Below are positions 1 to 35,695 of a stretch of DNA of 35,695 bases, one piece after another. Each line of letters opens with the position of its first letter. Positions within the stretch are counted from its first letter, which is position 1. Source of the stretch: a virus (lineage: Duplodnaviria; Caudoviricetes); the IMG/VR virus record IMGVR_UViG_3300020402_000116, positions 1 to 35,695 of that record; one strand, given 5' to 3'. Both the position numbers and the translations under genes were made by a program. The notes under the pieces are model-generated. The model searched no databases and had not been told where the DNA came from. It was given only the letters and a program-made list of their open reading frames with translations.

Positions 1-177
1 TTCTTCATCTATTGTTATGATTGTTATATCTTGCGATTGTGATACTTCTTCGTTTGCTAACATGTAGTCAAACGATTTAAGTCTTAGAGTTTCTTTAAAT
101 GAATAGTCTTGTAAACCTATAAATGTAATAACAAATAAGGTTATAAATGCTGTAGTCCAATGTGTTAAAAATTTCAT
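1..177 (-). CDS. N-terminal part of a CHASE2-domain sensor protein, truncated by the window edge (full-length relatives are often adenylate/guanylate cyclases)
   Basis: Not in the ORF track. ATG at 177 overlaps the stop of the upstream ORF (TAATG). Hand translation: MKFLTHWTTAFITLFVITFIGLQDYSFKETLRLKSFDYMLANEEVSQSQDITIITIDEE, i.e. a TM helix followed by the E-x-L-x-L-x-x-F-D ... I-x-I-I-x-I-D-E pattern that opens CHASE2 domains. Frame is open to the edge. Confidence 0.75.
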   Translation of the reverse strand, partial: MKFLTHWTTAFITLFVITFIGLQDYSFKETLRLKSFDYMLANEEVSQSQDITIITIDEE

Positions 178-542
178 TATTGATTTACTGTCATAGTACA
201 GTAGGCATGTCCACACCAATAGCTACCTGTAAAACTTTTATTATTACCAGATTGATTAATGTACATAGATGAACCATTACTATTTCTACCATCAACATCA
301 ACGTCAATGTTATTATTATTTCCAACTTGGTCTAAATCAATAATAAAACCATTCATACTTTCTATATCAAAATCAATATTATTATCTTGACCATCTTGTA
401 GAGTATTTAGAGTACCACCTGCTGATGTTGTAACAGTAATTGTTAAATCATTAGCTTGACTAGAACTATGTAATAGTATAAGAAAAAATGCTAAAGTCAT
501 TCCTATTACTGCACTAATTAATTTGTTGTATGGTGATAACAT
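177..542 (-). CDS. Secreted curlin-like (CsgA/CsgB-like) repeat protein, short
   Basis: Signal peptide ending SQA|ND. Repeats LQDGQDNNID, LDQVGNNNNID and INQSGNNKS fit the curlin Q-x-G-x-x-N pattern. C-terminal CGHAYC. GGAGGAG Shine-Dalgarno before the ATG at 542. Confidence 0.7.
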   Translation of the reverse strand: MLSPYNKLISAVIGMTLAFFLILLHSSSQANDLTITVTTSAGGTLNTLQDGQDNNIDFDIESMNGFIIDLDQVGNNNNIDVDVDGRNSNGSSMYINQSGNNKSFTGSYWCGHAYCTMTVNQ

Positions 543-1629
543 TTTCTGCTCCTCCTAATTCGAAATCATACATTTCGAATTCACTCTGTATTATATTTAG
601 GACATAACCATATTCTTTATCAAGTCTTAATTCTATGTATGAACCAGATGCATCTTCTCTAATCCATACCCATTCTGGGTCTTCATCTAATATAATAACA
701 CCAGTCTCTGGGTCTTTTCCTAAAGTTACATCGCCAGTAGTTTCTTTTTTGTCAAACTCTGATCGCATTTGTTTTGCTAATTCTTTGTTTAATTGTTTTA
801 GAATATCAACTAAAAAATTTTGTTCTAAAAAATCTATGTCAAGACCTGTTGCAAATTGACTTTCATCTTCTTCAAGATAGTCTGTTTCTAAATCATCAAA
901 TTGTAAAAAGTCAATATCTAAAGCATCTGCAACTTCATTTAGACCTTCTTCATTTTGCATTTGTTCTATCTCTGCTGGTTTAGATATGATTAATAAATTA
1001 CCAATCATCTCTTCGTCTAAATCTAGCATTACAGGTTTCATTGGTTTACTTGCAACTGTATCAACCACCGTTGCTTGAAATGCTTGGTTTAGTATTACTT
1101 GACCAGCATCTGACTCGACACTAATCTCTCCAACAAAACAATTACCATTTGTATCACAACTTGGTAATAAGATAATTGTAGATGAACCTATTTCATCTAT
1201 CGTCATTGTAAAGTCTGTACCACGAACACCAATCGTAGCTGTTGGTGTTGTTATCTGTACATTTTGTTTTGAGTTTTTTGCAATCTGACCTGAAGCATAT
1301 CTTACAGTTCCAAGTTTTGCTTTGAGTGATAATTTACCTGTTTTGGTATTTGGGTCATAGACAAACTCATCGATTACAAGTTTAGAATGTTCAGTAACAT
1401 CAACTCTGGTATTATCGATAAACTCTATACCAACTTTTCCTTTACCTGTCTTTACTGTATCGTATGAAAAAACATCTAAGTCTTTTGCGACCTCTTTACT
1501 TTCACCTTCTTTTCTATCTATTACAGCATTGCCTTCGTGTAAGGAAACTTGTCCTATCGATGCAAAACTATTTTGTAAAGATATAAGGGTTAAGAGTATG
1601 AACCCAATTGTAAAATTTACGAGCCGCAT
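514..1629 (-). CDS. FecR-domain exported protein with long acidic C-terminal region
   Basis: Signal peptide (SFA|SIG). D-x-V-x-T-G, F-x-D-x-T, G-x-V-R and TPTATIGVRGTDF motifs of the FecR domain. Confidence 0.85.
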   Translation of the reverse strand: MRLVNFTIGFILLTLISLQNSFASIGQVSLHEGNAVIDRKEGESKEVAKDLDVFSYDTVKTGKGKVGIEFIDNTRVDVTEHSKLVIDEFVYDPNTKTGKLSLKAKLGTVRYASGQIAKNSKQNVQITTPTATIGVRGTDFTMTIDEIGSSTIILLPSCDTNGNCFVGEISVESDAGQVILNQAFQATVVDTVASKPMKPVMLDLDEEMIGNLLIISKPAEIEQMQNEEGLNEVADALDIDFLQFDDLETDYLEEDESQFATGLDIDFLEQNFLVDILKQLNKELAKQMRSEFDKKETTGDVTLGKDPETGVIILDEDPEWVWIREDASGSYIELRLDKEYGYVLNIIQSEFEMYDFELGGAENVITIQQIN

Positions 1630-1672
1630 ATATTGTCAGTCCTACGAATAATATAAAAGTTATTGTACCCAT
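1568..1672 (-). CDS. Possible 34-aa single-TM microprotein overlapping the start of the FecR gene
   Basis: Hand translation MGTITFILFVGLTIYAARKFYNWVHTLNPYIFTK*. ATG lies 1 nt after the curlin-like gene stop. Hydrophobic stretch followed by RK. Confidence 0.3.
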   Translation of the reverse strand: MGTITFILFVGLTIYAARKFYNWVHTLNPYIFTK

Positions 1673-1673
1673 A

Positions 1674-2357
1674 TTAGTCTCTCTGTATAATATCGATGTT
1701 GTGGTTATCACCACTTGTTGTTAATGTTATCATATTATCATAGATACCTGATTGTGTAATATCTACATCTGCAATAGAACCCGTATGATTGTGTATGTAA
1801 GTGTGACCTGCACTATCACCATCTCCGTCTATGTCAACTAAGAAATTATTTGTGTCACCATTGACGTTTAACGTAAAGATAACACTTGTACCATCTATTG
1901 TTGCAGCCACAACGTTTGAGTCTGAACCAGACGCACCTGATATTGTTATGTTAGCACCTGTTGCATCTGCTGTTTCTCCAACATCAATGTCTAAATCGTT
2001 AGATGAACCTACCCAAATAATAGAAGCTGTTACAGTAGCACACGATGAGTTAGACCCACCACTATCACAATTAAAGTCAATGTTGTTACTGTTACCAGTT
2101 GTACTAAATGTACCTGTATATGAATTACCGTTTATATCAAAAGTTAGTACGTTAGAGTCTCCAATCTGATCGATGTTAAAATTAGATGTAGTACCTGTTA
2201 CAGTTGATGCTGTTGTACTATTACCTATTGTGTTGTTTTGACCATCTTGTAATACATCTAAAGTTAAAGTATTACCTGATTGTGTAACGTAAATATCATT
2301 TGCCAATACTGGCGAAAACATCATCAAACACATAACGAATTTAATTAATGTTTTCAT
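1674..2357 (-). CDS. Secreted curlin-like beta-solenoid protein (candidate major subunit)
   Basis: Signal peptide (VLA|ND). Many N/D/G/T/S-rich repeats such as VTQSGNT, LQDGQNNTI, IDQIGDSNVL, TTGNSNNID, VGSSNDLD, NGDTNNF, TQSGIYDN, SGDNHNID. Adjacent to csgG. Confidence 0.75.
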   Translation of the reverse strand: MKTLIKFVMCLMMFSPVLANDIYVTQSGNTLTLDVLQDGQNNTIGNSTTASTVTGTTSNFNIDQIGDSNVLTFDINGNSYTGTFSTTGNSNNIDFNCDSGGSNSSCATVTASIIWVGSSNDLDIDVGETADATGANITISGASGSDSNVVAATIDGTSVIFTLNVNGDTNNFLVDIDGDGDSAGHTYIHNHTGSIADVDITQSGIYDNMITLTTSGDNHNIDIIQRD

Positions 2358-3168
2358 GTCTTATCCCCTTAACGCCCTCCATTTTCCATAATTTTTTATT
2401 AACACCCTCATATATCATTTGTAAAACGGCGTGTTCTATTGTTGTTCTTATTGCATAATTAACAGGTTCATTTGTTGCCATACCTGATTCAAATTCTAAT
2501 GCTTTTGTACTCATATCTAAAAATCTGAATACATCGCCACCTTTGCTATAACTAGCAATTGTCTTTGTTGCTGAAACAGATAATAGTATCTCACCTGTTT
2601 GTACTGCAACAACTCTTAGTGAAACAGTTACTTGGTCTGTACGATATTGCTCATTCAATCCTAAACCAAAGTATCTTGCACCAACACCGCCACTTGCAAT
2701 GTTACTGTCATATCCTACAATACCACCTTCTATAATTAATCCAGCAAACACCAATGGTTTTAATTGATTGTTCGCTTCTGTTTCACCATCGTATAATTCT
2801 CTTGTTGATCTTATAAGTTGTCTTTCCTTAACTAGATTACTTAAACCTTTTCTTTCTACAACTTTAAACCAATCTCCGTCACTAACTGCTTTTAAAGCAG
2901 ATATAACCCAAACATCTGGTCCTTGCGTAACTGCTGTTGACAGTTGAGAAAACTTTGGATTAGGTTTTCTCTGACCAGTTTGATCTGTAAACTCGTATAC
3001 CGCAATTGTTATCTGCGGTTGATTATCTAAATCAGGTATTTCTCTTAACTTTTCTAAAGTTGTTGTTCCCTCTATAAAAGGTTCTGCACCTTTAATAGCA
3101 GGTTTCTGTTGTGTCGAGGCACAACCTGAAAGTATACCTAATAGTAATATAATCAATACTATTCTCAT
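2341..3168 (-). CDS. csgG: Curli secretion channel lipoprotein CsgG
   Basis: Lipobox LSGC. Motifs IAVYEFTDQTGQRKP, STAVTQG, WFKVVERKGLSNLVKERQLIRS, IEGGIVGYDSN, GGVGARYFG, YRTDQVTVSLR, NEPVNYA. Confidence 0.95.
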   Translation of the reverse strand: MRIVLIILLLGILSGCASTQQKPAIKGAEPFIEGTTTLEKLREIPDLDNQPQITIAVYEFTDQTGQRKPNPKFSQLSTAVTQGPDVWVISALKAVSDGDWFKVVERKGLSNLVKERQLIRSTRELYDGETEANNQLKPLVFAGLIIEGGIVGYDSNIASGGVGARYFGLGLNEQYRTDQVTVSLRVVAVQTGEILLSVSATKTIASYSKGGDVFRFLDMSTKALEFESGMATNEPVNYAIRTTIEHAVLQMIYEGVNKKLWKMEGVKGIRHENIN

Positions 3169-3178
3169 TTTTTAAATC

Positions 3179-3661
3179 CTAAAATTGAAAATCACCTAAT
3201 GGCACAGACATTGTTGTTACAGCTCCGTCTGGGCTTGTTATTGTCAAAGTAATAATCTCAGTTGTGCTATCCTTAATCCAATATATCGTTGACCCCTCAA
3301 CTTCAGCTGTACCACTGGTTGGGCATGTTGTTGTACTACTGTCGCATGTAGTACCAAACATATTATCAACTAACTGTTTAGATAAGTTAGCATATATTCT
3401 ACTTTCAACGTTTTTAATAAACTTGTTGATAGTAGTATTATTCGCTTTTCTCTCTGCGGCGGCAGCTGCAGATTTGGCATCATCTTTCACTTGTTTTTCT
3501 CTATTGTACTGCAATTGTTCAATAGATAAAACATGACTAGAGTATCCATTCCCACTAAAAGATGGGTTTTTGAACTCATGTACTAATTCTGAAGTCGTGC
3601 TTATGGTAGGCAAAAACACATAAAATAGTATCACCACAAACACTATTTTAAGTGTTTTCAT
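3179..3661 (-). CDS. csgF: Curli assembly protein CsgF
   Basis: Signal peptide then ELVHEFKNPSFSGNG (CsgF NPxFGG-like pore-binding N-terminus). Directly upstream of csgG. Confidence 0.88.
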   Translation of the reverse strand: MKTLKIVFVVILFYVFLPTISTTSELVHEFKNPSFSGNGYSSHVLSIEQLQYNREKQVKDDAKSAAAAAERKANNTTINKFIKNVESRIYANLSKQLVDNMFGTTCDSSTTTCPTSGTAEVEGSTIYWIKDSTTEIITLTITSPDGAVTTMSVPLGDFQF

Positions 3662-3666
3662 ACTAT

Positions 3667-3674
3667 TATTTATC
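3667..3674 (-). promoter_or_regulatory. T4-type late promoter candidate (GATAAATA) 5 nt before the csgF ATG
   Basis: 7/8 match to TATAAATA in an intergenic gap. No SD before csgF. Confidence 0.55.
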
Positions 3675-3709
3675 TGCTGTCAATCTTTTGACGGGTGTAA
3701 TTATTTGAC

Positions 3710-3949
3710 TTATTTGGGGGGTTTTCTTTTTAAGTCTAAAACTGTGTTAAGTTTAGACCTTAATCTGATAATATCGTTGTCTAACATTCTAATTCTGTCT
3801 AATAATCCTATTAATGCAGAGTTAGCTTCAGATAATTTTTGTTTGATATTTTCCGTTGTGAATTTATATATGAAATATATGAACCATCCCATGGCAATAG
3901 CTGCCAATGTTGCAAAACCATATTGGTTCAATATTTCTATAATTGTCAT
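3710..3949 (-). CDS. Small single-TM + coiled-coil membrane protein
   Basis: N-terminal TM (YGFATLAAIAMGWFIYFIY), then LLDRIRMLDNDIIRL. Paralogous to the neighbour. TAATG coupling. Confidence 0.8.
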   Translation of the reverse strand: MTIIEILNQYGFATLAAIAMGWFIYFIYKFTTENIKQKLSEANSALIGLLDRIRMLDNDIIRLRSKLNTVLDLKRKPPK

Positions 3950-4230
3950 TAATCTTTCCTAGCGTCTTTCTTTCCATCTGATCTTGCTATTCTATCCTCA
4001 TCTTGTCTTAAATCTAATGCATCTGAAACTTGCACATCTAACTTTAACATATCATTGTTCATGGTTTTAATTCTATTATCTAATCCCATGATAATACCAT
4101 GCATAGTATTTACTTGACTGATTACTGAATCTAAAATGTATTTGAGAATAATGTATATGAAAATACCCATGACAGCAGCTGATGCCACAGGTAATCCAAA
4201 TTCAATTAGTAACGTAAAGAATAAATCCAT
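3949..4230 (-). CDS. Small single-TM + coiled-coil membrane protein
   Basis: N-terminal TM (FGLPVASAAVMGIFIYIIL), then LDNRIKTMNNDMLKL. Paralogous to the neighbour. Confidence 0.8.
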   Translation of the reverse strand: MDLFFTLLIEFGLPVASAAVMGIFIYIILKYILDSVISQVNTMHGIIMGLDNRIKTMNNDMLKLDVQVSDALDLRQDEDRIARSDGKKDARKD

Positions 4231-4236
4231 ACAGTA

Positions 4237-4244
4237 TATTTATT
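4237..4244 (-). promoter_or_regulatory. T4-type late promoter candidate (AATAAATA) 6 nt before the ATG at 4230
   Basis: NATAAATA match at the gene junction heading the curli module. Confidence 0.45.
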
Positions 4245-4851
4245 AGAAGAGTATTGTATCTGCCTTAAATACCTCAGCATGTGGAACTTTAATAAAAGAA
4301 CCTCTAAACCTTGACATAGATTCTATATCTTCAGCCCATCTAGTCTCTACATTTTTATAACACTCTATTGCTTTCCTTTTAGATTTAACTTGCTGAGAAA
4401 TATCTACAAACACATTAGCTTCAAAACTTGTATATTTTTGACAGTAAGGAAAAGAATTCATATACCAAACCTCTAGTGGTTGTTTACGTCTTAAGGTATT
4501 ACCTACTTCATGACATATTCTATGATCTTGATGCCAGTCTTCTTTCCAATGAGTTATTAGTAGATCATAACTTGTAATGTTCAGTTGTTTCTCAATTCTT
4601 TCTATCATCTTATTATCTAGTTTAGGTCTTTCATATGATCTACCTCTTTGTCCTATAACCATATTTGCATCAAAGAATATCGGTTTAAATCCTAATATCT
4701 TAGAAGTCTCTGGTAAATATTTTTTATGATCTTGATAGGGAAAAATTATTAAGTTATCTACACTACCGCCTTGATCTACAATTTTTTTTATAGTTCCACC
4801 ACAAGATAATTCTAAATCATCTGGGTGTGCTGTCAAAACTAAAGTTTTCAT
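4243..4851 (-). CDS. PIG-L/LmbE-family N-acetylhexosamine deacetylase
   Basis: AHPDDLELSCGGT and HQDH metal-binding motifs, FVDIS, AEVF. Confidence 0.92.
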   Translation of the reverse strand: MKTLVLTAHPDDLELSCGGTIKKIVDQGGSVDNLIIFPYQDHKKYLPETSKILGFKPIFFDANMVIGQRGRSYERPKLDNKMIERIEKQLNITSYDLLITHWKEDWHQDHRICHEVGNTLRRKQPLEVWYMNSFPYCQKYTSFEANVFVDISQQVKSKRKAIECYKNVETRWAEDIESMSRFRGSFIKVPHAEVFKADTILF

Positions 4852-4852
4852 T

Positions 4853-5080
4853 TTAAAATCCTACCATTGTTCCTATTTTGCCCAATTGTTGTAAAACTAA
4901 TATTTGTAAATTTTTTAAATTTTCTGCTGATGCTGCTATCAATGAAGCGTTTTCTGATAATGCTTGCCAAAGATTATTTAAATCGTGAGTAATTGCAGCT
5001 ATCATAATTAAACATATAATTAATCCAAATGCAACAACTAAAATAAGTATTTTATCTAAGTTCATAAGTATGTTTCGCAA
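4853..5080 (-). CDS. Small membrane protein
   Basis: One long hydrophobic helix followed by a short helical region. Fills the gap between coupled genes. Confidence 0.6.
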   Translation of the reverse strand: MRNILMNLDKILILVVAFGLIICLIMIAAITHDLNNLWQALSENASLIAASAENLKNLQILVLQQLGKIGTMVGF

Positions 5081-6273
5081 CCACCTTCCCTATATGTATC
5101 TAGTGTTAGACAATGTAAACCACTATCCCAAAAGTGTCTATGTCTAAATCTAGTATATATGGGTTCTATTCCAACAGATTTTAATTTATCATGTACCTCT
5201 TTTTGGTAATTTATAGACAAGATAGTGTTTTCATTTATACTTAACATATTAACTTCAAAGATTGACTCTTCCATAAATCCAACCCAATCTTTTAAATATG
5301 TATCAACAAAATCTGTAAATGGTTTATTATTTTTTTCATTATCAACATACCAGTTCATATCTGCTTTTTTATTTTTTTTAAATTCTTCATACTCTTTTGG
5401 GTATTGTTGTTCAAAGTTATTTGGATGTTCAATAATAAGTTGGTCCCAACCAGGTAATGTATTTTCAAAGAAACCTTTTTCCATCCAAGGCGCAGCAATA
5501 ACCAAACCAGGTTTTGGTAAACACATAGAGCCATCATTGTGTCCACCAATATCAATAAGTTTAAATTTAAATTTATTATCTGGTCTAATATTATTGTACC
5601 AGTCAGCAATTCCTTTTCTATAATTACTTTGCCCCTCATCAACAAGTATTGTATCACCTATTCTAGTAATAAATGGGGCATCAAAATTCCAAGTTTCATA
5701 TACAAAGTTTCTAAAATTAACTGGGTCGTGTTTCATATTCATATCAAAGTATTCTTGTTCCGTCCACAACTCATTTTTTAATTCTTGTTCATTTGGTCTA
5801 AATGGACCTAATTTACTATCAATGTTTTTCCACGTATCTTTAACTAAAGTTAAATCAACATCAAACATATCTAAAGGATGTTTACCATCTATTACCATTT
5901 GTGGATTATATTGCTGAGTAATAAACAAATCATTACCCATGGTAATGTGGCTGTTTCTGGGTGACATAAGTGGTTTTGGTAATGCCAGAAGACCTTTTGA
6001 TTCTTTTGATTTTTCTAAAAACTCTCCAAAAGTCTTATAAGGATTTAAACCAAGACCATCTGTCCAACAGTCATCTACTAGAATAACTTCAACACCTAAA
6101 TCTTCTAGTGTTTTTTTTATGCCATCTAAATCTTCTTTTGTTTCATGCACAACTCTTTGTAACGAGTCTCTTAATTTTGTATCTTTAACATCCTCAAAAA
6201 ATTCTGGTGGAAATACATTTCCAAGAACAACTTGTTTCAAAGGTTGCCAATGAGTCCAACTATTAACTTTCAT
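5062..6273 (-). CDS. Amidinotransferase (glycine / inosamine-phosphate amidinotransferase family, pentein fold)
   Basis: VNSWTHWQPLKQVVLG N-terminus, FDAP, GHNDG, VNMLSINE and C-terminal GLHCLTLD...R carrying the catalytic Cys. Confidence 0.9.
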   Translation of the reverse strand: MKVNSWTHWQPLKQVVLGNVFPPEFFEDVKDTKLRDSLQRVVHETKEDLDGIKKTLEDLGVEVILVDDCWTDGLGLNPYKTFGEFLEKSKESKGLLALPKPLMSPRNSHITMGNDLFITQQYNPQMVIDGKHPLDMFDVDLTLVKDTWKNIDSKLGPFRPNEQELKNELWTEQEYFDMNMKHDPVNFRNFVYETWNFDAPFITRIGDTILVDEGQSNYRKGIADWYNNIRPDNKFKFKLIDIGGHNDGSMCLPKPGLVIAAPWMEKGFFENTLPGWDQLIIEHPNNFEQQYPKEYEEFKKNKKADMNWYVDNEKNNKPFTDFVDTYLKDWVGFMEESIFEVNMLSINENTILSINYQKEVHDKLKSVGIEPIYTRFRHRHFWDSGLHCLTLDTYREGGCETYL

Positions 6274-6595
6274 CTGGGTAATCTCTATATAAAAAGTGTT
6301 GGATGGTTTCTACATCTACTAATTGATTAAATGCAACATGTTTTTCATCTATACTTTTTTCATTTCTTATAATGCTTGTCATTGCATCATCTAATTGTTG
6401 CATGTTATTAAAATTCATATCAATACGAAACTCTGGTAAGTCCATAGACCTAAATCCTAATTTTGCTCTAGTTATTCTATATGAAACCATTCTATTCATT
6501 TTAACAAGACCATCTAAAAAAGGTTTCATCTTTTCTATAAATTCTTTTGCATCTATATTTTCATTGTGATCTGCGTATATTGTGTATAAGTCCAT
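6263..6595 (-). CDS. DUF6614-like small alpha/beta protein
   Basis: YRITRAKLGF, LPEFRIDM and QLDDA pattern, recalled from this family. Confidence 0.55.
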   Translation of the reverse strand: MDLYTIYADHNENIDAKEFIEKMKPFLDGLVKMNRMVSYRITRAKLGFRSMDLPEFRIDMNFNNMQQLDDAMTSIIRNEKSIDEKHVAFNQLVDVETIQHFLYRDYPDES

Positions 6596-7032
6596 TATAA
6601 AGCTCCTAACTTTTCATATCCTTTAAATTGTGATTTGTATCTGTCATCTTGTCCTAGATATAAAAATTTATATCCGTTTTGTTTTGCCCAAGCACACTCA
6701 TTTTCTAAACTCTTAATACCCAATCTTAGTTTAGGATTTTCATAATCCCATGCAAATTGTAAACTTTCTATGTTATGATTGTCAAGAGGATAGAGCATAG
6801 TAAATGCTACTAATTCATGTTTGTAATAGTATCCCATTATTTTATTTACTTTTACATCATTTTCAAATATTGGTTGGACAGACTTAAACTTTTTATAATC
6901 ACAATATTTTTTATAGATTTTTTGTAATTGTTTTAAGTTTGGTTCTTTTATTATTAAAGAATTTTCATATAAATTATAATCAGTTTTTGATAACCTAATT
7001 CGACAATATATCATCCTTATATTCCTTATCAA
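6595..7032 (-). CDS. GNAT-fold protein resembling the C-terminal domain of arginyl-tRNA-protein transferase (ATE/Bpt)
   Basis: FAWDYENPKLRLGIKSLENECAWAKQNGYKFLYLG matches the ATE_C pattern (F-x-x-D...S/RLG..S...E...AK..G..Y-x-YLG). Confidence 0.7.
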   Translation of the reverse strand: MIRNIRMIYCRIRLSKTDYNLYENSLIIKEPNLKQLQKIYKKYCDYKKFKSVQPIFENDVKVNKIMGYYYKHELVAFTMLYPLDNHNIESLQFAWDYENPKLRLGIKSLENECAWAKQNGYKFLYLGQDDRYKSQFKGYEKLGAL

Positions 7033-7465
7033 AATTTTTATAATAATCTTTAGTCTCTAAAAACTTTCTAGCCTCAGTTAGTTTTTTTCTATTCTGAACA
7101 AATAAAACTGGTTTACCAAAATTTAAATTCATACCACCAACTTCTTCTTTTAACTCTGGGTGATCTTCTAGTATAACATAATCTCTTCCTAAGTTACTTT
7201 CTAAATAATCTTTAAGTTCATATAGTTCGTCCACATTTGCATCTTGTTGAATAATCATAATTAAATCTAATTCGCCAGAATTTAATTTAGCATAATCTTC
7301 CATGAGAACAGATTTATCATATGTAACTTTTACTTTTTTATCTTTCCAAGCTTTTCTTGCATAAGGACATGGTGGTAGGTTACCAAAAATTTTATTTGGT
7401 TTAGATATTACTTCATTAATCCAATCTTCTACTTCTTTTGTCATTTGTTTGCTTTGTATGTCCAT
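6995..7465 (-). CDS. DUF1415-like protein
   Basis: W-I-x-x-V ... PCPYARKA N-terminal motif and a later DHP motif. Confidence 0.5.
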   Translation of the reverse strand: MDIQSKQMTKEVEDWINEVISKPNKIFGNLPPCPYARKAWKDKKVKVTYDKSVLMEDYAKLNSGELDLIMIIQQDANVDELYELKDYLESNLGRDYVILEDHPELKEEVGGMNLNFGKPVLFVQNRKKLTEARKFLETKDYYKNFDKEYKDDILSN

Positions 7466-8169
7466 ATTGCATCAAAATAATAATCTTGATAATTTTTGCC
7501 TGTTGCTTTATTAAATCTTTTTTCATATAATTTTTGTTTTTCTGAATCTGTTTGATGAGATTTCATACACCACTCTGCAGGTTGTAGTTTTATATTAAAC
7601 CATGGTTGTTTACGTTTAACCGTATCATAAACAAAATATTGTTCACCCTCATTTGGATGTGCGACAATACCCTCTTTATAATAGTAAGGTCTAATTGTGT
7701 TAAAGTTTGTCATATACTCTTCATATACAAACTGAAAATCATATGAATTAAACTTATACAGATTGCCGCTAATAGGCATTTCGTTGTCTTTCCACCATCT
7801 GTCCATAGAAACAAACTGGCCCATTTCTACGGGGTATGTGAGGACTGGTGATGGGTCTTTCTGCCATTGCATATCAATATCCATAATAACAGTTGTATCA
7901 TTTTGACCAGCGTTTATGTAATATGGATTAAAGAAAAATATCTTAGACCAATGTTCGTGTGTGTCTATCATGTCCTCAGACAACTTGATAAAGTTTATAT
8001 CTTTGATACCCAGATCAAACCAACCATAATATGGTTTATCAGTTGCGATATGTATTTTGTAATCTACTTTTAAATTTTCTACAATTGGTGTTAAGAAATC
8101 TTTTGTAAGTTGGTTTATTTCAAATCCTTGAACTTCAGTTCCATATTTCACTAAACATATATTAAGCAT
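7441..8169 (-). CDS. GT-A fold glycosyltransferase (GT8-like phage type)
   Basis: ICLVKYG start, IATD, HWSKIFFF, DxD motif (MDID), GEQYFV. Confidence 0.7.
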   Translation of the reverse strand: MLNICLVKYGTEVQGFEINQLTKDFLTPIVENLKVDYKIHIATDKPYYGWFDLGIKDINFIKLSEDMIDTHEHWSKIFFFNPYYINAGQNDTTVIMDIDMQWQKDPSPVLTYPVEMGQFVSMDRWWKDNEMPISGNLYKFNSYDFQFVYEEYMTNFNTIRPYYYKEGIVAHPNEGEQYFVYDTVKRKQPWFNIKLQPAEWCMKSHQTDSEKQKLYEKRFNKATGKNYQDYYFDAIWTYKANK

Positions 8170-8320
8170 AACTATTCCATACCAATTTAATCAATGCTGT
8201 AAAAAATAAAAATGTTGGTATTGATATACTAGTTTTTAGTGCGAGGATATTTCCTAATTTGAATGACCAAAATATAGTTATCCATAATAAAAGTATATTC
8301 AATAATATTATATTATTCAC
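8162..8320 (-). CDS. Small 2-TM membrane protein (52 aa)
   Basis: Not in track. GTG start; hand translation MNNIILLNILLLWITIFWSFKLGNILALKTSISIPTFLFFTALIKLVWNSYA*. Overlaps both neighbours by a few nt and fills the gap. Confidence 0.55.
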   Translation of the reverse strand: MNNIILLNILLLWITIFWSFKLGNILALKTSISIPTFLFFTALIKLVWNSYA

Positions 8321-8519
8321 TTTTCCACTTTTCCATTTCAATATTGTCGGATTGCATGTTGGCTTGTCTTTCTTTTTCGAGTCTTTCTTTCTTTGCTCTT
8401 CTTGACTCTTTCAATCCGATATCAAGTATTTTTTGATCTTTTTCTATTTCTTCTAAAAAGTCTTTGTTTTTTTCTTTTTCTTTTTTGTAATAGCTTGGAT
8501 GTTTAAATTCAAATGTCAT
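8313..8519 (-). CDS. Hypothetical charged protein
   Basis: ATGA overlap with the upstream gene. K/E-rich helix. Confidence 0.6.
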   Translation of the reverse strand: MTFEFKHPSYYKKEKEKNKDFLEEIEKDQKILDIGLKESRRAKKERLEKERQANMQSDNIEMEKWKSE

Positions 8520-8866
8520 AAGTCTTCTACGTTATTTGGTTGATGCATTTTTACAAAGTACTCTGCATCCACCAATACTAATGGTTTTGATTTATTCCTT
8601 TTTATTACAACTAATGGTTCACCTTTTTTTGCATTACCTTTTGCTTGTTCATAAGCATCCCATACATTTACTTTCTCAACATTTTTACATTCTATGCTAT
8701 ATGGGAATTTGCGTCTGGCATCTCTTGCCATAATTAAATCTTCACCACTTGCTCCCATTGATCTAGATTCAACATCTTCCTCATTAACCATTAAGTGTTC
8801 AATGAGTTGATCTCTAACCCATTGTTGAAGTCTGCGACCCTTTGCTTTCGCTGATTGTGTTTTCAT
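8516..8866 (-). CDS. Holliday-junction-resolvase-like PD-(D/E)XK nuclease
   Basis: SAKAKGR, GEDL, SIECKN, YEQA, PLVVIKRN. Confidence 0.75.
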   Translation of the reverse strand: MKTQSAKAKGRRLQQWVRDQLIEHLMVNEEDVESRSMGASGEDLIMARDARRKFPYSIECKNVEKVNVWDAYEQAKGNAKKGEPLVVIKRNKSKPLVLVDAEYFVKMHQPNNVEDL

Positions 8867-8984
8867 ATCTCGCTACCTTACATATTTCTATTTCATATTG
8901 TCTGCCGTCATAATCCTTTTCAATTCTCGTAAGAGGACCATCTCCCTCATGAATATAACCACAGTTGTTGCAATATTTAGACAT
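8814..8984 (-). CDS. Small Cys/His protein, possible zinc finger (56 aa)
   Basis: Not in track. GGAG SD; MSKYCNNCGYIHEGDGPLTRIEKDYDGRQYEIEICKVARYENTISESKGSQTSTMG*. Confidence 0.6.
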   Translation of the reverse strand: MSKYCNNCGYIHEGDGPLTRIEKDYDGRQYEIEICKVARYENTISESKGSQTSTMG

Positions 8985-9339
8985 CTACTCCAATCATGGT
9001 ATTAAGAGTTTGACCAAATGAAGTTGTTTGTTCTGGTGCCTGTGCCTTTACAAAGATACCATCAACCATTCTACCTTTTCTATGTTTAATATCGTTGTAT
9101 GCTGTCTCTAAACATTCTTCCATTGTTATTTTATTACGTGCCATTATGTTTATCATAACAACTAGCATATCACCCAAATCATCTTTCATATCTTTACCTT
9201 TACATACACTATCACTTAACTCACCAAGTTCTTGTTGTAGTTTTAAGACTTGATCTTTATCTGTGCTACCATCTATTAAGTTTCTATCTTTATGCCATTG
9301 GCAAATTTTTTCTATTAGTGGGTTGTTTTCATATTTCAT
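8977..9339 (-). CDS. MazG-like all-alpha NTP pyrophosphohydrolase
   Basis: KLQQELGEL, DDLGDMLVV, CLETAYNDIKHRKGRMVDGIFVK. Confidence 0.85.
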   Translation of the reverse strand: MKYENNPLIEKICQWHKDRNLIDGSTDKDQVLKLQQELGELSDSVCKGKDMKDDLGDMLVVMINIMARNKITMEECLETAYNDIKHRKGRMVDGIFVKAQAPEQTTSFGQTLNTMIGVDV

Positions 9340-9348
9340 TTTACTCTC

Positions 9349-9579
9349 CTAATGATATGCTTCTAAAAATGTTTCTAATTGGTCGTATCCACCAATATGT
9401 TTATCGTCTATAAAAATTTGTGGCATAGTTCTTGCGTTGGGTACTAACTTTAACATTTCTTGTATATCATGACCCTCTGCTATATTTTTTTCTTCAAACT
9501 CTATACCTTTATTATTTAAAAGTGATTTTGCTTTGACACAATAACCACACATAGGTTTACTCCATACTATCGCTTTCAT
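9349..9579 (-). CDS. grxC: Glutaredoxin
   Basis: CGYC active site, RTMPQIF, IGGY. True start is probably MKAIVW at 9579 (AAGGAG SD) rather than 9645. Confidence 0.9.
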   Translation of the reverse strand: MKAIVWSKPMCGYCVKAKSLLNNKGIEFEEKNIAEGHDIQEMLKLVPNARTMPQIFIDDKHIGGYDQLETFLEAYH

Positions 9580-10219
9580 CTCGCTCCTTTTCTTTGTAGA
9601 AGTAGTTATCGTCATCACCGAATGCCCACTTTCTCTCTTGTTCACATGTAAAGTATCTAGTTGATACTTTAAAATCTGGTCTCTTTAATTCTGCTGGTGT
9701 GCTTGATTGTTCGTACCATAACATTCTATTATTTGGTTGTGCAAAGAATTGGCCATTTTCTAATTTACCAAAATTAAATTGTTTATGTTCTTCTGGCACC
9801 TCTGATAGATTTAAGTTAGTGGTATTTAAATCACTATGACAACTATCGATAGAGAATAGATACTCACCTTTCATACGTCCACCACCTTTTAACATTATAT
9901 CCACATCACAATTTGCTAGTAATACTTTTTTCCAAACTTGTATCTCATAACTAAATGCATCCCATAACTCTAACACATCTAAAGGTAATTGTTCACTTTC
10001 AATTATATCTTTCTTCCACACAAATGCTGACAATGGAAACTTATCAAAACAAGCACCATACTCTGGTAGATATGCTTCAAAGTATAATGCTCGTCCTTGA
10101 ATTGATTTAACTGCTATGATCGTTGCATCAACAAACTCGCCATGACCATCTTCTAAGTCTCGTAAGTATTCTTTTCTTACGTAACATTTAATATGTGGTA
10201 AGTTTGCTACAAAGTTCAT
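9557..10219 (-). CDS. Conserved phage hypothetical protein
   Basis: 220-aa ORF coupled to neighbours. Motifs VRKEYL...HGEF, WDAFSY, NGQFFAQPNNR. No function recognised. Confidence 0.75.
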   Translation of the reverse strand: MNFVANLPHIKCYVRKEYLRDLEDGHGEFVDATIIAVKSIQGRALYFEAYLPEYGACFDKFPLSAFVWKKDIIESEQLPLDVLELWDAFSYEIQVWKKVLLANCDVDIMLKGGGRMKGEYLFSIDSCHSDLNTTNLNLSEVPEEHKQFNFGKLENGQFFAQPNNRMLWYEQSSTPAELKRPDFKVSTRYFTCEQERKWAFGDDDNYFYKEKERDESDSME

Positions 10220-10222
10220 AAG

Positions 10223-10375
10223 CTATTCCTCTTCCTCATCTATATTGTAATCTAAATCAGTAATCTCTTCGCCACAAAATGGACAATACCTTGGTGAGTA
10301 TAAGTCATCATCCATTTCATAAGAAACGGTATAACTTGCATCACAATGATTACACAATATAGTTTTTTTAGCCAT
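10223..10375 (-). CDS. Zinc-ribbon protein (50 aa) with acidic tail
   Basis: Not in track. MAKKTILCNHCDASYTVSYEMDDDLYSPRYCPFCGEEITDLDYNIDEEEE*, with two CxxC pairs. Confidence 0.8.
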   Translation of the reverse strand: MAKKTILCNHCDASYTVSYEMDDDLYSPRYCPFCGEEITDLDYNIDEEEE

Positions 10376-11678
10376 TTACTACCTCATCGGGTCCGTCAAG
10401 TGGCGATGAATATAATGATTCTTCGTCTTCGTCATATGCATCATCCCAATCACCACTCATACCAGCAACTTCATATTCTGTAACTCTGTTTTCAAAGAAG
10501 TTAGTATGGTCAGCTGCATTTAGAATCCACTCCAACCATGGTATAGGATTCTCTTTTACTTTAAAGTTAGTTTTTAGTCCTAGTTGTAAAAGTCTTCTAT
10601 CTGCTATGTATCTGATATATTGTTTTACATCTTTTTTAGGAAGACCTTCTATGTCGCCCATCTTGTAAGCAAGATCAATAAACTTATCCTCTAGTTCTAC
10701 AATCTTTGTTGACATTTCATATATTTTCTTTTTAAAATCATTGTCAACTATTCTAGCGTTCTCCGAACAGTATGCTCTAAACAAATGAGCAATACCTTCA
10801 ACGTGCATAGACTCATCTCTTACAGACCATTCTACAATCTTACCACAACCTTTCATTTTACCAAATCTTTGAAAGTTTAACAACATTATGAATGATGCAA
10901 ATAAAGATACACCTTCATTGAATACAGATTTTGCTAGAGCAAGTCCTAAACCTTTTTTAGTAGTTACATCTGAATCCATCATGTAATCTACTTTGTCGGC
11001 CATTTCTTTGTATTCTAAAAAAGCATGAAACTCTTCGTCTGGTAATCCAAGAGTTTCATTTAATAGTGCGTATGCTCTTTGGTGTATACCTTCTCTGCTT
11101 GCAAACGAACCAAGCATATTTCTTACTTCGTTATTTTTAAATTTAGGGATAAATTGATCGTAATAGTTTTGACCTACTGCTACGTCTGATTGAGTAAATA
11201 ATCTTAAAACGTTAGTAACAAAATCTTTTTCGGTAGCTGTCATACGTCCACCTTTCCAATCTGTTACGTCCTCAGATAAATCAACTTCGTCCTCAATCCA
11301 ATGAACCTTTTCGTGTTTGACTACCATATCGACCGCCCACGGAAAATAGAAAGGTTTGTATGCTTCACTAAATCTAGTTAAACTACCACCTCGTCTTTTT
11401 AAAATCTTTTCTGAATTTTCTAACAGTCCAGCATATCCACCAATACGTTCTCCATTAACAAAAATCTGTGGTACAGAAGCAACTAATCTTACATCTTGTT
11501 TTGCAGATTCGCTTCTCTGTAATTGTTCTTGCGTATCATTTACTCTTTGATAGAATTCTAATTTTTCTTCCTCTGAAGCCAATTGATGTTCAACATAATC
11601 AATACCATGTTCATTAAACCAATTCTTTGCCTGTACACAATAACCACAGGTAGGTGTCGTATAAATTTGTACGTCCAT
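10368..11678 (-). CDS. nrdB: Ribonucleotide reductase class Ia beta subunit with N-terminal glutaredoxin fusion
   Basis: N-terminal TCGYC / VPQIF / IGGY glutaredoxin. Di-iron ligands and radical Tyr in FTQSD, REGIHQRAY, NEG, RDESMH. NFFE...Y tail. Confidence 0.95.
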   Translation of the reverse strand: MDVQIYTTPTCGYCVQAKNWFNEHGIDYVEHQLASEEEKLEFYQRVNDTQEQLQRSESAKQDVRLVASVPQIFVNGERIGGYAGLLENSEKILKRRGGSLTRFSEAYKPFYFPWAVDMVVKHEKVHWIEDEVDLSEDVTDWKGGRMTATEKDFVTNVLRLFTQSDVAVGQNYYDQFIPKFKNNEVRNMLGSFASREGIHQRAYALLNETLGLPDEEFHAFLEYKEMADKVDYMMDSDVTTKKGLGLALAKSVFNEGVSLFASFIMLLNFQRFGKMKGCGKIVEWSVRDESMHVEGIAHLFRAYCSENARIVDNDFKKKIYEMSTKIVELEDKFIDLAYKMGDIEGLPKKDVKQYIRYIADRRLLQLGLKTNFKVKENPIPWLEWILNAADHTNFFENRVTEYEVAGMSGDWDDAYDEDEESLYSSPLDGPDEVVNG

Positions 11679-11690
11679 TTGTTTATCCCC

Positions 11691-13451
11691 TTATCCTTGA
11701 CAATTAATACAATCGTCTTCTTCTTTTTTAATATCTTGATAGTCTCTTAATTTATTCAATTCAACTTTTTGACTTACATTCTCAGCTCTGTTAGATACTT
11801 CAGTTCTCAGATAATATAATCCTTTACATTCATTCTCCCATGCTTTAATATGAGTCTTTGTTAAGTATTTCTTCGAAGCACCTGCTGGAAAAAATACGTT
11901 TAAAGATTGTCCTTGACACAAATACTTTTGTCTTTGACCACCAAGTTCCACTAATCTAACTTGGTCTATCTCAACTGCTGTCTTAAACACTTCCTTTTCA
12001 TGATCTGCTAAAAACTGTAAGTGTTGTACAGAACCACCATTAGTGATTATACCTGTCCACACCTCAGACTTATTCATATCATATCCGTCTAAGACTTCGG
12101 CCAGATATTTATTCTTTATTAGATGTGAACCAGCTCTTGTTCTATGCGTATATGCATTTGCTTTGTGTGGTTCAATACTCGGTGAAGTAGAAACTATCAT
12201 TGATGAATTAGCATTAGGTGCTATCGCCAACAAGTGTGCGTTTCTTCTACCTGTACCTTTCATGTCAGGTGCCTCACCTCTTTCTTTTCCTAGTAATAAA
12301 CTTTCTTCAACAGCCTCATGTTGTATATGTTCAAAAATTTCTTTATTAATATCATCTGACTTTTCAAATGGTATTCTATGTTTTTGTAAATATGAATGAT
12401 AACCCATCGCACCAAGACCTAGTGATCTTTCTTGACTTGCAGAATATCTTGCTTTAGATAAATCATCTGGTGCATGATCTATAAAAAATTGTAACACGTT
12501 ATCTAAGAAACGTATTAAGTCTCTTACAATATTTGTATCTTTCCAATCATCATACATCTCAAGGTTTAATGATGATAGACAACAAACTGCTGTTCTTTCT
12601 TCGCTTGTTGCTAAATGAATTTCGTTACATAAATTAGAACCATGTATTTTTAGTCCTAGTTTTTTTTGTGTTTCTGGTAAATACTTATTAGCTGTATCAA
12701 TAAAGTTTACGTATGGTTCACCTGTTCTAAATCTTACTTCTAAAATTTTTTCCCAAAGTTTTCTTGCTGGCATTGTTTCTCTAATCGTACCATCATTAGG
12801 GTCTTTTAGATGCCATTCTTTTCCTTGTTTAACAGCTTGCATAAATTCATTTGTAACGTTTACAGCGTTATGTAAGTTTAAACATTTACGACCAACATCA
12901 CCAGTTGGTATTCTAACAGATAAAAATTCTTCGATATCTGGGTGCGATACATCCATGTAAGCCGCATAAGAACCCTTACGTGTTTTACCTTGTCGATATG
13001 CAATCATGTCAGCATCGACTGTATGTAAAAATGGTATTGGGCCTGGTGCAATATCTGATACTGATCTAACTGCTGACCAATGTCCACCAACTCCACCCCC
13101 TTTAACAGACAACCATCTTAATTCTGCTGTATGATCTATAAGACCTTCTAAACTATCTGGTACAAAAGATAGAAAACAAGAAATGGGTAATGCTTTAATT
13201 TTTTTATTATTAAGTGGTGCATTTGATAATACTGGTGACGCAAACATAAACCAACCCTTAGACGCATAGTCATATATTCTTTGTGCTAGTTTATTATCGC
13301 CATATGAATAAGCTTTAGATGCTCTAGCAAATGCTTGTTGTGGTGAAGTCTCACCTGTTTGACAGTAATAATCTTTTAGTAATTTGTTTGCTTGTTCTGA
13401 TAATAATTTGTCTCTGGCCTCATCTATTTTGATACCCATATATTGTGTCAT
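11691..13451 (-). CDS. nrdA: Ribonucleotide reductase class I alpha subunit (short, no ATP-cone)
   Basis: PISCF, GGGVG, SNLCNE, AIAPNA, QGQSLN, LYYLR and C-terminal CINCQG. Confidence 0.96.
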   Translation of the reverse strand: MTQYMGIKIDEARDKLLSEQANKLLKDYYCQTGETSPQQAFARASKAYSYGDNKLAQRIYDYASKGWFMFASPVLSNAPLNNKKIKALPISCFLSFVPDSLEGLIDHTAELRWLSVKGGGVGGHWSAVRSVSDIAPGPIPFLHTVDADMIAYRQGKTRKGSYAAYMDVSHPDIEEFLSVRIPTGDVGRKCLNLHNAVNVTNEFMQAVKQGKEWHLKDPNDGTIRETMPARKLWEKILEVRFRTGEPYVNFIDTANKYLPETQKKLGLKIHGSNLCNEIHLATSEERTAVCCLSSLNLEMYDDWKDTNIVRDLIRFLDNVLQFFIDHAPDDLSKARYSASQERSLGLGAMGYHSYLQKHRIPFEKSDDINKEIFEHIQHEAVEESLLLGKERGEAPDMKGTGRRNAHLLAIAPNANSSMIVSTSPSIEPHKANAYTHRTRAGSHLIKNKYLAEVLDGYDMNKSEVWTGIITNGGSVQHLQFLADHEKEVFKTAVEIDQVRLVELGGQRQKYLCQGQSLNVFFPAGASKKYLTKTHIKAWENECKGLYYLRTEVSNRAENVSQKVELNKLRDYQDIKKEEDDCINCQG

Positions 13452-13454
13452 TTG

Positions 13455-14456
13455 TTAAACCCTTTTCCATTCACTTAGTTTTGTTCTTGCAAGTAATCCA
13501 TTAAATGTATTACGAGCAATGATGTCTTTAATATCTCTTTCAGTTTTACCTGAAAGAATCATTTCGTTTATATCTTTTTCTTTTATATCACTTGGCCAAA
13601 TAACAACATTGAAGTTACCTTCTATATATGTTTTTACTTGTTTCACTACCTCATTGTTTCTTGGCTCATTATCAGGTATCAAAACAACATCATCACCATT
13701 AACTCTTAAATCAGATTGTGCTGTCGCAATACAATTATCTAAGAACAAACTATCAATAGGACCTTCAACAACATACACTCTTTTAGACCAATCAATATCG
13801 TCTAAACCATATATCTTATTTTTACTCTCATCCACCTTAATAGTTATATATTTTGGATTTTCATTATTCAATGCTCTACCTTGAAAAGCGAACATGTCAC
13901 CCTCCTTAGTATAAAAAGGAATTATAAGTCTTGGGTGATCTTTTTGAATAGATGAAAATTTATTTTCAACAACCGTATTTACCCACTTATAAAACTGTGG
14001 AGCATAAAATATTTTATAATGTTTATTAAAAGGTATATTTCTTTTTAAGACAAATTGTCTCGCTGGATGATTATCTTCTAGTTGAGATACCTTTTTCAAA
14101 CTACGCAACTTAGAGTTGCTATCTTTAAACATTTGTTTTAAGGTTGTGGATAACTTTTCTGCTGGACTTTCTTTGTGTGTTTTATCCTCTCTATATTTTT
14201 CTGTTACAAACTGATTATATAATTTTTCATCTACATGTTTTATTAGTTTAATAGCTGAAGTAGATACGCTACAATTATGACATTTGTAAATATAAGAGTT
14301 ACCTTTAGGAAAGATATATCCTCTTGCCTTTGATTTGTTTTTTTGAGAGTCACCACAATAAGGACATCTAAAATTAAATAAAGAATTAGATTTCTTTTTA
14401 AATAGAGTTAATTGTGGGGATAATAATAGTATATACTTTTGTTCAAGATAATCCAT
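13455..14456 (-). CDS. gp61: T4 gp61-like DNA primase
   Basis: NFRCPYCGDS...ARG...YKCHNC zinc domain, FQGRAL, EGPIDSLFL, DNEPRN, KDIN. Confidence 0.95.
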   Translation of the reverse strand: MDYLEQKYILLLSPQLTLFKKKSNSLFNFRCPYCGDSQKNKSKARGYIFPKGNSYIYKCHNCSVSTSAIKLIKHVDEKLYNQFVTEKYREDKTHKESPAEKLSTTLKQMFKDSNSKLRSLKKVSQLEDNHPARQFVLKRNIPFNKHYKIFYAPQFYKWVNTVVENKFSSIQKDHPRLIIPFYTKEGDMFAFQGRALNNENPKYITIKVDESKNKIYGLDDIDWSKRVYVVEGPIDSLFLDNCIATAQSDLRVNGDDVVLIPDNEPRNNEVVKQVKTYIEGNFNVVIWPSDIKEKDINEMILSGKTERDIKDIIARNTFNGLLARTKLSEWKRV

Positions 14457-14462
14457 GCTGTC

Positions 14463-14491
14463 ATTATATACAGATTAGGCAGTATTGTCAA
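14463..14491 (-). promoter_or_regulatory. Consensus sigma70 (early) promoter for the primase-nrd operon
   Basis: TTGACA-17 nt-TATAAT exact match; the -10 box ends 6 nt before the primase ATG. Confidence 0.9.
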
Positions 14492-15113
14492 GGTCCTTTT
14501 TAATCCAAATGGTATATTTTTTTACTATTTCTTTCCAATTATCTTTAGGTTTACATTGTAAAAAATTTATCAACTTATCATACTCCTCTTGGTCGCAATC
14601 CAATAATCTATCAATTTGTAAAATATGATTAAGTTCGTGTTTAGGATACTCTTTTAATTTTGTAAATTTTTTAACATACCATTTTTTATCATATGGTATG
14701 TTCCAATGTTTACACAACATCTCTATTCTTTTAAAAAACAACAATCCCCATTCACTTAATAATTCTAATTCAGTAAATATTATTTTATGTTTTAGAGAAT
14801 GAATAATATCGTATTCAGGTGTATTTAAAATATTGTGTGTATGTTTATCGTCCTCATTCGTAGAAAGTTTAACCTTATAAATGTGTGTTGATGGTGGTGG
14901 ACAACTTTTTTGAAATAATTTTAAAAAAGAGTCTGTATTAAGTTTTTCTGTTATATGAATATGTTTATTTGGTTCAAGTATTATTTTATGCATACCCATA
15001 AAATCATTATCAAAAATGATATCTGTATCTTCAATCTGACCTGTGTGAAGACCACAGAAATATCTAATGAAATCGCCAAACTCTCCAGCGTTATAGGATA
15101 CACACATGTTCAT
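14475..15113 (-). CDS. Hypothetical protein, possible degenerate sulfotransferase/P-loop fold
   Basis: N-terminal VSYNAGEFGDFIRYF and C-terminal ILQIDRLLD...YDKLINFL. Resembles ORF 16061-16969. Confidence 0.55.
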   Translation of the reverse strand: MNMCVSYNAGEFGDFIRYFCGLHTGQIEDTDIIFDNDFMGMHKIILEPNKHIHITEKLNTDSFLKLFQKSCPPPSTHIYKVKLSTNEDDKHTHNILNTPEYDIIHSLKHKIIFTELELLSEWGLLFFKRIEMLCKHWNIPYDKKWYVKKFTKLKEYPKHELNHILQIDRLLDCDQEEYDKLINFLQCKPKDNWKEIVKKYTIWIKKDLDNTA

Positions 15114-15130
15114 AATATAATTATATATGT

Positions 15131-15577
15131 TTAGGAAACTACAATACTAAAATTCATTAATTTATGTAATGCAAAACCAATTACTATACATCCCCCAATT
15201 AATAACCATCGCCATCTTTCTAATACACCAACTCTATCTTTTAAATCTTTTTTAATTGAGTTGATAGCAACAGTTTGTTCTTCATGTTGTTTTGACATCA
15301 TAGTAGAAAGATCATCTTTTGTATTTTTAATTCTTTCATGTATGATCTCTACATCTTTTTCAAATTCTCTTTTTCTCTCAACGGTATCTTGTTCTTGTCT
15401 AGCGATTGCGTCCTCTTGACTGGCAAGTTTTTCTTCATGAACAGCTAACATTCTATTAATAGAATTAGAAACATCTGTAATTTTTGTGATTGCGTTATCT
15501 AGTCTGCCATGAATCAACTTCATGTCAGCAACTTCTCGCTTAAGAATTTCAACATCTGTAGCTAGTTTATCGGCCAT
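15131..15577 (-). CDS. Coiled-coil protein with C-terminal TM helix
   Basis: Heptad-rich body ending LERWRWLLIGGCIVIGFAL. AGAGGA SD. Confidence 0.75.
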   Translation of the reverse strand: MADKLATDVEILKREVADMKLIHGRLDNAITKITDVSNSINRMLAVHEEKLASQEDAIARQEQDTVERKREFEKDVEIIHERIKNTKDDLSTMMSKQHEEQTVAINSIKKDLKDRVGVLERWRWLLIGGCIVIGFALHKLMNFSIVVS

Positions 15578-15599
15578 TTTTTCCTCTTTACTCTCTAGC

Positions 15600-15607
15600 T
15601 ATTTATT
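15600..15607 (-). promoter_or_regulatory. T4-type late promoter candidate (AATAAATA)
   Basis: NATAAATA upstream of the SD of ORF 15131-15577. Confidence 0.45.
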
Positions 15608-15770
15608 GTTTTGTAGATTCGCTCTTCACCTCTTCTGGTGTCTTCTTACCACCTATCATATCCCAAAAATTATCTAATGCCATTAATTTACTACCTTCTA
15701 GTTTTTTAGGTACCTGACTACAACCAGTTAATAATAATATTACCATTGATGTTAAGAATAAATGTCTCAT
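15603..15770 (-). CDS. Small lipoprotein (55 aa)
   Basis: Not in track. MRHLFLTSMVILLLTGC|SQVPKKLEGSKLMALDNFWDMIGGKKTPEEVKSESTKQ*, with lipobox LTGC. Confidence 0.75.
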   Translation of the reverse strand: MRHLFLTSMVILLLTGCSQVPKKLEGSKLMALDNFWDMIGGKKTPEEVKSESTKQ

Positions 15771-15775
15771 TCCTT

Positions 15776-15804
15776 ATACTACCAGATTTTTACTAAATTG
15801 TCAA
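15776..15804 (-). promoter_or_regulatory. Sigma70-type early promoter for the small lipoprotein
   Basis: TTGACA-17 nt-TAGTAT. Same ccTTGACAat context as the primase promoter. Confidence 0.7.
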
Positions 15805-15806
15805 GG

Positions 15807-16061
15807 TTATTTTTTCTTTAAATTCTTGACTTCTTGTTCGAGTTTGTTGATACGACTCATAAGATAAGGATACTTTTTCATTGCTCTTTCTTCTTTAGTT
15901 GCAATTTCTATATCGTATCTTTTTGCGGCCCATGTATAGAAACCATCTACCTTTGCATAAAACCAAATACCTACTTTAGTTTTCTTAAACCATGCATTTG
16001 TAGATTGGCCTAAGATTGCTGAAGCTGATGCTTTCAGTATGAAAAACCAAATACTAATCAT
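15807..16061 (-). CDS. Hypothetical protein
   Basis: 84 aa, TAATG-coupled. Amphipathic N-terminus and short coiled coil. Confidence 0.7.
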   Translation of the reverse strand: MISIWFFILKASASAILGQSTNAWFKKTKVGIWFYAKVDGFYTWAAKRYDIEIATKEERAMKKYPYLMSRINKLEQEVKNLKKK

Positions 16062-16969
16062 TATCTAATATCGTTTAAGAAGGTATCAATAATAGTTGAT
16101 GCATCATCACTTACTGATATACCCATGAAAGTTGCTAAGTCTGTCATTGTTGCAGAGTCTTTATCTAAAAGTTTATCTATTTCTAAAACATGCACTCTAT
16201 CATTTTTAACACCATCTATGTAAGTTGGATAACCTAAAGGATAATTTTTAACCGTGTTAGTGATTATTTCTACACTACCATCTGGTTTACCAATTGGGTC
16301 TTGAGCTGTGTACATTGTACAACCCAATAGTGATTGTGCTTGTGCTTTATTAGCTGCTTTTGTAGAGTCATCCCAACTTGAATTACATGCTTCTACTCTA
16401 GACCAATACGTATCAAAGTGTGGTGAATATACGTTGTGAAAATCTACAAATATAAATTTGTTATCTGTGCTGGCATCTCTTACTGTTTCGTATAAAGTTG
16501 TATCACCTTTTGGTGTCCAAATAGTAGAACCTTCATCACCCTCAACAGTAAAAGCAATTCCTTTTAATGCTGTTGCTGGAACTGGTTTACTTTCGTCACC
16601 TTCTGCCCAACCTGTTCCCCAACCTGGTCTTGCTGATGTTGAACCGTCCTCATTTGTTATTGGCACACCATATTCTAAGCTTTTTGTTTTTGTTGCAACA
16701 TCTGCCATAAATGCAGCGTTGTCTGAAAAAGCCTCTATTTGAGCTTTAGTCCAATTATTAAAAGGATAAACAAACCCAGTATTAGCTGATAGTTCATATT
16801 TTTTATATGGTGCAGTTTCAATTCTTTTTCCAAAAGGACCATAGACAGAGCTATATTGTGCATCAGAAATGTTATCAACTGCCATTTGTTTTAAAAATTC
16901 TCTATTTAAATAATATCTTAAAAAATCATCATAACAACAAGCGTTAGTTGATATAAAATAGTTTTTCAT
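16061..16969 (-). CDS. Hypothetical protein, paralogue-like of 14475-15113
   Basis: GGAG SD. N-terminal ISTNACCYDDFLRYY and C-terminal VLEIDKLLD...DLATFMG. Confidence 0.7.
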   Translation of the reverse strand: MKNYFISTNACCYDDFLRYYLNREFLKQMAVDNISDAQYSSVYGPFGKRIETAPYKKYELSANTGFVYPFNNWTKAQIEAFSDNAAFMADVATKTKSLEYGVPITNEDGSTSARPGWGTGWAEGDESKPVPATALKGIAFTVEGDEGSTIWTPKGDTTLYETVRDASTDNKFIFVDFHNVYSPHFDTYWSRVEACNSSWDDSTKAANKAQAQSLLGCTMYTAQDPIGKPDGSVEIITNTVKNYPLGYPTYIDGVKNDRVHVLEIDKLLDKDSATMTDLATFMGISVSDDASTIIDTFLNDIR

Positions 16970-16978
16970 TTTCTACTC

Positions 16979-17452
16979 CTACCATTTCCTTTTTGCTGAG
17001 CTTTTAATTGCACTCCAACCAAACAATCTTACCGCATAGTAAGCTGACCATTTTTTCCAACTTGCTACTTTAGGTTCTGCAGCTTCCATACCATGTAGGA
17101 AAACTGTATCAGCGATTGCTCTCATTGTTGCAAACTCTGTTTTTTTAACTTTTTTTCTTACGGCGTTTAATTTTTCATACATTACATCGTGACAAATAGC
17201 TGCTCTTGCAACATCAAATGGTGCAATAAAAGCCCAAGCTGCTCTTGGAACTGAAGCCATATCTGTAATATAACCTTTAGGTACAGTTAATGTATCCTTA
17301 TTCCATTTAAGATCAACTTTGTGTTTCTTAAATAAAGCAATCTCATTTTCAAATAAATCGGTTTTAAAAGTCAAAGACTTAGTAAGTTTCCACTTATTAG
17401 GTCTTTTAAATTGACTTGACATCAATCCGTTAAATTTACTCTTCTTTGCCAT
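16979..17452 (-). CDS. DUF1353 family protein
   Basis: TVPKGYITDMASVPR, AAICHDVMY, ADTVF, YYAVRLFG. Start probably MAKK at 17452. Confidence 0.85.
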   Translation of the reverse strand: MAKKSKFNGLMSSQFKRPNKWKLTKSLTFKTDLFENEIALFKKHKVDLKWNKDTLTVPKGYITDMASVPRAAWAFIAPFDVARAAICHDVMYEKLNAVRKKVKKTEFATMRAIADTVFLHGMEAAEPKVASWKKWSAYYAVRLFGWSAIKSSAKRKW

Positions 17453-17843
17453 CTTCTTCTTTACTCTCTTCCTCACCATTTGGTGAAACTGCTTTCTCAT
17501 AGTATAAAATCAACTTTTGATTTTGTTCTAAGTATCTTTTTATATCTGCCATATTGAGAGCCATCGCCTCATATCCTCTGACAGATATTGCATAGAATAC
17601 CCATTGTTCGCCGTGTTCTTTCTTGTATTTAGTAATAAATTCATCGAAGTTTGCCTCTGTTACCACATACCATTCAACATTTTGCATACTTAGGGGTTTA
17701 GGATGTGGTTGTAAAGGAATAACTTTCTCAATATATTCAGTCTTTACAACTGTTTTTGCAGGCATTTTAAACGTACTACAATTAGTTAGTAGTAGTGTTA
17801 CCAGTAAGAGACTCAAAACTTTCAAAAAGTTTTTTAGTTCCAT
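17436..17843 (-). CDS. Outer-membrane spanin (Rz1-like lipoprotein)
   Basis: Lipobox LTNC and Pro-rich segment. Overlaps the 3' end of the upstream TM/coiled-coil gene. Confidence 0.72.
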   Translation of the reverse strand: MELKNFLKVLSLLLVTLLLTNCSTFKMPAKTVVKTEYIEKVIPLQPHPKPLSMQNVEWYVVTEANFDEFITKYKKEHGEQWVFYAISVRGYEAMALNMADIKRYLEQNQKLILYYEKAVSPNGEEESKEEDGKEE

Positions 17844-18171
17844 TGTTTATCCTTTTTTCGATTAGACCAGGTTTTTTCAAAGATAATCTAGTCAAATCAT
17901 GTTTTTGTAATTTATTAATTAATTCGTCTTTATACTTAGTTGCCTCTGCCAACTCTAATTGCAACTCACCAGATAACTTACTCATCTTCTCGTTATCTGC
18001 TTGTAATTGATTTATAGTATTTTGATTAGTTTCTGCAACTAGCTCTAGTTTTGCGTTACTGTCTTGTAGAATTGCAATTTTATTTTGAGTGGTATCGTAG
18101 TAATATTTCGCACCAAAACCAATTGCACCTACGATACCAATTACTAATATTATGCCATATATTTTAAACAT
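17782..18171 (-). CDS. Inner-membrane spanin (Rz-like)
   Basis: N-terminal TM then a long coiled coil, overlapping a lipoprotein gene. Confidence 0.72.
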   Translation of the reverse strand: MFKIYGIILVIGIVGAIGFGAKYYYDTTQNKIAILQDSNAKLELVAETNQNTINQLQADNEKMSKLSGELQLELAEATKYKDELINKLQKHDLTRLSLKKPGLIEKRINNGTKKLFESFESLTGNTTTN

Positions 18172-18192
18172 TATCTCTCTCTAATTATATGA

Positions 18193-18354
18193 TTAGTCTT
18201 TTCTGTATATAGACCATGCTCCCCAAGCGATTGCCGCATAGGCAGCTATTTTTACAAGAGGACCTCCAAGAATTACTAATACGCCAAATGCTATTAAACT
18301 TGCACCTGACCATGAAGACATCTCTTTTGCTCTTTCTTTAATCCAATTAATCAT
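18193..18354 (-). CDS. Small 2-TM protein, holin candidate (53 aa)
   Basis: Not in track. AAGGAG SD; MINWIKERAKEMSSWSGASLIAFGVLVILGGPLVKIAAYAAIAWGAWSIYRKD*. Directly upstream of the spanin pair. Confidence 0.7.
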   Translation of the reverse strand: MINWIKERAKEMSSWSGASLIAFGVLVILGGPLVKIAAYAAIAWGAWSIYRKD

Positions 18355-18405
18355 ATTTTTTCTCCTTAATGTTTATTGTTAATATAAACCTAGGCATTGA
18401 GTAAG

Positions 18406-18412
18406 TATTTAG
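18406..18412 (-). promoter_or_regulatory. Late promoter variant (CTAAATA) upstream of the lysis-like cassette
   Basis: TAAATA core in an intergenic gap. Confidence 0.4.
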
Positions 18413-18426
18413 GAAATTTGTGGCGA

Positions 18427-18969
18427 TTATCTTGCCAATTTGAAAGCGGCTGATTGCATCTTTAAGAACTGACTTTTATCACCATTTACCATACGCTCAA
18501 TTTTTGCCTTGTTGCTTTTATTAACTTTATCATATACACCAATGATCGCTGATGCTGTCATTAGATCAACTTTCATTTGGCCATTACTAAATTTTATAGG
18601 CCTGTTTTGTTTCTTCTTAACTATCTGTCTTAACATGTTAATATTGTTTTCGACTAAATCTGATTCTCTATCAAATTCATCAAGCTTTGATAATAAACTT
18701 TCTTTTACAGCTGATTTTTTCAAAGCCTCTAATCTTTTTTCTCTTCTTAATCTTAATCTCTCTGCATGTATTTTGTATGCTTTTGTTCTTGCGTCAAGAA
18801 ACATTTTGTTGTCTTTCTTTTTCTTTTTAACAACAACAACTGAACTGTCATCACCTGTTCCAGCAACAGCTGGACCCGTAGCATTTGCTGGTGCGTCCTC
18901 AGTTCTATAATTAATACGTTCACCTGTATAAGGGTTTACTTCATCGTATATCTTTTTTTCTTTACGCAT
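18427..18969 (-). CDS. Basic modular protein, candidate internal head protein
   Basis: TE|DAPANATG segment. C-terminal module (NINMLRQIV...IKFSNGQMKVD) resembles the last module of ORF 23673-25601. Confidence 0.65.
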   Translation of the reverse strand: MRKEKKIYDEVNPYTGERINYRTEDAPANATGPAVAGTGDDSSVVVVKKKKKDNKMFLDARTKAYKIHAERLRLRREKRLEALKKSAVKESLLSKLDEFDRESDLVENNINMLRQIVKKKQNRPIKFSNGQMKVDLMTASAIIGVYDKVNKSNKAKIERMVNGDKSQFLKMQSAAFKLAR

Positions 18970-19576
18970 TTGTAATATCCTCTAGAGAAACATAAATTTT
19001 TTCTTTTGATTTCTCATGTATAACAGGAAAGATATCAACTCCTAGAATAGTGTCAACAGGTGCCTCGTCATCAAAGGCAATAACTTTATCACCTTTCTTA
19101 GCAGTTAACTCTTCCTCTTCTTTATTTAGTATATCTTGCTTGAGTATATATTCACCTTTAGGTAGTACTTCCCCAAATCCCACAACTTCCTCTGATATTT
19201 CACCATCTAATTCTACGTTATTTTCCTTTAAAAACTTAACAAATTCTTTTTCAAATACATCTGGGTCATCTACTGATTCTTTAAATGTATCTTTTAGTAG
19301 AAATAATGCAGCTGCATACGTACCAACTTTTGTACGTAGACCAGGAACTTTAGCAAATATTTTTTTGATGTTGAATACTAGTTTGTGTAGTATTGTATAT
19401 GAATTTTTTAGTTGTGAAGTAAGTAGATCAACAGCAACCTCATCTGAATTTTTTTTCTTAATTCTGTTACCATCTTTATCGATAATACCAAACTTATAAG
19501 CATCCGTTTTATTGAATGGTGTTGTAAGTAACTTTAAAAATCTGTATGTTACAAATAAGTCTATCGCTCTACCCAT
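18962..19576 (-). CDS. Conserved T4-like marine phage hypothetical protein
   Basis: YRFLKLLTTPF...AYKFGIIDKDG motif. Coupled ORF. Confidence 0.75.
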   Translation of the reverse strand: MGRAIDLFVTYRFLKLLTTPFNKTDAYKFGIIDKDGNRIKKKNSDEVAVDLLTSQLKNSYTILHKLVFNIKKIFAKVPGLRTKVGTYAAALFLLKDTFKESVDDPDVFEKEFVKFLKENNVELDGEISEEVVGFGEVLPKGEYILKQDILNKEEEELTAKKGDKVIAFDDEAPVDTILGVDIFPVIHEKSKEKIYVSLEDITNA

Positions 19577-19938
19577 TAAATCTTCCTTAGTTCTTCTAGA
19601 ACATATTCGTCATGTTCTACCTCTGTTAATTCATTCTCTTGTATCATATTTAGATATAATAAGAATGATTTAAGTACATGCCAATGTTCTCTTTCTATTT
19701 TATATAATAGAAGTGTTATACTGGCATCTGTACCAAATACGTTTTTTAATACTATGAAGTGATTTAATAATAGACGTTCTTTAAGGACTTTGGTATCGAC
19801 ATACTTTTTGAAAAGACGTTTGATGTACTTAAATCTCTTTAAGTCATCATGAAACTCCAACTCCCCCTCGCATTGTGGGTTGTTGTAGTGCTTGATTGCA
19901 AACATAATAACATTTTCCGAGGTAATCTTCTCGTACAT
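19576..19938 (-). CDS. Conserved T4-like marine phage hypothetical protein
   Basis: FAIKHYNNPQC...EFHDDLKRFKYIKRL...ERLLLNH motif. Confidence 0.8.
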   Translation of the reverse strand: MYEKITSENVIMFAIKHYNNPQCEGELEFHDDLKRFKYIKRLFKKYVDTKVLKERLLLNHFIVLKNVFGTDASITLLLYKIEREHWHVLKSFLLYLNMIQENELTEVEHDEYVLEELRKI

Positions 19939-19946
19939 AATGTTAG

Positions 19947-19954
19947 TATTTATG
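19947..19954 (-). promoter_or_regulatory. T4-type late promoter candidate (CATAAATA)
   Basis: NATAAATA 8 nt before the ATG at 19938. Confidence 0.5.
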
Positions 19955-20390
19955 CGATCTTAGCAGTAATCTTACAAGTATTATCCTCTTGCATCTCATA
20001 AGTAAAATTAATTTTTAATCCACCTTCTACTTTATGAGATATACCATCATCGTTAATAAATTCATCAAATGGTGTGTTTTCATCTTTTCCAAATCTTCCA
20101 CCAAATAACGTTAATGGTAATGAGAAATTTCCTTTATCGCCTTCCATGACTGGTGTAGCACCAAACTGTAAACCAACTCTAGTCATAAGTCTTTGTCTTA
20201 TGTGGTTAATTGCTTGTTCTGGTAGTTCATGTGTTTGTCTAGCTAATGCACCAACGTAAGCATTTAATGCTCTTACTACGTTAGGATTATCTAAAGCAGC
20301 CATGTTGTTACCATGAACACCATTAACATCTGGGCTTTGAACAGTAGAGTTAACACCGTCTTCGGATATGTATTTTTTAAATGACTTCAT
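19950..20390 (-). CDS. Hypothetical virion-associated protein with capsid-targeting-like N-terminus
   Basis: Starts MKSFKKYISE (compare T4 IPIII MKTYQEFIAE). Confidence 0.65.
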   Translation of the reverse strand: MKSFKKYISEDGVNSTVQSPDVNGVHGNNMAALDNPNVVRALNAYVGALARQTHELPEQAINHIRQRLMTRVGLQFGATPVMEGDKGNFSLPLTLFGGRFGKDENTPFDEFINDDGISHKVEGGLKINFTYEMQEDNTCKITAKIA

Positions 20391-20411
20391 TTATCTTTCC
20401 TTAATAATACC

Positions 20412-20430
20412 TGGGGCGATAAACGCCCCA
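20412..20430. other. GC-rich stem-loop (TGGGGCG-ATAAA-CGCCCCA) without a U-tract
   Basis: Perfect 7-bp inverted repeat in the intergenic gap after ORF 20446-20922. Confidence 0.7.
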
Positions 20431-20445
20431 AGTAAGTATTAAATA

Positions 20446-20922
20446 TTAGTCGTCTGATACCTCAGCAACACCAGTATTAGCAGCTGCAGCGTGAGAAGCA
20501 AGAACTACCCAAGCAGAACCAGTCCACATACATGTAAGTGTGTCACCAGCAGTAACAAAGTCTGCGTTAACAAATCCTAATGGAGTCGCAGGTGTCATCT
20601 CAGTTGAACCACCGTCTGTATCGTGAACGATGATTTTGATTTGACCAACTACTGTTCCGTTAGCAAGTGTAGTTGCGTTTGTACCAGCAGTTTGTAAAAG
20701 TGTCAAAGCTGTTGATACAGATATCGCAGTTTGCGTACCGTCAGAAATATCTTCTACTGAATTTGAAAATCCAATAAAAGATGGTAAGTTGTTTATGAAG
20801 TTAGTTACACTAACTTTTTTGTTAATCGGTGTACCACTTGGGTCATCGATTACGTGTAATAAGTCAGCACCAGCTATACCTGTTGAAAGGTCAGTTAACG
20901 CCGTTATCTTTTTATCTGCCAT
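20446..20922 (-). CDS. Virion structural protein (fibre/decoration-like)
   Basis: MADKKITALT...DLLHVID...NKKVSV N-terminus typical of fibre-associated proteins. Strong AAGGAGG SD. T/G/A-rich. Confidence 0.65.
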   Translation of the reverse strand: MADKKITALTDLSTGIAGADLLHVIDDPSGTPINKKVSVTNFINNLPSFIGFSNSVEDISDGTQTAISVSTALTLLQTAGTNATTLANGTVVGQIKIIVHDTDGGSTEMTPATPLGFVNADFVTAGDTLTCMWTGSAWVVLASHAAAANTGVAEVSDD

Positions 20923-20987
20923 TTTAGGCCTCCTTTATATTAACCCCGTATGTATTTGGGGAATGTTACTTGTAGCATTTACTACAA

Positions 20988-21281
20988 TCACTTAATAGCA
21001 GCTTTCTCTTTCGCCTTTTGGATTTCGATTTCTTCAGCAGTAGGGGCAGGACCTCCTAATGTGCCGTTGTCAATCGCACCACTTGACGTTTCTGTGCTAT
21101 CCTCATTATTAATTTCTTGTAGAAACATTTGACATTGTTGTTTTGCACCTTGTAGTGCGTTCAACAAAGCAATTGCTTCAATTTTTTTCTTATCAAGGTC
21201 TTGAATTTGGTCAGTAACTTTTTTTACGTCACCCTCCAATTTTTCAAGTCTTGCCTTTATTTTATCATCTTCAATTGACAT
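20988..21281 (-). CDS. Small coiled-coil protein
   Basis: Heptad pattern, LNALQGA, AAGGAG SD. Confidence 0.7.
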   Translation of the reverse strand: MSIEDDKIKARLEKLEGDVKKVTDQIQDLDKKKIEAIALLNALQGAKQQCQMFLQEINNEDSTETSSGAIDNGTLGGPAPTAEEIEIQKAKEKAAIK

Positions 21282-21313
21282 GATATATTCACTCCTTGTT
21301 TATAATTATAATC

Positions 21314-21321
21314 TATTTATG
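21314..21321 (-). promoter_or_regulatory. T4-type late promoter candidate (CATAAATA)
   Basis: NATAAATA in an intergenic gap. Confidence 0.55.
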
Positions 21322-21327
21322 CAACTA

Positions 21328-21951
21328 TTATGATGTTACTGTTTTACTTACACCAACTGTTCCAAATGCAAGCGAAGCTGCAGTTGAACCGTCTGCTGTA
21401 TCAACGATTGTACCTGAGTTCAATGCAATGTTTGAACCACCGACTGTTAATACGTCTGTATTACCAATACCACAAGATGTTTTTCTAAATCTTAGTGAGT
21501 TAGCAGTTGATTCTGAAGCAAGGTAAGTTAATGTTAAGTTACCGTAACCTCCGCCTGAAGCGTCATTGTTAGCAACAACAAGTGTTGGTGTACCACCTGA
21601 AGTATTAACCGTGACTTCCTCATCGTAAGTTACTTCTACATCTATTTGTGCGTTAGCATCATTAGCTGTAAAGTCAGTATTTGCTGTATTTCCAACAATA
21701 AATCTAACTGAAGATATTGTAGGTGCTTTCAAACCAGTAGTTGATGATGCACCTGATAAATCACCGATCGCAACCAAAACTTCTTCTTGAGCGTCTGCGT
21801 TATCGTTACCATTGGCAGCAGTTCCAGCTCTTCGCACCCAACCCATTTTGTTTGCGAAAACATCTTTTTTTGCGTAATCGGAGTTAGTATCAGTAGTCAG
21901 ATTTTTTGGTTTGTTATCAGTTGCGTCTGCGTCTGTTCCCCATAAACCCAT
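21328..21951 (-). CDS. Virion structural protein with Ig-like C-terminal domain (head/tail decoration-like)
   Basis: MGLWG start, GWV, EVLVAI, then VEVTYDEEVTV..GGTPTL Ig-like beta sandwich. Confidence 0.7.
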   Translation of the reverse strand: MGLWGTDADATDNKPKNLTTDTNSDYAKKDVFANKMGWVRRAGTAANGNDNADAQEEVLVAIGDLSGASSTTGLKAPTISSVRFIVGNTANTDFTANDANAQIDVEVTYDEEVTVNTSGGTPTLVVANNDASGGGYGNLTLTYLASESTANSLRFRKTSCGIGNTDVLTVGGSNIALNSGTIVDTADGSTAASLAFGTVGVSKTVTS

Positions 21952-21993
21952 TTGATTTCTCCTTTTTTACTTATTAGTAATTTTACTTTCTAT

Positions 21994-22001
21994 TATTTAT
22001 A
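21994..22001 (-). promoter_or_regulatory. T4 late promoter TATAAATA
   Basis: Exact consensus, intergenic, upstream of a structural gene. Confidence 0.8.
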
Positions 22002-22002
22002 A

Positions 22003-22512
22003 CTATTTAAACCCTAATTTTTTAAGTTCTTGTATAGTTTTGTTAGTGTTTGTGTGCAATATTCCTCGTCCACCAGCACTTTCCCACTCTTTTACGTTCT
22101 TTTCATAGTCATCAATCAATAGATTGTTACCCTTTGCAAAGTCCTTTTTTTGACTTCTAACAACTAAATGTATCTTCCCTCTAGGAACCTTAGTGTTTTT
22201 AGTCAACCACTTCATTTTTCCCACTCTAGAATTCTTATCTTTACCTGCGTAGGCAGACAAGATATGTGGGTCATATCTAGAACAAAATCTATATAACTGT
22301 TTACCCCCAGGCATCCATTCTAAGTCTGCCCAAAAGTTTTTAGTCTGATTTAATATCTTCCAACGCTTAGCAGAGTCCATAGTAGCAAAACTACCACCTA
22401 CTGCTTTGTCAGCGCCTTTGAGAAAATTACACAATACCTGGTCCATATCCAAGTAAATTGTAGGCAAATCCTCTTGCTCAGATATACCTTGCAACTCAAC
22501 CAGGTGTTTCAT
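22003..22512 (-). CDS. HAD-family 5'(3')-deoxyribonucleotidase-like phosphatase
   Basis: IYLDMDQVL (DxD), ILS, K..W, LLIDD...N...W...GG.GI. Confidence 0.85.
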   Translation of the reverse strand: MKHLVELQGISEQEDLPTIYLDMDQVLCNFLKGADKAVGGSFATMDSAKRWKILNQTKNFWADLEWMPGGKQLYRFCSRYDPHILSAYAGKDKNSRVGKMKWLTKNTKVPRGKIHLVVRSQKKDFAKGNNLLIDDYEKNVKEWESAGGRGILHTNTNKTIQELKKLGFK

Positions 22513-22516
22513 TGAA

Positions 22517-23668
22517 TTACACCTTAGGGTTTATTTCAACTTTAGTAACTGGTTTACCTGTATCAGTTTTAGAAGAAGATATTGGTCTTTTTATCTGTCT
22601 TTTAGCAGTATCAACTGGGCCCATAGGTTTTCTTGATTGATCTCTTTTTACAGTCTTAACACCTTGATTTGATGTTGGTGTATTTGCACCAAACATCTCA
22701 AAAGGATTGTTATTAGCTGATGTTTCCCAAACTTTTGCCAATGCTTCTCTCATAGAGTAGTTTTTATTCTGAATGATGTCTGCAACAGACTCCTCTTTTT
22801 GATTTGCCTTTAATCTTTTATCACCTTCAGCAACTCTTCTATTTTTACCACCCGCTTCAACATATTCTTTTTTCATCGAAGCTCTTGCTTTTTGTTCTCT
22901 TTCTCTTTGTTTCATCTTTTGCATTTGTGCTTTAGCTCTTGCAAGTCTGTCTTGGTCTGCTTTTCTTTTTTGCATCTTAGCTAATTTTGCTTGTGCAGCA
23001 TCTGCTCGACCAGCAGTTGAAAGTCTGTTAGCAACTTTTTTAACACCACCTACTGCAGCTTTACCAACTGCTTTAACTCCTCTACCTATCGCACCAAGAA
23101 TGCCTTCTAATTGAAGAAGGTCCTCATCTGATAAAGTATCTAAGTGTTCGAAGAATACCTCGTCAGACATTTCAAGAACTTCATCAAGAGATTTTTCTTC
23201 TTTTTTGATTGCTTTGGATATTGCTTGTCTTCTTTTATGTAAGTATTTGTCGGATGAATCCACATCGCCATCGTTATCAATGTCTTTGTCCTTTCTATCT
23301 GCAAATTTTTTCTTAATTGCTTTAGGTTGAACTTTGTCCATACCTTCACCATCGTCTGATTTGTCGTTAGTGTTGTCTTCTTTTTTATGCTTCTTGCTTG
23401 AGTTCATAACTTTTTTTGCTACCTCAGCGCCTGCGCCTGCAGCCGCAGCTCTAGCAATACCTGCTATAGCAGGTGCTATTTCTTTAACTTTACTATATGC
23501 TTCTGTTTCGTATTGTTTTCCATTTACCGAAAAGAATTTTTTGCCTGCATCTCTAGCAGCCATTAGTGCTTTTGTAAACTTGTTACCTTCTTTGGCAACA
23601 GTTTCGCCGAAAATCTGTTTAATCTTTTCTTCGAGACTTTCAGCTTTTGTATCAAAATATTTACTCAT
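22517..23668 (-). CDS. Lys/Ala-rich modular protein, candidate internal head/core protein
   Basis: Short modules separated by L/I/V-x-E sites. EF-hand-like DIDNDGDVDSSD. Confidence 0.65.
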   Translation of the reverse strand: MSKYFDTKAESLEEKIKQIFGETVAKEGNKFTKALMAARDAGKKFFSVNGKQYETEAYSKVKEIAPAIAGIARAAAAGAGAEVAKKVMNSSKKHKKEDNTNDKSDDGEGMDKVQPKAIKKKFADRKDKDIDNDGDVDSSDKYLHKRRQAISKAIKKEEKSLDEVLEMSDEVFFEHLDTLSDEDLLQLEGILGAIGRGVKAVGKAAVGGVKKVANRLSTAGRADAAQAKLAKMQKRKADQDRLARAKAQMQKMKQREREQKARASMKKEYVEAGGKNRRVAEGDKRLKANQKEESVADIIQNKNYSMREALAKVWETSANNNPFEMFGANTPTSNQGVKTVKRDQSRKPMGPVDTAKRQIKRPISSSKTDTGKPVTKVEINPKV

Positions 23669-23672
23669 TTTT

Positions 23673-25601
23673 TTACCTTCCCTTTATTGCGTTTAGTAAG
23701 TCTCGATAAGATTTCTCAATCTTTTTCTGAAACGCTAGTTTTTCTGCTGGTCTTTTCATACCTGCATGTTTTAAAACAGCCGCTCTTGCGATTGTATCTT
23801 TTACTTTCACTTTTTTACCATCTTCGAATTCTACATCAAATCGACCCTTTAAGTCAACTGATTTTCTTAGTTGCATTATAATATTTTTGTTTGCACCTTC
23901 TTCATCGTCTTGGTCCATATCGTATTTTGATTTACGACCTTCGTCTGTAACTTTACCAAGTTCTTTTTTCTTAAGGTCTTTAGCAACTAAACCTATTCTG
24001 TTCATTGCAAAATTCTTTTTAGAAAATTCTGGTTCATCAAACTTCATTTCTTTAACTTTTGTAAATTGTAATTTGTTTCCATATGAAGAATACTTAATGT
24101 CATCTCCAACTTTAAATTTGTTTCTAGGTTGTGACTCTTTAGATTGTGCATAAACTCTTGCTTTGTGAGATGGTTTACTTGGTTTATTTTTTCTATCGTA
24201 ATCATTTCTCATCTTTTGAGCTTGTCTTAAATTTTTGTTCATGCCAATAACTTTTTGTGCGTTATCACCTGGTCCAGCAGTTACTATAAAAAGTTCGCCA
24301 CCTTCTGGTTTAAATCTTTCATCTATTGTGTCTTCTCTTAATTTTTTAAAATTTTTTCTTAAATAATCTTTTGCTAGTCTTTCATCTGTTGATCTGTAAA
24401 CTTCTTTTTCATTTTTATCTAATACAACATAATTCATTTTGCCATTTTTTCTTTGCATAGAAACATATGGTTTGATACCTTCATCCATTTCAGACTTAGG
24501 TTTTTTACCAGCTTTTTTCATTGATATTGCAATCGCAGCTTGTTGAGCAGGATTAGCTGCCTCTGTCTTCAATGCTTTTTCTAAATCATCTGCTTGTTTA
24601 CCATGAGTTTTAGAACCACTTCTAAGGTTCTTAATTAAATCTTTTACAAAAGGTTCATCTTTTTTATCTAATGCTTCTTTTTGCTCTTCACCATCCTCGT
24701 CATCTTTTTTACCTTTAATTCTGTTTCTTAAATCTGCTTTGTAATCTGCAGGCATTACTCTTTCTACTGATTCTAAATCATCAGGTTTCTTCAATGCTTT
24801 TCTTAGAGCAACTTTTACTTTACCTGCTGACTCTGAGTCCATGTATATTGGTTTTGGTAAGAAAGAAAGTTTTACAGCAAACTTAGCTTCTTGTAATTCG
24901 TATTGTTCTTTAAACTTGACACCACGTTTTAAAACATCTTTTGTAACTTCTATCTCTTTGACACCATCTCTTTTTAATTGTTTCATCTTGTCATCTGCTG
25001 ATTTTTTATCTTTGTATGGTACAGCAAATCTTTTTTTGTTTTTAGGGTCTGTAAATCTTACAACAAAAACTTGACTTTCTTCTAACTCTGCCAGATCGTT
25101 TAGGTCATTAGCCATCTTCTTTGCTTTGTCTTTGTCGTTCATAACTCGACTAGCCTTTGACTTCAACTTATCCATCTTAACCAATGTTTTAATTTTTTCT
25201 TGTGGTGTCTTAGCTTTTATCAACTGTTCTATCACATATTCTAACTCTTCCATTAACTTATCATGATTTGCTTTAGCATATGCTACTGCATCATCTTTTT
25301 TATCAAATAGTTTTACTTCATTTCCATCTTTGTCAAATACACAAAACTTGTCTGGGTTCTTTTTACTTCTAGCGACATGTTTAGCAGGGTCCATGTCTTT
25401 ATCTTCTTTTTTTGCTTTATCTTTATCGTCTAGATATGCAGCTACTGCCATCTTTTGAATTTTTTTGTCTGATTTTCCCTTGAATTGTGGAGCATCTGAT
25501 TTTCTGAAATCGTCAATGTATGCACCTGCACCATCAGAAGGTTTTAACTTCTCGTACATTTTTCTATATGCGTCTGCAAAATTTGATCTATTTTGTGTCA
25601 T
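23673..25601 (-). CDS. Lys/Glu-rich modular (polyprotein-like) protein, candidate internal head protein
   Basis: About ten 30-90 aa modules bounded by x-x-E sites. Late promoter upstream. Confidence 0.7.
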   Translation of the reverse strand: MTQNRSNFADAYRKMYEKLKPSDGAGAYIDDFRKSDAPQFKGKSDKKIQKMAVAAYLDDKDKAKKEDKDMDPAKHVARSKKNPDKFCVFDKDGNEVKLFDKKDDAVAYAKANHDKLMEELEYVIEQLIKAKTPQEKIKTLVKMDKLKSKASRVMNDKDKAKKMANDLNDLAELEESQVFVVRFTDPKNKKRFAVPYKDKKSADDKMKQLKRDGVKEIEVTKDVLKRGVKFKEQYELQEAKFAVKLSFLPKPIYMDSESAGKVKVALRKALKKPDDLESVERVMPADYKADLRNRIKGKKDDEDGEEQKEALDKKDEPFVKDLIKNLRSGSKTHGKQADDLEKALKTEAANPAQQAAIAISMKKAGKKPKSEMDEGIKPYVSMQRKNGKMNYVVLDKNEKEVYRSTDERLAKDYLRKNFKKLREDTIDERFKPEGGELFIVTAGPGDNAQKVIGMNKNLRQAQKMRNDYDRKNKPSKPSHKARVYAQSKESQPRNKFKVGDDIKYSSYGNKLQFTKVKEMKFDEPEFSKKNFAMNRIGLVAKDLKKKELGKVTDEGRKSKYDMDQDDEEGANKNIIMQLRKSVDLKGRFDVEFEDGKKVKVKDTIARAAVLKHAGMKRPAEKLAFQKKIEKSYRDLLNAIKGR

Positions 25602-25619
25602 TTTAGTTTCCTATTCTTG

Positions 25620-25627
25620 TATTTATA
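25620..25627 (-). promoter_or_regulatory. T4 late promoter TATAAATA
   Basis: Exact consensus in an intergenic gap. Confidence 0.8.
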
Positions 25628-25631
25628 AGTA

Positions 25632-28600
25632 TTATGCCCCTACATGTGACTCACTTGAGCCCAAATCTACGTTGTTAGCAGTACTACTTCCTATTGGTTC
25701 CATACAGTCAAATACTGACCCTACCGCAGACCCAAACGCATCTGTAGCAGTTGTATCAAAAGGTGTTTCTGCACTACCAGCATTATTAGTTTTTGATAAG
25801 TCAAAATCAACAGCACCTGGTGTTGTTGTAATTGTTGATGAAGAAAAACCAGAGCTACCTGCGTCTGCAAAACTAAAAGTACCAGAACCATCGGTTACAA
25901 GTGCTTGTCCATCTGAACCATCTGCTGTTGGGAAGTTAAATGTTGTTCCACCAGATTTAATAATTAGTTTAGAACCATCTGATTTAATTGACTCATTAGT
26001 GTCAACAAACTGCACCTCTTTATTGCTAGCCATAATAATTTTTTCAGTAAATGAAGCTGAACCATCTGTTGCAATAGATAGTAAATTAGTTGAACCAACT
26101 CCATAATTATTTGATAATACAAACGCATCGCTTGAAGAGTTATCAATACCTAATGAATATTGTTCTCCACCATCAACTTTAAAATGTAAATAAGGATCAC
26201 CACCACTTGTTCCACCTGAATATATTGATATCACACCATGAGAACCAGCTGTGTCTGATGTATTGTTTACTTCAAATCTTACTGGGCTACCACTAGTTGA
26301 TTTTTTTACGTGTAAATCTCTTGATGGTGCGTTTGTTCCAATACCAACTTTACCTCCCTCAGACATGTCCATTCTCATGACTTCAATAGTTGAACCACCA
26401 TCGTTACCTGTAAATATAATATCCTTGTCAGACGTTGTTTGATTAATACTAAGACTGCCTGAATTACTTGTTAATGTACCATATGTTGTACTACCACCTG
26501 CTTTAAGTGTTGTGCCACCACTTCCACTATCTAAAGTGATACCATTTGCTGTATCGATACCTAATGAGTTTGAAGAAACGATATTTAAATTTGTACCATC
26601 ACCTGTTATAGTCTCACCTGCATCACCTAATACAAGTGATTCGTTAGCGCCTAAAGTAACTCCATCAGCAGTTAATACACCAGTTACAGTTGCACCTGCT
26701 GATGTTGTTTCAAATTTTTTACTATTATTGTGATATAAGTCCACAGAACCACTTAGAGTTGCTGTTAAATATGTACTACTATCACTTAATAATTTAATTG
26801 AAGTTGACCTTAATCTTAAATCACCTGTCGCTCTATCTCTTATATGAGAGTGTTGTCCGTCATGGTAAACTTCTAAATCACCTGTTTCTCCATCGGTAGC
26901 AGCACCAAGTAATATCTTACCAGTAGTAGCACCAGCGTCTTGTGCAATCATTATATTATTATTAAATGTTGCATTACCCGCTGCTGACATGTCAAGAGTT
27001 AATGCTGTAATAGTTGAACCACCATCATCACCTTTGAATATAATATCTTTATCTTGTACATCACTTTCTATTACAAAATCACTTGAAGAATTACTTAATT
27101 TACCAACAACGGTATCACCACTCATTAATTGAAGAATACCATCGTGTGTTGCTCTTAATACTCTTGCTGTTGTGCCTGAACTATTTGTAGTATGAATATC
27201 AAAGTTAGCAGCTGGTGAACCAGATGAATTTTTTGCTTTTAATTCTGCGTTAGGAGCATTAAAACCAAATGATGCTTCATCATTACCTATTGACGGAGCA
27301 CCTGTAACGTCTAATGCACCAGTTACGGTTGCACCTGTTGATGTTGTTGTAAATTTAACAGAATTTGCATGTCTTAAATTAACACCACTTGAAGCAAACG
27401 TTGCCGCAACATGACTGTTTGATATATCAATAATTCTTGTAAAACTTGATCTAATTTTTAGATCACCTGTACCAGCATCATCAATAAAACTATCACTACC
27501 ATCATGATAAAGTTGTAAATCATTACCAGCACCTATGTTAACTTTATTACTATCTCCTATACTAATATTACCAAATACAACGTTACCAGCAGAACCACTA
27601 AACACCTCTGAGGAATTACTAGCATCAGCAATAAATGTAAACGCACTAGCGCTATCATCATATCCAAAGAAACCAACTTTAGCAGCTGAACCTGTGTGAT
27701 ATCTAAATTCTATACCTCTGTCTTTGTTGTCATCTGAACTTGGTGCAGAGTCACCACCTAATGTAAAGATAGGGTCATCTATTGTAACAGTTGTACTGTT
27801 TACTGTTGTTGTTGTTCCGTTAACTGTTAAGTCACCTGTTACTGCCACGTTTTGACCAAACGTTGCGCCACCTGAACTATCAAAACTTACACCAACAGCT
27901 GATGATGAACCTGTTCTTATTTGTAACTGACCACCATTATTAACAAAACGAGCAAATTCAGTTCCACTATCTAACAAATCAATTCTATTTTCTGCGGCGT
28001 CTAAAATAATTCTACTAGCGGCATCTATTTTAACAATATTACCTGTGATAGTCATATCTGTGCCATCACCTGATATACTTTCACCCGCATCTCCGAACTC
28101 TATTGCTTTATTAGCACCTAAAATAATCTTATCATTAAACGTAGCAGCACCTGCCTCTGACATATCTAAAGTTAATGCTGTAATAAATGAACCACCATCA
28201 TTACCTCTAAATAACATATCATTATCTGATATTTGAGAAGTAAATCTAATACCTGAACTATTAGATAATGACATATATAATGACCCACCATCCATGAATT
28301 TAATTGATTGGTCACCATCAAGTATTATATCGTTACCAGCGTCTATTGTAAAGTCAGCACTATCAGATATTGTGCTTCCGTCTATTGTGATATCGTCAAC
28401 TGTTAAAGATGTTAATGTTCCTAATGAAGTGATATTTGTTTGTGCAGCTGTTGTTAAAGTTATGTCTGCAACATATGTTTTAATTCTAGATGCAGCCATC
28501 TTTCTGTTTGTTCCACCTGCACCATCATCTACAATAAATAAATCTGCATCTGCAAGAGCAGCACCAATATCTGTTGCACCATCAAGGTCTAATGCCGTAA

Positions 28601-28940
28601 TCGCTGTTCCACCTGTGCCACTTACGTATGTTTTTATTTGTGATGCTGTAATTCTTTTCTCTGTACCACCATCTGAAATTGCAAATACATCACCATCTGC
28701 AAGAGTGATACTTGTACCATCAGTCATTCCATCAATATTGAAGACTGCTTCTACATTTCCAAACTCTAACGCACTAGCACCAGAATTTACTTTTAATACC
28801 TGACCTGCTGAACCAATAGATAAAGAGGCACCTAGACCTCCTGCTGATAATGCTATAAACTCGCCTGACTGAAATTCAGCTAGACCTGTTGCATTATTAC
28901 TGCCATCGAATACTACTCTTAAAGGTGTTTTTGCGCTCAT
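25632..28940 (-). CDS. Long tail fibre protein
   Basis: 1102 aa, G/S/T/D-rich. GQVLKV, VTGDLTVNGTTTTVNS, KVGIGT..P, PTADG..GQAL.TDGSG fibre motifs and internal repeats. Confidence 0.88.
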   Translation of the reverse strand: MSAKTPLRVVFDGSNNATGLAEFQSGEFIALSAGGLGASLSIGSAGQVLKVNSGASALEFGNVEAVFNIDGMTDGTSITLADGDVFAISDGGTEKRITASQIKTYVSGTGGTAITALDLDGATDIGAALADADLFIVDDGAGGTNRKMAASRIKTYVADITLTTAAQTNITSLGTLTSLTVDDITIDGSTISDSADFTIDAGNDIILDGDQSIKFMDGGSLYMSLSNSSGIRFTSQISDNDMLFRGNDGGSFITALTLDMSEAGAATFNDKIILGANKAIEFGDAGESISGDGTDMTITGNIVKIDAASRIILDAAENRIDLLDSGTEFARFVNNGGQLQIRTGSSSAVGVSFDSSGGATFGQNVAVTGDLTVNGTTTTVNSTTVTIDDPIFTLGGDSAPSSDDNKDRGIEFRYHTGSAAKVGFFGYDDSASAFTFIADASNSSEVFSGSAGNVVFGNISIGDSNKVNIGAGNDLQLYHDGSDSFIDDAGTGDLKIRSSFTRIIDISNSHVAATFASSGVNLRHANSVKFTTTSTGATVTGALDVTGAPSIGNDEASFGFNAPNAELKAKNSSGSPAANFDIHTTNSSGTTARVLRATHDGILQLMSGDTVVGKLSNSSSDFVIESDVQDKDIIFKGDDGGSTITALTLDMSAAGNATFNNNIMIAQDAGATTGKILLGAATDGETGDLEVYHDGQHSHIRDRATGDLRLRSTSIKLLSDSSTYLTATLSGSVDLYHNNSKKFETTSAGATVTGVLTADGVTLGANESLVLGDAGETITGDGTNLNIVSSNSLGIDTANGITLDSGSGGTTLKAGGSTTYGTLTSNSGSLSINQTTSDKDIIFTGNDGGSTIEVMRMDMSEGGKVGIGTNAPSRDLHVKKSTSGSPVRFEVNNTSDTAGSHGVISIYSGGTSGGDPYLHFKVDGGEQYSLGIDNSSSDAFVLSNNYGVGSTNLLSIATDGSASFTEKIIMASNKEVQFVDTNESIKSDGSKLIIKSGGTTFNFPTADGSDGQALVTDGSGTFSFADAGSSGFSSSTITTTPGAVDFDLSKTNNAGSAETPFDTTATDAFGSAVGSVFDCMEPIGSSTANNVDLGSSESHVGA

Positions 28941-28945
28941 ATCTT

Positions 28946-28953
28946 TATTTATC
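28946..28953 (-). promoter_or_regulatory. T4-type late promoter candidate (GATAAATA)
   Basis: NATAAATA 5 nt before the fibre ATG. Confidence 0.5.
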
Positions 28954-28954
28954 C

Positions 28955-29650
28955 TTAGAACTCAAACAATTGAGTTGATTGTGTTGATGATAAACTACTC
29001 CCATTTGCAAAAGTTAAATCTGTAAAAGCAATGTTTCTAGAACCTGATGCCTTAAATAAAAAAGTTGTGGCTGCGGTTGATAATCCACCTGCGGCTGTAA
29101 ATAAATCTACTTTTCTAACTACCACACCCTCATCATTTGCAACTGCTATTTTTGATGTACCTGCTTTAGAATTTTCTGGTAAAGTAACGCCTGCAGCAGA
29201 AATAGAGATTGAACCAGTTCCATCTGAACTAAGAGTTGCCCCACCTAGGTTAATTGTTTGACCAGAAAGAAATAAATCTGAAAATCTTTTACTTGCACTA
29301 CCTAAACTTCTAGTGTTATTTGCATCTGGTATAATATCTTGATCTACTGCTGATAAATCAACAGAACCACCACCACTAATAGTAATTGTTTTAGTTGCAC
29401 CTGTACCACTGGCAGTAACACCAGAGCCAACAAAGTTTAGTGTAGTTGCAGCTGTTGATAATGATGAACCCTCATCTTGTACTGTTAAAGTACTACCTCC
29501 ACCACCACCAGAACTAGATACAGAGTGTATAGTGTCACCTATACGTATATGTAGTGTATTGGCGCTAGTGTTATGTGCAATTTCACCGTTCTCTAAATCT
29601 GAGGTTGTTGGTGTTCCAGCGACTTGTTTTAATTTAATCTTTAATGCCAT
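28955..29650 (-). CDS. Tail-fibre-associated structural protein
   Basis: IKLK...P...L..GEIA.N fibre head motif, LTVQDEG...LNFVG.GV, IIPDANNTRSLGS...RF. Confidence 0.75.
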   Translation of the reverse strand: MALKIKLKQVAGTPTTSDLENGEIAHNTSANTLHIRIGDTIHSVSSSGGGGGSTLTVQDEGSSLSTAATTLNFVGSGVTASGTGATKTITISGGGSVDLSAVDQDIIPDANNTRSLGSASKRFSDLFLSGQTINLGGATLSSDGTGSISISAAGVTLPENSKAGTSKIAVANDEGVVVRKVDLFTAAGGLSTAATTFLFKASGSRNIAFTDLTFANGSSLSSTQSTQLFEF

Positions 29651-30450
29651 TAATTACCATCCACTTGATCTGTAAATTCTAGTTTACCTGAAGAGGAATT
29701 AAATACTAAAAATTTTCCATTACCAAGTGATGATGTATCAACATCGTCCAAGTCTTGCAGTCTTACTGCTCCACCGCCTCCAATCGTTGACATTTGTTGT
29801 TGTACCAATTGTCTGAAACGATTAAACTCTTCTTTTAATTGTGTTAATTCGTTTATATCTTTTTGCTCAGGCATATACTTGTTCATTTTCTGAGCTAGTT
29901 GTCTTTGATTTAAAGTTTCTTCAAATTTATCTAATCTACCAAAGAAAGTTTTTAACACATCAATTCTTTGTGCATTATCTTGTTCAGTTATTATCTGTGG
30001 TTGAACAACTTCCTCTTTCTGCATTTCTTTAGTTTTCTTTTTCATCTTTTCGATATATTTTCTAAAGACAGCAGCCTCAGCTGTTTTACCCATTACTCTT
30101 GCTCTTTGTTCCATTGCAATAGCAGCTTGTATTTTATGTGCATGTGTTTTACCAGAGTTGATAATTTTTTTAACACTTGCTCTTGCTGTTTCTACATCTT
30201 TAAATCCTAGACCGTGTATTGTTCCTTTAGGATTTTCATCTGTATATAAATCAGAATGTTTATCAGAACCTGCAGGTTGTCCTTTTTTTCTAGGTATTCT
30301 AGGTGCTTCAGAAATCATGGTAAAGAAGTCAGCTAAAGATGCACTTGTATTAATTCTGGGTGCAAACCTTTTCTGTCTTTCTTCTTTTATCTCTTGTACC
30401 TTAATCTTCTCAGCAGATACAAGCTTCATGAAATCTGTTAGTTCTTGCAT
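29650..30450 (-). CDS. Modular hypothetical protein (inserted basic HSDLYTDENPKGTI domain, C-terminal GGG-LxDLDDVD structural motif)
   Basis: Basic domain bracketed by ISE and KEE sites. Fibre-type C-terminus. Confidence 0.65.
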   Translation of the reverse strand: MQELTDFMKLVSAEKIKVQEIKEERQKRFAPRINTSASLADFFTMISEAPRIPRKKGQPAGSDKHSDLYTDENPKGTIHGLGFKDVETARASVKKIINSGKTHAHKIQAAIAMEQRARVMGKTAEAAVFRKYIEKMKKKTKEMQKEEVVQPQIITEQDNAQRIDVLKTFFGRLDKFEETLNQRQLAQKMNKYMPEQKDINELTQLKEEFNRFRQLVQQQMSTIGGGGAVRLQDLDDVDTSSLGNGKFLVFNSSSGKLEFTDQVDGN

Positions 30451-30451
30451 C

Positions 30452-32506
30452 TTAACCTTTCTTTAACGATGTAACAGTTCTTCCTTTTTCCCAAAACTTA
30501 CAAGACCAATATCTTGCTTTATATTTTGGACCTGGGTTATCACAATTATGTCTTGCTCTAAAGCTCTTTCTTCTAGCAGGGTCGTCTCGCTTGATTTCCA
30601 TGTTAGGATCACCAAACTCTACTTTGACAACATTACCTTTATCATTTTTAACATATACTTTAGATTTCTTAACATCACCTTTCATAGGTTTATTAAGTGT
30701 AACTTTTCTACCTTGATACTCAGCAGCTTCTTCTATCTCACCCCAAAAGTTTTGTTCTTTAAATACTTTCCAAGATGTCATAGGTTTTTTATCTTCTTTA
30801 CAGTCTTCACAACATACACCAATCTTTTCTAACATAAGATCATGTGTTTCATTAAGTTTCCACCACCAATCTTCGCCATACTTGTATTGATATGAACCTC
30901 TTGTTTCTGTTGACTCAAACCATTGTTGTACTGTTTCCTCACTAGCGTTTTTTGCTCTTTGCATTTGTGCTGGTGTAGGTGCGCCTTTGTCACCTTTCTT
31001 TCTCATCTTCTCACCAGAACCTTGTTTGATTCTTTGTCTTTTCTTATGGATGTTTGCCCATAAACTTTCATCTTGACCTGGTGTGTCTTTTTTATATTTC
31101 TTAGTCAGTTCATCACTAGGATATTCCATAGCTTCTTTTTTAGAACCTCTTGCTTTTGCAGCTAAGTCTTTATCTGCGCCACCCCATGTTCCTTTTGATT
31201 TTGTAACAAAAGAATTAACTCTAGCCATTGCCCATTGTTGTGGTGTAGTACCTGGTCTATGGCCTGTTCGCCAGGCAGCCATTCCTCTGTTATAAACTTG
31301 TTTTAAGATTGAATAGGCGATACCTGACTTATCTGCCTTTTTTACAAGACCTGCAATCTTTTCATCTAGGACTTGATTTAATGTCTTAGGCATATTTTCT
31401 CCAAACATTTTTTTATATTTTTGAGTATGTTTACTCGGTTTAGTTTTTGCACCCTTATCGCCTGGTGCTGGTTTGTATGCAGCTGGATTATCGTCATCCA
31501 TTTTTGCACCTTTTCTAAAGTGTGCAGCTCTGTCATCTTTTGTTTTCTTTTTCACGCCAGAATAATATTTTGCAGGTTGTGTACCTGGTTCGTCTTTCAC
31601 ATCTTTATCTTGTTTCACTCTATCTAATTTAGAAGCTCTTAAATTTAAATCGGCTGTTGGTCTATATAAACCATATCCTTGAGCTCTTCCACCATGTGCA
31701 TATTCTTTTATATCATGTAACCATACTCTATGAATTTTATTATTTACTTCCATTGATACATAGTTTGTACCTCTTTGAACAATAGGACCTCTCATATCTT
31801 TTGCTTCTATGATATCACCTATTTTCCAAATTTTACCTATTAGATATGCATCTCTTTTTGATTCATAATCATTCATGACACCCATATCTTTTTCTTCTCT
31901 AATACCCATGTTCTTTCTAACATCTCTATATAAAGACTTACCATCTTTAAATCCTCTTGGCAAACCTTTCATAAATTCATCCATGTTACCATCAGATGCA
32001 GCTTTTCTCATCTTACTTGCTGACATACCTGATACACCTTCAGCATCTGGGTCTCTATCTCCAGCAGATACAACTTTGATATTGTCAAACTTGTACATAC
32101 CATGTCTTGCTTTTACACCATTATATTTTTTTAATAGTGTTTCAAATTCTTTTACTCTGTCAGAACCTACAACCATAGTTACATCTTTGTAACCAGCGTT
32201 ATGTAAAGACGTTGCAACATCAATAGCAGTTTTAGGATTTTTATCTACGGCAATGCTTCTCTTATGTTTAGGAAACATCTTTCTCATATATGCTATTTTT
32301 TTAGCATATGGAAGAGGGTCTTTGTTTTGATTTTGTGATTGTGATGGATATATACGATAGTCATCGCTACCAGCAACTGATTTAACTTTGTCAATTAGTT
32401 TTTCGTGACCAGTTGTTGGTGGATTGAAACGACCAAACGTAAAGACAACTTTCTTCTCTACAAGAGGTACTTCAAATAAACTAAATTTTTTAATTTCTTT
32501 CTTCAC
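30452..32506 (-). CDS. Cytidylyltransferase-like (HxGH nucleotidyltransferase) domain fused to several small basic modules
   Basis: FTFGRFNPPTTGHEKL, VVGSDR, SASKMR. Downstream modules VYNRGMAAW...WAMARVNSF (DUF5824-like), LWANIHKKR, and FGDPNM...RRKSFRARHNC...YWSC. Confidence 0.85.
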   Translation of the reverse strand: MKKEIKKFSLFEVPLVEKKVVFTFGRFNPPTTGHEKLIDKVKSVAGSDDYRIYPSQSQNQNKDPLPYAKKIAYMRKMFPKHKRSIAVDKNPKTAIDVATSLHNAGYKDVTMVVGSDRVKEFETLLKKYNGVKARHGMYKFDNIKVVSAGDRDPDAEGVSGMSASKMRKAASDGNMDEFMKGLPRGFKDGKSLYRDVRKNMGIREEKDMGVMNDYESKRDAYLIGKIWKIGDIIEAKDMRGPIVQRGTNYVSMEVNNKIHRVWLHDIKEYAHGGRAQGYGLYRPTADLNLRASKLDRVKQDKDVKDEPGTQPAKYYSGVKKKTKDDRAAHFRKGAKMDDDNPAAYKPAPGDKGAKTKPSKHTQKYKKMFGENMPKTLNQVLDEKIAGLVKKADKSGIAYSILKQVYNRGMAAWRTGHRPGTTPQQWAMARVNSFVTKSKGTWGGADKDLAAKARGSKKEAMEYPSDELTKKYKKDTPGQDESLWANIHKKRQRIKQGSGEKMRKKGDKGAPTPAQMQRAKNASEETVQQWFESTETRGSYQYKYGEDWWWKLNETHDLMLEKIGVCCEDCKEDKKPMTSWKVFKEQNFWGEIEEAAEYQGRKVTLNKPMKGDVKKSKVYVKNDKGNVVKVEFGDPNMEIKRDDPARRKSFRARHNCDNPGPKYKARYWSCKFWEKGRTVTSLKKG

Positions 32507-32900
32507 TTTGTTTCGCCTGTCTTGCAGCTCTGGCTTTCTTAACTTTATCCATCTCTGCTTTTTTAACTTTGATTTTCATACGACCCGCAATTTTATTGAT
32601 AGCCGCACCATACTTTGCTTGTATTTGTTGGTCTATTCTAACTTTCATTTGTGGGGATAATTGATCGTAGTTTTTGTAAAACTTCTTAACTATAAGTTTT
32701 TTAGCAGCCTTTCTTGCTTTGACTGCTTGTTTTTCTGGCGAAGCAATTTTAAGTAGTGATCTTTCTTTTTTCTTTTTGAATGCTGAAGACTTTGCCAAAC
32801 GTGCCATACGTCTAGCTATCTTACGTCTTTGTGCTACGTTAATAACACGTAACTCATCAAGACCCATATCTTTATTAAATTGTTCTATTGTTTTTGACAT
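32490..32900 (-). CDS. Highly basic protein, candidate prohead-core/internal protein
   Basis: Short leader ending LDE, then K/R/A-rich helices (QRRKIARRMAR). Confidence 0.65.
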   Translation of the reverse strand: MSKTIEQFNKDMGLDELRVINVAQRRKIARRMARLAKSSAFKKKKERSLLKIASPEKQAVKARKAAKKLIVKKFYKNYDQLSPQMKVRIDQQIQAKYGAAINKIAGRMKIKVKKAEMDKVKKARAARQAKQSEERN

Positions 32901-32904
32901 CTTA

Positions 32905-34137
32905 TCATTTATCCCATGTTTTAATCGCCGTGAAGTTATTAAATGAGAACTCCATTCGGTCGACTAATTTAACAGCATTGCCTGATACTCTGTCTATCGC
33001 TACATACCCCTCTGGGTTAACCACTTTATATCCATTATTAGTACGAATAAACGTATTAGTCAACTGCCTTACACTATTTAGTTTTTTGACGATCTGCATT
33101 TTTGCGTCAATCAATAAGTTTTGAAACCTGACAACTTGTTCTAAATTACGTACATGTTTCTTAATTTCTCTAGTGTATTCCTTTTGTATATTCTGATACT
33201 TCGCTTTTCCTTTAGGAGTCTTTAATTTATCCACTTGCAATTGTAGTTTATCAGATACAAATTTCTCATATTCTCTTGCGTATTTACTAGGATTTTTAAT
33301 AGTTTCGCCTGCTCTTACTTTACTATTATAATATGTTTTATATGATGCACCAGATAACTGACCTGTCATTGATGCTTGTAAATTCAAAAACTTTTTTAAC
33401 ATAGGTGCGTTAATTCTTTGAAATGTTTTACCTGTTTCAGATAGTATTTTTGTAACTGCGTCTGTTTCTGATTTATTAAATGTTGCTTTACCAGACACAT
33501 CTTTGTATGACGCATCATCCATCCAAACAGATGATGTTTTTGTAAGTTTGTTTATATCTGCACCAAAGGATGCTTTCATACTCGGTAAGTCTTTACCAGA
33601 ATATGTTGTATGCCAAACTACTCCAATCTTTGCTTTGTTTATTGTCTTTGCAAAGTCAGAATCACTAGGAACAGCATAAACAATAGTGTTGGGTTGAAAT
33701 GTAATATATGAAACACCATCGATCTTAGTTTTTCCAAGATCATTTGTGAACATGAGGTCACCTTGAAGTACACCTTTAATATTAAGTTTTGAAAACTCTT
33801 TGAGAGCGATCTTAAACTTTGAATTAAGTTGACCAGATAAATCATCGTCAATCTCCTTATCAGTTTTATATAATTTTGGATTTACGTTAAATACAGACTT
33901 CTTCGCAACAAAGAACTTACCATCACTAGGGTCAGTACCTGCAAAGATAGCTGGAGCTCCATCCCACTTAACAGTCATATTAACAGATGATCTACTTGCA
34001 CCTGCTAACATATCTCTTAAACTTCTTAAAAAATTTATAGCTGCTCTTCCACCTGGTACGCCATGATTAATAATCTCATCTTCAATATGTTCCATGTGAA
34101 GATTTTTACCAGCTTGTTCTTGTATAAAACTAAGCAT
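32905..34137 (-). CDS. DUF6267-like protein with nucleic-acid-ligase-type nucleotidyltransferase motifs
   Basis: HMEHIED, TVKWDGAP (KxDG motif I), LQGDLMF, PEGYV, VKLVDR. Confidence 0.75.
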   Translation of the reverse strand: MLSFIQEQAGKNLHMEHIEDEIINHGVPGGRAAINFLRSLRDMLAGASRSSVNMTVKWDGAPAIFAGTDPSDGKFFVAKKSVFNVNPKLYKTDKEIDDDLSGQLNSKFKIALKEFSKLNIKGVLQGDLMFTNDLGKTKIDGVSYITFQPNTIVYAVPSDSDFAKTINKAKIGVVWHTTYSGKDLPSMKASFGADINKLTKTSSVWMDDASYKDVSGKATFNKSETDAVTKILSETGKTFQRINAPMLKKFLNLQASMTGQLSGASYKTYYNSKVRAGETIKNPSKYAREYEKFVSDKLQLQVDKLKTPKGKAKYQNIQKEYTREIKKHVRNLEQVVRFQNLLIDAKMQIVKKLNSVRQLTNTFIRTNNGYKVVNPEGYVAIDRVSGNAVKLVDRMEFSFNNFTAIKTWDK

Positions 34138-34397
34138 TATTCACCACCTCCATTTCCACCATTGCCACCTCCGTTTCCGTTTCCACCATTTCCGTTTCCG
34201 TTTCCGTTTCCATTACCATTGCCGTTGCCATTTCCATTTGCAGGTGTCTCATCACCCCCACTTGTATTTTTTGGAACGCCAAGAATATATCTTCCCTTAT
34301 ATCTTATTTTTTTTGGTACGCATTGTTTTAATTTTTTATCGTACTTCATACCTGGTGGGCATCTGTTATCGTTCATTAAATCTTTATATGTTTTCAT
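34137..34397 (-). CDS. Small protein with Cys-pair microdomain and Gly-Asn tail
   Basis: MKTYKDLMND leader, CPPGMKYDKKLKQCVP, then (NG)n. TAATG-coupled on both sides. Confidence 0.7.
   Translation of the reverse strand: MKTYKDLMNDNRCPPGMKYDKKLKQCVPKKIRYKGRYILGVPKNTSGGDETPANGNGNGNGNGNGNGNGNGGNGNGGGNGGNGGGE
34144..34240. repeat. Degenerate hexamer repeat (CCRTTN-like) encoding Gly-Asn
   Basis: ccgtttccgtttcc... / ccatttccattt arrays inside the 86-aa ORF. Confidence 0.85.
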
Positions 34398-35695
34398 TAC
34401 TTTGTTGCCAATGAGTTATATTTTACTGCAAGAGAATGTTGTCCTAATTTTTTTACACCTGCATGACCTGATTTGTTAGTTCTAATAGACATCTTCATAA
34501 TTAAACTATCTGAACCAGACTTTAATTCTATTTCCCAATTTTGCTTAGAAGTTCTACTAGGATATGCTTTTACAAAATCTACTTGTGGTATGAATACTCC
34601 TAAAGCATCTTTTTCAGTTATCTCTGAATAAGTTTTACCAGCTGCTTTAATTACCATTGTAGGTGTGTCTGGTGCGTCTCTTAAAACTTCTCTTTTAATA
34701 TACTCTAAAGTATTTTTTCTATTTGCATTAAATAGTTTAATAACTTCTTGTCTCATTATTTCAAGATATGTATTATAAAGTTCTTCATACTTTTTATTAT
34801 TCTTTTTGTCAAAGTCTCTTAGAACTTGCGATGTTTTTCTATCTTTTTGAAATCTATTTGCTGGTGGCATACCTGGAACTTTACCATGTGCTTCTTTATG
34901 TACCTTAGCATAAATCCCTCTCAACTTATTACCTTGTCTGAATGAGTTGAATATAGTATTAACATAAGTGTTTAGTTTAGGTTCAGTAGTTTTCTTTCCA
35001 CCTGCTTTTAAACTAACACCTAATATTGATTTATCAAAATAAATTAAAAATATATCACCTGGGTGTCCACCTGGTACACCTGCAGGTTTAGATTTGTTTG
35101 TTGGGCCCCATCTAGTCTCAACTATTTTTTTATCTTTGTTTTGATCTAGAATGTATTGATGAATTGCAATAGCATTGTTCATCTTATCTTCAAACTTTGA
35201 TGAAGTATCTGCTCTATTAATTATCTCTTGAGCTTTTTCTACATCAGCTGGTATGACACATTTAAGTTGTTTAAGATTAACATCTAACAAGTACTCATGA
35301 AAAGATTTAGCATCTTTTGGTTTATATTTTTTTTCAAATGCAATGCATGGAAACAGTTCAGTAATTGAAGCATTTAAAGTTGTTTCACCCATTCCACCCG
35401 ATTGTGGTTTAACAAATATTCTAAATGCTCTATCCTCAAACGTACCATCAATAGGGTCTACACTAGATTGTGAGTCTCCTAGTTTTGCATCTACCCCAGC
35501 TTGTCTTAAATTTCTTAATATCTCGTCTCTATCTGTCTCTCTGTCTGGTGAACGTACAATTATAACATCTCTTTTAGATGAAGAAAGTTTACTAGATTTT
35601 GAATAGTCTAATCCTCTAAAAATATCAATAGGAAGATTCATAGCATCTTCTTGAATAAGATTTGAAATCTTTTCAACGTGATTTACTAGTTGTGT
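34397..35695 (-). CDS. PD-(D/E)XK restriction-endonuclease-like protein, probably 5'-truncated by the window edge
   Basis: ITELFP, HPGDIFL and GVSLKAG motifs. Frame is open upstream of the Met at 35641 to the edge (TQLVNHVEKISNLIQEDA). Confidence 0.65.
   Translation of the reverse strand, partial: TQLVNHVEKISNLIQEDAMNLPIDIFRGLDYSKSSKLSSSKRDVIIVRSPDRETDRDEILRNLRQAGVDAKLGDSQSSVDPIDGTFEDRAFRIFVKPQSGGMGETTLNASITELFPCIAFEKKYKPKDAKSFHEYLLDVNLKQLKCVIPADVEKAQEIINRADTSSKFEDKMNNAIAIHQYILDQNKDKKIVETRWGPTNKSKPAGVPGGHPGDIFLIYFDKSILGVSLKAGGKKTTEPKLNTYVNTIFNSFRQGNKLRGIYAKVHKEAHGKVPGMPPANRFQKDRKTSQVLRDFDKKNNKKYEELYNTYLEIMRQEVIKLFNANRKNTLEYIKREVLRDAPDTPTMVIKAAGKTYSEITEKDALGVFIPQVDFVKAYPSRTSKQNWEIELKSGSDSLIMKMSIRTNKSGHAGVKKLGQHSLAVKYNSLATK

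What the first reader, a model, noticed from the sequence alone, without database searches (positions are those of the whole stretch)
1..4230. Phage-encoded curli-type secretion module coupled to a FecR protein and a CHASE2 sensor: candidate trans-envelope signalling system
Seen: one tightly packed run of two TM proteins, csgF, csgG, curlin-like (227 aa), FecR-domain, curlin-like (121 aa) and a TM-CHASE2 start, with overlapping or near-adjacent stops and starts. Established: CsgG/CsgF form the curli outer-membrane channel, and FecR-domain genes often sit beside CHASE2 cyclases/kinases in bacterial signalling loci. From memory, csgF/csgG have been reported in marine SAR11/OM43-type myophages, so the pore alone is not new. 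Inference: the module is a complete pore + substrates + periplasmic relay + inner-membrane sensor. The infected cell could export an amyloid-like fibre (aggregation, contact sensing, superinfection shield) and convert its state into a cytoplasmic signal such as cAMP/cGMP. No CsgE/CsgC/CsgD was recognised.
Basis: partly seen in the sequence, partly recalled or inferred. Interest (0 to 1): 0.9.

Follow-up and report, generated by a model that had tools for sequence, protein, structure and literature searches.

The report
Phage curli pore with tethered sensor
A marine T4-like phage carries an intact copy of an already published gene block (curli-type outer-membrane pore, two curlin-like proteins, a FecR-like protein and a membrane enzyme predicted to make cAMP); the FecR-like protein likely sits in the pore as a tether that would link a short surface filament to that enzyme, an untested mechanism for a block whose job is still open.

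Summary
Observation confirmed. All eight genes lie at the stated places. A 99.96% identical viral contig shows that the edge gene is a 612-aa CHASE2 plus class III cyclase with all catalytic residues, followed by phage genes, so this is no chimera. The block is already published (Wittmers 2022; same order in HTVC008M, 64-83% identical), and this scan noted it before (80 findings, at least 77 other genomes).

What the tests add on mechanism: (1) The FecR-like protein has a front domain homologous to the periplasmic plug of pore-anchored adhesins (PDB 5IX9), an acidic linker of about 100 aa, and a curlin-type last strand (111 of 112 relatives versus 10 of 663 other ORFs). (2) A complex prediction gives only weak support for its docking on curlin 1. 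(3) Curlin 1 has a fixed length (208 aa in 49 of 49); curlin 2 varies from 117 to 497 aa. (4) The published 'histidine kinases' are small membrane proteins without kinase domains. (5) Late-promoter motifs head the operon.

Best reading: a pore-anchored, short filament read by a cyclase (about 0.45). No cAMP receptor was found in the phages and in 184 of 201 SAR11-family genomes, so the output is unexplained.

The parts
4237..4243 (-). T4-type late-promoter-like motif ATAAATA, 6 nt before the TM1 start codon
   Evidence: 8 of 9 such minus-strand motifs in the window lie within 45 nt upstream of an ORF start; the 'late promoter' label is recalled T4 knowledge
3949..4230 (-). TM1, 93-aa membrane protein with a coiled-coil-like tail; sits where the published 'histidine kinase' sits, but has no kinase domain
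   Evidence: (phrog_18771); 67% identical to the HTVC008M gene at this position
3710..3949 (-). TM2, 79-aa paralogue of TM1
   Evidence: (same PHROG); 64% identical to the HTVC008M gene; below the hydropathy threshold used
3667..3673 (-). late-promoter-like motif ATAAATA, 5 nt before csgF
   Evidence: present before csgF in 53 of 54 distinct upstream regions of the close clade, before csgG in 0 of 60, and in 0 of 55 csgF regions of the distant clade
3179..3661 (-). CsgF homologue, 160 aa
   Evidence: PF10614 E 1.2e-12
2341..3168 (-). CsgG homologue, 275 aa, outer-membrane pore lipoprotein
   Evidence: PF03783 E 1.3e-53; lipobox-like Cys in 115 of 115 relatives
1674..2357 (-). curlin 1, 227 aa, predicted beta-solenoid of fixed length with open ends
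   Evidence: AF2 pLDDT 88.9; best match CsgA 8C50, Z 17.5, rmsd 8.7, 186 aligned, 25% id, tied with SufB-like beta-helices; mature length 208 aa in 49 of 49
514..1629 (-). FecR-domain protein, 371 aa: signal-peptide-like start, FecR/retention-plug domain (about 1021-1560), acidic linker (about 700-1020), small beta domain ending in a curlin-type strand (about 517-699)
177..542 (-). curlin 2, 121 aa, minimal form of a hypervariable gene, with a C-terminal cysteine pair and no accessory domain
   Evidence: relatives carry PA14 or other N-terminal domains
1..177 (-). first 59 codons of a 612-aa CHASE2 class III (adenylate-type) cyclase; the rest is in L001:10992-12830

Best explanation
The window holds an intact copy of the published pelagiphage 'viral curli' gene block, which likely builds, late in infection, a short pore-anchored surface filament whose FecR-like tether would report its state to a membrane cyclase predicted to make cAMP. 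Shown: gene content and order, conservation, intact cyclase residues, the three-part anatomy of the FecR-like protein, and homology of its front domain to a known periplasmic plug. Inferred steps: (1) CsgG and CsgF form the outer-membrane pore. (2) The FecR-like protein is exported to the periplasm; its C-terminal end goes out through CsgG while the folded front domain stays inside as a plug, with the acidic linker in the pore. (3) Its last strand docks head-to-tail on curlin 1, which docks on curlin 2, whose cysteine-paired end closes the stack and whose optional front domain (PA14 in some relatives, none here) sets what the tip binds. (4) The retained FecR domain touches CHASE2 and switches cAMP synthesis when the filament is completed, pulled or bound. 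(5) cAMP acts through a receptor that is not a CRP-type protein, most plausibly to tune late infection such as lysis timing; this last step is a guess (about 0.2 on its own).
For: Core genes co-occur in two distant clades: 58 of 58, 20 of 21, 70 of 70 and 56 of 56 loci with room. All seven class III catalytic positions are kept in 79-80 of 80 distinct cyclases, with Lys in 80 and Ser/Thr in 79 at the ATP-selecting sites. AF2 gives two confident domains joined by a low-confidence linker. The front domain matches the PupR signalling domain (Z 15.6, rmsd 2.4, 131 aligned) and PDB 5IX9 (Z 11.2, rmsd 2.0, 72 of 76 residues, 24% id); 5IX9 is also the only PDB sequence found by the family profile at E<=1 (E 0.00096). 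5IX9 is the domain proposed to plug the TolC pore and hold the adhesin MpIBP (PMC5550230, passages); deleting the like module releases LapA (10.1101/198937, passages). The linker has a median of 104 aa and net charge -8 in 89 relatives, -21 here. The protein ends in hydrophobic-x-hydrophobic-x-Gln in 111 of 112 locus proteins and 79 of 94 distant representatives, against 10 of 663 other ORFs; Q346 is nearly invariant. Curlins stack head-to-tail through such open edges (PMC10192328 section 9). Complex prediction of the C-domain with curlin 1: weak support, score 0.41 against best control 0.00; the mark was reached by 116 of 157 solved and 2 of 215 mismatched pairs, but at 0.60 or under by only 18 solved pairs and both mismatches; runs agree in at least 43% of contacts, partner pLDDT at least 74. 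Curlin 1 is 208 aa in 49 of 49; curlin 2 is 117-497 aa. A C-terminal Cys pair is absent from curlin 1 where a second curlin follows (0 of 49; second Cys curlin in 28 of 29 loci) and present in 59 of 59 in the other clade. Among 77 bacterial loci of FecR relatives, 15 of the 16 with CHASE2 also hold an outer-membrane export gene, against 25 of 61 without. In S. meliloti, CHASE2 cyclases are switched on through an outer-membrane barrel (PMC13001267, PMC7529298, passages).
Against: No contact is measured. The complex score is in the range the tool calls more often wrong than right unless the guess was likely beforehand, and stacked curlins are solved, so the pass may reflect likeness. Profile-profile comparison of the FecR family with curlin 1 is not significant (E 0.044, 9 columns), so the curlin likeness is one strand. 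The FecR-CHASE2 contact was not tested. In E. coli the imperfect C-terminal repeat of CsgB binds CsgF, so the cysteine end of curlin 2 could be the base and the FecR protein the outer cap. The Cys-pair pattern rests on two clades, hence about one evolutionary event, and some loci (L083-L085) carry two Cys-paired curlins. The bacterial count is biased: 7 of the 12 barrel-plus-CHASE2 loci are SAR11 single-cell genomes, and 3 of 4 profile seeds came from CHASE2 loci. No cNMP-binding domain in the window, in 2 complete relatives, or in 184 of 201 SAR11-family genomes. Wittmers et al. report that FecR and the cyclase are not always present in curli regions. The host of this phage is not established.
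Confidence: 0.45

Rival explanations
1. Bulk curli export. Infected cells secrete long amyloid fibres that clump neighbours ('sibling capture') or shield against superinfection; FecR and the cyclase only regulate the system.
For: Pore, CsgF and solenoid subunits are all present; PA14 domains on curlin 2 of relatives suit adhesion; proposed in PMC7029224 and PMC9599517.
Against: Curlin 1 has one fixed length (49 of 49) and only 2.9% Gln; the subunit genes lie mid-operon without a promoter motif of their own (0 of 92); no clumping was seen in Melnitz cultures (PMC9004378), although Melnitz encodes both curlins.
Confidence: 0.2
2. Assembly monitor. The FecR-like protein is exported completely as the outer cap of the stack; CHASE2 senses the copies left in the periplasm, so cAMP reports whether the pore is working or blocked, not outside contact.
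For: The E. coli polarity places an imperfect C-terminal repeat on CsgF; folded accessory domains such as PA14 must pass the pore in relatives; all co-occurrence data fit equally.
Against: The front domain is homologous to a plug proposed to be too large to pass its pore; a conserved linker of about 100 aa has no clear use in a cap.
Confidence: 0.17
3. Repurposed pore. CsgGF serves for lysis timing (pinholin or secretin-like) or nutrient and iron uptake; the other genes are accessories.
For: Proposed in PMC9004378 and, for uptake, in PMC9599517; late-promoter motifs; two small holin-sized membrane proteins lead the operon.
Against: That proposal assumed no curlin genes, but curlin, FecR and cyclase genes follow csgG in Melnitz itself and in nearly all loci; the window has its own Rz-like spanin pair at 17436-18171; no TonB receptor or ECF sigma hit among the ORFs scanned.
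Confidence: 0.1
4. Interference with a host system. The phage FecR protein or cyclase cross-talks with the host's own CHASE2 / barrel / FecR system.
For: 34 of 201 SAR11-family genomes have a CHASE2 gene; in L170 it is CHASE2-SpoIIE beside a DUF2860-like barrel and a FecR protein; 9 of 10 fetched loci have FecR or barrel next door.
Against: 167 of 201 genomes show no CHASE2; phage CHASE2 domains are only 27-29% identical to the SAR11 ones and form their own branch in a 31-row tree; the phage block is complete on its own.
Confidence: 0.08

Closest known systems
Pelagiphage viral T8SS (curli) region: Wittmers et al. 2022 (PMC9599517); earlier Zaragoza-Solas et al. 2020 (PMC7029224); HTVC008M KC465899 6900-13807; Melnitz MZ577097 50118-56876
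   Same: Same genes in the same order: one or two small genes, CsgF, CsgG, curlin, FecR, second curlin, cyclase. Identity to HTVC008M is 64-83% for seven of eight genes.
   Different: Curlin 2 is the minimal 121-aa form (441 aa with PA14 in HTVC008M). The block sits between RNR/MazG genes and S21/RNase H, and the primase is only 46% identical to that of HTVC008M, which fits transfer of the block between distant myophages. The paper's main text has no mention of CHASE2, reads FecR as an iron regulator and calls the small genes histidine kinases.
Enterobacterial curli / type VIII secretion (csgBAC-csgDEFG)
   Same: CsgG and CsgF homologues; beta-solenoid subunits with signal-peptide-like starts.
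   Different: No CsgE, CsgC or CsgD hit; degenerate repeats; FecR and CHASE2 genes attached. 0 of 7 alphaproteobacterial csgF loci had FecR or CHASE2 within 15-18 kb, and 0 of 77 bacterial FecR-relative loci had csg genes.
Retention module of type I-secreted adhesins (MpIBP RIN, PDB 5IX9; LapA)
   Same: Homologous N-terminal beta domain followed by a flexible linker and an outer part.
   Different: Here the route would be Sec plus CsgG, not ABC/HlyD/TolC; the protein is 371 aa, and its outer part is a small beta domain with a curlin-type end.
CHASE2 cyclase signalling across the envelope (S. meliloti CyaD1/D2/K with NsrA and Clr; Campylobacterota CHASE2 cyclase-FecR-TPR clusters)
   Same: CHASE2 class III cyclase beside FecR-domain and outer-membrane genes.
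   Different: Outer-membrane part is a curli pore, not a TPR barrel; no CRP-type receptor found in the phages searched.
FecR/PupR anti-sigma cell-surface signalling
   Same: Same periplasmic fold (PupR 6OVM, Z 15.6).
   Different: No cytoplasmic anti-sigma domain ahead of the hydrophobic start, no ECF sigma or TonB receptor in the block.

Membership tests
Pelagiphage viral T8SS region (Wittmers 2022) | CsgF, CsgG and a curlin gene in conserved order in a phage | tested here: met
Pelagiphage viral T8SS region (Wittmers 2022) | followed by FecR, often a second curlin and an adenylate cyclase | tested here: met
   (cyclase completed from L001)
Pelagiphage viral T8SS region (Wittmers 2022) | preceded by one or two small genes (called HK there) | tested here: met
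   TM1 and TM2 are 67% and 64% identical to the HTVC008M genes at this position; I did not see the paper's own sequences or supplements
Pelagiphage viral T8SS region (Wittmers 2022) | host is Pelagibacter (SAR11) | tested here: inconclusive
   block 64-83% like HTVC008M, but primase at most 49% (Melnitz, OM43 host) and S21 at most 44% (Mosig) like cultured phages
Histidine kinase (for TM1/TM2) | His-bearing dimerisation domain and ATPase domain | tested here: not met
   162 distinct relatives are 57-121 aa and 81 have no His at all; no invariant His; no kinase family among Pfam hits of 33 members at E<=0.05
Canonical bacterial curli (T8SS) | CsgG pore and CsgF | tested here: met
Canonical bacterial curli (T8SS) | subunits with curlin repeats | tested here: inconclusive
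   no PF07012 hit for the two window proteins; hits in relatives; solenoid model with CsgA as tied best match
Canonical bacterial curli (T8SS) | CsgE gate in the operon | tested here: not met
   no CsgE hit among 30 ORFs; all eight genes are assigned otherwise
Canonical bacterial curli (T8SS) | forms extracellular amyloid fibres | not testable with these tools
   needs expression and imaging
Class III adenylate cyclase | two metal Asp, transition-state Asn and Arg, ATP-selecting Lys and Ser/Thr/Asp | tested here: met
   D428, D476, N553, R557, K472, S546, K599; kept in 79-80 of 80; closest solved sequences are bacterial adenylate cyclases; residue roles are recalled class III knowledge
Class III adenylate cyclase | measured cAMP synthesis | not testable with these tools
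   needs an assay
Adhesin retention module (RIN/LapA RM) | N-terminal domain homologous to RIN | tested here: met
Adhesin retention module (RIN/LapA RM) | secreted by a type I system | tested here: not met
   no ABC, HlyD or TolC gene in the block; lowers 'is a T1SS adhesin', not 'works like one'
Adhesin retention module (RIN/LapA RM) | domain retained in the periplasm with the linker in the pore | not testable with these tools
   linker length and disorder fit; topology needs an experiment
FecR/PupR anti-sigma system | cytoplasmic anti-sigma domain, ECF sigma and TonB receptor | tested here: not met
   FecR domain starts right after an N-terminal hydrophobic stretch; no such partner hit (window is 24% of the genome)
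S. meliloti-type CHASE2 cyclase pathway | CRP-family cAMP receptor | tested here: inconclusive
   PF00027 in 0 of 2 complete related phages and 17 of 201 SAR11-family genomes; host unknown and genomes may be incomplete

The most novel reading that the evidence does not exclude
Ocean phages have rebuilt the curli amyloid pore into a fixed-length, pore-anchored antenna: a FecR-fold plug stays in the periplasm, threads CsgG, starts a two- or three-subunit curlin stack with a swappable tip, and switches a CHASE2 cyclase. It would be one case of a general bacterial design, a retained FecR-fold plug read by a CHASE2 enzyme, that runs on three unrelated pores (TolC, Slam-like barrel, CsgG), and it would imply a cAMP receptor of unknown type in infected SAR11-like cells.
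Probability: 0.3. Interest if true: 0.8.

Novelty: already known. Interest (0 to 1): 0.35.

Why it matters
The block is widespread in ocean phages (found at all 65 stations in PMC9599517) and has no tested function. The gene block itself is not news. The tether model turns three loose published guesses (aggregation, uptake, lysis pore) into specific tests on topology, stack order and cyclase control. It also corrects two labels: the small genes are not histidine kinases, and the FecR protein is more likely structural than an iron regulator. If true, it would show a virus installing its own surface sensor in the host envelope, and would suggest what CHASE2 domains read.

Tried and rejected
Chimera: rejected; phage genes flank the block on both sides. 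Histidine-kinase label for TM1/TM2: rejected. A BhlA-like holin identity (recalled resemblance) was not supported: no such Pfam hit; the Atlas gave only unnamed viral clusters and a sub-threshold YvrJ lead at 0.88. Cellular origin of the whole block: not found. The two genome-contig hits with the full block (L163, L164) and two SAR11-family hits (L256, L257) have the phage gene order and are probably phage contigs in bins; only 7 bacterial csgF loci were examined. Foldseek gave no match at E<=0.001 for curlin 1, and its profile found no curlin in PDB sequences. The FecR C-domain had no usable Atlas hit and no fold match above Z 3.9 within the whole-protein search; it was not folded alone. Promoter scans over the whole window were not above chance (TATAAATA 2 vs 5.9 expected; ATAAATA-N6-ATG 1 vs 0.53); the case rests on position and conservation. 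Expression: 11 marine RNA runs held 5-11% of the words; contigs of four runs covered pieces of the block, but no silent control was laid, so transcription is not shown. The TolC profile failed to build, so type I systems were counted by HlyD/HlyB only. Protein searches returned only close copies among the rows listed. The NsrA paper (PMC5952392) is not held, so its domain layout was not checked. Literature searches for CHASE2+FecR+curli and FecR+'retention module'+'adenylate cyclase' found 0 papers; pelagiphage+'adenylate cyclase'+curli from 2022 found only PMC9599517; one search added nothing. The library lacks most subscription papers, and no supplements were read, so CHASE2 or a topology model may appear in Wittmers' figures or data sets.

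Full report
1. Observation. The eight ORFs are on the minus strand at the stated places. Pfam confirms CsgG (E 1.3e-53), CsgF (1.2e-12) and FecR (5.2e-10); the 58-aa edge fragment gives a weak CHASE2 hit (E 0.0089). Four junctions overlap and three are gaps of 10-48 nt. An IMG/VR contig (L001) is 99.955% identical over window 1-11168 and runs on. It completes the edge gene as 612 aa with CHASE2 (1.1e-37) and a class III cyclase domain (1.4e-19), then S21, T4 RNase H and DUF6433. Upstream lie RNR, primase, spanins and structural genes. The record is a linear virus fragment, 24% complete. The two window curlins have no Pfam curlin hit.

2. Prior art. PMC9599517 (passages; section 9; supplements not read) describes CsgF, CsgG and CsgA/B preceded by one or two 'histidine kinases' and followed by FecR, often a second curlin and an adenylate cyclase, in podo- and myophages of SAR11. 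It reports expression in metatranscriptomes and proposes aggregation, superinfection defence or uptake. PMC7029224 (passages) first reported the operon; PMC9004378 (passages) proposed a lysis pore and saw no clumping. HTVC008M and Melnitz have the same order. Seven of eight window proteins are 64-83% identical to HTVC008M, while the primase is 46%. The scan itself holds 80 earlier findings of this block in at least 77 genomes, some already naming a tether. These notes are leads, not support.

3. Conservation. Set A is the best 80 of 208 CsgG-anchored viral loci; set B is the best 80 of 497 loci anchored on a distant FecR relative, about 39% identical. Counting only loci long enough to show the gene: in set A, FecR 58 of 58 (22 dropped) and CHASE2 20 of 21 (59 dropped; the miss, L080, has a large insertion); in set B, CHASE2-cyclase 70 of 70 (10 dropped) and curlin, CsgG and CsgF 56 of 56 (24 dropped). 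Many loci are near-copies, so this is two clades, not 160 events. Set B mostly lacks the second curlin; 46 of 77 loci have a gap between FecR and cyclase, filled mostly by an unrelated 120-180-aa protein. The core is therefore CsgF, CsgG, one curlin, FecR and cyclase.

4. Cyclase. D428, D476, K472, R557 and K599 are kept in 80 of 80 distinct complete proteins, N553 in 79, and Ser or Thr at 546 in 79. By recalled class III rules this is an active, ATP-using enzyme. Hydrophobic segments lie at 4-22, 301-335 and 354-377, placing CHASE2 in the periplasm.

5. The FecR-like protein. AF2 on a 98-row alignment gives mean pLDDT 88.5, with a beta domain at mature residues 1-180, a poorly defined linker and a six-strand domain at 288-346. 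The front domain matches PupR (Z 15.6, rmsd 2.4, 131 aligned), BDI_1681 (Z 13.8) and 5IX9 (Z 11.2, rmsd 2.0, 72 of 76 residues, 24% id); the next row is Z 5.4. The family profile finds 5IX9 alone in PDB sequences (E 0.00096). 5IX9 is RIN of MpIBP, described as too large to pass TolC and so holding the adhesin in the pore (PMC5550230, passages); the like module of LapA is needed for surface retention (10.1101/198937, passages). The linker is 64-129 aa (5-95%), median 104, and acidic (89 rows). The C-terminus ends in hydrophobic-x-hydrophobic-x-Gln in 111 of 112 distinct locus proteins and 79 of 94 representatives of at least 295 aa (56 shorter ones of the 150 listed were dropped), against 10 of 663 other ORFs, 0 of 115 CsgG and 5 of 84 cyclases. 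This is the strand type that forms the open edge of curlins (PMC10192328 section 9). Against this, profile-profile comparison with curlin 1 is not significant. The complex of the C-domain with curlin 1 scored 0.41 against a best control of 0.00: weak support. The mark was reached by 116 of 157 solved and 2 of 215 mismatched pairs, but at 0.60 or under by only 18 solved pairs and both mismatches; runs agreed in at least 43% of contacts, partner pLDDT at least 74; no interface was given. Curlin stacks are solved, so likeness may contribute.

6. The curlins. Curlin 1 folds as a beta-solenoid (pLDDT 88.9). Its best match is CsgA 8C50 (Z 17.5, rmsd 8.7, 186 aligned, 25% id), tied with a SufB-like beta-helix (Z 17.3). 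Its mature length is 208 aa in 49 of 49 distinct set A proteins; curlin 2 runs from 117 to 497 aa in 27, and 8 of them are the minimal 117-127 aa form seen here. Long forms carry PA14 or other N-terminal domains. A C-terminal Cys pair is absent from curlin 1 in set A (0 of 49), where a Cys-paired second curlin follows in 28 of 29 loci, and is present in 59 of 59 in set B. I read it as a stack terminator, but it is a two-clade pattern, L083-L085 hold two Cys-paired curlins, and in curlin 2 one more strand follows the pair.

7. Small membrane proteins. The 162 distinct relatives are 57-121 aa and half have no histidine; the alignment has no invariant His and Pfam shows no kinase family. They are not histidine kinases. 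Their job is open; a role with the cyclase in the inner membrane or as holin-like proteins is inference.

8. Timing. ATAAATA lies 6 nt before TM1 and 5 nt before csgF. It precedes csgF in 53 of 54 set A regions, TM genes in 40 of 113, csgG, curlin and FecR genes in 0 of 60, 92 and 54, cyclases in 1 of 27, and csgF in 0 of 55 set B regions. This suggests one late operon from csgF to the cyclase (the motif's meaning is recalled from T4).

9. Bacteria. Of 79 loci kept from 189 FecR relatives in genome contigs, two are the phage block in bins. Of the other 77, none has csg genes and 16 have CHASE2. Fifteen of those 16 also hold a TPR/Slam/DUF2860-like barrel (12) or a type I secretion gene (3), against 25 of 61 without CHASE2; the biases are given in the Against line. 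Conversely, 0 of 7 alphaproteobacterial csgF loci have FecR or CHASE2 nearby (8 hits in 401 genomes, one under cut-off and not fetched). Papers give the same pairing: CHASE2 cyclases with FecR-domain and TPR genes in Campylobacterota (PMC9239204, passages), a FecR-domain gene at the S. meliloti cyaD1/clr locus (PMC5498481, passages; locus link recalled), LysM-FecR with a CHASE2 kinase in Burkholderia (PMC5192318, passages), and activation through the barrel NsrA (PMC13001267, PMC7529298, passages). In 201 SAR11-family genomes CHASE2 occurs in 34, cNMP-binding domains in 17 and CsgG in 3. Of the 34, 31 are frames of 659-731 aa; the output domain was checked in one relative (SpoIIE, L170). Phage CHASE2 domains form one side of a well-supported branch against 16 bacterial ones.

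10. Mechanism. The most likely design is a plug-linker-filament tether in the CsgG pore, read by the CHASE2 cyclase (0.45). Rivals are bulk curli (0.2), an assembly monitor with the FecR protein as outer cap (0.17), a repurposed pore (0.1) and cross-talk with a host system (0.08). The weakest link is the output: no cNMP-binding domain in the window, in two complete relatives or in most SAR11-family genomes.

11. Verdict. Real, intact and already known as a gene block; function untested. Interest 0.35. The tether reading did not appear in the searches, but this scan has proposed it before on other DNA. If shown (probability about 0.3 for the full case), it would deserve about 0.8.

Noticed in passing
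window 4243-7465 (-): Run of five unusual genes just upstream: PIG-L deacetylase (202 aa), a 403-aa protein with weak C-terminal similarity to amidinotransferases (E 1.5e-4 to 1e-2), DUF6614, an arginyl-tRNA-protein transferase C-terminal-like protein (ATE_C, E 8e-6) and a 156-aa unknown. Possibly an arginine-using modification pathway.
   Followed up: partly
window 17436-18171 (-): Overlapping Rz-like spanin pair (PHROGs 812 and 739) next to a DUF1353 gene: a lysis module separate from the curli block.
   Followed up: no
window 10368-11678 (-): Ribonucleotide reductase small subunit with an N-terminal glutaredoxin fusion.
   Followed up: no
L018:5739-6482, L032, L034: A signal-peptide-bearing SoxY-SoxZ fusion (PF13501, PF08770) is inserted between the FecR gene and curlin 2 in three loci.
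   Followed up: partly
set B loci, e.g. L083:8031-8411, L115:7995-8474: An exported-looking 120-180-aa family with an E-x-N-P motif often sits between FecR and the cyclase where curlin 2 is missing; no Pfam hit for two members.
   Followed up: partly
L170:4551-10822 and other SAR11 genomes: SAR11's own CHASE2-SpoIIE, barrel, FecR and GAF-SpoIIE cluster, between rodA and prepilin-peptidase-like genes; CHASE2 in 34 of 201 family genomes. In L170 and L174 the FecR gene is split by a stop after about 190 aa, whereas it is 493 aa in L202.
   Followed up: partly
L182:4312-12729: FecR-headed 692-aa protein converging on a CHASE2 cyclase, HlyD, ABC transporter and TolC: the same plug-plus-CHASE2 pairing on a type I secretion system.
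   Followed up: partly
L056, L060, L062, L064, L066, L067, L070, L075, L077, L080 after FecR; L137, L142: Small very basic proteins (K/R-rich, 96-220 aa) are inserted between FecR and curlin 2 or the cyclase in several loci; L080 has a 6-kb insertion there.
   Followed up: no
GenBank OR851715 (hit H7): A 1.5-kb record filed as a Salmonella phage holds a CsgG 42% identical to this one; probably host DNA.
   Followed up: no
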